Source: Chitinophagales bacterium (GTDB taxonomy: Bacteria; Bacteroidota; Bacteroidia; Chitinophagales; Chitinophagaceae). From it: a stretch of 49,776 nucleotides of DNA. The translations under genes were made by a program, and so were the position numbers. The notes below the pieces were generated by a model. That model was not told the DNA's origin. It did no database searches and was given only the letters and a program-made list of their open reading frames with translations. This document shows, one piece after another, positions 1 to 49,776 of the stretch. The first letter of the stretch is position 1; every line of letters begins with the position of its first letter. The stretch spans positions 1 through 49,776 of the forward strand of contig CAXNDZ010000001.1 in the NCBI GenBank assembly GCA_964201225.1, in the 5' to 3' direction.

Positions 1-1640
1 GTTTTATCATATACCTTTCTACTACTGCTGCCAATGCTTTGACTTAAGTAAGCATTCATTTCTAATAAGGATCTTTTACCTAATGGCTCAGTATAAATCA
101 CATTTGCCGAATAAGTAGTTGTATTTCCTTTACGTAAATTTCGTTGGTCTAAAATTGAATCTCTAACCTTGAGCCCTCCACTAAAAAATTCTTGTGTTGT
201 ATATTGAAGGCCACTTGAATTAGACGTATTAAATCCATTAGTAATCGTGGATGAAATAGTACGTCCTTTTTTTGCAAACTTTTTCTTTAACAACAAGGTA
301 TTATTAAAATTAGTTGCATCCGTTGCATTTGATGACGTTGTTGCATTACTATTAGTTTTTGTTCCGTTTGGCAAAAAAGTTTCAGAACTTGACTCGCTTT
401 CTGATGAACCATTAGAAATACCAATACTAGGCGTTAACTTATAGGAAAATGATTCAGAAACTTTATGGTCAATAGTACTTCCAAGACTTTGTTGTTTACT
501 TTTGGAATTGCTTATTGAATTATCAGATCGGTTAAATAAATTCCCTGGCGTTAAATTTTGTGTATAGGAATTACTTTTATTAAAACGATCAATATCACTC
601 AAGGATAGGTTCGCATTAAAATCAGTTCTTTTATCATTAAATACATTGGAGTAATTACCGCCACCTGAAATGGTTGTTGCAACGCCTTCGCCACCACCGC
701 CACCACCACCACCGCCTCCGCCAAAGGAGATGGAAACGCCACCACCACCACCGCCAGGACGGCCACCACCGCCACCGCCAGAGAAGCTTGAAAAGTCACG
801 GGCTGAAAAATCCTGGCGATTAATATTATTACCAGAACCAATAATAGAGAACTGCTCATCATTATTGATTCTATTTAAATTGCCTCTTAAATCAAAACGT
901 TCTGGGACACCGCCACCGCCTGTTAATTTTCCAAAATTAGATTGGTTTCTGTCCTTTTTAACCTTTAAGTTAATTGCAGTTTCCTCACTACCATCATCAA
1001 TACCTGTAAACATGGATTGATCGGATTTGCGATCATATACCTGAATTTTGTCAATTGCATCCGCAGGTAAATTACGCGTAGCCATTTTAGGATCACCTGT
1101 AAAAAACTCTTTTCCATTCACAAATACCTTAGTGACTGTTTTACCATTCACTGTAATGGCACCTGATTTATCCACCTCAATACCTGGCATCTTTTTTAAT
1201 AAATCCTCTACCACAGCATTTGGAGCTGTTTTAAAATTTTCAGCATTAAACTCAATAGAGTCTCCATTGATCACCACTGGAGGCCTACGTGCAGTAACGG
1301 TCACTGTTGACAAACTGCTTGCATCCAGCATATATATGTTCGCTAAATCTATTTTGGCATTTTTGCCAGTTTTAAAGGCAATCCATTGTTGTATAAAACC
1401 AACATAGGAAATGGATATTAAATAGCTTCCGACTGGAACTGATTTAACTGAAAAAAATCCTTGCTCATTACTTCTTGCGAAGCTCACTAATGAAGAATCC
1501 TTTGCTTTTACAATTGAAATGGTTGCAGAAGCCAAGTTTCGCTTGCTTACACTATCCACTACGGTTCCCTCAATGGTAAACGTTTGCGCCATACCCAACA
1601 AACTCATCCCTAAAAACAACGTTAACAAAAATCCTTTCAT
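1..1640 (-). CDS. Outer-membrane beta-barrel / TonB-dependent-receptor-like protein with N-terminal carboxypeptidase-regulatory-like domain (3' end runs off window)
   Basis: Not in the ORF track because it is truncated. Manual translation from ATG at 1640: MKGFLLTLFLGMSLLGMAQTFTIEGTVVDS...GDSIEFNAENFKTAPNAVVEDLLKKMPGIEVDKSGAITVNGKTVTKVFVNGKEFF...NLPADAIDKIQVYD, typical of this Bacteroidota OMP family. Gly-rich insert at about 690-780. Confidence 0.85.
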   Translation of the reverse strand, partial: MKGFLLTLFLGMSLLGMAQTFTIEGTVVDSVSKRNLASATISIVKAKDSSLVSFARSNEQGFFSVKSVPVGSYLISISYVGFIQQWIAFKTGKNAKIDLANIYMLDASSLSTVTVTARRPPVVINGDSIEFNAENFKTAPNAVVEDLLKKMPGIEVDKSGAITVNGKTVTKVFVNGKEFFTGDPKMATRNLPADAIDKIQVYDRKSDQSMFTGIDDGSEETAINLKVKKDRNQSNFGKLTGGGGVPERFDLRGNLNRINNDEQFSIIGSGNNINRQDFSARDFSSFSGGGGGGRPGGGGGGVSISFGGGGGGGGGGGEGVATTISGGGNYSNVFNDKRTDFNANLSLSDIDRFNKSNSYTQNLTPGNLFNRSDNSISNSKSKQQSLGSTIDHKVSESFSYKLTPSIGISNGSSESESSSETFLPNGTKTNSNATTSSNATDATNFNNTLLLKKKFAKKGRTISSTITNGFNTSNSSGLQYTTQEFFSGGLKVRDSILDQRNLRKGNTTTYSANVIYTEPLGKRSLLEMNAYLSQSIGSSSRKVYDK

Positions 1641-2048
1641 CTTGATTATTTTATTCATTTTGTAAAATTACGACACAATTCGTAAATATGGGTTTTGAGG
1701 GCTTTTAAGGGCCCATTTTTTATATAAAACAGCTCATTTTTGGATAAGCGGTAATTTCAAATTACAATTCGGCTTTTACACCCTATTTTACTACCATTCA
1801 AAGCTACATTGTCAAGATCGCAACTGCCTTTTGATGCTTATTTTGGGGGATAGTTTAACCAAAATATAGGGTTTGGGATGAACGGCGGGTACCGCTATTT
1901 TGGATCCTAGCAATAACAAGTGAAACACTTCACTAAAAAACTTAAATGGCGCCATCCATAATTAACCAAAACGCACACCCTGAATTATATAAACGATGAT
2001 TTAACTGTACTTATTTTATTGTAAATTTAATTTCTAAAAATAGGCAAT

Positions 2049-2975
2049 ATGCAAAATTCAAGACGAAAATTTATTCAAAACGCTTCCTTGGTATTAGCAG
2101 GGGCAAGTTTAAAGCCAAGTGTGTTATGGTCAAAAAATGACACCATTGCGAAAACTAAAAACTTAATTGGTATACAATTATATTCTGTTCGTGCGGATAT
2201 GGGAAAAAATCCACTAGTTACTTTAACCGAATTGGCAAAAATGGGCTATGAGCATGTGGAGCACGCCAATTATATTGATAGAAAATTTTATGGTTGGACG
2301 GCTACTGAATTTAAAAAAGTATTGGACTCCTTAGGATTGCATATGCCAAGTGGCCACACCGTTATGGATTTAAATCATTTTGATAAAGCAAAAAATGATT
2401 TTACGGATGCTTGGAAATATACCATTGATGATGCTGCTACACTTGGTCAAACTTATGTGATTAGTCCTTCCATTGATTCAAAAGTTAGAAAATCATTTGA
2501 CGCATTTATGTTTCAAGTAGAATTATTTAATAAGTGTGGCGAGTTGTGTAAAAAACAAGGAATGAAATTTGGCTACCATAATCATGATTTTGAATTTAAA
2601 GAAAAAGTAAATGGTGAATTAATTTATGATTTAATTTTAAAACATACGGATCCTTCATTAGTAGTGCAACAACTTGACTTTGGTAATATGTACGGCGCTG
2701 GTGCAAGAGGAGACGATTGGATAAATAAGTACCCGGGCCGTTTCCCATCCTTACATGTAAAAGATGAAATCAAAGTTGCGAAAGGCGAGATGGGTGATGG
2801 TTATGAGAGCACTATCCTCGGTGATGGCGTTGTGAATCCTAAGGCAATCGCATTGCTTGCTAAAAAAATTGGTGGTGCACATCATTATATTGTGGAGCAA
2901 GAATCCTATCAAGATAAGACACCACTTGAAGCTGCTAAAATAGATTTAGCACGTATAAAATCTTGGGGTATTTAA
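2049..2975 (+). CDS. Sugar phosphate isomerase/epimerase (xylose-isomerase-like TIM barrel), Tat-exported
   Basis: SRRKFI twin-arginine signal; GIQLYSVR, GYHNHDFEF, LHVKD and VEQE metal-binding motifs. Confidence 0.88.
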   Translation: MQNSRRKFIQNASLVLAGASLKPSVLWSKNDTIAKTKNLIGIQLYSVRADMGKNPLVTLTELAKMGYEHVEHANYIDRKFYGWTATEFKKVLDSLGLHMPSGHTVMDLNHFDKAKNDFTDAWKYTIDDAATLGQTYVISPSIDSKVRKSFDAFMFQVELFNKCGELCKKQGMKFGYHNHDFEFKEKVNGELIYDLILKHTDPSLVVQQLDFGNMYGAGARGDDWINKYPGRFPSLHVKDEIKVAKGEMGDGYESTILGDGVVNPKAIALLAKKIGGAHHYIVEQESYQDKTPLEAAKIDLARIKSWGI

Positions 2976-3050
2976 TGCGCTATTATTTTAATTAATTTAC
3001 TATTTAGTAAAAAGGGGCCAATTTTATTAAAAATTAGGAGACTATAAAAT

Positions 3051-5288
3051 ATGAAAAAGCTTTATCTAATTTTAATATTGGTCATGGTGGGTAATGCTAT
3101 TCAACCAAGCATTTCTAATGCCCAGAAATTTACCGCACTTGAAAAAGTGAGATGGGAAAAACAGGCAAACCAAGTAACTATTATTAGAGATGAATGGGGC
3201 ATCCCACACATTTACGGTAAAACAGATGCCGATGCCGTTTTTGGTTTGATGTATGCGCAATGCGAGGAAAATTTTGAGCAAATTGAACTGAATTATTTAG
3301 AAATGTTAGGGAGAACCGCTGAAATAAAAGGAGCTAATGCAATTTATGATGACTTAATGATGCGACTAATTCAAGACAGCAGCGATGCTATTAAAGATTT
3401 TAATAACGCTCCTGCCTGGTTTAAAGCATTACTTGTTGCACATGCGGACGGATTAAATTATTATTTATACAAACACCCTGAGGTCAAACCAAAAGTAATT
3501 AATTACTTCAAACCCTGGTATCATTTAATGTGGACAGATGGAAGTGTTTCCCCGACTCGAACGGGTGGCATTAAAGTAAAGGATGTAAAACAGTTTTATG
3601 GTGTTAATAAAAGTGTAGTTAGTATTTCAGAAGATATTACAACATCGCAACTCGATGAAAACGACCTCTCCCCTTATGATATGGAGGAAAAAACTTTAAA
3701 GGGATCCAATGGATTCGCTATCGCTCCCAAACATAGCAAAAATGGAACCGCCTTATTGTATATTAATCCACATGTTCCTTTTTATTTCAGATCAGAAATG
3801 CACATGTCAAGTGAACAAGGATTAAACGTATACGGTGCTGTTACTTGGGGACAAATGTTTATTTATCAGGGCTTCAATGAGCATTGTGGATGGATGCACA
3901 CTACTGGTTATGCTGATGTAGCAGACGTTTTTGAAGAAAAAGTATCAAAAAAAAATGAGGCATGGTTTTATGAATTGGATAAAAAAACGATCCCGTTACA
4001 AAAAAAACAAATCCCAGTTAGTTATCTTGAAAATGGGGAAAGGCGAACCAAAAATTTTACAACTTATGCATCTGGGCATGGACCCATAATGGGAAGTCGA
4101 CAAGATAAATGGTTAAGCTTAAAGGAAAATAATCGTTCCTTAAATGCTTTGATTGAATGTTGGACTAGAACAAAAGCAAGCAATTTGAAAGAATATCAAA
4201 CTGCATTATCCTTATTATCCAACAACAGCAACAATACCGTATATGCGGATGCAGATGGAAATATTGCTTATTGGCATGGGAATTTTATCCCAAAAAGAAG
4301 TCTGCAATATAATTATAGTTTAACCGTAGACGGTAGTATTAAAAATACCGACTGGCTGGGCGTACATTCATTAAACGAAATTGTTCAAGGCATAAATCCT
4401 ACAAATGGGTGGTTGCAAAATTGCAACGCAACTCCTTTTACTATGGCAGGGAAAGCTAGTCCAAAAGCAAGTAACTACCCTTCATATATGGCGCCAGATG
4501 GTGAAAACGGTCGTGGTATAACTGCGGTAAAATTATTAGAGCAAATAGAAAAAATTGATATAGATGAATTAATCCAGCTTGGATACAACAAACATTTATC
4601 AGCCTTTGATATTTTGCTACCATCCTTTTTAGCGGAGATGAAAAAAGATACACTTACCCCTTCGCTTTCCAAAGCGATTAACTATTTAAACAACTGGGAT
4701 CATAAAGCAGATGTGAATTCCATTGCTACCACCATCGCTATTGAGTGGGCAACTAAATGGAGTTTGGAAATACCCGCTGCAACTACCGAAGAAGAAGGCA
4801 CTCAAATCATAAAAAAATATGAGCGTATGGTGAAAGAGGTAAGTACACAAAAAAAGAAGGAATTATTAAAAACCACTTTGGAACAACTTGAAAAAATGTA
4901 TGGAACATGGGAAATGCCTTGGGGCGAAATTAATCGCTACCAACGGACCAACCCTGGAAAAATGATGGATGATCAGGCCCCAAGCTGGGGAGTGTCTCAA
5001 GCTTCTTCCAAATGGGGATCGCTCCCATCCTTTGATAGTAAGCGATATGATGGCACAATAAAAAGGTATGGCTATAATGGGAATAGCTTTGTTGCTGCTG
5101 TTTCTTTTGGAAAAATCGTTGTTGCAAAGACAATCATCACGGGTGGTCAAAGTAGATTTTCAAATTCGAATCATTTTACAGACCAAGCCCAAGGATTTAT
5201 TGATGGTCAATTTAAAACCATTCATTTTTATAAAGCGGATGTTTTAGCACATAAGGTAACATCATATAAACCAGGATTCATTAAATAG
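3051..5288 (+). CDS. Penicillin acylase family Ntn-hydrolase (S45; PvdQ/AHL-acylase-like)
   Basis: Signal peptide; IIRDEWGIPHIYG, GSNGFAIAP (beta-chain Ser1), INPH and NCNATP motifs. Confidence 0.9.
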   Translation: MKKLYLILILVMVGNAIQPSISNAQKFTALEKVRWEKQANQVTIIRDEWGIPHIYGKTDADAVFGLMYAQCEENFEQIELNYLEMLGRTAEIKGANAIYDDLMMRLIQDSSDAIKDFNNAPAWFKALLVAHADGLNYYLYKHPEVKPKVINYFKPWYHLMWTDGSVSPTRTGGIKVKDVKQFYGVNKSVVSISEDITTSQLDENDLSPYDMEEKTLKGSNGFAIAPKHSKNGTALLYINPHVPFYFRSEMHMSSEQGLNVYGAVTWGQMFIYQGFNEHCGWMHTTGYADVADVFEEKVSKKNEAWFYELDKKTIPLQKKQIPVSYLENGERRTKNFTTYASGHGPIMGSRQDKWLSLKENNRSLNALIECWTRTKASNLKEYQTALSLLSNNSNNTVYADADGNIAYWHGNFIPKRSLQYNYSLTVDGSIKNTDWLGVHSLNEIVQGINPTNGWLQNCNATPFTMAGKASPKASNYPSYMAPDGENGRGITAVKLLEQIEKIDIDELIQLGYNKHLSAFDILLPSFLAEMKKDTLTPSLSKAINYLNNWDHKADVNSIATTIAIEWATKWSLEIPAATTEEEGTQIIKKYERMVKEVSTQKKKELLKTTLEQLEKMYGTWEMPWGEINRYQRTNPGKMMDDQAPSWGVSQASSKWGSLPSFDSKRYDGTIKRYGYNGNSFVAAVSFGKIVVAKTIITGGQSRFSNSNHFTDQAQGFIDGQFKTIHFYKADVLAHKVTSYKPGFIK

Positions 5289-5947
5289 TGGTCATACAAT
5301 TTTGTTAAAAAAGCTATTTTAACAAGGCCTGCTAAATTTTTAACATCAAACTGCTGCATCAATTTTGTTCGGTGTCCTTCAATAGTTCGTTTGCTATGAC
5401 CCACTTCGTTAGCAATTTCCTTACTAGATGCTTCTTGACAAATTCTGACTAATATGTATTTATCATAAATGGTTAATTGTTGCATGAGTTCAATCTGCTT
5501 AATTTTTTCCATCTGATTCATTAATGCAAAAACTTTGTCTGCAATGGTTTTGCAAAAATATACCTTGTCCTGTTGTGCCATCAATAATGCTTTGACCCAT
5601 TCTTTTTCAGAAATATGCCTGGACACAATCACCGAAAAACCATTATCGATTAAGTTATACAAATGCACTTCGTCCTCCTCATTAAATAACACCATAATAG
5701 GGATTCTTTTTTTGATAAGATGAATTGTTTGATAAGTTAATGGGTTACTAAAGTTTAACATGCCACTATCTAGCACAAGTACCTTTGGAAAATCATAACT
5801 GGGATGATCCTCAGACATGATTTCATGTAACATAGGCAGGTTGCGTATAATCTTATACCCATTAAATTGGGGATGCTCATTAATGAGTGCGCCGCATCCC
5901 AATGCATACAGGGTTTGTTGGTCACAAATGATAACTTGACTTTGCAT
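5228..5947 (-). CDS. NarL/LuxR-family response regulator with degenerate receiver domain
   Basis: C-terminal HTH SSKEIANEVGHSKRTIEGHRTKLMQQFDVKNLAGLV; receiver-like N-terminus VIICDQQ...VLVLDSG. Confidence 0.82.
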   Translation of the reverse strand: MQSQVIICDQQTLYALGCGALINEHPQFNGYKIIRNLPMLHEIMSEDHPSYDFPKVLVLDSGMLNFSNPLTYQTIHLIKKRIPIMVLFNEEDEVHLYNLIDNGFSVIVSRHISEKEWVKALLMAQQDKVYFCKTIADKVFALMNQMEKIKQIELMQQLTIYDKYILVRICQEASSKEIANEVGHSKRTIEGHRTKLMQQFDVKNLAGLVKIAFLTKLYDHYLMNPGLYDVTLCAKTSAL

Positions 5948-6206
5948 AAAATGATTTAACTGTTGACAATAGCATAAAGCAACAGAAACAGGCTAATTCA
6001 TTGATAAACAAACTTATGTTTCCGTATCAAAGGCAATAAAATTGATTATAATTACCCCTATTCAAGTGTTTTCTATACCCCTGTCATAGCTTCTAAAAAA
6101 CATAGGATTTATAAGCGCTTAAATTAATACCCTTATTAATTTGTCAGTATTATATATTTTATAACTTCATTGATAATTACTAACCACATTACTATTATAA
6201 CCATCC

Positions 6207-7319
6207 TTGCGTAACCTATTTTATCCTTTTGTTCCAGTGGGACATTTGAAAGTTTGGGTACTTGCTCCGGCATTAGATAACCCAGATCCTAATTTATCAT
6301 ACTACTATGACTTTAGTCAAAGTATTGCCGAATACACCCGTGTATTTGCCGAACTTGATTTACCCTGGAAATGGCAACCTGTTACTTTAGATACTTATAA
6401 AAACATTGTACAAGAAATTGCCAACGAGCGTCAAAAGGGTGTGTTTTTCCCAGTGGTATTAAATTTATGTGATGGTGATGAAATTAATGGTGCCCCAGGA
6501 TTATCCGTTATAAAAGCATTAGAAGAAAAACAACTAGTGTACACGGGGGCGGACGATTATTTTTATGACATTACTACTTCTAAAATTCCAATGAAAATTG
6601 CATTTGATCAAGCAGGCGTGCCGACACCAAAGTGGGAAGCAATAAAAATAAATGAACCCGTAAAGCCGATTGATTTAATAAATAATTTAGGTAGCCCCTT
6701 AATCGTAAAACCTGCAGTGTCAGGTGGTAGCTTGGGATTGGGGATTAAAAATGTAGTTGACAATCCTACTGATTTGCAATTACAATTGGATAAAATGTTT
6801 GAAGGATATCGGGGTTGGAATTTATCAACCGATGGAATAGTTGCAGAATCATTTATACAAGGGCCTGAATATACTGTAATGATTGTGGGTTCACATCATC
6901 AGCCCGAATATGCAAAAATATATCCACCCGTAGAAAGAGTATTTCATGCATCACTTCCTGAGAAAGAAAAAATATTATCCTTTGATCGTTTGTGGGAAAT
7001 TTATGAAGAGGAAACACCCATGCCCGAAGATGAAAATTTTTATCAATACCAATCCAGCCCTGATGAAATAAAGTTAGCCATTCAACAAGTCTCATGGGAT
7101 GCCTATGCGGCAGTGAATGGAAAGGGTTATACAAGAGTAGATGTTCGCGTGGATGCAAACACAGGACAGCCCTATGTTTTAGAAGTAAATGCACAATGTG
7201 GAATTAGTGAGGACGAAAATTATACTTCCATTGGCGCAATTTTAAGATTCGCAAATCAAAGCTTTACTGAATTAATAATACATATTATTAATGATGCATT
7301 TGCCAGACGAAAAAAATAA
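6207..7319 (+). CDS. ATP-grasp ligase (D-Ala-D-Ala-ligase-like fold, non-canonical)
   Basis: NLCDG, YTGA, PLIVKPAVSGGSLG, ESFIQGPEYTV, GYTRVDVR and LEVN motifs; TTG start. Confidence 0.85.
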   Translation: MRNLFYPFVPVGHLKVWVLAPALDNPDPNLSYYYDFSQSIAEYTRVFAELDLPWKWQPVTLDTYKNIVQEIANERQKGVFFPVVLNLCDGDEINGAPGLSVIKALEEKQLVYTGADDYFYDITTSKIPMKIAFDQAGVPTPKWEAIKINEPVKPIDLINNLGSPLIVKPAVSGGSLGLGIKNVVDNPTDLQLQLDKMFEGYRGWNLSTDGIVAESFIQGPEYTVMIVGSHHQPEYAKIYPPVERVFHASLPEKEKILSFDRLWEIYEEETPMPEDENFYQYQSSPDEIKLAIQQVSWDAYAAVNGKGYTRVDVRVDANTGQPYVLEVNAQCGISEDENYTSIGAILRFANQSFTELIIHIINDAFARRKK

Positions 7320-7323
7320 ATTT

Positions 7324-8769
7324 ATGCGCCCCCTCCCCATTTTAAATAACCCAGATAGTTTCAAAAATTTAAAAATTTGTGTATTGCAACCCGACTATAG
7401 TACCTCGGGCGTGGATTATCAAAACTATGATCCCAAACGAGATTTATCGGCCATATTACCTGAAGCAAAAATAGATCACGTTTTTTTAAATAAACTCACT
7501 ACCTACCAGCAACTCAAACAACTCAAGGAAAATAATTACGATATATATATTAATTTATGTGAAGGCTACTTGGAATGGAAAGTACCATCGATTGATGTGA
7601 TTATGAGTTTGGATTTATTGGAACTTCCATACACTGGACCTTCGGTCAATTTATACGACCCGTCTAAAACCATCATGAAGTATTTGGCTTTTTGCGAGGA
7701 TGTAAAAACGCCAGCACATATTTTAATTGAGTCCGAAGCCGACCTTTCATTGCTTCCTGGCAATTTAAATTTCCCGCTTTTTGTAAAACCAGCGAAAGCC
7801 GGTGATAGCTTAGGTGTGGACAACGCTTCTAAAGCAAATAATATAGCAGATTTAACAATAAAGGTTAAAAATATATTAAATGAATTCGGCTCCGCTTTGG
7901 TAGAAGAATATATTGATGGCCGTGAATTTACCGTACTCGTTTGCGGGAATCCTGATGGAAAAACTTGTACGAGCTTCACACCAGTTGAATATATTTTCCC
8001 AGCCGGTTTTGCATTTAAAACTTATGCATTAAAAACTTCTGAATTACACCCTAATGCAAATATTCCGGTGAAGGATCCTGCATTAGCAAAAAAATTACAA
8101 AGTATCGGCGAGCAAGTTTTTATGTCCTTTAATGGTGTGGGCTATGCGCGTATGGATTTTAGAATGGACGCAAAAGGCGAGATTTATTTTTTAGAAATTA
8201 ATTTTACTTGTTCTGTTTTTTATGCAGAAGGGCTTGAAGGTTCCGCTGACTATATATTAATGCATGATGGTGCTGGCCAAAGAGGATTTTTAGAACGCAT
8301 TATTATTGATGGCTTAGCGCGTTTTCAAAAAAAGGAGAAACTATTTGTTATCAAAGGAAATGCGATTTCAGGGTATGGCATGTACGCGAAGTACGATCTT
8401 CCAAAAAATACAATGTTATTTAAAGGGGAGGAAAAAGCGCAACGCATTGTTACCAAAAAATATGTTGATGAAAATTGGGATGAACGCGAAAAATTAAATT
8501 TTAGACGTTATGCTTACCCCATTGGAAAGGAAGTGTATATTTTATGGGACCTACAACCAGAAGCATGGTCGCCACAAAATCATCATTGTGAAGCCAACTG
8601 CTCCTATGTTGGATTAAATGTCATCACAAATAAGGAGGTTAAAAAAGGAGAAGAGCTTACTTTAGATTATGCGCAATTCTTAGACCATACCATGGAACCC
8701 TTTCATTGTAAATGTGGCGCAAGTACTTGCAGAGGCTTAATTAAAGGGAATGTACAATTTTCAAAGTAA
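7324..8769 (+). CDS. ATP-grasp ligase fused to C-terminal SET/post-SET methyltransferase domain
   Basis: ATP-grasp: INLCEG, PLFVKP, EEYIDGREFTV, GYARMDFR, LEIN. SET: GYGMYA, NHHCEAN, GEELTLDY, post-SET CKCGASTCRG. Alternative start at 7291. Confidence 0.87.
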   Translation: MRPLPILNNPDSFKNLKICVLQPDYSTSGVDYQNYDPKRDLSAILPEAKIDHVFLNKLTTYQQLKQLKENNYDIYINLCEGYLEWKVPSIDVIMSLDLLELPYTGPSVNLYDPSKTIMKYLAFCEDVKTPAHILIESEADLSLLPGNLNFPLFVKPAKAGDSLGVDNASKANNIADLTIKVKNILNEFGSALVEEYIDGREFTVLVCGNPDGKTCTSFTPVEYIFPAGFAFKTYALKTSELHPNANIPVKDPALAKKLQSIGEQVFMSFNGVGYARMDFRMDAKGEIYFLEINFTCSVFYAEGLEGSADYILMHDGAGQRGFLERIIIDGLARFQKKEKLFVIKGNAISGYGMYAKYDLPKNTMLFKGEEKAQRIVTKKYVDENWDEREKLNFRRYAYPIGKEVYILWDLQPEAWSPQNHHCEANCSYVGLNVITNKEVKKGEELTLDYAQFLDHTMEPFHCKCGASTCRGLIKGNVQFSK

Positions 8770-8817
8770 TAGTTAAACCTTTTCCTTAAATTGAGGTATC
8801 AAATAATCAGATACGAT

Positions 8818-9588
8818 ATGAAAAAAGTAAGTTTTGGCCTATTCGCCTTTTATATTTTTTGTTTTAATGCAAATGCGCAAACTCCACTCAAAAAAAATAA
8901 TGGCGGTATTACACCTGAAAAATTAGAATCTTGGGTGCCTGTACCTATTATTACTGCAGGTACTAATAACTCAGATGCGCCATCGGATGCAATCGTTTTA
9001 TTTAATGGCAAAGATTTATCCGCTTTTCAAAGAAAAGATGGTAGTCCAGCCAAATGGCGATTAGATCCAGAAGGAACGGTTACTGATATTAAAGGAGCCG
9101 GTGATTTAATTACCAAAAAGGCATTTGGCAACTGTCAATTACATGTAGAATTTAGAACACCTGCAGAAGTAAAAAACAGTGGTCAAGCAAGAGGTAATAG
9201 TGGCGTGTACTTTATGGGTAAGTATGAGGTGCAAGTTTTGGACTCCTATGATAATGTTACCTACTCCAATGGGCAAGCTGCTGCAGTTTATAAGCAATAT
9301 GCGCCATTAGTGAATGCAAGTCGTAAACCAGGTGAGTGGCAAACCTATGATATCATTTTTACAGCACCCATCTTTAAAGAAAATGGTGATATGGAATCAC
9401 CAGGTCGTTTAACTGTTATACATAATGGCGTGCTCGTTCAAAACAATGTTGCTATTTTGGGGCCTACAGATTATGCAACGGTTCCAGTGTATAAAAAGCA
9501 TGATTCTAAACTTCCTTTATTATTCCAGGATCATGGTGATAATGGTAACCCGATTAGTTATCGAAATATTTGGATTAGAGAATTATAA
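8818..9588 (+). CDS. DUF1080 domain protein (3-keto-disaccharide hydrolase family)
   Basis: Signal peptide; APSDAIVLFNG, LHVEF, GNSGVY, YEVQVLDS, GEWQTYDI, LQDHG-like motif and YRNIWIREL. Confidence 0.88.
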   Translation: MKKVSFGLFAFYIFCFNANAQTPLKKNNGGITPEKLESWVPVPIITAGTNNSDAPSDAIVLFNGKDLSAFQRKDGSPAKWRLDPEGTVTDIKGAGDLITKKAFGNCQLHVEFRTPAEVKNSGQARGNSGVYFMGKYEVQVLDSYDNVTYSNGQAAAVYKQYAPLVNASRKPGEWQTYDIIFTAPIFKENGDMESPGRLTVIHNGVLVQNNVAILGPTDYATVPVYKKHDSKLPLLFQDHGDNGNPISYRNIWIREL

Positions 9589-9625
9589 AAATGTATCAGC
9601 AGGCTTTTATTTTCGCCTATTCGCC

Positions 9626-9661
9626 AAGCCCTGAATTTAGTCAATGAATTCAGGGCTTTTT
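9626..9661 (+). terminator. Intrinsic terminator downstream of DUF1080 gene
   Basis: AAGCCCTGAATT / AATTCAGGGCTT 12-bp inverted repeat followed by T-run. Confidence 0.8.
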
Positions 9662-9721
9662 GTATAAGAGACTTCACTAGGGCGCAAAAATTATAGCGTT
9701 TATAAAAAATAATGTAACTTA

Positions 9722-10453
9722 ATGTTCATGATTACGCTTGGTAAATATCATCCGCCTGCTATTATGGAACCATTCACCCCTTTTTGGTGGGAATGCATGG
9801 TCATGATTATTTTAATCATCACTATTGTGGTTCGCGTGCCATTTCATTTTAAAAAAGTGAATCCTAAAACCTACGCCACTTTTATTGCTTTATTTTTTTC
9901 AATCAATTTTATTGTTGAAAATTATAATGTCTATCAACAAGGTTATTGGAACTTACAGCAAAACCTACCGGTACACTTATGTAGTATTAGTTATTTTTTA
10001 TGTATTGCACTATTAATAAATTACAAGCAATGGGTCGCCGAATGCGTTTACTATTGGGGATTGGCAGGTGGGATTCACGCTTTGCTAACTCCGGAATTTA
10101 CGGTAGGGATGGATGGCTATAATTTTTACGCCTACTTTATTAACCATGCAGGCATGTTGTTAGTCGTCGCCTATATGATTTTACATTTAAATTTTAGGCC
10201 GCGTCCAAAATCTTGGATTAGAATGTTTGGGTACACGCAATTAGTAGCCATTGGTGTTGGTATAGTAAACTATTTAGTAGGCGCAAATTATATGTACCTA
10301 TCTGCAAAACCGGAAGTAGAAAACCCGTTTTTAATTGGCGAATGGCCTTATTATATAATCGTTTTAGAAGCAGTTGCTGTTTTACACTTTTGGGTGTTTT
10401 ATCTTCCATTTGCAAAAAAGAATAAGCAGGAAGCGATTAATGCCTCCTTATAG
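9722..10453 (+). CDS. YwaF / TIGR02206-family integral membrane protein
   Basis: Multiple TM segments; LPVHLCS, ALLTPE, FINH, GANYMYL and WPYYI motifs. Confidence 0.82.
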   Translation: MFMITLGKYHPPAIMEPFTPFWWECMVMIILIITIVVRVPFHFKKVNPKTYATFIALFFSINFIVENYNVYQQGYWNLQQNLPVHLCSISYFLCIALLINYKQWVAECVYYWGLAGGIHALLTPEFTVGMDGYNFYAYFINHAGMLLVVAYMILHLNFRPRPKSWIRMFGYTQLVAIGVGIVNYLVGANYMYLSAKPEVENPFLIGEWPYYIIVLEAVAVLHFWVFYLPFAKKNKQEAINASL

Positions 10454-10789
10454 TTCTTCGATTCTTTTTGCTTTATCATCAATGACCAAATCAAAATTAG
10501 GCTTGGTGGGCCCACCATTAGGGCAATAGCCTGTAATTAACTCATTAAATTGACAACCCCATTGATTGAGTTGGGCAAGTGTTAACGCACGTAAATCCCG
10601 CTTTGAACTTTCGCCCCTACCAGTCCAATAAGTTATATGCCAACCCTGCGCAAACAGTTGATTAATTTTTGCAATATTTTCAAAATTAGGCTCCGCTAAT
10701 TCATATGCACGTTTGTCACTATAAAAGCAAATCGTTTCATCAATATCAACCAAGGCTTTTTTAGAGCCGAACCTTTTAGACTCAATCAT
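10448..10789 (-). CDS. Small capless HAD-superfamily phosphatase
   Basis: Motif I VDIDET, motif II WTGR, motif III K (TKP) and motif IV IDD in 113 aa. Confidence 0.75.
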   Translation of the reverse strand: MIESKRFGSKKALVDIDETICFYSDKRAYELAEPNFENIAKINQLFAQGWHITYWTGRGESSKRDLRALTLAQLNQWGCQFNELITGYCPNGGPTKPNFDLVIDDKAKRIEEL

Positions 10790-10821
10790 TGTTAATAGTT
10801 TAATTCATATAATAAGTTGCA

Positions 10822-10829
10822 CAAATTTA
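10822..10829 (-). promoter_or_regulatory. Bacteroidota -7 promoter element (TAAATTTG) for HAD gene
   Basis: Exact TAnnTTTG match 32 nt upstream of the ATG at 10789. Confidence 0.55.
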
Positions 10830-10921
10830 GATAGTTTTTATAAATTACATCATTCCTTTTAAATTAAAGTCGTTCCTAAACTATTCGTAAAATAATTATT
10901 CATTATACCTATACTATAAAT

Positions 10922-13018
10922 ATGAAAATCATCCTCCTTTCCTTGTCTTTATTGCTGATGCAATCAGCCCATGCACAAAAAACTGCCGACCCGGTCTTAA
11001 GAACAGATAAAATAACCATTGCTAGAGATAGTTTTGGTGTGCCGCATATTTTTGCACCTACAGATCCTGAAGTAGCTTATGGATTGGCTTGGGCGCATGC
11101 GGAAGATGATTTTAACACCATTCAAACATTGATCTTAACTGGTAAGGGAAAATTGGCTACTTATCTTGGCAAAAAAGGGGCTTCTGTTGATTATGTAGTG
11201 GGTTTGCTAAATACAAAAGCAATTGTTAAAGCCCAAATAGGTCAAATGGAACCTGCATTCATCGATTTAATCAAAGGCTATTTGGCAGGATTACACGCTT
11301 ATGCAAAAGCGCATCCTTCAGAATTACTCAACAAACATGTTTTTCCAGTTACCGTAGAGGATTATTTATCTGCAGGTGTTTTTTCAGTAGCCGTATTTTG
11401 TGGGGTTGACAAAGCCTTACCAAAAATATTAAATGGTTCTGTTCCAGCACTACCCATTTTTACAGGGGAAGGTAGTAATGCATTTGCAGTCAATGCAAGC
11501 AAATCAGCGTCGGGTGAAAATATGTTGGTGATTAATGCGCATCAACCCATCGAAGGCGCTACTGCTTTTTATGAAGCACATTTACAAAGTGAAACAGGTT
11601 GGAATATTTTAGGTGGTTTGTTCCCAGGAGCCCCATTAATTTTTCATGGTGCTACACCAAATATTGCTTGGGCGCATACAGTAAACATGCAGGATAAAAT
11701 TGACATGTATCAACTTCAAACTGATAAGCAACATCCGGGAAAATATAAAGTAGACGGCAACTGGCTGAAATTAGAAAAGAGAAGAATAAAATTAAGTGTT
11801 AAAGGGGTACCCATTCCGATCTATAAAACAGCCTATACTTCGATATATGGCCCTACTGCTGCAACACCATCAGGACAATATTTTTCAATAAGATTGCCTT
11901 CCTTAATGGATGCAGGTGCCTTGCAACAATGGTATGCAATGAATAAAGCACAAAACTATACACAGTTCAAAGCTGCTTTAAATCAAAATCATTTGGCCAT
12001 GTTTAATATTGTGTATGCGGATAAAAACGATACTATATTTTATATTTCAAATAGCAAGATGCCTTACCGTAATCCCGATACCAGCTATCATTGGAATTCA
12101 ACGGTTCCCGGGAATACCATGGCAACGCTTTGGACTAAGTTTAAACCCCTTAATGAATTACCACAATATTTAAATCCGACAAGTGGTTATTTATTTAACA
12201 CCAACCACTCGCCATTTTTAGCTACTGCCGAAAATGAAAATTTAAATCGCGCAAAGTTTGATGTAAATGATGGCTATGAACTTACACATAATAACAGAAG
12301 CCGACGCGCTAAGGATTTAATTGATCAACTTGATAAAATTAGTTACGCCGATTTAAAGAGAATCAAATTTGATCGTCAATTGCCAAATCCAATTTTATAC
12401 CCTTACGGATATACTTCGGATACTTTATTTATGGTAGATGAATCCAAGTACCCACAACTAGCCCCATTGATTGTTAGTTTAAAAAAATGGGACCACAATG
12501 CAGTTGCTGAAAGTAATGGCGCTTTGATTTATAATTTGGCTTACTATTCCATCCCTAAATTAATGGGTGGTCGCAAAAATAGTGATGAAGCTAAAAGTGA
12601 CAAGCTTAGTATGGACGAAGCGGTAGCTACTTTTCAGTATGCGCATGATTATTTAATGAAAAATTTTAATCGATTAGATGTTACTTTAGGTGATATGCAA
12701 AAGTTAGTGCGTGGTGATGAAGAATGGCCACAAGGAGGGATGCCCGATGTATTAGCTGCCGTGCAAGGTCAAGCTTATGGCACTGTAGGTAAGCGTAAAA
12801 TGGTGAGTGGTGATGCGTATATAGGATTTGTAAAGTTTCCTAAAAATGGCGGACTACCCTTAATTGAAACAGTGAATACTTTTGGCGCAAGTTCCATTAA
12901 AGGAAATAAACACTTTGCTGATCAACGCCCATTATACCAAGCGCAACAGTTAAAAAAGATGACCTTGGATAAAAATGAAGTGCTGAAAAATGCGGAAAGC
13001 GTTTATCACCCACAATAA
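10922..13018 (+). CDS. Penicillin acylase family Ntn-hydrolase (second paralog)
   Basis: Signal peptide; RDSFGVPHIF, AHAEDDF, GSNAFAV (Ser1), INAHQP and FNTNHSP. Confidence 0.9.
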   Translation: MKIILLSLSLLLMQSAHAQKTADPVLRTDKITIARDSFGVPHIFAPTDPEVAYGLAWAHAEDDFNTIQTLILTGKGKLATYLGKKGASVDYVVGLLNTKAIVKAQIGQMEPAFIDLIKGYLAGLHAYAKAHPSELLNKHVFPVTVEDYLSAGVFSVAVFCGVDKALPKILNGSVPALPIFTGEGSNAFAVNASKSASGENMLVINAHQPIEGATAFYEAHLQSETGWNILGGLFPGAPLIFHGATPNIAWAHTVNMQDKIDMYQLQTDKQHPGKYKVDGNWLKLEKRRIKLSVKGVPIPIYKTAYTSIYGPTAATPSGQYFSIRLPSLMDAGALQQWYAMNKAQNYTQFKAALNQNHLAMFNIVYADKNDTIFYISNSKMPYRNPDTSYHWNSTVPGNTMATLWTKFKPLNELPQYLNPTSGYLFNTNHSPFLATAENENLNRAKFDVNDGYELTHNNRSRRAKDLIDQLDKISYADLKRIKFDRQLPNPILYPYGYTSDTLFMVDESKYPQLAPLIVSLKKWDHNAVAESNGALIYNLAYYSIPKLMGGRKNSDEAKSDKLSMDEAVATFQYAHDYLMKNFNRLDVTLGDMQKLVRGDEEWPQGGMPDVLAAVQGQAYGTVGKRKMVSGDAYIGFVKFPKNGGLPLIETVNTFGASSIKGNKHFADQRPLYQAQQLKKMTLDKNEVLKNAESVYHPQ

Positions 13019-13025
13019 ATAATTA

Positions 13026-14300
13026 TTATAAACGAGCGGTGACGATATTTTGATCAAGTATTCCCTTTGTATCGTAAATCACCGAATTAGGAGATGATTT
13101 TAAACTTGCATAGTTGAATGACTTAAAAAAATCATGCGCCACTGTCAATACAATAGCATCATAGGTATCAAGTGAAGTGACTAAATTAATTTGATGGATG
13201 TCCAATACTTCTTTTGCATTGGCAAATGGGTCAAAAGCAAAAACGTCCACATCATTATTTTTTAGCGCAGTATAAATTTCAAAGGTTTGGGAGTTACGAA
13301 TATCGGGACAGTTTTCTTTAAAAGTCACACCTAATAATAAAACTTTAGCGCCTTGCACTTTAAAATTATTTTTTACTAATAGCTTGATTATTTTTTCAGA
13401 AACAAACGAACTCATCTGGTCATTCACATGTCTGCCTGATAATATCACTTGTGGATGATAGCCTAAACTGCTTGCTTTATGTGCTAAGTAATAAGGATCA
13501 ACACCAATACAATGTCCCCCTACTAAGCCTGGCTTAAATGGTAAAAAATTCCACTTGGTCGCAGCAGCTGCTAACACTTCATGCGTGTCAATGTCCATTT
13601 TATCAAAAATTAATGCCAATTCATTTACAAATGATATATTAATATCTCGTTGTGCATTTTCAATGGACTTTGACGCTTCCGCTACTTTTATACTTGACGC
13701 TTTATGGGTACCTGCAGTAATAATACTTGCATATAAATTGTCAACGATGGTTGCTACTTCAGGCGTTGAACCAGAAGTCACTTTTATAATTTTTGTAAGT
13801 GTGTGCACTTTATCGCCTGGATTAATCCGCTCGGGTGAATAGCCACAATAAAAATCTTGATTATATTTTAAACTGCTGAATTCTTCCAAAATAGGAACGC
13901 AATCCTCTTCTGTACAACCAGGATACACCGTGCTTTCATAAATAATGATATCTCCTTTTTTTATTACCCCTCCAACCATTTTTGAAGCAGTCAACAATAA
14001 ATTTAAGTCGGGTTGTTTGTCTTTTGTAACGGGTGTTGGAACCGTGATAATAAAAATAGTACAATCCTTAATTTGCGTTAAGTCATCTGTAAAAAAGAGC
14101 TGATGGGCATTGGCTATTTCCTGGGAGGTACATTCCAATGTAGTATCTATTCCTTTTTTTAAATTGGCAATACGTTCTGAATGAATATCAAATCCAACCA
14201 CTTGATATTTTTCACCAAAAGCCACTGCTAAAGGTAGGCCTACATAGCCCAAGCCGATGATCGCAATTTTATAGTGGGTAAATGGTATTGGACTATTCAT
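13026..14300 (-). CDS. UDP-N-acetylhexosamine dehydrogenase (TviB/WbpO-like nucleotide sugar dehydrogenase)
   Basis: GLGYVGLPLA, YESTVYPG, YSPERINPGD, catalytic GGHCIGVDPYYL and TFKENCPDIRN. Confidence 0.92.
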   Translation of the reverse strand: MNSPIPFTHYKIAIIGLGYVGLPLAVAFGEKYQVVGFDIHSERIANLKKGIDTTLECTSQEIANAHQLFFTDDLTQIKDCTIFIITVPTPVTKDKQPDLNLLLTASKMVGGVIKKGDIIIYESTVYPGCTEEDCVPILEEFSSLKYNQDFYCGYSPERINPGDKVHTLTKIIKVTSGSTPEVATIVDNLYASIITAGTHKASSIKVAEASKSIENAQRDINISFVNELALIFDKMDIDTHEVLAAAATKWNFLPFKPGLVGGHCIGVDPYYLAHKASSLGYHPQVILSGRHVNDQMSSFVSEKIIKLLVKNNFKVQGAKVLLLGVTFKENCPDIRNSQTFEIYTALKNNDVDVFAFDPFANAKEVLDIHQINLVTSLDTYDAIVLTVAHDFFKSFNYASLKSSPNSVIYDTKGILDQNIVTARL

Positions 14301-14324
14301 ATTATTTCAAAGTTAATGGACTGA

Positions 14325-15275
14325 TTAGTGATGTCCATAATTTTTTTCGCCTGCGGTAATTGCGAAAGGCAACCTATTTTGTGGGGGTGGCAAGGGGCAG
14401 GTCGCAAATTTAGTAAATGCACAAGGCGGATTAAAGGCTTGATTAAAATCAATAAAAGTATTTCCTTTAGCATCTGGCTTATTGATATAAATAAAGCGGC
14501 CTGCACTATAAGTGGTTGCACCCGAAGTAGCATCCCCAAAAGTGATAAAAAGTTGCTCCTCTCCTTCGTCAATTACATCCAAGCTATAGGGTTTGCCTTG
14601 ATATGTAAATTGAAGCTTACCTGCATTTTTAGAAGCCACTTGCTGACCCAAAACATTTGATATCATCAAATACGTTTCAATAGGCGGTTGTAGGAAGGCT
14701 TTAATTTTAAACTTTTCATTGATTGGAAAATGAGCTATCCCCTTAAAAGATGAAACATTGACCGATTTTAAATTCCGGAATCGTACCCCAATTTTATCTT
14801 CCCTTTTAATAATGGTCCAGGTAAATGAAGCGCCTGACATTATCCAGCTCATGTCTGAACTAAGGCCGTTCGCATTAAAAATACAAACCTTTGATTTTAG
14901 GGGCATGTCTTGATTATTTACCTTAACCATATATTTATCAAGGCTCTCCCACATGACACTATCCCCTTCAAAAATAAAATTCCCTAAATGATCGGGGAAA
15001 AACGCATTAGAAGGATTGGGGTTTTCATAAACACAATCATTATTCTTACTAACACCAAAGGTGTTCACTCCTTTATGCAACCAAAACAACCCTTCTAAAT
15101 TCAACCAACCCTTGGGTGATTTTAAAAAGGCCTCCCTGAGCTTATGCCATTCATTGATAGATTCAATATAATTAGGTGTAGTGGATTTTTGGCCCTTCAC
15201 ATTTGAATAGGATAAAACCATGGTAAGCGACACAAGAAATAGTAATAATTTGGAGGAGCTCCTTTTATTGGGCAT
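14325..15275 (-). CDS. DUF1684 domain protein
   Basis: GWLNLEGLFWL, F.D.TSG..TY.AGRF and DFNQAFNPPCAFTKFATCPLPPPQNRL..AITAGEK. Confidence 0.88.
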   Translation of the reverse strand: MPNKRSSSKLLLFLVSLTMVLSYSNVKGQKSTTPNYIESINEWHKLREAFLKSPKGWLNLEGLFWLHKGVNTFGVSKNNDCVYENPNPSNAFFPDHLGNFIFEGDSVMWESLDKYMVKVNNQDMPLKSKVCIFNANGLSSDMSWIMSGASFTWTIIKREDKIGVRFRNLKSVNVSSFKGIAHFPINEKFKIKAFLQPPIETYLMISNVLGQQVASKNAGKLQFTYQGKPYSLDVIDEGEEQLFITFGDATSGATTYSAGRFIYINKPDAKGNTFIDFNQAFNPPCAFTKFATCPLPPPQNRLPFAITAGEKNYGHH

Positions 15276-15395
15276 ATGCTACATGAATTAATATCAAAAT
15301 TAAGTTAAAATAAGCTGCTTCAAACATGAAAATAAAAAGGAGCACATTTGTGTCCTTAATTTATTTAAATTTACAATTGATAAAGTGTTTCAATT

Positions 15396-16781
15396 ATGAA
15401 AAAAATATTAACCCCATTTGTATTTGTATTGTTGCTAATGGCTTGTAAAAAAGACGTACCTGTTAATAATGCCGGCACTGCATCTGAAGATGTGAATACA
15501 TGGATTTACAATAGCATGAATTATTATTATTTGTGGAACACAAATATGCCCAAAATTTCAGCAACGAATTTGAAAGATAATCCTATGAAATATTTTTATA
15601 GTATTTTATATGACTATGGAAATTCAGATCGATTTTCATGGATTGATAGTAGTGCTAGTAATTTAGCAAATCAATTAAATGGAATTAATACGGTGTTAGG
15701 TATTAAATATTCTATTTTTTATACCGATAACACACAAGCCAATATCGCTTTTGTCATTGCTTATGTTTTGAAAGGTAGCCCCGCGGAAAAAGCAGGATTA
15801 AAAAGAGGTGATATTATTTTAAAGGTGGATGATAAAACGATTACACCAAGTAATTATGCTTCTATATTACAAAATGAAAGTTTAAAATTAGGGCTTGGAT
15901 CCTATGCTGCTGGTGTATTTGCAAGCACGGGGGTAAGTGCATCATTGACAAAAGTTGAATTACAAACCAACCCAATTTTAAAAGACACCATTATAAAATG
16001 GGGTGGTAAAAAAGTAGGCTATATCGCATACATACAATTTTTATCCAGCTTTGATGATAGCTTAAGAAATGTTTTTGGACGATTTAAATCAGGTGGTGTA
16101 AATGAACTAGTCATTGATTTAAGATATAATGGAGGTGGATATGTTAGCTCATCTGATTTAATGACTAATTTAATTGTAAAAGATTTGGCAGCAAGAGTAG
16201 GAACGGTCATGAATAAAAAAGTGTACAATGCTACTTATACAGAGGAATTAAATAAATCAAGTGGGAGTAGTGCATTTAATACCAACTTTAAATTTGAAAA
16301 TAATAATTTAGGTACATTAACTAGGGTATTCTTCTTAATATCCAACAGCTCCGCATCGGCGAGTGAATTAGTGATTAATAATTTAAAGCCATTTATGGAT
16401 GTGATATTGGTGGGAGAACATACTTATGGAAAAAATGTAGGCTCCTTTACATTAACGGCTAGCAAGAATAGATGGAACTATGGCTTGCAACCGATTACCT
16501 TTAAAACTGCAAATGCAAAAGACGAATCCAATTACGGTACCAAAAATGGATTTTTACCCAATATTGCTATTACGGATAATGTATTACCCTATAAGCAACT
16601 CGGTGACCCTTATGAAACTGTTTTAAATAAGGCTTTATTATATATTAGCCCTGTTGCCTTTCAACCATTTAGTGCCAGCGGGAATGCACCCCAAACTAAG
16701 GCAACTTTATTTCAAAATAAAGCAGTCTCGGATAATATCAAAATGGACCGTCAGGATATGTGGATGAAACCAAACTTATAG
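15396..16781 (+). CDS. S41 family peptidase lipoprotein with PDZ domain
   Basis: Lipobox LMAC; YYLW, DRFS, GSPAEKAGLKRGD (PDZ), IDLRYNGGG, SASASE and TYGK. Confidence 0.9.
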   Translation: MKKILTPFVFVLLLMACKKDVPVNNAGTASEDVNTWIYNSMNYYYLWNTNMPKISATNLKDNPMKYFYSILYDYGNSDRFSWIDSSASNLANQLNGINTVLGIKYSIFYTDNTQANIAFVIAYVLKGSPAEKAGLKRGDIILKVDDKTITPSNYASILQNESLKLGLGSYAAGVFASTGVSASLTKVELQTNPILKDTIIKWGGKKVGYIAYIQFLSSFDDSLRNVFGRFKSGGVNELVIDLRYNGGGYVSSSDLMTNLIVKDLAARVGTVMNKKVYNATYTEELNKSSGSSAFNTNFKFENNNLGTLTRVFFLISNSSASASELVINNLKPFMDVILVGEHTYGKNVGSFTLTASKNRWNYGLQPITFKTANAKDESNYGTKNGFLPNIAITDNVLPYKQLGDPYETVLNKALLYISPVAFQPFSASGNAPQTKATLFQNKAVSDNIKMDRQDMWMKPNL

Positions 16782-16855
16782 CGTAAATTTAATTGGATTG
16801 AAGTGGCAACTTTATATACTAAGATTAAACAGACTAATCAATAGAAAACTATTTT

Positions 16856-17731
16856 ATGAAAAAATTTCTCCTACTCATTTTAAACGTATCTATTGTAGTG
16901 CTGTTATTTGGACAAGGGATTGTTAAGGAAAAGCAAGTGATTGCCAGTAAAATATTGAATCGCGACTTACACTACTCTATTTATCTGCCCTCCGACTATC
17001 ATACAAGCGAGCGCTCCTATCCTGTAACCTATTTACTACATGGTTATGGCGATGCGGATGATGGTTGGATTCAGTTTGGCGAAATCAATAGGCTTGCTGA
17101 TAAAGCAATCATAGATGGAACTATCCCACCAATGATTATTGTAACTCCTGATGGCTTTAAAAGTTTTTATATCAACGCGGCAGATGGCTCATTGCCTTAT
17201 GAGGATTTTTTTATAAAAGAATTAATTCCACATATTGAAAAAACCTATAAAGTCAAGTCAGAAAAAAGATTTAGAGGTATTGCAGGATTATCAATGGGGG
17301 GATATGGAGCTTTAATATATGGATTGAAATATCCTAAACTTTTCGCAGCCGCGGCCCCATTGAGTGCGGTTGTATGGAATGACACTGATATCAGCCTGGC
17401 TTCAGATGATATGTATAATTCATTATTTGCGACGGCAGATAAAAAAAATGTAAAAGGAACGGATCGTATTAATGCAGCTTGGAATCAAAATAGTCCACTT
17501 AAAATCATTGAAACCAAATCCGTGGAAGAACTGTCATCTGTAAAATATTGGATTGACTGCGGTGATGACGATCGCTTATCAATTGGTAATGCAAATTTAC
17601 ATATTGCAATGACGAATAAAAAAGTACCCCATGAGTATCGTGTTCGTGACGGTGCACACAATTGGACTTATTGGCGTACAGGGGTCATTGATGCTTTAGC
17701 ATTTATTGGAAACAGTTTTCATCAAAAATAA
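16856..17731 (+). CDS. Esterase family alpha/beta hydrolase (CE1-like)
   Basis: YPVTYLLHG, GLSMGG nucleophile, DCGDDD and GAHNWTYW. Confidence 0.88.
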   Translation: MKKFLLLILNVSIVVLLFGQGIVKEKQVIASKILNRDLHYSIYLPSDYHTSERSYPVTYLLHGYGDADDGWIQFGEINRLADKAIIDGTIPPMIIVTPDGFKSFYINAADGSLPYEDFFIKELIPHIEKTYKVKSEKRFRGIAGLSMGGYGALIYGLKYPKLFAAAAPLSAVVWNDTDISLASDDMYNSLFATADKKNVKGTDRINAAWNQNSPLKIIETKSVEELSSVKYWIDCGDDDRLSIGNANLHIAMTNKKVPHEYRVRDGAHNWTYWRTGVIDALAFIGNSFHQK

Positions 17732-17742
17732 TTGACTGCGTT

Positions 17743-18228
17743 ATGCCTATTCAAGTTTTTATCACCGGCGGCACTTTTGACAAAGAATATAATGAGCTTA
17801 ATGGTAGCTTATATTTCAAAGAAACACATTTGCACGAAATGCTACAATTAGGCCGTAGTAAACTTGACTTGGCCATCACTACCTTAATGATGAAGGATAG
17901 TTTAGACTTTACAGATGAGGATCGACATCAAATTGCTGAAGCATGTTTAAAAACTAGCTCAGATAAAATTTTTATTACCCATGGAACGGATACCATGACC
18001 TTAACTGCAAGCTACCTTGCTAAACACTGCAACAATAAAACGATAGTATTAACGGGTGCAATGATACCGTATAAATTTGGCAGCTCTGATGGATTATTTA
18101 ATCTTGGCAGTGCATTGGCCTTTGTACAAGTATTACCGAAGGGGGTTTATATCGCTATGAATGGGAAAATTTTTGAAGCAAACAAGGTGCAGAAGAATAA
18201 GGATAAGGGCGAGTTTGAAGCAATATAA
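17743..18228 (+). CDS. Short-chain asparaginase-domain protein (N-terminal catalytic domain only)
   Basis: TGGTFDK, THGTDTM, VLTGAMIP and SDGLFNLG motifs; 161 aa. Confidence 0.85.
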   Translation: MPIQVFITGGTFDKEYNELNGSLYFKETHLHEMLQLGRSKLDLAITTLMMKDSLDFTDEDRHQIAEACLKTSSDKIFITHGTDTMTLTASYLAKHCNNKTIVLTGAMIPYKFGSSDGLFNLGSALAFVQVLPKGVYIAMNGKIFEANKVQKNKDKGEFEAI

Positions 18229-18253
18229 TTATCATCTACTTTAATCAATTTTT

Positions 18254-19024
18254 ATGAAGTCATTTTATATCATCGCTATTTGTTTAATTTCAATACAACC
18301 CGCTATGTCGCAAAAACAAACTCAAATCATTGCGCATCGAGGTGCGTGGAAAGAATTTGAATTGCCCGAGAATTCAATCGCCTCCTTACAAAAAGCACTT
18401 GAATTAAAGTGTTATGGTAGTGAGTTTGACGTTCGACGAACCAAGGATGGTATATTAGTAGTGAATCATGATCCTGTATATTTTGGCGACACGATCGAAC
18501 TTCGCAATTACGCTGATTTAAATAAAAATAAATTAAGTAATGGCGAAAATTTACCCACGCTTGAAAATTATTTTATTACTGGAACACGCAACAATCCACC
18601 TACTTTAATGATTTGCGAAATTAAAGAGGCGTTAACAGGCGCCGATATCTCACAAAAAACAACGATTGAAACCCTTGCCCTCGCTGAAAGATTAGGCATC
18701 GCGGAAAAAATAATTTACATCAGTTTCGGCTTTGAGGTCGTTAAAACCATCAAAAGAATACAACCCAATGCGATTGTACTTTATCTTGAAAACAATAAAA
18801 GCATAAGTGAAATTGTAAACGAAAAATTTAATGGCATCAACTACCATTTCAGTAATTTTATTAGTGACCCGCAAATAAGTGCGGCTGCAAAGCAGAATAA
18901 TTTATTAATTGGAAGTTGGACCGTAAATCAAGTGGAGGACCTAAATAAATTAATCGCACAAGGCGTGGAATATATTACCACCAATCTGCCAGCACAATTT
19001 TCAGCACTGGTTTCAAAAAAATAA
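18254..19024 (+). CDS. Glycerophosphodiester phosphodiesterase family protein
   Basis: IAHRG, PENSIA, EFDVRRTKDG..VVNHD, EIK, WTVN and ITTN. Confidence 0.9.
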   Translation: MKSFYIIAICLISIQPAMSQKQTQIIAHRGAWKEFELPENSIASLQKALELKCYGSEFDVRRTKDGILVVNHDPVYFGDTIELRNYADLNKNKLSNGENLPTLENYFITGTRNNPPTLMICEIKEALTGADISQKTTIETLALAERLGIAEKIIYISFGFEVVKTIKRIQPNAIVLYLENNKSISEIVNEKFNGINYHFSNFISDPQISAAAKQNNLLIGSWTVNQVEDLNKLIAQGVEYITTNLPAQFSALVSKK

Positions 19025-19028
19025 ACGC

Positions 19029-19109
19029 CTAATCTCGATTACGTCTTTGATTGCGTCTGATAATAATGATAACTAGGGCAATGATGCCAAAAATAATAGG
19101 TAAGCTCAT
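19029..19109 (-). CDS. Putative 26-aa single-pass membrane peptide
   Basis: Manual translation MSLPIIFGIIALVIIIIRRNQRRNRD*; A-rich context (TATATAAA-ATG) 21 nt after the upstream stop. Confidence 0.55.
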   Translation of the reverse strand: MSLPIIFGIIALVIIIIRRNQRRNRD

Positions 19110-19130
19110 TTTATATATTTATAAAGTAAT

Positions 19131-20360
19131 CTATTTTTTAGCGGGTAATGCAGCTAATAATTTTTTTAAGAACTCATCAATCGAATCACCCTCAATCCAT
19201 CTTACTACCACTACTAAATCATTCACTTCGTCCACATAAATGATATTAGTTCCATTACCCATGTGCGCATAGGCAGAAGCGGGTGCTGATGGATATAATT
19301 TTTTATCTGTATTTAAAAAATAATTCATGAACCCATATTCTGGATTCACCGATGTGGGGGTGGTCGCTTTTTTAAACCAGCCGGAAGACAACAACTGTTT
19401 ACCTTGCCAATTTCCCTTGTGTAAAGTCAACAACCCAAACCTTGCCATATCATAGGCATTGATAAACATACCGCCACCAAAGTGGCCCCCGCCACTCACC
19501 GACTGAACTGGCTTGCCATCTAACACTATCCAGGAAGTTTCATAGCCTGCCCATGACCAAGTATTACTTGCACCAATAGGTTGCATGATATTTTCTCTAA
19601 GCACTTCAGGAAGTGGTTTATGCCATACAGCAGTCATTGCAAGTGCTAATGCATTTACACGGGTATCATTATATTTATAACTTGTACCGGGCTCATTTCT
19701 TTTTCGTGTTAGCCATTCTGCTGAATTTTCAGACGGTCTATCTGCCCAATCCGGTTTGCCCCACAATTCACCTTCCCAATCACTGGTTTGTCGAAGTAAA
19801 TGATCCCAACTAATTTTTTTATTATGTGGGGAAGCAAAAGGTTGAATAAAATCTTTGATTGCAATTGGACTTTGATTCGTATTCATCAAAGTAGTATAAG
19901 GTTGGATGGGAGGCATATAGTTATTTACCTTATCATCAATGGAAGAAATTAACCCCTTATCAAGGGCAAGTCCAACAATGCTTGATACCCAGCTTTTAGT
20001 GACACTATTACAAGTTTCAACAATAGTAGGATCACCCCACTCAGCAATGATATACCCCTTATATATAATCAAACCGCTCAATCCGCCTCGATCCATCATT
20101 GGACCCACAGGGTCCCCAAATGGCTCTTTCGCATACTGCATAGCTTGTGTAATTCTCGCATTCCTCGGAAACTTAGATTCATGCTGCGTTGAGAATTGAA
20201 TAGCCTCCTTAATTTTATTAGTATCAATTTTAAAAAATGTAGGTGATTTTCTCTCCCAATTATTTGCAGCTGGAAAATAAGATGCATCCTGTGCATTCGT
20301 AAAAATGGCGGTGAAAATAAAAATGACAAATAACTTTATTCCTTTTTTTAATGCTTTCAT
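19131..20360 (-). CDS. Serine hydrolase (beta-lactamase/PBP family, AmpC-like)
   Basis: SVTK (SxxK), HLLRQTS, YND and DMARFG; signal peptide from MKALKK (ORF track start 20435). Confidence 0.85.
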   Translation of the reverse strand: MKALKKGIKLFVIFIFTAIFTNAQDASYFPAANNWERKSPTFFKIDTNKIKEAIQFSTQHESKFPRNARITQAMQYAKEPFGDPVGPMMDRGGLSGLIIYKGYIIAEWGDPTIVETCNSVTKSWVSSIVGLALDKGLISSIDDKVNNYMPPIQPYTTLMNTNQSPIAIKDFIQPFASPHNKKISWDHLLRQTSDWEGELWGKPDWADRPSENSAEWLTRKRNEPGTSYKYNDTRVNALALAMTAVWHKPLPEVLRENIMQPIGASNTWSWAGYETSWIVLDGKPVQSVSGGGHFGGGMFINAYDMARFGLLTLHKGNWQGKQLLSSGWFKKATTPTSVNPEYGFMNYFLNTDKKLYPSAPASAYAHMGNGTNIIYVDEVNDLVVVVRWIEGDSIDEFLKKLLAALPAKK

Positions 20361-20476
20361 ATTTAAAATATTTTGGATCCGGGAATTTAAATTTATTGAT
20401 TTGCTAGTTAAAATATTGTTGATCAACATGGTCAAACTAAAAATTCATATTTTATTTTCAACTGGTCCTGTAAGTA

Positions 20477-21772
20477 TTATTTTAATTGTGTAATATCCAC
20501 TCTTGTTGGTGTATCCTTTCCTGAAATAATAGATTGCGCACTTTTAGCAATGGCTTTTATAATTTGTGTCATATTTGCAATATCCAAAGTTGAAAATTCA
20601 TCACTTGGTTTATGATAATTAGGTTCATTATCCATTTTGGAAGTACTGATGGTATGCGCTGGCACACCTAAGCGCGCCAATGTTGCATTGTCTGATCTGT
20701 AAAATAAATTTTGATCCGTATAAGGGTCAGGGTAAAAATTAAAGTCAGTTCCTTCTAAATTCTTTTGAAGAATCGCACCCATATCTGTTTTTTCATACCC
20801 TGTTATGTATGCACTATTTTTTCCCCACTTACTTTCGGTACCAATCATTTCAATATTAAACATTGCTTTAACCTGTAATGGGTCAAATTGTTTTGAAAAA
20901 TATTGTGCGCCGAACCCGCCCGACTCTTCGGCAGTAAACGCAGCAAACACTAATGTGCGCTCATTATTAGCTAATGCCGAATAATATTTTGATAACATAA
21001 TCATAGCAGTGGTACCCGCAGCATCATCGTTAGCACCATTATAAATAGAATCGCCATTAACCGCTCTTTTTCCATTCACCCCTAAGTGATCATAGTGTCC
21101 TGAAAAAATTACATATTCATTAGGTAATGATTTACCAGGAATAATACCAACAACATTTGACAGTGATAATTTATCAATTTTATGCGTTGCTTGTAATTTA
21201 TATTGTATGGGTGTTTGATTTGTTAATACAATAAATATTGATTTTTGTTGCTCACTCAAGCCAGATTTAAATTGCACCAATCTTCCAAAATTTGCCCCCA
21301 AGGATTCATCTACTAATATTATATAATTTTTATTGTTAGTCATGTATTTTCTAACGGTTAAAAATAAATTATCCTCCTTCGCAATTTTTACAACCTCATA
21401 CCCGCTTTTTTCATTAATATCTAAATTGGCTTCGGAAGTAATAGCGATGATATTTTTTGTGTCTATATTATTGCCATCAAAAATCCCTGATGCAGAAATA
21501 AATTTTGTACTAATTCTTGAAAAGCTTTGCAAATGACTATCGCTGTTTTTAAAAGTAGCTAAACCATTTTGTTTAAACTCATTGGCAATATATTTGGCTG
21601 CCTTTTCAATACCCGGCGTATAAATTTGTCTCCCCGCTAATTCATCTGAAGACAAATACTTTTCAATCCGCTCGGTTTCAGATTCATTAATAAATTGAGC
21701 TGCTTTTTGGCTGTATAATAAATTAGTCACACTTACTAAACAAAGGGTTACGATGATAAACTGCTTGAACAT
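20477..21772 (-). CDS. M28 family metallopeptidase
   Basis: SGHYDHLG, NGANDDAAG, AEESG, NIEMIG, RSDN and YHKPSD zinc motifs. Confidence 0.9.
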   Translation of the reverse strand: MFKQFIIVTLCLVSVTNLLYSQKAAQFINESETERIEKYLSSDELAGRQIYTPGIEKAAKYIANEFKQNGLATFKNSDSHLQSFSRISTKFISASGIFDGNNIDTKNIIAITSEANLDINEKSGYEVVKIAKEDNLFLTVRKYMTNNKNYIILVDESLGANFGRLVQFKSGLSEQQKSIFIVLTNQTPIQYKLQATHKIDKLSLSNVVGIIPGKSLPNEYVIFSGHYDHLGVNGKRAVNGDSIYNGANDDAAGTTAMIMLSKYYSALANNERTLVFAAFTAEESGGFGAQYFSKQFDPLQVKAMFNIEMIGTESKWGKNSAYITGYEKTDMGAILQKNLEGTDFNFYPDPYTDQNLFYRSDNATLARLGVPAHTISTSKMDNEPNYHKPSDEFSTLDIANMTQIIKAIAKSAQSIISGKDTPTRVDITQLK

Positions 21773-21950
21773 ATTAAAAAAAATTTAAATTAAATTATGC
21801 TTAAAGGTAATATCAAATGGATTTAATACCATGATTAGCGATTGCCTTTAGAGATTTTTCTAAATTTCGTTTATTAGTTAGAAAAAAGTTTACTTTTTAT
21901 AGCGGAAAATGCCAAAAATTTGTAAATTAGCTACGAATATTAATTCAGTT

Positions 21951-23555
21951 ATGCCTGCAACCCCCATTTCAAGCAGTTTAGGATTAACCCCATATAAAGG
22001 GGCCTGGACCAAATTTACCACCAAACACCTTTTAAAAAGGGTGCTTTTTGGGGCAAAGTCAAACGAAATAGACTATTTCCTTAATAAGGGCATGGCGAAA
22101 TCAGTCAGTGAGCTGTTGTCTCCTAATACTAATTACCCCAGTCCACCACTCAATGATTATAACACATTAACAGTAATTGACCCAATCGTTCCAATGGGCA
22201 GTACATGGATTAATAATATAACTGCCGATGGTACACTCAATAGCTATCGCCGTTCCACTTTTAAAAAGTGGCAGGTAGGGTCAATGGTGAATCAGGAAAA
22301 AAACATCACCGAAAAGCTTTGCCTTTTTTGGGCGAACCATTTTAGTATTGAAGCTGATATTGTTTCCTATGGTAATTATGTTTTTAGTCATCACGACACC
22401 CTTCGAAAAAATTGCTTGGGTAATTTTAAACAACTCATTAAATTAATAACCATCGATGCAGGAATGTTGCGTTACCTAAATGGATACTTAAATACCAACA
22501 CCGCGCCTGACGAAAACTACGCAAGAGAATTACAAGAATTATTTACTTTAGGAAAACATGCGGATGTAAAATATACGGAAGCTGATGTTAAAGCCGCAGC
22601 AAAAGTTTTAACCGGGTGGCGCATTAACAGTGCCTTTAGTGTGTATTTTGATGCAACAAAACACGACAGTACCAACAAGCAGTTTTCATCTTACTATAAT
22701 AATAAAATTATTGCTGGTAAAACAGCGGCGGCTGGCGCTTCAGAAACGGATGACTTGATTAGTATGATTTTTGAACGACCGGAGGTTGCTAAATTTATTT
22801 GTAGAAGAATTTATCAGTTTTTTGTTTACTACCATATTGATGATAAAGTTGAAAATAATATCATTGCACCGCTTGCCGAAATATTCATAAAAAATAATTT
22901 TGAAATTAAGCCAGTACTTGAAAAACTTTTTCAAAGCGAACATTTTTATGATTCCTTGTATATTGGATGTCAAATTAAAAGTCCCATTGAGCATGTAGTA
23001 GGTTGTTTGCGAGAATATAATGTGAGTTTCCCTAATATGGTTACCGATTATGCAGATGCCTATTCTCTATACAATAATATGGTAAGTCAAATGATTAACC
23101 TAGGTCAAAATCCGTCGGATCCGCCGAATGTCGCTGGCTGGCCGGCGTATTACCAAGTACCTGAGTTTTATGAATTATGGATTAATGCAGATACATTACC
23201 TAAGCGAAATAAATTTACCGACTTAATGGTGGAATCAGGCTATACCAGAAATGGCAAAAAAGTAATTATTGATACCATCGCTTTTGCAAAATATATTTGC
23301 GCAACGCCTAATGATCCCAATATATTAATGGATGCACTGTTTGCAAATTTAGTTTCAACGGATGTTTCTGCAATGTTAAAAGCAAACTTAAAAAAGCAAA
23401 TTTTATTAAGTGGTCAGATGAGCGACCATTACTGGACAGATGCTTGGAATGCATATCAAGCGAGTCCTACAACGATCAATTTTAATATTGTGAATGTGCG
23501 ACTCAAGGCCCTATTAAAATATATTATGAACCTGCCCGAATACCAATTGCAATAA
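21951..23555 (+). CDS. DUF1800 domain protein
   Basis: EKLCLFWANHF, MLRYLN, PDENYARELQELFTLG, LTGW, IKSP and PPNVAGW (ORF track start 21909). Confidence 0.9.
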   Translation: MPATPISSSLGLTPYKGAWTKFTTKHLLKRVLFGAKSNEIDYFLNKGMAKSVSELLSPNTNYPSPPLNDYNTLTVIDPIVPMGSTWINNITADGTLNSYRRSTFKKWQVGSMVNQEKNITEKLCLFWANHFSIEADIVSYGNYVFSHHDTLRKNCLGNFKQLIKLITIDAGMLRYLNGYLNTNTAPDENYARELQELFTLGKHADVKYTEADVKAAAKVLTGWRINSAFSVYFDATKHDSTNKQFSSYYNNKIIAGKTAAAGASETDDLISMIFERPEVAKFICRRIYQFFVYYHIDDKVENNIIAPLAEIFIKNNFEIKPVLEKLFQSEHFYDSLYIGCQIKSPIEHVVGCLREYNVSFPNMVTDYADAYSLYNNMVSQMINLGQNPSDPPNVAGWPAYYQVPEFYELWINADTLPKRNKFTDLMVESGYTRNGKKVIIDTIAFAKYICATPNDPNILMDALFANLVSTDVSAMLKANLKKQILLSGQMSDHYWTDAWNAYQASPTTINFNIVNVRLKALLKYIMNLPEYQLQ

Positions 23556-25127
23556 ATGAAAAGACGCAATTTTATAAGAAATAGTGTTGCGCTTATGGCG
23601 CCTACTGTCATTGGTGGCAATCCCATTCATATATTAACACAACATCCTATTATTCAACCCGAATTATTGGCTACTGTAAACAATGATCGTGTTTTAGTGA
23701 TAATACAATTAAGTGGCGGTAATGATGGATTAAACACCGTTATTCCTGTAGGTGATTATAGTAAATATTATAATGCGCGAACCAATATCGCCATTCCGGA
23801 AAAAAAGATTTTATCATTAACCGGCAATGATGCAACTGGCTTAAATCCGGCGATGACCGCCTTCCAAAATTTATTTAATGAGGGAAAATTAAATATTGTT
23901 CAATCGGTGGGATACCCGCAGCCTAGTTTCTCTCATTTTAGGGCCACCGATATTTGGATGAGTGGGTCGGATAGCACACAATATTTGAATACTGGTTGGG
24001 CGGGCAGATATTTAGACAATCAATACCCTAATTATCCTGATGATTATCCTAGTGATCAAAATCCAGATCCATTAGCGATACAAATTGGGTCTATTACCTC
24101 CCTTACCTGTCAAGGACCGGTGGTGAATATGGGGTTGAGTATTTCTGACCCTGCTTCCTATTATAATTTAATTGATAACATTGACGATGTGGTGCCAAAT
24201 ACCAATGGTGGTTATGAATTAAGTTTTGTTAGGCGCATTGCAAAACAAACTAATAAATACGCCATTCGTATCAAAGCGGCTTCGGATAGCATTAAGCAAC
24301 AAGTTACCTACCCTAATAATTCATTAGGTTCTCAATTAAAAATAGTAGCGCGTTTAATTAAGGGCGGATTGAAAACAAAAATATACATGGTTAATTATGG
24401 TGGTTTTGATACGCATGCAGGTCAAACCAATTCCATTGATACGACCATTGGACCGCATGCAACATTATTAAATGCAGTTTCAGAAGCAGTGAATGCATTT
24501 CAAAAAGATATTAAAGGTCTTGAAATTGATGATAGAGTTATTGGAATGACCTATTCTGAATTTGGCCGACGCACAAAATCAAATGCAAGTGGCGGAACGG
24601 ATCATGGGGCAGCTGCACCATTATTCCTATTTGGAAAAAATGTTCGCGGTGGGGTATTTGGAAAAAACCCCGACTTACCATTAACCGCAACGACGAATGA
24701 CAATATCCCTTATCAAACCGATTTTAGAAGTATTTATAATTCAATACTAACAAATTGGTTTTGTGTAAAGGAAACTGACAACATGCAAATAATGTTAAAG
24801 AAATATCCTTTAATGCCATTGATCAATGCAAGTGTTTGTGGGGTAGCCATGGAGAATTCAACTTTCGCAGGTAATACCATGATTAGTAACTATCCAAATC
24901 CATTTACAACTCAAACCAGGATTGAATTCAAAACCGCAGGAGGCGCTACTTTAGTACAATTATTAGATACTTCTGGAACTGTAATTAAGATACTGGTAGA
25001 CGCGAGTTACCCTTATGCGGGTATGAATAGCGTTACCTTATTTGGTAGTAACTTACCTGCGGGTGTTTACTATCTGCGACTACAAAATGGCATAAATCAA
25101 TATGTCAAAACTATCATAAAGATGTAG
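23556..25127 (+). CDS. DUF1501 domain protein with C-terminal T9SS type A sorting domain
   Basis: MKRRNFI signal; QLSGGNDGLNT, SHFRATDIW, GFDTH, SEFGRR and GTDHG; C-terminus YPNPF...LPAGVYYLRL...KTIIK. Confidence 0.9.
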   Translation: MKRRNFIRNSVALMAPTVIGGNPIHILTQHPIIQPELLATVNNDRVLVIIQLSGGNDGLNTVIPVGDYSKYYNARTNIAIPEKKILSLTGNDATGLNPAMTAFQNLFNEGKLNIVQSVGYPQPSFSHFRATDIWMSGSDSTQYLNTGWAGRYLDNQYPNYPDDYPSDQNPDPLAIQIGSITSLTCQGPVVNMGLSISDPASYYNLIDNIDDVVPNTNGGYELSFVRRIAKQTNKYAIRIKAASDSIKQQVTYPNNSLGSQLKIVARLIKGGLKTKIYMVNYGGFDTHAGQTNSIDTTIGPHATLLNAVSEAVNAFQKDIKGLEIDDRVIGMTYSEFGRRTKSNASGGTDHGAAAPLFLFGKNVRGGVFGKNPDLPLTATTNDNIPYQTDFRSIYNSILTNWFCVKETDNMQIMLKKYPLMPLINASVCGVAMENSTFAGNTMISNYPNPFTTQTRIEFKTAGGATLVQLLDTSGTVIKILVDASYPYAGMNSVTLFGSNLPAGVYYLRLQNGINQYVKTIIKM

Positions 25128-25173
25128 TGAATTATTCGGATGATTGAATTGTTTACTTAATTTCACAATATCA

Positions 25174-25716
25174 ATGCAATCCGATCAAGAATTAATATTA
25201 CAATTTCAGCAATCCATCCAAAGGGAGCAAAACTTTACGCAATTGGTGAAAAAACACCAGGCGAAAGTATACCATCAAATAAAACGAATGGTTAATGATC
25301 ATGATGATGCTGATGATATTGCGCAAATGGTCTGGATCAAAATATGGGATAAGTTAGATGGCTTTAAAATGGAGAGTGAGTTTAGTACCTGGCTATTCCG
25401 TATTGCCTATAATGAGACCCTTAATTTTATTGCAAAACAAAAAAGACAGGGTTCCAATACGTCTTCCACTGATATTTTAGACTATGAAAACACGGCTAGT
25501 CATACCGATGCGCCAAAAAGCAGTGAAATTCAAATAAAACTAGACCAAGGCATTAAACAACTACCTGAAAAACAGCAATTTGTGTTTATGTTACGCTATT
25601 TTGAGGAGTATAATTATGAAAAAATAGCAAGCATTACAGGAACCACGGTAGGGGGAGCCAAAGCCAATTATCATCAAGCAATTAAGAAATTAGAAGAATT
25701 TTTAAAGAAAAGTTAA
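25174..25716 (+). CDS. ECF RNA polymerase sigma factor
   Basis: DADDIAQ, STWLFRIAYN (region 2), LPEKQQFVFMLRYFEEYNYEKIASITG (region 4). Confidence 0.9.
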   Translation: MQSDQELILQFQQSIQREQNFTQLVKKHQAKVYHQIKRMVNDHDDADDIAQMVWIKIWDKLDGFKMESEFSTWLFRIAYNETLNFIAKQKRQGSNTSSTDILDYENTASHTDAPKSSEIQIKLDQGIKQLPEKQQFVFMLRYFEEYNYEKIASITGTTVGGAKANYHQAIKKLEEFLKKS

Positions 25717-25741
25717 ACCTACTTACTAATCAATTGTCATA
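25714..25741 (+). promoter_or_regulatory. Putative ECF-sigma promoter TAAACC-N16-GTCATA
   Basis: AAC-type -35 and GTC-type -10 with 16-nt spacer, overlapping the sigma stop and directly ahead of the anti-sigma-like gene. Confidence 0.45.
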
Positions 25742-25749
25742 ATAACAGC

Positions 25750-26181
25750 ATGGAACAAAAAAAGATAGATACTGCACTTGAAGACGACAAATTAATGGTT
25801 GAACAGCTATTTTCAAAAGAGGCATTGGTGAACTATGATAAGTCGGCATCCAATGTACCTGCCTCCTATTTTGAAACATTTCCTGAAAAACTACAACAAC
25901 GAATTACAAATAATAAGCCAAAAGTATTTTTTCTTACACCGCTTGGAAAAATGGCCATTGCAGCAATTTTCATATTTGTAGTTTCTAGTACTTTCATTTT
26001 TTTAAACAGTAGTGTAGATAAAAATTTAACACTTTCAGCAATCAGCATTCAAGATATTTCAAACGATGAAATTGAAGCTTATGTAGATGCAAACGAATGG
26101 ATAGCTGACATTGATTGGCAATCAGAGGAATTTAAGCCTGATACAGAAATAGAACAATTTTATAAAGATTCGATTGATTAA
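25750..26181 (+). CDS. Putative anti-sigma factor (single TM)
   Basis: VPASYFETFP motif, central TM helix and S.DEI..Y periplasmic motif; directly downstream of ECF sigma. Confidence 0.65.
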   Translation: MEQKKIDTALEDDKLMVEQLFSKEALVNYDKSASNVPASYFETFPEKLQQRITNNKPKVFFLTPLGKMAIAAIFIFVVSSTFIFLNSSVDKNLTLSAISIQDISNDEIEAYVDANEWIADIDWQSEEFKPDTEIEQFYKDSID

Positions 26182-26247
26182 ATAATTTTTGAAAAATAAA
26201 ATTGCATGTTAACATGCAAGGAAAATAAAATATATAAATAATAATTT

Positions 26248-26712
26248 ATGAAATATCTATTTTACAGTTTAGCATTGAGTATGGTTATGATTACAGCTAA
26301 TGCACAAAGACCACAAGAAAGAAGATCCCGCCCCAACGAGCATTCAGAACATAATGACGACAAAAAAGGACCGGGCAGACCTAGCAAAGCAAACATTGAA
26401 ATGTTCAAAACCAAGTTTATAACAGATCAGTTAGCACTTACACCGCAAGAGGCGGAAGCTTTTTGGCCAGTATATAATGAATATAAAAATGGCATGCGCG
26501 CTATTTACAAAGAAAAAAAGGAAAACGAAATTGAGTTACAAGAAGCTATATTAACAGTAAGAAAAAAATTGGCATCAGCGCTTAAGCCAATTTTAAAATC
26601 AGATATACGAATTAACGATGCTTTAAAAGTGGAAAAAGAATTTCTAAAAAAAGCGAAAAATGAAATGTCGCGTCGTCGTGAAGGTCCACCACCACCACCA
26701 AGAAGAGATTAA
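26248..26712 (+). CDS. Periplasmic helical Spy/CpxP-like protein
   Basis: Signal peptide; FITDQLALTPQEAEAFWPVYNEY motif; third gene of the ECF operon. Confidence 0.7.
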   Translation: MKYLFYSLALSMVMITANAQRPQERRSRPNEHSEHNDDKKGPGRPSKANIEMFKTKFITDQLALTPQEAEAFWPVYNEYKNGMRAIYKEKKENEIELQEAILTVRKKLASALKPILKSDIRINDALKVEKEFLKKAKNEMSRRREGPPPPPRRD

Positions 26713-26745
26713 AAAATAGCAAAGTTTTGATGTCACAATACGATT

Positions 26746-26780
26746 AAGCCCTATCCTGATTTTTCAGGATGGGCTTTTTT
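26746..26780 (+). terminator. Intrinsic terminator of ECF operon (possibly bidirectional)
   Basis: AAGCCC(T)ATCCTGA / TCAGGATGGGCTT hairpin followed by T-run. Confidence 0.78.
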
Positions 26781-26907
26781 AATTTTCGCAGGTTTCACCA
26801 TCGCAACAAGGTGAAATATTGGTTCCACAAATACTACATTGGTAGTGGCCATGAACCATCACCGGATCGGTTTCTTGGGAACAAATAGGACAAATTTGAA
26901 TAGCCAT
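26779..26907 (-). CDS. 42-aa Cys/His-rich zinc-ribbon-like small protein
   Basis: Manual translation MAIQICPICSQETDPVMVHGHYQCSICGTNISPCCDGETCEN*; two CxxC, HGH and PCC; A-rich start context. Confidence 0.75.
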   Translation of the reverse strand: MAIQICPICSQETDPVMVHGHYQCSICGTNISPCCDGETCEN

Positions 26908-27034
26908 AATTTTTATTTAAATTTATAACATAAACGGATAAAAAATAAATAAATCATTTGGCTCTTTTTGTATATTACAGCAACAAAAGCAGGAATTGTA
27001 TTTGCCAAATCGCATTATTATTAAAAGCTACTTT

Positions 27035-27946
27035 ATGAAAATAAAATATTTATTCTTTTCACTTATTTTTTCAATATTATATATGTCAAAATCCGCCGCC
27101 CAATATCTGCCTTTGTATAAAAACATACCTAATTATATTGATGCCATTAATGAGGAAGTCATTACCAATGATGGCATTTTACGCATTGGGAAAGTGTCCA
27201 TACCTGGTTATCAATATTTTAGAGCTGCCAATGATACTATTAAAAGGCCCTGTGTGATCATTTGTCCAGGGGGTGGCTATGGTATATTAGCAGCATCCCA
27301 CGAGGGAACGGATGTGGCAACTTTTTTTAATACGATTGGTGTTAATGCAATAGTATTAAAATATCGAATCCCGAGTAAGGCACATCAAGTTAATAAATCA
27401 ATTGCACCCTTACAGGATGCGCAGCAAGCGATATATATGGCTAGGACAAACGCAAATGAATGGGGCATTGACGCAAATAAGATAGGCATTATGGGCTTTT
27501 CCGCAGGTGGGCATCTTGCTTCAACAGCTGCCACCCATTTTGAAGATGTCAAAGTGACCAATCCAATAAATACTTCCTACCGCCCCGATTTTCAAATTTT
27601 AATTTACCCTGTAATTTCCTTTACTAGTTATGGTCATAAAGGATCCAGGGATAATTTAATTGGACCCGTTATTAGTGAAGATCAGGTGCATTATTTTAGC
27701 AATGAAGAACATATCAACAAAAATGCGCCCCCTGCCTTTTTAGTGCATGCAAAGGATGATGGCGCTGTTCCTGTAGCAAATTCAATCAATTATTATAAAC
27801 AGCTACAAGAAAATCAAGTTGCATCAGAACTATATCTTTTTGAAAAAGGAGGGCATGGATTTGGAATGAAAAATAATACCAGCGAAGTTTTCTGGCCGAA
27901 GTTGATGCATGAATGGTTACTAAAAAATAATATTATAAATCAATAG
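27035..27946 (+). CDS. Alpha/beta hydrolase (acetyl/feruloyl-esterase-like)
   Basis: CPGGGY, LKYRIP, LQDAQ, GFSAGGHLA, DDGAV and GGHGFG. Confidence 0.88.
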   Translation: MKIKYLFFSLIFSILYMSKSAAQYLPLYKNIPNYIDAINEEVITNDGILRIGKVSIPGYQYFRAANDTIKRPCVIICPGGGYGILAASHEGTDVATFFNTIGVNAIVLKYRIPSKAHQVNKSIAPLQDAQQAIYMARTNANEWGIDANKIGIMGFSAGGHLASTAATHFEDVKVTNPINTSYRPDFQILIYPVISFTSYGHKGSRDNLIGPVISEDQVHYFSNEEHINKNAPPAFLVHAKDDGAVPVANSINYYKQLQENQVASELYLFEKGGHGFGMKNNTSEVFWPKLMHEWLLKNNIINQ

Positions 27947-27952
27947 CAAATT

Positions 27953-29197
27953 TTATTTTTTTACTTCACTTCCTTTCCATCCAAAAAATGCGACTACTAA
28001 AAAGGCGACCATGGGAACGATGTAACCCATTTGTATATTACCTGTTTGATCAGAGATGAGTCCAAATATTCTAGGTAATACTGCACCGCCTACAATCGCC
28101 ATGATAATCAAGCTGCTGCCCATTTCGGTATCAGAACCTAGGTCCTTAATGCCTAATGAAAAAATGGTCGGGAACATTACTGACATAAAAAAGGACATCC
28201 CAATTAACGCATAAATAGTGATAATGCCATGTGAAAATATGGCAACAATACAAAGTAGCGTAGCTAATAAACCATATACTGTTAATAATTTATTGGGTGT
28301 GAAATAATTCATTAGAAAAGTTCCTGTAAAACGGCCTATTAAAAAAGCCAATGCAGCAAAACTTAAATAATCGGCCGCTTGGATTTGATCAATGGCTGCT
28401 GATTCTGTAGCAAATAAAATAAACAAACTAAATACACAAACCTGTGCACCCACATAAAAAAATTGGGTAATCACTGCCCATTTTAAATGGGCATGACGGA
28501 AGGTGCCTAAAACAGTTGCTTTTTCTCCACCAGCTTTTTTGGTTCTGATATCTGGCAATTTTACCAAATAAAATAATACGGCAATAATAATTAAAACAAT
28601 ACCCAGAATGGTATAAGGTGTTTTAACTGTATATGCTTCCGACGCCAATGCGGCTTGCCTCACTGATTCACTCATGGCACTTAATTCAGCATCTGAATTT
28701 CCCTTTGTTAAAATTACCCTCGCACCAATAGCCGGGGCTAAAAATGCAGCTAGGCCGTTAAATGATTGTGCTAGGTTTAAACGCTGGGTGGAAGAACTTG
28801 GATCCCCTAATGCAGATGCATAAGGATTTGCAGCCGTTTCCAGTATGGTTAACCCTGAAGCAATAACAAAGGAAGCAAATAAAAAATATAGATAAGACTG
28901 ATTGTTAGCCGCTGGTACAAATAAGAATGCCCCCACTGCAAACAAAAGTAGTCCTATGATAATACCGGTCTTATACCCTAGTCTTTTCATCACCATACCC
29001 GCAGGTAAAGCCATAAAAAAATAGGCGATGTATACTGCAGAATCCACTAATGTAGATTGGGTCGTAGTTAAAGTAAACGACTTTTTCAAATGGGGGATTA
29101 AAATAGGAACTAGATTATTAGCAAAACCCCATAAAAAAAATAAACAAGTGATTAATATAAATGGAATTAAATGTTTTGTTGTTTTTTCTGATGTCAT
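27953..29197 (-). CDS. fucP: L-fucose:H+ symporter permease (MFS)
   Basis: LFFLWGFA, LETAANPY, RLNLAQSFNGL, FFYVGAQV, MSVMFPTIFSLG and MAIVGGA. Confidence 0.88.
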   Translation of the reverse strand: MTSEKTTKHLIPFILITCLFFLWGFANNLVPILIPHLKKSFTLTTTQSTLVDSAVYIAYFFMALPAGMVMKRLGYKTGIIIGLLLFAVGAFLFVPAANNQSYLYFLFASFVIASGLTILETAANPYASALGDPSSSTQRLNLAQSFNGLAAFLAPAIGARVILTKGNSDAELSAMSESVRQAALASEAYTVKTPYTILGIVLIIIAVLFYLVKLPDIRTKKAGGEKATVLGTFRHAHLKWAVITQFFYVGAQVCVFSLFILFATESAAIDQIQAADYLSFAALAFLIGRFTGTFLMNYFTPNKLLTVYGLLATLLCIVAIFSHGIITIYALIGMSFFMSVMFPTIFSLGIKDLGSDTEMGSSLIIMAIVGGAVLPRIFGLISDQTGNIQMGYIVPMVAFLVVAFFGWKGSEVKK

Positions 29198-29326
29198 AAG
29201 TTGATCAATTATAACTAAATATAATTCAAGCATCACTAATAAACAAAATTATATATAATCAAATACTAAAATAATTTGTACCTTAACAATTCATTTTAAA
29301 AGATTTATAATTATTAAATGCTATTT

Positions 29327-30106
29327 ATGAAAAAAAGGTACTTATTAGGCTTGGTTTTATTGGTCGTATTTCAATTATCAGCAAATGCGCAATCAACACC
29401 GAGGGAATTCTATTTAATTAAAATATATCACTGCACTACACAAAGTCAATTAAATCGTATTGACGATTATTTAGAAAAAACGTATTTACCATTTTTACAC
29501 AATAATGGAATAAGTAAAGTAGGCGTGTTTGCGCCCATCATGAATGACACCAGTGCTGACAAGCGAATATTTGTTTGGGTACCATTAAAAAACTTAAACC
29601 AACTGGATGCCTTAGATCAAGTTTATGAAAAAATAAATCCATTTGGTGACGATGCTTTGATTCATTTGGATAACAAAGACAGTAGTTTGCCCTATACACG
29701 TATAGAAAGTATTTTAACAAAGGCGTTTAAACTACAACCACAATTTGAAAAATTCTCCGATTTAGTAAAATCAAGCAAGCGCATTTTTGAGTATCGTAGT
29801 TATGAAAGTCCTACTGAGGAAATGCACTTAAGAAAAGTTAATATGTTTAATGAAGGTCAGGAAATTGAAATATTCAAACGCTTAAATTTTAATGCAGTAT
29901 TTTATTCAAAAGCCTTGGTTGGCGCTAGGACCCCTAATTTAATTTATATGACCAGCTTCAATGATATGGATGACCGTAATGCACACTGGGATGCATTTAA
30001 GAAAGACCCAACATGGAAAAAAATATCAGCCGCAAAAGAATACTTAAAAATCGTTAATCGGAATGAAACTATTTTAATGATGGCTAAAGCGTACGCTGAT
30101 TTTTAA
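29327..30106 (+). CDS. NIPSNAP family protein, exported
   Basis: Signal peptide; RIFEYRSYES, KVNMFNEG.EIEIF, PNLIYM and HWDAFKKDPTW. Confidence 0.82.
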   Translation: MKKRYLLGLVLLVVFQLSANAQSTPREFYLIKIYHCTTQSQLNRIDDYLEKTYLPFLHNNGISKVGVFAPIMNDTSADKRIFVWVPLKNLNQLDALDQVYEKINPFGDDALIHLDNKDSSLPYTRIESILTKAFKLQPQFEKFSDLVKSSKRIFEYRSYESPTEEMHLRKVNMFNEGQEIEIFKRLNFNAVFYSKALVGARTPNLIYMTSFNDMDDRNAHWDAFKKDPTWKKISAAKEYLKIVNRNETILMMAKAYADF

Positions 30107-30170
30107 TGCTCCATTCCTGATTTTTTACCTCCATCTTGGGAAAATAAATATTTATGAATAAGCGACATCA

Positions 30171-31706
30171 TTAATTTTCGATTGTTAAGTGATATTCTTG
30201 AATTAATGCAGGATTTTCAGGGGTCAAGGTAAAGCTTAATTTTAGTTTCCCTTTTTCACAATCAATGATACAATAGCCTCTTAATTGATTTTCGGGAATC
30301 ATCGTATTCACTTTAATGATATTGCCCATTTTTTTAAAAATAGCATCCGCTGATTTTTTTAAATCTTCAATAGGATAATCATCAAAAAAGTTTTCGGCAA
30401 ATATTGGGGTTGATTGATCCCAATGCGTAATAATTTTTGCCAATTGTGTTTGTCTTTCAATTAAGATATTGGAAACCTTAACAAGCCTTGGTTTTAATTG
30501 TGCTAATTGAATAAGAGTATCTAATACAATAAGATTAATTCTTGAGGTGGGTGCATAAGTTACATTCGCAAATAATATAACGCCAATACCAAAATCAGGT
30601 AAAAAGCGCCAATTGGATCCAAATCCAGGCAAGCCGCCACTATGCCCAACACTCTTTTTCTTTTCTGCATCTATCGTCCAATTCAATCCATAGCTATAAC
30701 TACTTGTGGTGGCCAATTTTTTTCCACTCGGAAAAATTGTATTTGGATTTAATCCAATAAAAAATGCGGGTTGGTGCATCTCTCTAAGGCTGCTCCTTTT
30801 AATGGGAAAGGTTTGCGCGTCATCCCTAGCAGGCCAGGCATCCTCATGTAATGCAACATATTTACTAAACATATCAATAGAAGTAATCATACCTCCCATC
30901 GCACCATAAATCCCATTTTTTAATGGTTGTTCCTTACGCCATTGGTCATTTATATAACGATATCCATTCGCAAATACATTTTTAGGGACACTGGTATATT
31001 CATAAGTGGTCCCCTGCATTGACAAAGGCGCTAAAATATTTTTAGCAATATAGTTGTCATACGTCAACCCAGATACTTTATGAATAATATAACCTAGCAT
31101 CGCAAATCCCAGATTACTATACTCATATTCCAAGCCTGCAGTATTCGATAAAGACAATTGATTTTTGATTAATGTATTTAATTCCTCTTCTGTATCCTCC
31201 AGTTGTCTATCCCCCCAAGGATTATCTTCAGGAAAACCTGCGCTATGTGTCATCAAATGTCGAATAGTCATCAATGGTGCATCTTTAGTAAGTCCTTGCC
31301 CTTTTAATGCGGGTATATATTTTTCAACCGCATCGTCTAATTGTAACTTTCCTTCATCTCTCAAATTTAAAATAGCTAAAGCGGTAAAACTTTTTGACAT
31401 GGAAGCAATACGGAACATGGAAGCAGAGGAAGCTGGTATTTTTTCTTCCAAATTAGCATAGCCACCATTTCCTTTATAAACTAGTTGCCCATCTACCACA
31501 ATACCAAAGGCATAACCAGGAAAATGATGCTGAAGTGCGTAATCTTTATATAATTGTTCTATTAAAGGAAATGTTTTTGCAATACGTTCATTTCGAGTAG
31601 CATCTTGGTAGGATGATTTTGTATCCAGCTTAGCTACTTGCGCATCCAAAATAAAGCCATTGACTATTAAAATAAGCATCAAGAAATAACGTAAGTTATA
31701 TTTCAT
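30171..31706 (-). CDS. Serine hydrolase (beta-lactamase family)
   Basis: FRIASMSK, LMTHSAG, YEYSNLG and GHSGGLPGF; signal peptide. Confidence 0.88.
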   Translation of the reverse strand: MKYNLRYFLMLILIVNGFILDAQVAKLDTKSSYQDATRNERIAKTFPLIEQLYKDYALQHHFPGYAFGIVVDGQLVYKGNGGYANLEEKIPASSASMFRIASMSKSFTALAILNLRDEGKLQLDDAVEKYIPALKGQGLTKDAPLMTIRHLMTHSAGFPEDNPWGDRQLEDTEEELNTLIKNQLSLSNTAGLEYEYSNLGFAMLGYIIHKVSGLTYDNYIAKNILAPLSMQGTTYEYTSVPKNVFANGYRYINDQWRKEQPLKNGIYGAMGGMITSIDMFSKYVALHEDAWPARDDAQTFPIKRSSLREMHQPAFFIGLNPNTIFPSGKKLATTSSYSYGLNWTIDAEKKKSVGHSGGLPGFGSNWRFLPDFGIGVILFANVTYAPTSRINLIVLDTLIQLAQLKPRLVKVSNILIERQTQLAKIITHWDQSTPIFAENFFDDYPIEDLKKSADAIFKKMGNIIKVNTMIPENQLRGYCIIDCEKGKLKLSFTLTPENPALIQEYHLTIEN

Positions 31707-31826
31707 AAAAAACAATTTCTCTAATTTAAAACATATTTCATTAGCCCATTACCTTTTATAAAAAAATAGTGCTTCAAGTAGGTAGATTAGTACTTTTTTG
31801 CTAATTTCCTAACACAAATTTATACT

Positions 31827-34310
31827 ATGCGTAAACACATTTTACTTATTATCCTATTCCTCCCCTTTTTGGCCATGAGTCAGCAAAAGGCAAATTATTT
31901 TTTAGCCGCCAGGTTCGCCCCTAAAAAATTAGACAAAATGATTTTTTCAATGTCTATTGATCCGCATTGGCTAAAATTGTCCAATAAATTTTGGTATACT
32001 TACGAAACGAGTGAGGGCAAACAATGGAATATAGTGGACCCTGTGAAAGGAGAAAAAAAGGCAATATTTAACAGAGATAAGATTGCTGCCGAACTTACCA
32101 AAATAATCAAGGATCCATTTGATGGGCAGCATTTGCCTATTGATTCTTTAAAATTCATCAAAGATGAAAATTGGATTCAGTTTGAGGTAAAAAGTACCAT
32201 CGAAATAAATAAAGATGCCGTAGTAAAGAAAGATGCGAAACCGGAAAAAATTAAAAAAACATTTTATTTTGAATATAATCTTTTAACAGAACAGCTCAAT
32301 GAATTGGTTGGATTTAAAAAGTCTAAACGCAAACCAAGCTGGGCAAATATTTCACCCGATGAAAAAATAGTGGTGTTTGGAAGAAATTATAATTTGTTTT
32401 ATATGGACAGAGAAAATTTCAACAAAGCCATCTTAAATGACGAGGACAGTACAATTGTTGAACACGCTATTACTAAAGATGGTATTCAAAATTATAGCTG
32501 GCATAGCGAAAGCGCCTATGGTGGTGGTGGTGAAACCAATGTAGATGTAGAAAAAAATAAAAATAAAAGAAAATCTGTTTATGGCTTATGGAGTGAGAAT
32601 AGCAAACATATCGCAATAACTAAAGTGGACAATCGCAAAGTAAAAGATTTATGGGTAATCAATAGTATCGCTGAGCCAAGACCTACATTAGAAACCTATA
32701 AGTATTGGATGCCCGGCGAAAAAGAAGCTCCGATGGATCATTTGATGATTGTTGATATGACTGCATTTAGTTATAAGGAAATAGATGTATCCTTATTTAA
32801 GGATCAAGATGTTGCTGTTTGGAATAAAACAGCCAATGTTAATGCAAGAGACGATGAACATAGACCAAATATATGGTTGGGCACTAATGATCAGCTTTAT
32901 TTATCGCGCACCAGTCGTGATTTGAAAAAAATTGACCAATGTGTTGTTAATATCAATACGGGTGTTGTGAAAACATTAATTGAAGAAAGTTTAAATACTT
33001 ATGTTGAAATTAAAAAGCCAGGCTTGGTTAAAAATGGTGAAGAAATAATTGAATGGAGTGAGCGTGATGGCTGGGCACATTTGTATTTACATGACAAAGA
33101 GGGTAAAGTAAAAAATCAAATTACCCAAGGACCATGGCATATTGAAGATGTGGTATCCATTGATGAAGATAAAAGAGTGGTTTACTTTTCAGCAAACGGC
33201 CATGAAAATATCAACAGCAACACCAAGGAAGATCCTTACTATTTGCATTTATACAAAGTCAACTTTGATGGCACAGGTTTACAATTATTGAACTCTGGTA
33301 ATTTTGACAATAACTTTAGTATGAACGATAAGAAAAATTATTTCGTAAATAATTCTTCTCGCGTTAATGCAACACCAGTATCCGCATTATATTCGGCAGA
33401 GGGAAAAAAATTGATGGATTTAGAAACGGCTGATTTAACTTCATTATTTGCAGCAGGCTATAAATTTCCAGAAACATTTAAAGTAAAAGCGGATGATGGC
33501 ATTACTGACATTTTTGGTGTCATGTATAAACCTTATGATTTCGATAGCACTAAAAAGTATCCCATTATTGAATATGTGTATCCTGGGCCTCAAACTGAAT
33601 CTGTTAATAAAAGTTTTAGTAAGGGAATGGATCGTATTGATCGTTTGGCACAATTGGGATTTGTGGTGGTAACCATTGGAAACAGAGGCGGACATCCTGC
33701 ACGCAGTAAGTGGTATCACAATTATGGCTATGGCAATTTAAGAGACTACGGATTGGCGGATAAAAAAGCAGCTGTTGAACAATTAGCTGACCGATTTACT
33801 TTTATTGATCGTGATAAAGTGGGTATTCACGGCCATAGTGGTGGTGGCTTTATGAGTACCGCAGCTATGTTTGCTTATCCAGATATTTTTAAAGTAGCAG
33901 TAAGTAATGCAGGCAATCATGACAATAGTGTTTACAATAGATGGTGGAGTGAAAAACATAATGGCGTGAAAGAAAATATTTCTGATAAAGGAGATACTAC
34001 TTTTGCTTATATGATTGATAAAAATCCAGACATTGCTAAAAATTTAAAAGGAAAATTATTATTGATTCACGGTGAGATTGACAATAATGTTCATCCTGCA
34101 AATACCATTCGTGTGGTGAATGCATTGATTAAAGCGAATAAGCGTTTTGATATGTTAATTTTACCTACACAACGACATGGCTTTGGAGATATGAATGAGT
34201 ATTGGTTCTGGAAAACTGCCGATTACTTTTCAAAATATTTATTGGGTGATAACACGGAAAGATCCGTTGATATTGAGGAATTGAATAAAGAAATTGAAAG
34301 AAAAAAATAA
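31827..34310 (+). CDS. S9B family dipeptidyl peptidase IV-like protein
   Basis: SERDGWAHLY, YPIIEYVYPGP, GHSGGG nucleophile, HGEIDNNVH and QRHG. Confidence 0.92.
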   Translation: MRKHILLIILFLPFLAMSQQKANYFLAARFAPKKLDKMIFSMSIDPHWLKLSNKFWYTYETSEGKQWNIVDPVKGEKKAIFNRDKIAAELTKIIKDPFDGQHLPIDSLKFIKDENWIQFEVKSTIEINKDAVVKKDAKPEKIKKTFYFEYNLLTEQLNELVGFKKSKRKPSWANISPDEKIVVFGRNYNLFYMDRENFNKAILNDEDSTIVEHAITKDGIQNYSWHSESAYGGGGETNVDVEKNKNKRKSVYGLWSENSKHIAITKVDNRKVKDLWVINSIAEPRPTLETYKYWMPGEKEAPMDHLMIVDMTAFSYKEIDVSLFKDQDVAVWNKTANVNARDDEHRPNIWLGTNDQLYLSRTSRDLKKIDQCVVNINTGVVKTLIEESLNTYVEIKKPGLVKNGEEIIEWSERDGWAHLYLHDKEGKVKNQITQGPWHIEDVVSIDEDKRVVYFSANGHENINSNTKEDPYYLHLYKVNFDGTGLQLLNSGNFDNNFSMNDKKNYFVNNSSRVNATPVSALYSAEGKKLMDLETADLTSLFAAGYKFPETFKVKADDGITDIFGVMYKPYDFDSTKKYPIIEYVYPGPQTESVNKSFSKGMDRIDRLAQLGFVVVTIGNRGGHPARSKWYHNYGYGNLRDYGLADKKAAVEQLADRFTFIDRDKVGIHGHSGGGFMSTAAMFAYPDIFKVAVSNAGNHDNSVYNRWWSEKHNGVKENISDKGDTTFAYMIDKNPDIAKNLKGKLLLIHGEIDNNVHPANTIRVVNALIKANKRFDMLILPTQRHGFGDMNEYWFWKTADYFSKYLLGDNTERSVDIEELNKEIERKK

Positions 34311-34328
34311 GTAAGAAATACTTTAGTG

Positions 34329-34360
34329 AAAAGCCTTCTCGTTGATTCGGGGAGGCTTTT
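34329..34360. terminator. Terminator hairpin between convergent genes
   Basis: AAAAGCCTTCTCG / CGGGGAGGCTTTT stem (with GU pairs on +) flanked by A and T runs. Confidence 0.72.
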
Positions 34361-35348
34361 ACTTTTTCGACAACTTCGCTAATTGTATGGGTTCAAAGGG
34401 ACCGTATTTGTGTTGCCTTACTGAAAAAGTATCAGCATAAGGACCAAATGGATAATCAAATGGCTTAGTTGCAAGTACTGGCCAGTCCTTGGATTTATCT
34501 TTAGTGGGTCTTGCATGGGAGCTAATATAAGCTGCTACATCCCAAGCTTGTTCTGTAGTTAAAGTAGGCTTATGATAGTTGACCGGATTAGGCATATTAT
34601 TTTTGATGAATCCTGCTAATTTTGAAAGCTGATTGATGCCTGCTGCATCGTTATAACTGTGCGCCCCCCAAAGCGGCGGATATTCATACATATTTCCTTC
34701 CTTATTCATTACACCCTCTCCGTTCAAGCCATGACATTTTTGACAGTATTGTGTATATACATAAAGCCCATTTTTAGGATTTGCTGGTACAGTTAATAGT
34801 GGTAATATTTCAATGCCAGAGCCCCTTACTTTTTCCCCTTTGGGTACCCCTTCCCCCAACCATTTTATATAAGCATAAATAGCTTTTATTTCTTTCGAAC
34901 TTGTATCTAAGGCCTTCCCATTTAAACTGCGCTCCATACAGTCATTGATTCTTTTATAAATAGTTTCAATAGATCCAGAACGTTCTCTAAATTTTGGATA
35001 GGTTGCATACACTGCACCATAATTCAAACCCCAGGGTTTGGTACCCGCTTCTAAATGACAGTTTTGGCAATTCATGCCGTTGGTTGAATGTTGCACAGTT
35101 CCTTTAGGTCCTAAATATTTTGCAGTATGCGCAATCAACTCATAACCGTACCTAATGAGTGGCCCATTTTGATTGGTGTCCAAAGGAATTTGATATTGCG
35201 AAGCACCTACCCAGGTAGTGGTATCCACTTTACTTATATCAAGTTGGACAGTTTGAGGAATAGGTTTTTTGTTAAATGTGTAAAATATATATAAGCCACC
35301 CCCCAATACAATAATAAAACCAATGATGTATAGAAACTTTTTTAACAT
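34359..35348 (-). CDS. tsdA: Diheme cytochrome c, thiosulfate dehydrogenase/tetrathionate reductase TsdA-like
   Basis: Two CxxCH (CQNCH, CQKCH), RINDCMERSLNG with active-site Cys, YPPLWG..SYN and FIKNNMP. Confidence 0.8.
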   Translation of the reverse strand: MLKKFLYIIGFIIVLGGGLYIFYTFNKKPIPQTVQLDISKVDTTTWVGASQYQIPLDTNQNGPLIRYGYELIAHTAKYLGPKGTVQHSTNGMNCQNCHLEAGTKPWGLNYGAVYATYPKFRERSGSIETIYKRINDCMERSLNGKALDTSSKEIKAIYAYIKWLGEGVPKGEKVRGSGIEILPLLTVPANPKNGLYVYTQYCQKCHGLNGEGVMNKEGNMYEYPPLWGAHSYNDAAGINQLSKLAGFIKNNMPNPVNYHKPTLTTEQAWDVAAYISSHARPTKDKSKDWPVLATKPFDYPFGPYADTFSVRQHKYGPFEPIQLAKLSKK

Positions 35349-35354
35349 CTAAAT

Positions 35355-35789
35355 TTAGTTAATACCTGCTTTTAAATAACGCCATCCTTGCTCCTGCTTC
35401 AAAATTACTTCAACCACACCCGATGGAACCGTTTTTGCTTCAATTAATAAATCTGCCTTTTCAATTTTATACTTTCGCATGGTGTTTTCACAAGCCACAA
35501 ATACAACGCCCTCATTGGTTAAGCCAGCTATGTCATTGGCGAAATATGTTTTATCCTTCACTAGTAAATTAATTGCCTTGCCATGCACCACTACTTCAAT
35601 ATGAAGATGATTAGGCCATGCCTTTTGAATATTTTTTATATTACCTATGGTGGAGGACCATGCACTGGTATCTGCAGTATTTAGTTGAATAACAATATTA
35701 TGATCTTTGATTTCAGTTTGCGCATAGCAAAATTGAAAAGAAAATACCATCGTAAATAATAGGAAAATTAAACGAGATGTATTTTTCAT
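35355..35789 (-). CDS. DsrE family protein, exported
   Basis: Signal peptide; IEVVVHG, FVACENTM and VPSGVVEV...QEQGW.Y. Confidence 0.85.
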   Translation of the reverse strand: MKNTSRLIFLLFTMVFSFQFCYAQTEIKDHNIVIQLNTADTSAWSSTIGNIKNIQKAWPNHLHIEVVVHGKAINLLVKDKTYFANDIAGLTNEGVVFVACENTMRKYKIEKADLLIEAKTVPSGVVEVILKQEQGWRYLKAGIN

Positions 35790-35853
35790 AATTAATAATT
35801 TACATGAATGTAAGAAATTATTAATTATTTAAGGCCTTAAACTCATACTGCCT

Positions 35854-37278
35854 TTATAATAATAAACTGGTGGGTATGGAATATTCTGTAAGCTTAAACT
35901 GGCCAGACTCCTTTATTTCCTTGAATCCCCCCTTCACATCTATTAAATGATCAAATCCTCTTGCTTTTAAAATAGATACAAAAATCATTGATCTATAACC
36001 TCCAGCACAATGAACATAATAGGTTTTATCTTTTTGAATTGCAGCCATACTATCGTTGATAAAGTCAAGTGGCACATTGATAGTACCTTTTACATGTTCG
36101 CTCTTATATTCCGACGCTTTACGAACATCTAATATATTAATACCTTCATCTTGTTTTTGAATTGTGGCTAGTTCATCTGCTGATATAGATTTTATTTGAT
36201 CTATTTCCTTTCCCGACTGTTTCCATGCTTCAAATCCACCAGCTAAAAAACCAATGGTAAAGTCATAACCAACACGCGCAAGTCGGGTGATGATTTCTGT
36301 TTCTCGACCTGGCTCAGCCACTAATAAAATTTCTTGTTTAATATCAGGTATCATTGCGCCTACCCAAGGAGCAAAACTGCCGTCAATGCCAATATTAATT
36401 GAATTGGGTATAAAGCCATTTGCAAAAGTTTGCGCATCTCTGGTATCTAAAATTAATGCGCCTGTTTCGTTGGCTGCAGTTTCAAATGCAGTAGGGCTCA
36501 TTGCATGTTGTCCACGTGCTAGCACCTTATCAATACTATCATATCCTTGAATATTCATCATTACATTCAATGGGAAATATCCAGGAGGTGCTACTAATCC
36601 ATCCAAAACGGCAGCTACAAATTCTGGCTTGGTCATGTCAGCTGCCAATGCATAATTGGTCAATTTTTGATTCCCCAAAGTATCCTGTGTTTCCTTACTC
36701 ATTTTTTTACCACAGGCACTGCCTGCCCCATGCGCTGGATAAACTACTATATCATTAGGCAATGGCATGATTTTATTTCTTAGGGAATCATATAAGTATC
36801 CTGCTAAAATTTCCTGTGTTAATCCTGATTTTATTTTTTGTGCCAAATCTGGACGACCTACATCTCCAATAAACAAAGTATCACCACTAAATAAAGCAAC
36901 CTCTTTTCCGTTTTCGTCAATTAACAAGTAGCAAGTGCTTTCCATGGTGTGACCTGGTGTATGTAATACCCTGATTTTAACCTTTCCCAATAAAATTTCT
37001 TCTTTATCTTTTGCCGAATGAAATTCAAAAGCGGGTGCCGCAGTAGGGCCATATATAATTTTAGCCCCTGTTTTTTTTGCAAGATCAATATGACCAGATA
37101 CAAAATCAGCATGAAAATGGGTCTCTAAAACATATTTTATTTTAGCCTGATCCAAATTGGCTTTTTGAATATAGGGGTCGACTTCTCTTAATGGGTCGAT
37201 AATCGCCACTTCGCCTTCACTCATTATATAATAAGCCCCTTGCGCCAAACAACCCGTATAAATTTGTTCTATTTTCAT
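35854..37278 (-). CDS. MBL-fold persulfide dioxygenase fused to rhodanese domains (CstB-like)
   Basis: ETHFHADFVSGH, HTPGHT, GDTLFIGDVGRPDL, PAHGAGSACG and C-terminal VHCAGGYRS rhodanese. Confidence 0.9.
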   Translation of the reverse strand: MKIEQIYTGCLAQGAYYIMSEGEVAIIDPLREVDPYIQKANLDQAKIKYVLETHFHADFVSGHIDLAKKTGAKIIYGPTAAPAFEFHSAKDKEEILLGKVKIRVLHTPGHTMESTCYLLIDENGKEVALFSGDTLFIGDVGRPDLAQKIKSGLTQEILAGYLYDSLRNKIMPLPNDIVVYPAHGAGSACGKKMSKETQDTLGNQKLTNYALAADMTKPEFVAAVLDGLVAPPGYFPLNVMMNIQGYDSIDKVLARGQHAMSPTAFETAANETGALILDTRDAQTFANGFIPNSINIGIDGSFAPWVGAMIPDIKQEILLVAEPGRETEIITRLARVGYDFTIGFLAGGFEAWKQSGKEIDQIKSISADELATIQKQDEGINILDVRKASEYKSEHVKGTINVPLDFINDSMAAIQKDKTYYVHCAGGYRSMIFVSILKARGFDHLIDVKGGFKEIKESGQFKLTEYSIPTSLLL

Positions 37279-37330
37279 TATCTGATATTTAATATCAACT
37301 GTAAAAATATACTATAAAATTAGCTTAAAG

Positions 37331-37346
37331 CGTGACAAAAATCACT
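37331..37346. promoter_or_regulatory. CRP/FNR-type palindrome CGTGA-N6-TCACT in divergent sulfur-gene promoter
   Basis: cGTGAcaaaaaTCACt between divergent MBL-rhodanese and TauE genes. Confidence 0.5.
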
Positions 37347-37455
37347 TTTGCGCAGAAAATTTTTGTCTCCCCTATTTCACTAAAAATTTACTAAGTGACT
37401 AATAGTACATATCTTGTAATGCTTAATTCTGATTTTTGCTAAAAAATAATCAAAC

Positions 37456-38247
37456 ATGGAAGTAGTCGGCTATTTCGCATCTATTTTAATTGGGGTATCA
37501 TTGGGCCTTATTGGAAGTGGCGGTTCTATTTTAACAGTGCCTGTTTTAGTATACCTGTTTAATATAAATCCAATTTTAGCAACCACTTACTCCTTATGTA
37601 TTGTAGGCTTGAGTAGTATTGCAGGTATTATTTCAAGAATGAAACAAAGATTGGTCGATATTAAAACGATCATCATTTTCGGGATACCATCAGTCATTGG
37701 TGTATTTATTGCTCGTAAATTTTTCTTGCCCAATATCCCAGATACCATTCATCTTGGCAATAGTTTAATAGGTAAAAGTAATTTTATCATGTTGTTTTTT
37801 GCAAGTTTAATGTTGGTTTCGGCATTATCCATGATTTTAGGAAAAAACAAAAAAGAGGTAGAAGGTATTTTGCCTGAATATGGCATTGCCTTAATGATGG
37901 TAGGCCTAGGGGAAGGAATGTTAACCGGTATTGTGGGTGCTGGTGGTGGATTTTTAATCATCCCTGCATTGGTTATTTTAGGTAAGCTTCCCATGAAAAA
38001 AGCGATCGCTTCCTCCATTTTTATTATAAGTATCAAATCCATTGTGGGATTTGTTGGCGATATATCACATACCACCATTGATTGGAATTTTTTAATGGTC
38101 ATTGTTTTATTAGCTACTGTCGGTATCATTATCGGCAACTATCTTAATAAAAAAATGGATGGCGCAAAACTAAAAAAAGGATTCGGCTGGTTTATACTAG
38201 TTATGGCCAGTGTTATTTTTATTGAACAATTCTTTTTTGGAAAATAG
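37456..38247 (+). CDS. Sulfite exporter TauE/SafE family protein
   Basis: GLIGSGGSILTVPVLVY, GIVGAGGGFLIIPAL, LPMKKAI and LKKGFGWF. Confidence 0.9.
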   Translation: MEVVGYFASILIGVSLGLIGSGGSILTVPVLVYLFNINPILATTYSLCIVGLSSIAGIISRMKQRLVDIKTIIIFGIPSVIGVFIARKFFLPNIPDTIHLGNSLIGKSNFIMLFFASLMLVSALSMILGKNKKEVEGILPEYGIALMMVGLGEGMLTGIVGAGGGFLIIPALVILGKLPMKKAIASSIFIISIKSIVGFVGDISHTTIDWNFLMVIVLLATVGIIIGNYLNKKMDGAKLKKGFGWFILVMASVIFIEQFFFGK

Positions 38248-38303
38248 TTATTTTAGCGAGTGCCTTATTAGGGACTTGGACGTATGGTTTTTTTCAAGAA
38301 AAA

Positions 38304-39071
38304 TTACCGCACTAAAATATATTTTACAAAAAGTAATCTAAGTGATAAAATGAGGATAACGCACAACCCGATTAGACATAATATATGTATCAGTTCAATT
38401 TGTCCTCCTTGCCCATTCATAATGCCCCATAATGCCCATGCAATAACTAAGGGTGCTGCAATAGAGTCGTAGAAAAACGAAAAACAAAACGCAAGTACAA
38501 TTGCAATAGCAATCATAATAACAGCCCAATATTCAGGAGCAACTCCCCAGCCGCTCCATTGCAAATTAACCAATAAAGCTGCAAAATTAGCAATCATAGC
38601 AACACTGATCCAACCAATATAAACAGTGAACGGTGCAATAATAAAAATACGATGTATTAATTTGATATCATTTGAAAGGCTTCGGGTGTATATAAATATC
38701 TGAATTAACATCAACAAAAATGCAATCATTACAACCACGCTAGTAAATATTTGTAAATAATGCCAAGAAAGAATCCAAGCAATATTTAAAACAGCCGACG
38801 CCCAATACCAAGGTGTAATTTGATCTAAATATTTTTTAATAATTGGGAACTCTTTTTGCTTAAAGGAAAAATAAGTATGCGTGATTGAATAGCATAATAA
38901 AAATAAATAAATCAGGCCCCATATAGAAAATGTAAAACCAGCAGGCACAAAATAATTTGGATAAAAGGCGGAAATTTGACCTGTATTGTATCCATTAATT
39001 GGCAAAATACTTGCTAGTGCATTAACAGTAATAACCCCTATAAATAAAAGCCAATTAATTAAAGTTTTCAT
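38304..39071 (-). CDS. Tryptophan-rich TspO-like membrane protein
   Basis: NALA...PING, FVPAGFTFSIWGLIY, LNIAWI.SWHY and YIGWISVA.IAN (ORF track start 39107). Confidence 0.75.
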   Translation of the reverse strand: MKTLINWLLFIGVITVNALASILPINGYNTGQISAFYPNYFVPAGFTFSIWGLIYLFLLCYSITHTYFSFKQKEFPIIKKYLDQITPWYWASAVLNIAWILSWHYLQIFTSVVVMIAFLLMLIQIFIYTRSLSNDIKLIHRIFIIAPFTVYIGWISVAMIANFAALLVNLQWSGWGVAPEYWAVIMIAIAIVLAFCFSFFYDSIAAPLVIAWALWGIMNGQGGQIELIHILCLIGLCVILILSLRLLFVKYILVR

Positions 39072-39096
39072 AAAAGTAAGTTGGATTGACCAATGT

Positions 39097-39426
39097 TTAC
39101 AGCGCAAATATTTTATTCATCAAAACCCATTTTTCACCAGGATTCGCATTGGGTAAAGCTTGCTGATAATCCCATAATAATTTTTCCCATTGTACCACAA
39201 TATCATTGGAGGCATCCATGGCAGCTTTTTTTTCAAAGCTAAAGTCATCTCCAGCCTCCATGATCATAAACAAACGATTGGATACCCTATATATATCCAT
39301 CACATGAATATCAGCATCTTTAATTGATTGAATGATTTCAGGCCATACGGATTTATGGTATTCCTCATAAGCAGCAATAGCAATAGGATCGTCCTTTAAA
39401 TCAACTGCAAAACAATATCTAACCAT
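39097..39426 (-). CDS. L-rhamnose mutarotase family protein (possibly L-fucose mutarotase)
   Basis: DLKDDP..IAAYEEYH..VWPEI, RLFMIME and EKWVLMNKIF. Confidence 0.85.
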   Translation of the reverse strand: MVRYCFAVDLKDDPIAIAAYEEYHKSVWPEIIQSIKDADIHVMDIYRVSNRLFMIMEAGDDFSFEKKAAMDASNDIVVQWEKLLWDYQQALPNANPGEKWVLMNKIFAL

Positions 39427-39482
39427 GATTCGAAATTTTATAAATGATGTCCAAATATAATTTGATTACTAATAAGTAAAAA

Positions 39483-40460
39483 CTATTTATTAGCGCCATA
39501 CACAAAGGCTTCCATAACCCTCATTGATTGTAGCGCATCCATTGTAGAACAAGGATTTACGCCATTGCCTAAAAAATAGGAAACTACTTGAGCTATAAAA
39601 TTTTGTTGGTTGTGCAATGGAGGATCAAAATGAATGATCTCTTGTTTCCCACTTTTCTCAATCTTGATATCATTACCAAATACCGGAAATGAAATTTGAC
39701 CATATTCCCCTATAATTTCAAAAACATCTTTTTCCAATTCCGCTGCCACCGTAAAATCCCATTCGCCATTAAATACAATATCATTATTAAGCTGCATGGT
39801 TCCTTTTACGCTGTCTTCGGCCGGATACAATCCTGCTTTATTTTTGGATTTGCCATGATAGTTGATGGCATCACCAAAATAAAAAAATACCAAATCCAAT
39901 TGATGTGGTGCCAAATCATAAAACAAACCACCACCTGCGAGTTCAGGGAATACACGCCAATTATCCGTTGAACCACAATTTTTACTCGGCTGCTTTAACA
40001 TTTTTATATTCACTTGTTTTACAACACCAATATAATTTTCAGCCAATAAACTTTTTACTTTTAAAAATAAGGGAAGTGCGCGACGATAATGTGCCACGAC
40101 TAACTTCACACCTGTGTCATTTGAAATTTGCTGCATGGTTTCACATTCCCGGACATTCAATGCCATTGGTTTTTCAACATACACTGGCTTACCCACCTTC
40201 ATTGCTTTTTCCGCATAAGCTGCATGAAATTTAGGGGGTGTTGCAATATAAATAGCATCCACTTCGGGATGATTAATTAATTGATCTACATCGGTGAAAT
40301 AATAAGGAACATGATGTCGTTGTGCATAGTCCTTTACTTTTTCTGCATCACGTCTCATAACCGCCATTAACTTAGAATTAGGCACTTTATTAAAGGCCGG
40401 ACCGCTTTTAACTTCGGTTACACTACCACAACCAATCATGCCCCATCGAATTATACTCAT
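39483..40460 (-). CDS. Gfo/Idh/MocA family oxidoreductase
   Basis: WGMIGCGSVTEVKSGPAF, YIATPP, YVEKPMA and DLAPHQLD. Confidence 0.9.
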   Translation of the reverse strand: MSIIRWGMIGCGSVTEVKSGPAFNKVPNSKLMAVMRRDAEKVKDYAQRHHVPYYFTDVDQLINHPEVDAIYIATPPKFHAAYAEKAMKVGKPVYVEKPMALNVRECETMQQISNDTGVKLVVAHYRRALPLFLKVKSLLAENYIGVVKQVNIKMLKQPSKNCGSTDNWRVFPELAGGGLFYDLAPHQLDLVFFYFGDAINYHGKSKNKAGLYPAEDSVKGTMQLNNDIVFNGEWDFTVAAELEKDVFEIIGEYGQISFPVFGNDIKIEKSGKQEIIHFDPPLHNQQNFIAQVVSYFLGNGVNPCSTMDALQSMRVMEAFVYGANK

Positions 40461-40599
40461 AATTAATAATTAACCAAAATCAATCATCTAATTTACCAAA
40501 AATAATTGAGGAACTTAGGTTATACAAGTATTAATCTGAATGGGTGATTAAGTAAGGAAATTAAATGCTATGTTTTTACAAATTTTGTATATCGATGAT

Positions 40600-40628
40600 A
40601 AAAAAAGGGCAGTGTAGAAACACCGCCC
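40600..40628 (-). terminator. Intrinsic terminator of tRNA-like transcript
   Basis: Minus strand GGGCGGTGT-TTCT-ACACTGCCC-TTTTTTT; the G-U pair fits the minus-strand orientation. Confidence 0.85.
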
Positions 40629-40663
40629 GTACTTTACGATTGCTTGCTAAAACCAAAACCAAG

Positions 40664-40734
40664 TTGTCATAGATGGGATCGAACCATCGTTAAGGGTTTT
40701 GCTGACCCTTGCCTCACCCCTCGGCCACATGACC
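40664..40734 (-). tRNA. tRNA-Cys(GCA)-like RNA, atypical/pseudo (A33, G1xA72 mismatch, A73)
   Basis: GGTCATG TG GCC GAGGGGTGA GGC A AGGGT CAGCAAA ACCCT TAAC GATGG TTCGATC CCATC TATGACA A. Cloverleaf with intact D, anticodon and T stems and GCA at the anticodon position. Confidence 0.8.
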
Positions 40735-40737
40735 CCA

Positions 40738-40745
40738 CAAAGATA
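40738..40745 (-). promoter_or_regulatory. Bacteroidota -7 promoter (TATCTTTG) abutting the tRNA-like RNA
   Basis: Exact TAnnTTTG only 3 nt upstream of tRNA position 1. Confidence 0.7.
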
Positions 40746-40872
40746 GGGGTTTTTTATTAATGTCTACTAAAATTATAGACTTTAATATCAAATTTTAGCG
40801 GGATCGCCATTATAACAAAAAAATAATTATATTTAACATAGCACTTTTTTTTAAAATATAAACAAAACACCT

Positions 40873-42183
40873 ATGAACAGCCGAAGAATTTTTATAAGAA
40901 ACACTGCTCTAGCTTCTGGGGCATTAATGACTTCAAATATATTTGCCAATAGTAAAATTTTCAATACGGATACTTTACGTGTTGCGACCATTGGTGTGAA
41001 TGGTATGGGATGGTCCAATACCATGGCTGCACTCTCTGTCCCTAACCTTGAAGTGGTGGCTTTATGTGATGTTGATGAAAATGTTTTAAATAAAAGAAAA
41101 GCAGAACTTTTAATCAAACAACCAGGCGTTCAGAAAATTGATACCTATAGTGATTATAGAAAAATTTTAGATCGAAAGGATATTGATATTGTAATTGTAG
41201 GTACACCCGATCATTGGCATGCCTTACAAATGATCAATGCTTGTTCAGCAGGAAAACATGTGTATGTTGAAAAGCCAGCAGGCAACTCCATTGGGGAATG
41301 TAATTCAATGGTTGCTGCAAAAAATAGGTATAATCGTATTGTACAAGTGGGACAATGGCAACGCAGTCAAAAACATTTTAAGGATGCATTAGATGTGGTA
41401 CATTCTGGACAACTGGGTAATATACGTACCACCAAGGTTTGGTGTTATCAGGGTTGGATGCGTCCGCAACCGGTGGTAGCGAATAGTGCGGTGCCTGCAG
41501 GGATTGATTATAAAACTTGGTTAGGTCCAGCAACTACACGTGAGTTTAATGCAAGCCGTTTCCATTTTCATTTTAGATGGTTTTGGGATTATGCAGGTGG
41601 CTTGATGACCGATTGGGGCGTGCATTTATTAGATTATGCCATTCAAGGTATGAATGCAGGCAATCCAAAAAGCGTAAGTGCTTTAGGTGGTAAATTTGCT
41701 TATCCTGAATTAGCGGAAGAAACACCGGATACATTGACTACGTTATATGAATTTGATAAATTCAATTTGGTATGGGATTCGGCGATGGGTATCGACAATG
41801 GCTCCTACGGTCGCGATCACGGTATTGCTTTTATTGGTAATAACGGTACGCTTATATTAGATAGAGGTGGCTGGGAAGTGATTGAAGAAAGACAATCCAA
41901 AAATAAAGTGGCGATAGCGCGACACAAAAGCGAGGACAAGGGTGTAGAATTACATTGGTTAAATTTTACCAATGCCATCAGAAACAATACACCACAAAGC
42001 TTACATTGTTCCATTGAAGATGGTGCACATATTGCGACCATTGCACAAATGGGTAATATCGCTTATCGTTCAGGCCAAAAGGTAAACTGGGATGATAACA
42101 AAAAATTATTTACAGATGCTGCTATCAATAAAGAATATTTTATGAAAGCTTATCAAAATGGATATAGCTTACCTAAGATGTAG
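40873..42183 (+). CDS. Gfo/Idh/MocA family oxidoreductase, Tat-exported
   Basis: SRRIFI signal; ALCDVD, GTPDHWH, YVEKP, VQVGQWQRS and GGLMTDWGVHLLD. Confidence 0.9.
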   Translation: MNSRRIFIRNTALASGALMTSNIFANSKIFNTDTLRVATIGVNGMGWSNTMAALSVPNLEVVALCDVDENVLNKRKAELLIKQPGVQKIDTYSDYRKILDRKDIDIVIVGTPDHWHALQMINACSAGKHVYVEKPAGNSIGECNSMVAAKNRYNRIVQVGQWQRSQKHFKDALDVVHSGQLGNIRTTKVWCYQGWMRPQPVVANSAVPAGIDYKTWLGPATTREFNASRFHFHFRWFWDYAGGLMTDWGVHLLDYAIQGMNAGNPKSVSALGGKFAYPELAEETPDTLTTLYEFDKFNLVWDSAMGIDNGSYGRDHGIAFIGNNGTLILDRGGWEVIEERQSKNKVAIARHKSEDKGVELHWLNFTNAIRNNTPQSLHCSIEDGAHIATIAQMGNIAYRSGQKVNWDDNKKLFTDAAINKEYFMKAYQNGYSLPKM

Positions 42184-42287
42184 TTATGCAAATTTGAATT
42201 TTATCAATAGTCTACTTTAGGTGACAGCTGTATTTGTATGCACGCATCCGCGAATTATTTTTTAACTTACCAATACAAATCAAGTAT

Positions 42288-43592
42288 ATGGCCAACAGAC
42301 GCAACTTTATACAACACATTGGCCTAATGGCAGGCGCTTTTTCAGCAAATAGTTTATTTAACCAAGCACACGCTGCGGAATTTGAACATATCAATTTGCA
42401 AAAAAAATTGCTCAGCCCCAAGGAATTAGCAATGGACGAGGATTATTGGAGTGTCATTCAACAAGGTTATACCGTAAGTCCCTCCTTGATTAATTTAAAC
42501 AATGGGGGTGTATGTCCAAGCCCTAGAATTGTGCAAGAAGCCGTAGAAAAATTCAATAAGATGAGCAATGAAGGCCCCTCTTATTATATGTGGCGAATAC
42601 TAGATCAAGGAAGAGAACCCTTAAGATATAAACTAGCACAATTAGCAGGATGCGATCCTGAAGAAATTGCGATTAATCGAAATGCAACCGAAGCTTTAAA
42701 TACAGTCATCTTTGGATTAAATTTAAAAGCAGGTGATGAAGTAGTGGGAAGTAAATTTGATTATCCAAATATGATCAACGCATGGAAACAAAGAGCGGCA
42801 AGAGAAGGGATTGTTTATAAGCAGTTGGATTTTAAATTTCCAAGCGAAAACGAGGATGAAATGGTGCGCATTTATGAAAACGCAATTACACCTAAAACAA
42901 AAATATTTCATATCACCCATATGGTGAATTGGGTAGGACAAATAATGCCAGTTAAAAAATTATGTGCATTGGCAAAAAAACATGGCATTGAAACTATTGT
43001 GGATGGCGCGCATAGTTTTGGCTTAATGGACTTTACAATCCCAGAATTAGGTTGTGATTATTTTGGTACTTCATTGCATAAATTTTTATCTGCCCCAATT
43101 GGAAGCGGTATGCTTTGGATTAAAAAAGAAAATATCGAAAAAATATGGCCACTCGTTTGCAATGACAATCCGAAGGGAACGGATATACGTAAGTTTGAAA
43201 CACTCGGTACCAGAAGCTTTCCTATTGAACAAGGTATTGGCGAAGCCATCAATTTTCATACTGCTATTGGAAGTAAAAGAAAAGAAGAGCGTATTCGTTA
43301 CTTAAAAAATTATTGGGCAACAAGGGTGAAAGAAATTCCTAAGGTAAAAATAAATACCTCATTAAAAGATGAATTTTCTTGCGCGATATGTGGCGTAAGT
43401 GTGGACGGTATGACACCTGGTGAATTAGACAATGCATTGTTTACAAATTATAAAATACACACCGTGGGTATTGTTTGGGACAATGTAAGCTGTGTACGTA
43501 TAACACCGCATGTGTATACCAGAATACAAGATTTAGATAAATTAGTTTTTGCGATTGAAGCTATTGCAAAAAAATCCCCTGCAAGTAAATAA
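42288..43592 (+). CDS. Class V PLP-dependent aminotransferase-like enzyme (isopenicillin-N-epimerase/C-S lyase-like), Tat-exported
   Basis: NRRNFI signal; LNNGG, RNATEAL, VDGAHS, TSLHKFL (PLP Lys) and VRITPH. Confidence 0.88.
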   Translation: MANRRNFIQHIGLMAGAFSANSLFNQAHAAEFEHINLQKKLLSPKELAMDEDYWSVIQQGYTVSPSLINLNNGGVCPSPRIVQEAVEKFNKMSNEGPSYYMWRILDQGREPLRYKLAQLAGCDPEEIAINRNATEALNTVIFGLNLKAGDEVVGSKFDYPNMINAWKQRAAREGIVYKQLDFKFPSENEDEMVRIYENAITPKTKIFHITHMVNWVGQIMPVKKLCALAKKHGIETIVDGAHSFGLMDFTIPELGCDYFGTSLHKFLSAPIGSGMLWIKKENIEKIWPLVCNDNPKGTDIRKFETLGTRSFPIEQGIGEAINFHTAIGSKRKEERIRYLKNYWATRVKEIPKVKINTSLKDEFSCAICGVSVDGMTPGELDNALFTNYKIHTVGIVWDNVSCVRITPHVYTRIQDLDKLVFAIEAIAKKSPASK

Positions 43593-43630
43593 CTAACAAG
43601 GGATTATACAATTGGGGTTTTAACAATATT

Positions 43631-44089
43631 TTACTTTCTTGCTATTTTAAATGTTTTTGTAAATGACTTGTAAGTTTTACTTACAGGATCCAATGTTTTT
43701 GAAGTCACTAAAACGGTTGCTGTACAAGGCACCCCTGGTGATAGACTATTAATAATCACTGGATTGGTGCCAGCCACTGTGCCCACTTTAGCATCACTAA
43801 ATACGGAGGAATTATCTATATCTTTTTTTACTGTTAGATCAATCGTAACCCCATCCTTTGGAAAAGGGGCAGTAGTTACATTTACATTTACAGGCTGTGA
43901 TGCACTCAATGCTGCAAGATATGCTGTATAATCAATCTCTTTGTTATCTACCTCTATCTTAAATGCGATATCGGGTTCTGCAACCACCACAGGTGGTGGC
44001 GTTGGTGTAACTGGTGTGGATCCACCCCCTTTACTACAAGAAGCAATAACCAAAGTAAATGCCACTAAAATAAAAGAAAATTTTTTCAT
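43631..44089 (-). CDS. Hypothetical lipoprotein
   Basis: MKK-hydrophobic-IASC lipobox, Pro-rich linker and beta-rich domain; TAAATTTG promoter at 44112-44119. Confidence 0.78.
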   Translation of the reverse strand: MKKFSFILVAFTLVIASCSKGGGSTPVTPTPPPVVVAEPDIAFKIEVDNKEIDYTAYLAALSASQPVNVNVTTAPFPKDGVTIDLTVKKDIDNSSVFSDAKVGTVAGTNPVIINSLSPGVPCTATVLVTSKTLDPVSKTYKSFTKTFKIARK

Positions 44090-44288
44090 AACCATTCGGT
44101 TTATATAAAAACAAATTTACATAAAATCCGCAATTTACCGTCCCTAATACCTAAATGTTTGCTTTTGCCTATAAAACATATGAAATAGGTGATAATTTCC
44201 TAAAAATATAGGATAAGGATGATTTAAATTAGAATATTTACAATATGTATATCATTGATTTACATTATTATATGAGATATATTGTGTT

Positions 44289-44810
44289 ATGAAAACCCTA
44301 TTAAAAGTAGTTTACCTAATGTTGGCCTCGTTTTGTAGTTATACCATCAATGCACAAACAAAATATCCAAGTATCATCAACCTGAGCGCAGATTCAAAAC
44401 AAATGGAGGGCATCATCTGGGATTGGAGCTTTGGTGAACAGTTGATGGTTCACACCCTTTATTCTAGTAAAAATTTAATACTCACTACCGGATTTTTACA
44501 AAATGATTTTGGGGGTGGTGTAGATTATAAATTACTGGCATTAACCTCTCCCTTTAAAATAGGCCCTAACCCCTTCATTCAAAATTTAAAAATTAACAGT
44601 GATCAAAGCGGCATTATTATTTCAAAAATTGAAATGAGCAATGCGCAAGGTCAATTATTAAAAATCATACAAGGACCCTTCTCGGGTATTCAATTTGAGC
44701 AAAGCCTATACTTTGCTTCGGTAAATACGGGCATCTACTTTGTTGCAATTCATTATGTTGTTGGGAAATCAAATTTGAAAAAGGAAATTTTCAAAGTAAT
44801 AAAACAATAA
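44289..44810 (+). CDS. Small T9SS type A sorting domain-containing protein
   Basis: Signal peptide; WSFGE...LTTGFLQ N-domain; GPNPF...TGIYFV...FKVIKQ CTD. Confidence 0.78.
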   Translation: MKTLLKVVYLMLASFCSYTINAQTKYPSIINLSADSKQMEGIIWDWSFGEQLMVHTLYSSKNLILTTGFLQNDFGGGVDYKLLALTSPFKIGPNPFIQNLKINSDQSGIIISKIEMSNAQGQLLKIIQGPFSGIQFEQSLYFASVNTGIYFVAIHYVVGKSNLKKEIFKVIKQ

Positions 44811-44816
44811 TAATTT

Positions 44817-46247
44817 ATGAAAAAAACTATTTTATCTCTTTATTTACTATCTCTTTATTTTACAAATTTAAATGCACAAATAAATAAAGGAATTAATTTT
44901 CAAGGCGTTGCCAGAAATAGCAATGGGATCATCTTAGCAAATAAAATTATTGGCCTTCGACTATCCATTAAAAACGATTCCCTAAATGGTGTGATTGAAT
45001 ACCAAGAAATAAAGTCAATTACGACTAATGCGATTGGACTTTTTTCAGTAGTTGTTGGAAGTAAACAAGATCGTAACATAATTAGTATCGGTAATTTTGA
45101 AAATATTAACTGGTCAAATACAGAAAAATATTTACAAGTAGAAGTAGATGTCACAGGAGAATTATATTTTTCAAGCATAGGAATTCAAAAAATTAATTAT
45201 GTGCCTTATGCTTTTTATGCAGACAAGGTAGATGCAGTAAATATAAATGGAATTATAGGGGTGAAAAAAGGAGGGACTGGATTTGACAACATTAAAGATT
45301 TTAAAATTATGGCCGCCATTGATAAAGTCAATAATACACCAGATAGTTTAAAGCCCAGTTCGCTGTATACAATTATCGCATTGAATGAAAAGTTAAAAAA
45401 GTCAGACACGGCTTGGCTTAGCAATCGTATCGATTCGAAATTGAACAAGACAGATACTAATCATTTGAGTAATCGGATTAACCAAAAGTTAAATCTTAGT
45501 GATACAATTAAAATTTATAATAAAATAAATCAAATTCCATTAATAGATACCACCAGCTTGGGTCAGCGAATTAATTTCAAGCTCAATAAATCTGATACCA
45601 ATCATTTGAGTAATCGGATTAATCAAAAGTTAAACCTTAGTGATACAATTAAAATTTATAGTAAAATAAGTGCCATACCAAGTATCGATACAACAAGCTT
45701 AAGTAACAGAATAGATAATAAAATCAGTATTGGTAGCTTGACAAAAATAGCTGTCACCAATGCTTTAAACTACACCCCTGTAGCAAATGATTTTGGTAGT
45801 TTTTATGATACGGCAAAACAGATCACTCCCATCGGCACTGCCTCAGTAGTAAAATTTAATTTTATGAATTTTGCTAACAACATTACCATCACTAATAATA
45901 GCAGTGGACTTCCTACTCGTATCACTGTAAATAACGGAGGGCTTTATAACGTAAAATATACTTTACAATTTATAAAAACAGATGGAGCTAATGATGAAGT
46001 AAGTGTTTGGATCAGGCGAAACAGTAGCGCTTATGTAAATACAAATAACACCTATACAATAACAGGATTGGGAATTAAAAATATGATCTCTAATTCATTT
46101 TTTATAGAACTAGGTGACAACGACTATGTCGAAATATATTTTTCCCTAAAAAATATAAATACAATTCTTGTTAGTTCTAATCCACAGCTAACACCATCCA
46201 GACCAGCTACACCAGCAGCTGTGGTTAGCATTCAAAGAATAAATTAA
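44817..46247 (+). CDS. Secreted fibre/adhesin-like protein with DTxxLSNRI repeats and C1q/BclA-like C-terminal domain
   Basis: GINFQGVARN and VPYAFYA N-domain; about seven DTxx(L/I)xxRIxxK repeats; beta-rich C-terminus (RITVNNGGLYNV.Y..Q, DYVEIY). Confidence 0.7.
   Translation: MKKTILSLYLLSLYFTNLNAQINKGINFQGVARNSNGIILANKIIGLRLSIKNDSLNGVIEYQEIKSITTNAIGLFSVVVGSKQDRNIISIGNFENINWSNTEKYLQVEVDVTGELYFSSIGIQKINYVPYAFYADKVDAVNINGIIGVKKGGTGFDNIKDFKIMAAIDKVNNTPDSLKPSSLYTIIALNEKLKKSDTAWLSNRIDSKLNKTDTNHLSNRINQKLNLSDTIKIYNKINQIPLIDTTSLGQRINFKLNKSDTNHLSNRINQKLNLSDTIKIYSKISAIPSIDTTSLSNRIDNKISIGSLTKIAVTNALNYTPVANDFGSFYDTAKQITPIGTASVVKFNFMNFANNITITNNSSGLPTRITVNNGGLYNVKYTLQFIKTDGANDEVSVWIRRNSSAYVNTNNTYTITGLGIKNMISNSFFIELGDNDYVEIYFSLKNINTILVSSNPQLTPSRPATPAAVVSIQRIN
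45453..45669 (+). repeat. Intragenic direct repeat, about 76 bp x2, period 141 bp (47 codons)
   Basis: 45453-45528 vs 45594-45669 differ at 4 positions; both encode DTNHLSNRINQKLNLSDTIKIY.KI. Confidence 0.85.
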
Positions 46248-46253
46248 TTGTTT

Positions 46254-47546
46254 TTATCCAAAGGGTTGATCAATTGAAATACTTTGTTTGGAAAAAAAGC
46301 GAGGACCTTCTTCTGCGATATACAAACAATCTTCTAATCTAATACCAAATTCACCTGGAATTGATATTGTAGGCTCATCACTAAAACACATGCCTACTGC
46401 CATTGGGGTTTTATTTCCCTTCACAAAATTAGTCCACTCATGCCCCTCGAGTCCTATACCATGTCCAGTTCTATGTGGTAATCCAGGTAATTTATAATTA
46501 TTACTAAAACCGCCATTTTCAATCACCGCGCGCGCAGCCGCATCTACTTCCTCACATGCAACACCAATTTTTATTGCTGCAAATGCAGCATCCTGTGCCC
46601 GCTTTTCTAAATTCCAAACATCAGTTTGTCTTTGCGTAGCCTTTCCTACAACAAATGTTCTTGTAATGTCAGATGCATATCCTTCACAGCTTGTGCCACC
46701 ATCTACCATCACTACATCTCCTTCGCGAATAGTCTGTGGCGTTATACTACCATGTGGCAATGCAGAATATTTCCCAATTTGAACAGATGCGCCACCACTA
46801 TATCCCAACTTTCTAAATGCAGCAGAAATGTTATTACTAAATTCTGTTTGCGACATGCCATCTCGAATTGTTGGAAAAGCAGCCTGATAGGCGAGTATGG
46901 TGATATCACTTGATTTTTGCATTAACGCTAATTCTGCTTTTGTTTTAATCATTCGACAACCTGCAGTGATGGGTGTGGCATCTACTATTTCAAATCCAGT
47001 TGCCACTTTTTTTACGCCATCAGCGATAAAAAATCTTACCCTTTCCTCCATTCCAATTTTGCGATGTTTAACGCCTCTATCTTTTACAATACCCAAAATG
47101 ATAGCATAAGGGCTTTCATGTTCTTCCCAGCATCTTACTTCATCACCAAACACTGGAAGTAATAATTCACGCGCACGATCTTCTTCAAATTTAGGACACA
47201 CATAAGCAATCGCTCCTTTCGCAGGAATCACTACGCCAAATGTACGTTCACTTTGCCCCCATCGCATGCCAGTAAAATAATAGCAGGAAGTAGTTCCTTC
47301 TAAAAATATAGCATCTATTTTTTCACGACCCATCATTGCTTGCGCATTTTGGATTCTTTGTTTGCGTTCTTCTATGGTAATAGGGATAATGCCTTCCTTC
47401 GCTGGCATTAAATCACGAATTGACTTTGGTAAATCATAGTCCGAATCATTATTATTTGCGTTTTTCCCAAATACCGAACCAGACAACGTCATGGCGCCCG
47501 CTGAAAGTGCAGTTAGGCTTAAAAATTTGCGTCTATTATGTGACAT
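46254..47546 (-). CDS. Xaa-Pro peptidase family (M24B), Tat-exported
   Basis: NRRKFL signal; LPHG, VDGG...GYASDITRT, HRTGHGIGLEGHE, SDEP and GIRLED. Confidence 0.92.
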   Translation of the reverse strand: MSHNRRKFLSLTALSAGAMTLSGSVFGKNANNNDSDYDLPKSIRDLMPAKEGIIPITIEERKQRIQNAQAMMGREKIDAIFLEGTTSCYYFTGMRWGQSERTFGVVIPAKGAIAYVCPKFEEDRARELLLPVFGDEVRCWEEHESPYAIILGIVKDRGVKHRKIGMEERVRFFIADGVKKVATGFEIVDATPITAGCRMIKTKAELALMQKSSDITILAYQAAFPTIRDGMSQTEFSNNISAAFRKLGYSGGASVQIGKYSALPHGSITPQTIREGDVVMVDGGTSCEGYASDITRTFVVGKATQRQTDVWNLEKRAQDAAFAAIKIGVACEEVDAAARAVIENGGFSNNYKLPGLPHRTGHGIGLEGHEWTNFVKGNKTPMAVGMCFSDEPTISIPGEFGIRLEDCLYIAEEGPRFFSKQSISIDQPFG

Positions 47547-47636
47547 AATTACTTATTTATATAATTTAAAGATATTACTATTTTGATTCAATCGAAAAAC
47601 TTTACATTTAATATTCTAATAAACAACCTAAGTATT

Positions 47637-49776
47637 TTGAAAATATATAAACTTTGGATAGGCATTTTTCTTTGCTTGCAAATAGGCCAAGTAGTGGGGC
47701 AGAAAAAAAATGAAAATGTTCGGTATTTTATACATAAAGCAACGCAACCCATTGTTATTGACGGCATCATGAATGATGATGCTTGGACTAAAGCGATGGT
47801 CGTTAACAATTTTGATATGGTGTTACCCATGGACACTAGCAAAGCACAAATTAAGACCGAAGTGAGAATGACGTATGATGATCAAAATTTATACCTCATC
47901 GCTGTTTGTGATAAAATTGGAGACGGTGTGGATGTTGTTGAATCCTTAAAAAGAGATTGGGCTTTTGGAAAAAACGACAATTTCATTGTATTTATGGATA
48001 CCTATGGCGATATGAACAGTGGATTTGCGTTTGGTGTTAATGCCGCTGGTGCGCAGTGGGATGGTACCATGTATGATGGAGGAAGTGTAGATTTAAACTG
48101 GGATAATAAATGGACCACAGGTAGTACCTCTGATAAAAATAAATATATCATCGAAGCCGCCATTCCCTTTACATCTATTAGATATAAAGAAGGCAAGATG
48201 GAGTGGGGAATTAATTTTAGTAGAAATGATTTAAAGAGTACTGAAAAGTCGGCATGGGCCCCCGTTCCAAGGCAATTTCCAACAGCTTCTTTATCCTATG
48301 CAGGGGTATTAGTTTGGGATGCACCACCTCCTACGGCAAAAAATAATTTTTCACTCATTCCTTATTTTAAAACTAGTGTCGCTAAAGAGTATACCAATGC
48401 GGTTGGTCAAAAAATTACCCAAGCAAGTTTGGTGGGGAAAGATGCGGGCTTGGATGCAAAAATAAGTTTATCCTCCTCGCTAAATTTGGATTTAACATTG
48501 CATCCTGATTTTTCACAAGTGGAAGTAGATCGTCAAGTAACTAATTTAAGTCGTTTTGAATTATTTTTTCCTGAAAGAAGACAATTCTTTTTAGAAAATG
48601 CCGACTTGTTTTCAAATTTAGGATTCACTAATACCCGTCCTTTTTTCTCAAGACGCATTGGATTAAATACCGATATTGATTTTGGTGCAAGATTAAGTGG
48701 TCGCATTAATAAAAATTGGCGCATGGGACTAATGGATATTAAAACAAGTGCCAATGATGCTATTAATTTGGCGAGTCAAAACTTCACCGTGATGGCGCTT
48801 CAAAGAAAATTATTTAAAAAATCAAGCATTGAATTATTTTATATTGACAGAACCGCGTTGGCATTTAACGGGAAAACAACTGAAGCCAGTGGTTGCAATT
48901 GCGTTTATCAACACGATGGCAATGCCTTTAATCGAAATATTGGTTTTGAATACTATTTAGCACCGCCCAATAATACATTTTCAGGAAAAACAATTTTTAT
49001 TAAATCATTTACCCCTAATACTACTGGGAATGATTTTTTAAATGCTGCTAATTTTCAATACAATCAACGCAAATGGATATTGTCATGGCAACATGAAATT
49101 GTAGGTGAAAACTATAATGCCGAAGTAGGTTATGTTCCCAGAAATAATTATATAAAATTTAACCCGAGTATAACACGATTATTTTTTCCTAAAGGCGGTT
49201 CTATTTTAAGTCATGGACCACAGATTACTTCCACTTATTATTACAATACTAATTTTATTACAACCGATTATAGTAATACTTTAATTTACTTAATTACTTA
49301 TAGAGACAAAAGCACGCTCTCGGCGGTTGCGCAAAATACATTTGTAGAACTGCTATCCCCTTTTGATCCAACACGTATTGGAAAGCTTGCATTAGAAAAA
49401 GGAACAAAGCACGAATGGACAAATATTGGATTTGACTGGACATCACCACCACAAAATACATTGACTTATAGCCTATCCACCAGAATAGGTGGCTATTATG
49501 CCAATGGGAATTTATTAAGTATCTCAGGAAACGTAGGATATCGTATTCAGCCCTATGTAAATATTGATTTTTCAAGCACTTACAATCGAATAAAATTGCC
49601 CAGTCCATGGGGAAACAACAACTTTTTATTGCTAGGCCCAAAACTTGATGTCACCTTTAGTAAAAAACTGTTTTTAACTACCTTTTTTCAATACAACGAA
49701 CAAACAAAAAACATTAACTTCAATACACGATTTCAGTGGAGATACAAGCCCGTTTCAGATTTGTTCATTGTATACA
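47637..49776 (+). CDS. CBM9-like + DUF5916 outer-membrane protein (3' end runs off window)
   Basis: Not in the ORF track because it is truncated. TTG start MKIYKLWIGIFLCLQIGQVVGQ...IVIDGIMNDDAW...WDNKW...EAAIPF.SIRY...WGINFSR...PDFSQVEVDRQVTNLSRFELFFPERRQFFLEN...PFFSRRIG. Confidence 0.87.
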   Translation, partial: MKIYKLWIGIFLCLQIGQVVGQKKNENVRYFIHKATQPIVIDGIMNDDAWTKAMVVNNFDMVLPMDTSKAQIKTEVRMTYDDQNLYLIAVCDKIGDGVDVVESLKRDWAFGKNDNFIVFMDTYGDMNSGFAFGVNAAGAQWDGTMYDGGSVDLNWDNKWTTGSTSDKNKYIIEAAIPFTSIRYKEGKMEWGINFSRNDLKSTEKSAWAPVPRQFPTASLSYAGVLVWDAPPPTAKNNFSLIPYFKTSVAKEYTNAVGQKITQASLVGKDAGLDAKISLSSSLNLDLTLHPDFSQVEVDRQVTNLSRFELFFPERRQFFLENADLFSNLGFTNTRPFFSRRIGLNTDIDFGARLSGRINKNWRMGLMDIKTSANDAINLASQNFTVMALQRKLFKKSSIELFYIDRTALAFNGKTTEASGCNCVYQHDGNAFNRNIGFEYYLAPPNNTFSGKTIFIKSFTPNTTGNDFLNAANFQYNQRKWILSWQHEIVGENYNAEVGYVPRNNYIKFNPSITRLFFPKGGSILSHGPQITSTYYYNTNFITTDYSNTLIYLITYRDKSTLSAVAQNTFVELLSPFDPTRIGKLALEKGTKHEWTNIGFDWTSPPQNTLTYSLSTRIGGYYANGNLLSISGNVGYRIQPYVNIDFSSTYNRIKLPSPWGNNNFLLLGPKLDVTFSKKLFLTTFFQYNEQTKNINFNTRFQWRYKPVSDLFIVY

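Follow-up and report, generated by a model that had tools for sequence, protein, structure and literature searches.

Small compounds can be built by ATP-grasp ligation and methylation without a nonribosomal peptide synthetase (NRPS), as in the MysC and MysD steps of mycosporine-like amino acid synthesis and in the combination of carnosine synthase with a methyltransferase that leads to anserine. Both routes rely on Rossmann-fold methyltransferases, and the mycosporine route additionally requires a cyclase gene. The module described here shares this logic of ligation plus methylation but uses SET domains instead, comprising two ATP-grasp ligases, A and B, the second fused to a SET domain, and a stand-alone SET protein, S; no cyclase gene recurs beside A and B in the loci examined. 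A ligase-SET architecture may be mentioned in the 2009 ATP-grasp survey of Iyer et al. or in the same group's review of bacterial SET gene neighbourhoods. Among the matches listed in literature searches, none dealt with a Ddl-like ligase that carries a SET domain, and a term search of PMC2938197, PMC3980110 and PMC5169069 returned no relevant passage. Searches of the PDB and the literature turned up a single small-molecule SET enzyme, BurB (PDB 9l4t and 9l4v), which is described as a methionine S-methyltransferase of a bacterial DMSP methylation route, forming S-methylmethionine from free methionine (PMC12542666, PMC7496086) and contacting methionine through main-chain atoms (PMC12542666). The sequence-only reading of this DNA had equated SET domains with amine methyltransferases, which is too narrow given that BurB is the nearest solved relative of S; because BurB is an S-methyltransferase, N-methylation by the module is not a given.

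Within the window, the whole stretch of 49,776 nucleotides that was analysed, gene A occupies 6207..7319 on the forward strand (370 aa, TTG start), as defined by its open reading frame, Pfam and NCBIfam matches and alignment, and gene B follows on the same strand at 7324..8769. Residues of B are numbered here from ATG 7291, from which the frame is open (492 aa), but the true start is most likely ATG 7324 (Met12; 481 aa; 4 nt past the stop of A), because an M-R-x-L-P start is common to relatives that have no upstream ATG. Apart from this moved start, the two adjacent, co-oriented frames are as originally described, and every motif quoted for them was found: NLCDG (86-90), GYTRVDVR (307-314) and EVNAQCG (326-332) in A, NLCEG (88-92), GYARMDFR (284-291) and EINFTCS (302-308) in the ligase part of B, and GYG (361-363), NHHCEAN (430-436), ELTLDY (455-460) and CKCGASTC (473-480) in its SET part. 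Alignment and a structural model place the ATP-grasp domain of B at residues 26-347 (7366..8331, forward strand), while motifs and structure comparison place the SET and post-SET domain at residues 348-489 (8332..8757, forward strand). Pfam Dala_Dala_lig_C scores 60 bits against A and 76 against B, SET scores 33 bits against B, and the two proteins are 27% identical. A crude hydropathy test finds neither signal peptide nor membrane helix in A or B (maxima over 19 residues of 1.21 and 0.88), identifying both as soluble proteins, consistent with the cytoplasmic location first proposed. All three domains (A, the ligase of B and the SET of B) have dN/dS values of 0.015-0.098 in 14 comparisons with five loci. 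Contigs of four RNA runs start at 6191-6196, a weak hint of a probable forward-strand transcript 5' end at 6191..6206, these runs being contigs that are silent on strand, level and whether the genes form a single transcript, and their lack of coverage at 5585-6018 carrying no weight; a promoter scan limited to sigma-70 types gave counts at chance level (20 versus 22.8).

Among described enzymes, the Ddl and Van ligases (PF07478; PDB 8evv, 7u9k, 2dln, 3se7) share with A and B both the fold and the residues that handle ATP, magnesium and the acyl phosphate. Equivalents of all eight catalytic residues of E. coli DdlB (K97, K144, E180, E187, R255, D257, E270, N272) are kept in A (K126, K168, E214, E221, R310, D312, E326, N328) and in B (K126, K166, E205, E212, R287, D289, E302, N304), and among 27 sequences of the B family and 24 of the A family these columns vary little or not at all, with all eight invariant in 24/24 of the latter. 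Unlike in Ddl, the D-Ala-site residues E15, H63, S150, Y216, P275, S281 and L282 are each replaced in A and B, while the four true Ddl rows of the alignment retain them, except for Met or Val at 282 in two. Residues E15, H63, S150, Y216, S281 and L282, together with the E-x-N-T-x-P-G motif, form the D-Ala subsite according to the E. coli DdlB literature. The replacement of that motif in both proteins had been noted correctly, B having E-x-N-x-x-C in its place, and Ddl His63 becomes Asp or Glu within the acidic N-L-C-D/E-G segment. The best NCBIfam Ddl scores of A and B (81-88 bits) are about one third of the cut-offs (243-246), and in a tree of 56 rows, only 5 of them true Ddl, A and B form their own branch (93/89) outside the Ddl clade (95/99). 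The genome encodes a canonical Ddl elsewhere (C78:4616-5599, with EVNTVPG); a fourth PF07478 match, on contig C8, was rejected as a carbamoyl-phosphate synthase large-subunit-like protein, judged by eye. Comparison of 37 window ORFs with Pfam gave no mur, fts or ddl family match, in agreement with the reported lack of nearby cell-wall genes. The window also encodes two Beta-lactamase-family serine hydrolases, at 19131-20435 and 30171-31715. That Ddl is the best family, sequence and fold match, and that databases label relatives 'D-alanine-D-alanine ligase', would fit a variant cell-wall enzyme making D-Ala-D-Ala or a Van-type D-Ala-D-X; set against the lost D-Ala residues, the separate branch, the resident Ddl and a relative in Vermamoeba, an amoeba without peptidoglycan, such a role is scarcely credible. 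Thus the proposed separation from Ddl holds, and A and B are, on sequence and model evidence, sister Ddl-fold ligases with the full acyl-phosphate machinery but without the D-Ala site.

The ATP-grasp fold of A is assigned from Pfam and PDB sequence matches, and that of B, with three domains, from a model (pLDDT 90.3, pTM 0.88) whose nearest fold is Ddl (Z 29.6, rmsd 2.6 over 300 residues), ahead of LysX/ArgX (Z 22.3) and RimK (Z 19.4). This ranking bears on an alternative in which the substrate is a cell protein, extended with amino acids by the ligases much as tubulin ligases, RimK or LysX would do and methylated, on the protein itself or on its tag, by the SET domains: the fold lies 7-10 Z units nearer Ddl, and A scores 19 bits against the RimK-family model TIGR00768, for which the cut-off is 143. 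Shared features are also seen in other Ddl-like ligases found beside KamA/GNAT or Peptidase_Mx genes, for which no assay was found; like A and B, they carry an acidic residue at His63 and Trp at Tyr216 and often occur as tandem pairs, but they form a separate branch (93/92), and no SET genes were seen in their loci. A complex prediction for B (24-490) and A (10-370), both supplied as alignments, scored 0.00, a result that answers neither way.

The SET domain fused to B is complete, as had been claimed, with a SET fold, every motif present (GYG, ELTLDY, the post-SET CxCx4C, and NHHCEAN where NHxCxPN is expected) and a predicted zinc site at C433/C473/C475/C480. Conservation is high at H431 (27/27), Y460 (24/27) and three post-SET cysteines (27/27), and the dN/dS values place the domain under purifying selection. 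KMT2/MLL and SETD2/Set2 have in common with it the fold, NHxC, the catalytic-position tyrosine and the post-SET zinc cysteines, but where KMT2 matches read (A/S)-R-F-I-N-H-S-C the fused domain has W-x-P-x-N-H, one of two family-specific motifs, the other being YAYP. It also differs from histone and other protein lysine SET methyltransferases in being fused to a ligase, lacking a signal peptide and belonging to a free-living host. Profile comparison (61 bits for BurB, 58 for histone lysine methyltransferases), structure comparison (Z 10.0 versus 10.7) and a structure search in which BurB had the top TM-score (0.63) yet ranked 28th by E-value leave the fused SET, by sequence and model, tied between the two, a position that speaks for protein tagging.

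A further component, absent from the first account, is S, a stand-alone SET gene linked to the A/B module; it is adjacent to B in most relatives and lies apart from A and B, at 5288-5788 of contig C83, in the source genome. BurB is its best solved relative, at E 1e-16 with a single sequence and 9e-23 with a profile, the S profile scoring 84 bits against BurB and 44 against the next match, and in a SET tree S groups with a BurB orthologue (FastTree 0.95) to which it is approximately 31% identical. S and BurB both possess T-x-Q-I, Y-x-S/A-T-E and the post-SET motifs and keep T73, H93, Y124 and H138, but S differs at H72, S88, G89, R133 and the G-R-G-A loop, and the GxG of SET motif I is missing in most S sequences. 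Because BurB binds methionine through the main chain, sequence cannot call the substrate of S or of the fused SET. BurB-type genes adjoin aminotransferase, aldehyde dehydrogenase and PKS/NRPS genes, whereas S adjoins ATP-grasp ligases, and in the loci covered none of the DMSP-route genes (decarboxylase, aminotransferase, dehydrogenase) is a recurring neighbour of S.

Conservation of the A/B pair as a neighbourhood was borne out, A lying directly 5' of B in 63/63 informative loci, a count that leaves out L066 (a true Ddl caught by the pattern) and L009 and L024 (starting too near or inside B). The view of the pair as the unit fares less well, since B is the core of the module and A optional, and S accompanies B more often than A does. 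Of 400 Bacteroidota genomes, each at least 90% complete, 20 carry B, 18 carry S and 11 carry A; each S and A match adjoins B, and the other 380 genomes gave no match to S or A, the 20 positives falling in about 9 genera and being kin rather than independent. Sixty genomes of the same genus include 35 with B and 26 with S, all 26 also having B; S was not found in the remaining 9 of the 35, several of them 99-100% complete. A is missing from nine Chlorobium-like genomes that have B, and about 18 metagenome loci (L135-L159) carry a B-type ligase without SET. Genetic linkage of S, A and B extends to fusions, which among 150 representatives comprise ligase-SET-S (8), S-ligase (3), A-B (1, P0157) and ligase-SET-S-ligase (1). 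Relatives of B also occur in green algae and in Vermamoeba. In two scans of viral contigs the matches were true Ddl, Ddl-like genes of distant kinship and a single SET-less B-branch ligase (giant-virus contig L201). A plasmid collection gave six distant S relatives and, at E 1e-15, nothing that matched a B relative. That A is never found without B, which often lacks A, might suggest that B is the sole working enzyme, with A a partner or regulatory subunit that does not ligate and one or both SET domains binding rather than methylating; the A-B fusion, the missing GxG of most S and the SET-less ligases point the same way. The invariant catalytic residues of A, the conserved fused SET and dN/dS below 0.1 make this most unlikely.

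Genes flanking the module change with phylogenetic distance. A divergent LuxR-type regulator (5228..5947, reverse strand), a neighbour in 52/67 stretches of close relatives and not seen beside the module in 20 phylum-sample loci, is probably outside it, and a co-oriented 3-keto-disaccharide hydrolase family gene (8791..9588, forward strand), with a terminator-like hairpin (9626-9658) 3' of it, is a neighbour among close relatives only. Both were rejected as module parts, as were penicillin-amidase-family and TMEM164 genes, none being seen in distant loci. Transporters are also neighbours: a full ABC exporter adjoins the module in 8/9 Chlorobium-like loci, an ATPase-less ABC_membrane_3 gene in 5/11 A+B loci and an MFS transporter at L136; the source genome (78% complete) gave no match to the ABC_membrane_3-type gene. 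Together with the patchy, optional distribution and a TMEM164-type acyltransferase gene two genes downstream in close relatives, these transporters could indicate that the module, rather than building a new soluble compound, acts on a lipid head group or a polymer of the envelope, or ligates, methylates and exports a toxic amine or amino-acid analogue that the cell has taken up. Such a function is rather improbable, as A and B are soluble, the acyltransferase was not seen in the 20 phylum-sample loci, and the relatives in amoeba and green algae have very different envelopes. Exporters in three lineages and the BurB-like character of S also count against protein tagging, as does the lack of any small ORF in common: of 143 small ORFs around the module, drawn from 28 loci, none matched between distant loci, so that the ligase has no conserved precursor gene beside it of the kind expected for a graspetide or other RiPP, although the substrate may be unlinked. 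Tagging draws some support from the eukaryotic forms, among them P0142 of Mesostigma with its four S repeats, from four HEAT-repeat genes upstream at L136 and an in-frame TIR domain at L125, and from the lack, in the loci examined, of precursor-supply genes (decarboxylase, aminotransferase, racemase) recurring beside the module; on balance it is unlikely, though not negligibly so.

The reading we favour, and hold to be moderately probable, is that A, B and S together make a small compound from free amino acids or amines by ligation and methylation, in a pathway that needs neither ribosome nor NRPS. B would activate a carboxylate with ATP and join it to an amine, S would act on a free amino acid, methylating it as BurB methylates methionine, the fused SET would methylate the ligation product, and A, where present, would contribute a further or alternative unit; the substrate might be cationic, given the acidic residue at the His63 position, and in those lineages where an ABC or MFS transporter is encoded next to the module, the product would leave the cell through it. 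Favouring this pathway are a kept catalytic set beside a lost D-Ala set, a fold closest to Ddl, itself a small-molecule ligase, low dN/dS, co-occurrence and fusion of the three genes, the BurB-like S, the adjacent transporters and the lack of a common small ORF. It is weakened by the tied affinity of the fused SET, by the low identity, altered positions and mostly missing GxG of S, by the lack of recurring precursor-supply genes, by the optional parts and by genomes that are kin. Of the two outcomes first envisaged, a small methylated peptide or metabolite and a protein tag, the evidence thus leans to the former, as a candidate product. More specifically, and only as a doubtful proposal, S might make S-methylmethionine or another methylated amino acid, which the ligases would join into a di- or tripeptide of the sulfonium or betaine type, with the fused SET adding further methyl groups.

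Regardless of the exact chemistry, the module links a distinct family of Ddl-fold ligases with two SET subfamilies, which are encoded next to it, occur in the same genomes and are found fused to it, and the module accounts for many database entries mislabelled D-Ala-D-Ala ligase or protein-lysine methyltransferase. As a small soluble system of two or three proteins, it is open to direct screening. It is common in freshwater Chitinophagaceae, judging from the genus sampled, and its product, in bacteria, green algae and amoebae, is likely a small, peptide-like and methylated compound. If the more specific and doubtful proposal for S and the ligases is right, that compound would be an undiscovered zwitterionic solute or signal of common lake Chitinophagaceae, Chlorobium, some cyanobacteria, green algae and amoebae, and freshwater methylated sulfur would have a fate not described before.

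Gene A (6207-7319, forward strand; 370 aa from a TTG start) encodes a Ddl-fold ATP-grasp ligase and is adjoined, in the same orientation, by gene B, an ATP-grasp ligase fused to a SET/post-SET domain, whose frame is open from 7291 to 8769 (forward strand). Comparison of starts across 63 loci favours ATG 7324, 4 nt past the stop of A, as the probable start of B. Pfam places Dala_Dala_lig_C in both proteins and SET in B, the two are 27% identical, and every motif that the sequence-only reading had quoted for them is present in the sequence. That reading had also held the pair to be something other than Ddl (D-alanine-D-alanine ligases), which the comparisons bear out. NCBIfam Ddl models score A and B at no more than 88 bits against cut-offs of at least 243. 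In an alignment to E. coli DdlB, with residue roles as given in the DdlB literature, both retain K97, K144, E180, E187, R255, D257, E270 and N272, and both replace E15, H63, S150, Y216, P275, S281 and L282 (H63 by D89 in A and E91 in B, Y216 by W263 and T249, P275 by Cys in each; residues of B counted from 7291). In an IQ-TREE phylogeny rooted on RimK, with 56 rows chosen from the 140 of a FastTree run and bootstraps not fully settled, three branches separate: true Ddl (95/99), A with B (93/89), and Ddl-like enzymes whose genes are linked to those for KamA/GNAT or Peptidase_Mx (93/92). As modelled by AlphaFold (pLDDT 90.3, pTM 0.88), B finds its best fold match in Ddl (Z 29.6, rmsd 2.6, 300 residues), followed by LysX/ArgX (Z 22.3), L-amino-acid ligases (19.5-19.7) and RimK (19.4). 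Ddl resembles the module in chemistry, but a Ddl variant is a scarcely credible explanation of it given these scores, substitutions and branches; the canonical Ddl of the window's genome is encoded on contig C78.

Several related ligases were also encountered. Widespread Ddl-like genes (L163-L200), which either form a pair with a Peptidase_Mx gene or stand in tandem with genes for KamA and GNAT, carry the acidic His63 replacement of A and B, yet fall on a different branch. One giant-virus contig (L201:3375-4355) encodes a SET-less B-branch ligase akin to the C-terminal ligase of the fusion protein P0167, and others (L076-L078) carry a canonical Ddl close to that of the window's genome; among viral proteins, one from Bodo saltans virus matches B best in fold.

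Both ligases are intact. Catalytic columns are invariant in 24 sequences of A and invariant or nearly so across 27 diverse sequences of B, and dN/dS is 0.015-0.098 for A, the ligase domain of B and its SET domain, in 14 comparisons with five close loci, a fifteenth being lost to the split B of L025. The SET domain of B is complete, with all the SET/post-SET motifs attributed to it. That A or the SET domains are non-catalytic is accordingly highly unlikely. In two loci B itself appears damaged, either by assembly error or by decay: L025, where it is split (325+182 aa), and L051, where it is split or cut, with a tblastn match spread over 2 kb. The A/B stretch is contained in 14 freshwater RNA runs; in the four examined, contigs cover parts of both genes and one starts at 6191-6196 in every run, and in three the A/B junction is bridged. 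Because contigs cannot prove transcription, these are a weak hint that A and B are transcribed. Close relatives come from lake and river genomes and carry the names Sediminibacterium or Chitinophagaceae.

Although the two genes are conserved together, B is the core. A lies directly upstream of B in 63 of the 66 loci found with B; of the other three, one is a true Ddl and two start within B or too near to it. Across 400 evenly sampled Bacteroidota genomes, each at least 90% complete, B (matches taken at E up to 1e-30) occurs in 20 and A in 11, always adjoining B. The earlier expectation of a conserved pair holds for the 63 loci and fails for nine genomes with B and no A. These nine belong to a single genus; its small SET protein shares 96% identity with a Chlorobium ferrooxidans entry. 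The 20 genomes represent only about nine genera and so are not independent. Atlas clusters resembling B occur in Bacteroidota and Acidobacteriota, with SET-less ones in Chloroflexota, and four clusters among 30 representatives looked up are named from eukaryotes (Vermamoeba, Mesostigma, Closterium, Volvox). B-type ligases without SET occur in about 18 metagenome loci (L135-L159) and form a clade; several adjoin a family 4 glycoside hydrolase gene.

The third part of the module, beyond the view of the sequence-only reading, is S, a stand-alone SET gene of 160-180 aa, directly upstream of A in eight loci, all among the more distant of the 63. S occurs in 18 of the 400 Bacteroidota genomes, all B-positive and always inside the B locus, and was not found in the 380 B-negative genomes of that sample. 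Of 60 genomes from the window's genus, 35 have B and 26 of those 35 have S, which was not found in the other nine. In two assemblies of this genus S and B share a contig with some 60 kb between them; therefore S has moved away from B in the window's clade. In the window's genome S is one of three stand-alone SET genes (L067; G000:C83:5288-5788, reverse strand), and its neighbours in the closest relatives are a 443-aa ORF and a gene for a TMEM175-type channel, with the ligase pair elsewhere. The other two (L069, G000:C12:580-963; L070, G000:C36:2353-2763) lack post-SET cysteines and are unrelated to the module in the SET tree; this free-living bacterial genome (1.9 Mb) thus holds four SET domains. 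Among 150 representatives of distant relatives, ligase-SET fusions number about 75, ligase-SET-S eight and S-ligase three, with single cases of A-B (P0157) and ligase-SET-S-ligase (P0167); P0142 carries four S repeats, then ligase-SET. Relatives of S are named from Okeania, Symploca and Methylococcales. At L125:6440-9022 a TIR_2 domain shares an 860-aa open frame with ligase-SET-S, by chance read-through or as a true fusion; next come a 103-aa fragment like the start of B and a 1362-aa gene opening with TIR-like sequence.

S resembles BurB, a SET-domain methionine S-methyltransferase, far more than any histone enzyme, both in single-sequence search (64 versus 31 bits) and by profile (84 versus 44 bits), and FastTree joins it to a BurB orthologue of Eleftheria (support 0.95), separating it from the fused SET family (0.985). 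BurB S-methylates free methionine (PMC12542666, PMC7496086), binding it via main-chain atoms (PMC12542666). At about 31% identity, S shares T73, H93, Y124 and H138 with BurB and differs at H72, S88, G89, R133 and the G-R-G-A loop; it probably works as BurB does, though perhaps on another substrate, in a module beside which no DMSP-route gene recurs in the loci examined. This SET group turns up in another small-molecule setting on a Tabrizicola plasmid (L225:1124-6128): there the first gene of an operon is BurB-like, and the others encode a GHMP kinase, a PLP enzyme, a DMT transporter and an alanine-racemase-like protein. The fused SET of B is tied between BurB and the histone lysine methyltransferases KMT2/Set2, by profile (61 versus 58 bits) and by fold (BurB, Z 10.0, rmsd 3.2, 107 residues; KMT2/Set2, Z 10.7, rmsd 4.1, 131 residues); its best TM-score, 0.63, is to BurB, yet BurB ranks 28th by E-value.

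A soluble, NRPS-independent ligate-and-methylate pathway is the reading we would back, at little better than an even chance. S would methylate a free amino acid; B would activate a carboxylate as acyl-phosphate and then form an amide; its fused SET may methylate the ligation product, and A may add a further or alternative unit, the order of steps, like every substrate, being our inference; the fold, the residues, the linkage and the fusions are shown. In some lineages the product may be exported: in eight of nine Chlorobium-like loci B is followed by the genes of a complete ABC exporter (the ninth contig ends), and eight of the nine carry an additional SET gene, of 120 aa; in five of 11 A+B genomes B has an ATPase-less ABC_membrane_3 gene beside it, with close orthologues (at least 50% identity) found only in those five and distant relatives (24-28%) in 19 others; and at metagenome locus L136 the gene order is A, S+S, B, MFS. 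On that 62% GC contig (L136:723-10500), four tandem HEAT-repeat genes lie directly upstream of A. Protein tagging, which would draw on the same ligase and SET activities, is unlikely: no precursor peptide is common to 28 module loci, a difference from RiPP systems. Three tandem ORFs of 55-63 aa lie just downstream of B at L107:5408-6030 and share the motif L-W-N-I-Q-R; none like them was found near the module in the remaining 27 loci. That the module modifies a lipid, a polymer or a toxic amine is distinctly unlikely. No decarboxylase, aminotransferase or racemase recurs beside the module in the loci examined, and conservation of the genes around A and B in the window stops at close relatives, as does that of the order of two penicillin-amidase-family (Ntn hydrolase) genes flanking the region (3051-5288 and 10922-13018) and a TMEM164-type acyltransferase gene (9722-10453) between A/B and the second of them.

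The literature searched yielded no description of the module, though a 2009 ATP-grasp survey may mention the architecture. The module is real, its chemistry ordinary, and as a system it is unstudied; it is open to direct experimental testing, for which the SET-less B-type ligases of L135-L159 could serve as natural controls.

Follow-up and report, generated by a model that had tools for sequence, protein, structure and literature searches.

The window, by which we mean the whole 49,776-nucleotide stretch of DNA analysed here, carries on its minus strand a second tRNA-Cys gene of its genome. Comparison with relatives indicates that this gene is conserved in Chitinophagaceae, both within the genus and among further genera of that family, and that it is a real gene under selection whose product appears to be a tRNA-like regulatory RNA with a specific link to sulfur metabolism. 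Judged by its homologues, the lineage of the window has lost the bases needed for charging and has kept the fold and the anticodon. We propose, tentatively, that when sulfur or cysteine is short the gene gives rise to a tRNA-Cys mimic that stays uncharged and would tie up cysteinyl-tRNA synthetase (CysRS) through its GCA anticodon, together with a trailer RNA; that the mimic acts as a decoy is our best guess.

ARAGORN calls a tRNA-Cys(GCA) on the minus strand at 40734-40663, and the Rfam tRNA model matches with 42.4 bits (E 1e-6), flagging pair 1-72 as non-standard. From these two calls and from homologue comparison, the tRNA-Cys-like domain spans N1 to N73 at 40664..40734 (minus strand, N1 = 40734). 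It is a 7/5 cloverleaf with its tertiary core kept and a 4-nt variable loop; all pairs of the anticodon and T stems are formed, there is a G7.U66 wobble, and the D stem, read from the sequence, has 3 bp plus G13.A22. The anticodon loop reads C32 A33 G34 C35 A36 A37 A38, with the GCA anticodon at 40702-40700 and A33 at 40703; A72 lies at 40665 and faces G1, and A73 is at 40664. Compared with canonical tRNA-Cys, the window copy has the 7/5 cloverleaf and GCA and departs at U73 (A73), U33 (A33), and G1-C72 (G1 x A72). In the accessible text of PMC9976931, U73 and GCA are the major determinants for CysRS. The base that follows, at 40663 (minus strand), is C74, as in the canonical tRNA genes of the window's genome (G000), where C74 is encoded in 18/18 ARAGORN tRNA calls; it is also present in 85/87 family and 42/42 canonical sequences. 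An earlier note on this DNA, made from the sequence alone, had described the minus-strand cloverleaf, the three deviations, a promoter element 3 nt from position 1, and a 35-nt tail followed by a strong terminator, all of which we find in place.

The same note had named base-call error and a sole tRNA-Cys among the findings that would count against its reading, and both are ruled out. A contig from DNA run X3 covers 40450-40740 with one other letter and no listed difference inside the tRNA, and genome G008 carries an identical tRNA body. G000, at 1.88 Mb and 78% complete, has canonical tRNA-Cys copies on contigs C164 and C175. Both copies lie at contig ends in a stretch of 479 nt that is 96% identical, and the pair may come from two strains sharing the bin, not from two genes. 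The unmodified 135-nt RNA has a folding z of -1.87; its predicted minimum-energy fold (-43.0) differs from the cloverleaf (-36.1), which counts against the cloverleaf.

BLAST matches to the window RNA were found in 16/24 genus genomes and in 0/16 genomes of other families. With covariance model searches the gene was verified by sequence in at least 71/150 genus genomes and in 17/149 family genomes, and it was not detected in roughly half of the genus sample. Beyond the family, the best model scores were 99.9 bits (136 genomes of other families in the order) and 103.7 bits (140 genomes from the rest of the phylum), and 52 top fetched loci, 3 of them from family genomes, contained neither the upstream box nor the exact tail motif described below. 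Two scans of viral contigs gave no match to the window RNA, and phage carriage was rejected. For comparison we set 87 distinct family sequences against 42 canonical tRNA-Cys controls, after moving seven loci from "other" to the family, taking L272 out, dropping the mis-registered L206 from the canonical count, and excluding most loci from one loose pattern search as chance matches; all homologue counts are inflated by close kin. Before the homologues were aligned, four loci lacking an apex were set aside, with L238 restored manually, and L200 and L253 were removed as well. Across the cloverleaf and terminator of 48 homologues, 96% of cells are paired and 23 of 29 pairs have changed on both sides; 0/500 shuffles matched the observed covariation, a figure that relatedness inflates.

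Just upstream of the tRNA, at 40738..40745 (minus strand), lies a Bacteroidota sigma-A -7 element, TAnnTTTG, 3 nt from N1. The accessible text of PMC9723704 places this element at -12 to -5, and we predict a transcription start near 40733-40734, at about G2; the 1-72 mismatch may then simply reflect an untranscribed base here. Over the -33 region, at 40761..40781, both a pattern and a position weight matrix (PWM) identify an operator-like palindromic box of 21 bp, AGTCTAY-N7-RTAGACW, with a chance expectation of 0.07 per window. The pattern search finds the box within 700 nt upstream in 68/81 loci and upstream of only 2/49 other tRNA-Cys loci, both of the family type and neither a true canonical tRNA-Cys. 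The PWM places it upstream of 79/87 family loci, a count that is partly circular because the matrix was built from the family's own sites; in 69 the box lies 12-17 nt before a -7-like element, so that it covers the -33 region and would occupy the position of a repressor. An operator serving the divergent gene was rejected, since divergent genes change while the spacing toward the RNA promoter stays at 12-17 nt.

The distance from promoter to N1 is far less constant. It is 3 nt in only 6/81 sequences, and in close relatives leaders of up to hundreds of nucleotides, or whole genes, lie between box and tRNA. Because the spacing varies so widely, leaderlessness, which the earlier note had put forward, is no general design; it holds only for a sub-clade and is a product of local deletion. 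Ten relatives (L004/L022, L007, L009, L159, L160, L162, L168, L175, L177, and L180) have a SAM-I/IV riboswitch-type leader between the operator-promoter and the tRNA; three of them (L009, L175, L180) score above the Rfam gathering cut-off. The ORF expected behind such a riboswitch is mostly gone, with one 137-aa ORF in L022, and in G104 the leader before the tRNA-like RNA is the sole SAM-I/IV match. These leaders suggest an independent link to sulfur.

The box itself points the same way. In wider genome searches, 33 distinct box sites passed the PWM: 8 are promoters of the tRNA-like RNA, 2 lie ~3 kb upstream of a second tRNA-Cys, and 23 are elsewhere. Among the 23, nine precede cysH-cysD, cysG-TauE, cysM, metY, cobA-cysJ, YeiH (a sulfate exporter), ComA, DUF2061-cysH, or a DASS transporter; three are oriented toward TonB-dependent receptors that adjoin siroheme-synthase-like genes, two are near Rrf2 or DUF2061, and nine have no evident sulfur gene. 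Two box sites sit directly behind Rrf2 genes (L378, L379), and streamlined relatives have one Rrf2 protein that is 46-55% identical to these two and has four conserved Cys residues. This candidate regulator can be assigned to the Rrf2 superfamily only, as it falls below the CymR and IscR cut-offs (for CymR, 68-71 bits vs 195). No Rrf2 gene was found in the 78% of the genome that G000 represents. In five streamlined genomes of the clade, the sole box match is the one at the tRNA-like RNA (5/5); G000 has one weaker additional box, at C66:9130, before a peroxiredoxin gene. In a 201-genome sample, the box was also seen in 5 genomes that do not belong to the family. We consider the box a likely repressor site of a sulfur-regulon Rrf2 protein, and the box and the four-Cys Rrf2 protein together (L340-L379, L390-L393) a candidate sulfur regulon of Bacteroidota. 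Neither this box, which ties the gene to sulfur metabolism, nor the multicopy nature of the 3' end had been noticed in the earlier note.

The 35-nt tail (40663-40629, minus strand) begins with C74 and is followed by the terminator hairpin (40628-40607) and its U run. Within the tail, a U/G-rich spacer that varies in length and sequence (40649..40662, minus strand), and that lacks the UUUUCAUA stretch of many other copies, leads into the conserved motif AGCAAGCAAUCG (40637..40648, minus strand), the core of a multicopy 3' module. The intrinsic terminator (40600..40628, minus strand) has a covarying stem and a loop apex, mostly U-UUCU-A, that is conserved across module copies; terminator prediction at the locus found 1, against 0.4 +/- 0.6 in shuffles. 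G000 has five intergenic sites of the motif GCAAGCAAUCG, four of them without a tRNA (C55:2713(+), C97:1980(-), C98:1091(+), and C135:2583(-)), whose contexts are the 3' side of a BBP2 porin gene, a ~75-nt stand-alone unit with TAnnTTTG, a position behind a 50-aa ORF, and an intergenic position upstream of a gene. From a search of five genomes, 30 motif sites were fetched; 24 lie between genes, 16 of these being followed by a terminator. The motif with the hairpin apex is found in 11/16 family genomes vs 10/284 others, the latter mostly inside ORFs.

Among the carriers of the module are amtB, a BBP2 porin gene, small ORFs that look lipoprotein-like, and RNAs that stand alone under a promoter of their own. 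One such stand-alone RNA of Chitinophagaceae, ~150-190 nt long, has its own promoter, two to three GCAAUCG-type repeats, and a terminal module (L312-L314, L316-L319, L321, L322, L333, L336, L337, L457/L461), a layout that looks sponge-like; two of its loci were scanned and had no Rfam match. No Rfam family matches the 3' module. RRM genes are present in 4/5 genomes tested, and no motif appeared in the 170 nt before or the 130 nt after the 7 RRM genes, a search for autoregulation whose window was mis-offset. Three further ideas about the motif were rejected: exact complements, considered as mRNA targets, turned out to be further copies of the motif in sense orientation; a mini-ORF within it (Met-Ala-Ser-Asn-Arg-stop) occurs in 15/40 non-tRNA and 3/69 tRNA-fused copies and is absent in the window; and pairing of the tail with the variable loop or T stem, complementary among the A33 relatives of the window, is not kept in L003, L216, and L219 on informal reading.

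Some individual copies are also worth recording. In L198-L201 the tail motif is lost and the terminator apex kept, with a separate module copy near L198 and L199, and the anticodon loop of L198 equals the module over seven bases. L299 (1658-1784) and L311 (1269-1394) have a sub-threshold attenuator resembling a Phe leader, placed between a module copy and an ORF that we take to be prephenate dehydratase-like. An apparent homologue of the peroxiredoxin in G017 and G131 has the tail motif in its 3'UTR (L447, L468), and in G416, from another family, a similar ORF follows immediately after a second tRNA-Cys of canonical type (L482).

The abundance of the module (37 motif matches vs 1 control match in five genomes) raises the possibility that the trailer is the real product of the gene, a sulfur-induced, FopS-like multicopy sRNA for which the tRNA part is a scaffold, either cut off, as in 3'ETS RNAs, or left on in a 135-nt RNA. 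We regard this as possible but doubtful. The same module ends mRNAs (amtB, BBP2 porin, a lipoprotein-like ORF) and stand-alone RNAs driven by their own promoters, and among the module loci scanned the box occurs only at tRNA-fused copies; a scaffold, however, would not be required to retain GCA, and tRNA and box persist without the tail module at L253 and L476-L479. These operator-driven copies without a tail, and the retention of GCA and C74, also tell against the suggestion in the earlier note that the tRNA fold is a mere 5' stabiliser. Many module copies (~23/69 tRNA-fused and 21/40 others) have a UUUUCAUA-like stretch resembling the 5' end of FopS/GibS, and 198/1,422 G000 genes begin with AUGAAAA. 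The tail in the window lacks this anti-start stretch, and its duplex energies with the 1,422 G000 start regions are no better than those of 12 shuffled tails (RNAduplex, crude gene calls).

The RNA appears to stand alone in its locus. Its downstream neighbour (39483..40460, minus strand) and its divergent neighbour (40873..42183, plus strand) both encode Gfo/Idh/MocA oxidoreductases, and neither is conserved beside the RNA. Neighbour genes of the homologues differ in family and orientation, which rules out a cis-acting leader or attenuator and, with the conserved tail, upholds the idea of a stand-alone unit. Among six RNA runs, all seen as assembled contigs and without a silent control, X15 and X17, which belong to two different studies, had contigs confined to the tail and terminator (40601-40649 and 40598-40652), with four differences, flanks unlike the window, and sequence running past the terminator; the four other runs had nothing over the RNA, and none of the six covered the tRNA part. 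A search of metagenome contigs for non-templated CCA gave one match, which was genomic. At 34359-38247, 2-6 kb from the RNA, the window has an ORF cluster without a box, in which one ORF has weak rhodanese/GloB-type similarity; its members are presumably cytochrome c-like, DsrE-like, metallo-beta-lactamase/rhodanese, and TauE-like.

What the family keeps and what it lets drift bears most directly on function. G34-C35-A36 is present in 87/87 family sequences (the sequence parser required GCA; the covariance model searches did not, and all model hits in the main fetch had it), while N32, N33, N37, and N38 vary, which implies that something reads GCA. Position 33 is U in 45/87, A in 33, C in 5, and G in 4, against U33 in 42/42 controls; U73 is found in 39/87 and C72 in 25/87, against 42/42 controls for each, and G1 is likewise present in 42/42 controls. 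U21, A59, and U60 are fixed in controls and relaxed in the family, whereas U8, A14, G18, G19, G53, U54, U55, C56, A58, and C61 are identical in 87/87, the T-loop and stem bases being partly fixed by the sequence finder. C74 is kept while N75-78 drift, which points to normal 3' maturation. Positions 1/72, 33, and 73 are relaxed in several lineages, and 19/87 homologues are fully canonical (G1-C72, U33, U73); the ancestral form was probably a chargeable isodecoder.

The window belongs to a clade of 32 sequences (support 100/99) in which A33, GCA, and C74 are found in 32/32. The anticodon arm of this A33 clade is nearly frozen, and its acceptor end shows seven 1/72/73 combinations and never U73, so that no synthetase appears to read the acceptor end. 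A canonical tRNA-Cys pattern was found in 27 of the 28 A33-clade genomes sampled, and the 28th has a second model match. We also observed that the genomes of all 28 A33-clade members lack strong CysH/CysD matches, which 49/150 genomes of the genus sample have, a difference confounded with kinship. Most fully intact homologues are in CysH/CysD-positive genomes, with kinship and genome size again confounding and with G087 and G069 as counter-examples.

The mechanism that we propose would run as follows. The four-cysteine Rrf2 protein would repress the promoter and let go when sulfur is short; the ~134-nt transcript would be cut back to C74 and receive its CCA end in the same way as the other tRNAs of the genome. 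Lacking U73, the product would be cysteinylated poorly or not at all, and with A33 it would be a poor reader on the ribosome; CysRS would still bind GCA and the L-shape, which would slow the charging of canonical tRNA-Cys and spare free cysteine. The ~60-nt trailer, predicted to be cut off at the 3' end, would join a protein-bound pool of paralogous 3'-module RNAs. U33 has a role in decoding, and we prefer CysRS over the ribosome as the reader of GCA because positions 33 and 37 drift and 34-36 do not. This proposal leaves the 19 intact homologues unexplained. In its fullest form, it describes an amino-acid-specific synthetase decoy under transcription-factor control, in which sulfur starvation would switch on, in Chitinophagaceae, an unchargeable mimic of tRNA-Cys, CysRS would be throttled by it, and the same transcript would release a sulfur-responsive member of an undescribed multicopy sRNA family; this combined version is more speculative and we hold it loosely.

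GCA could instead be read by the codon. In that case, the mature uncharged mimic would enter the ribosomal A site at Cys codons, trigger Rel, and amplify the stringent response under sulfur shortage. Such a role would need GCA, the L-shape, and the CCA end but no identity elements, which fits the pattern of conservation, and one long RelA/SpoT homologue is present in 5/5 genomes. The repeated loss of U33 (to A, C, and G) and the change of A37 to C in 3/87 sequences argue against it, since both are expected to weaken codon reading, and we think it improbable.

We consider it similarly unlikely that the RNA is a working, if atypical, tRNA, either an additional Cys isodecoder with weak charging or a tRNA that another synthetase mischarges, placing a sulfur-free residue at Cys codons in starvation. 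The 19 homologues that are canonical at 1-72, 33, and 73 would fit, as would a branch with A1-U72/G73 and another with U1-A72/G73; yet no consistent new identity emerges, with the seven acceptor-end combinations all falling in one tight clade. Checked against the identity table, the family has no G3.U70 and no long variable arm, and a search for a second CysRS in 5 genomes found a single one in each (5/5).

A decaying relic, in the sense of a tRNA pseudogene that a vanished sulfur operon left behind at its end, is very improbable: the patchy distribution of the gene and the relatives' riboswitch leaders with their missing ORFs would fit, but the stems show compensatory change, A33, GCA, and C74 are fixed throughout the clade while flanks and neighbours turn over, and operator, promoter, and terminator are kept, with the sole strong box in 5/5 streamlined genomes. 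The earlier reading is thus supported in treating the gene as a stand-alone unit that is neither randomly decaying nor the only tRNA-Cys; leaderlessness and a fold that acts as a simple stabiliser are not supported as a general design.

Returning to the decoy that we favour, the analysis makes of an apparent pseudo-tRNA a regulatory unit open to test, whose homologues grade naturally from intact isodecoders to degenerate mimics. Should the decoy be real, one amino acid would be rationed at its synthetase under a dedicated regulator, an arrangement of which we found no example in the literature searched, and in streamlined freshwater species hardly any target other than this RNA would be left to the sulfur repressor. 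Whatever the mechanism, two results stand: a candidate sulfur operator with a candidate Rrf2 regulator in Bacteroidota and, in Chitinophagaceae, a multicopy 3' RNA module that matches no Rfam family.

Several known RNAs offer partial parallels. Staphylococcal non-proteinogenic tRNA-Gly isodecoders are withdrawn from translation, charged, and used by transferases; the TMERs of gammaherpesviruses are viral RNAs with tRNA-like heads that release small RNA; and CsrB-type sponge RNAs have repeated protein-binding motifs. The stand-alone repeat RNA described above may be likened to the CsrB-type sponges by its repeated motifs. In the literature searched, which left most subscription papers outside, no sulfur-regulated second tRNA-Cys, box, or module of this kind is described.

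Four systems come closer, each compared here as described in the accessible part of the papers cited. tRNA-Other of Bacillus cereus (PMC3399842) also has a tRNA shape, a cognate-looking anticodon, poor charging, a longer transcript, and a proposed role outside translation. It flanks a genomic island, however, and has a Trp anticodon, whereas conservation across its family, an operator of its own, and a multicopy module at the 3' end mark the window gene. A duplicated 3' end, as at an island junction, was looked for in G000 and gave no second match longer than 12 nt; the neighbours are oxidoreductases and there is no viral match. The 3'ETS-leuZ RNA of E. coli (PMC8166272) is likewise the conserved trailer at the 3' end of a tRNA precursor, and its function is probably a separate one. 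In contrast, leuZ is a working tRNA whose spacer sponges RyhB/RybB with Hfq, while the tRNA in the window is degenerate, with identity bases lost, its trailer belongs to a set of many paralogous copies, and no RNA partner came to light. Excision of the trailer from a pre-tRNA as a stable RNA marks the leuZ type, and for this the kept C74 would be an indirect sign.

FopS/GibS of Bacteroides thetaiotaomicron (PMC11697453, PMC7366714) shares with the module a multicopy single-stranded stretch followed by a terminator, with some copies derived from 3'UTRs, and many module copies have a UUUUCAUA stretch complementary to start codons, like FopS/GibS (PMC11697453). The module differs in its core motif, GCAAGCAAUCG, and in family range, and the copy in the window lacks the FopS-like stretch (the R1/R1' 5' sequence) and is fused behind a tRNA; the module had no relevant match in our copy of the Rfam library, which may hold no FopS model. 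FopS RNAs are further marked by RbpB binding and by repression at start codons; on these points, RRM genes occur in relatives and the scan of start regions was negative. The selC* tRNA-Cys (PMC5389517) is also a second, non-standard tRNA-Cys, and some selC* have A1:U72. Unlike the window RNA, which is 7/5, has a short variable arm, lacks U73, and belongs to a group with a single CysRS in the genomes tested, selC* combines a long variable arm with U73, in some cases together with an 8/4 fold and a dedicated CysRS*/SelB*, and works in translation. The window RNA is thus set apart from tRNA-Other, 3'ETS-leuZ, FopS/GibS, and selC* by a defining feature of each.
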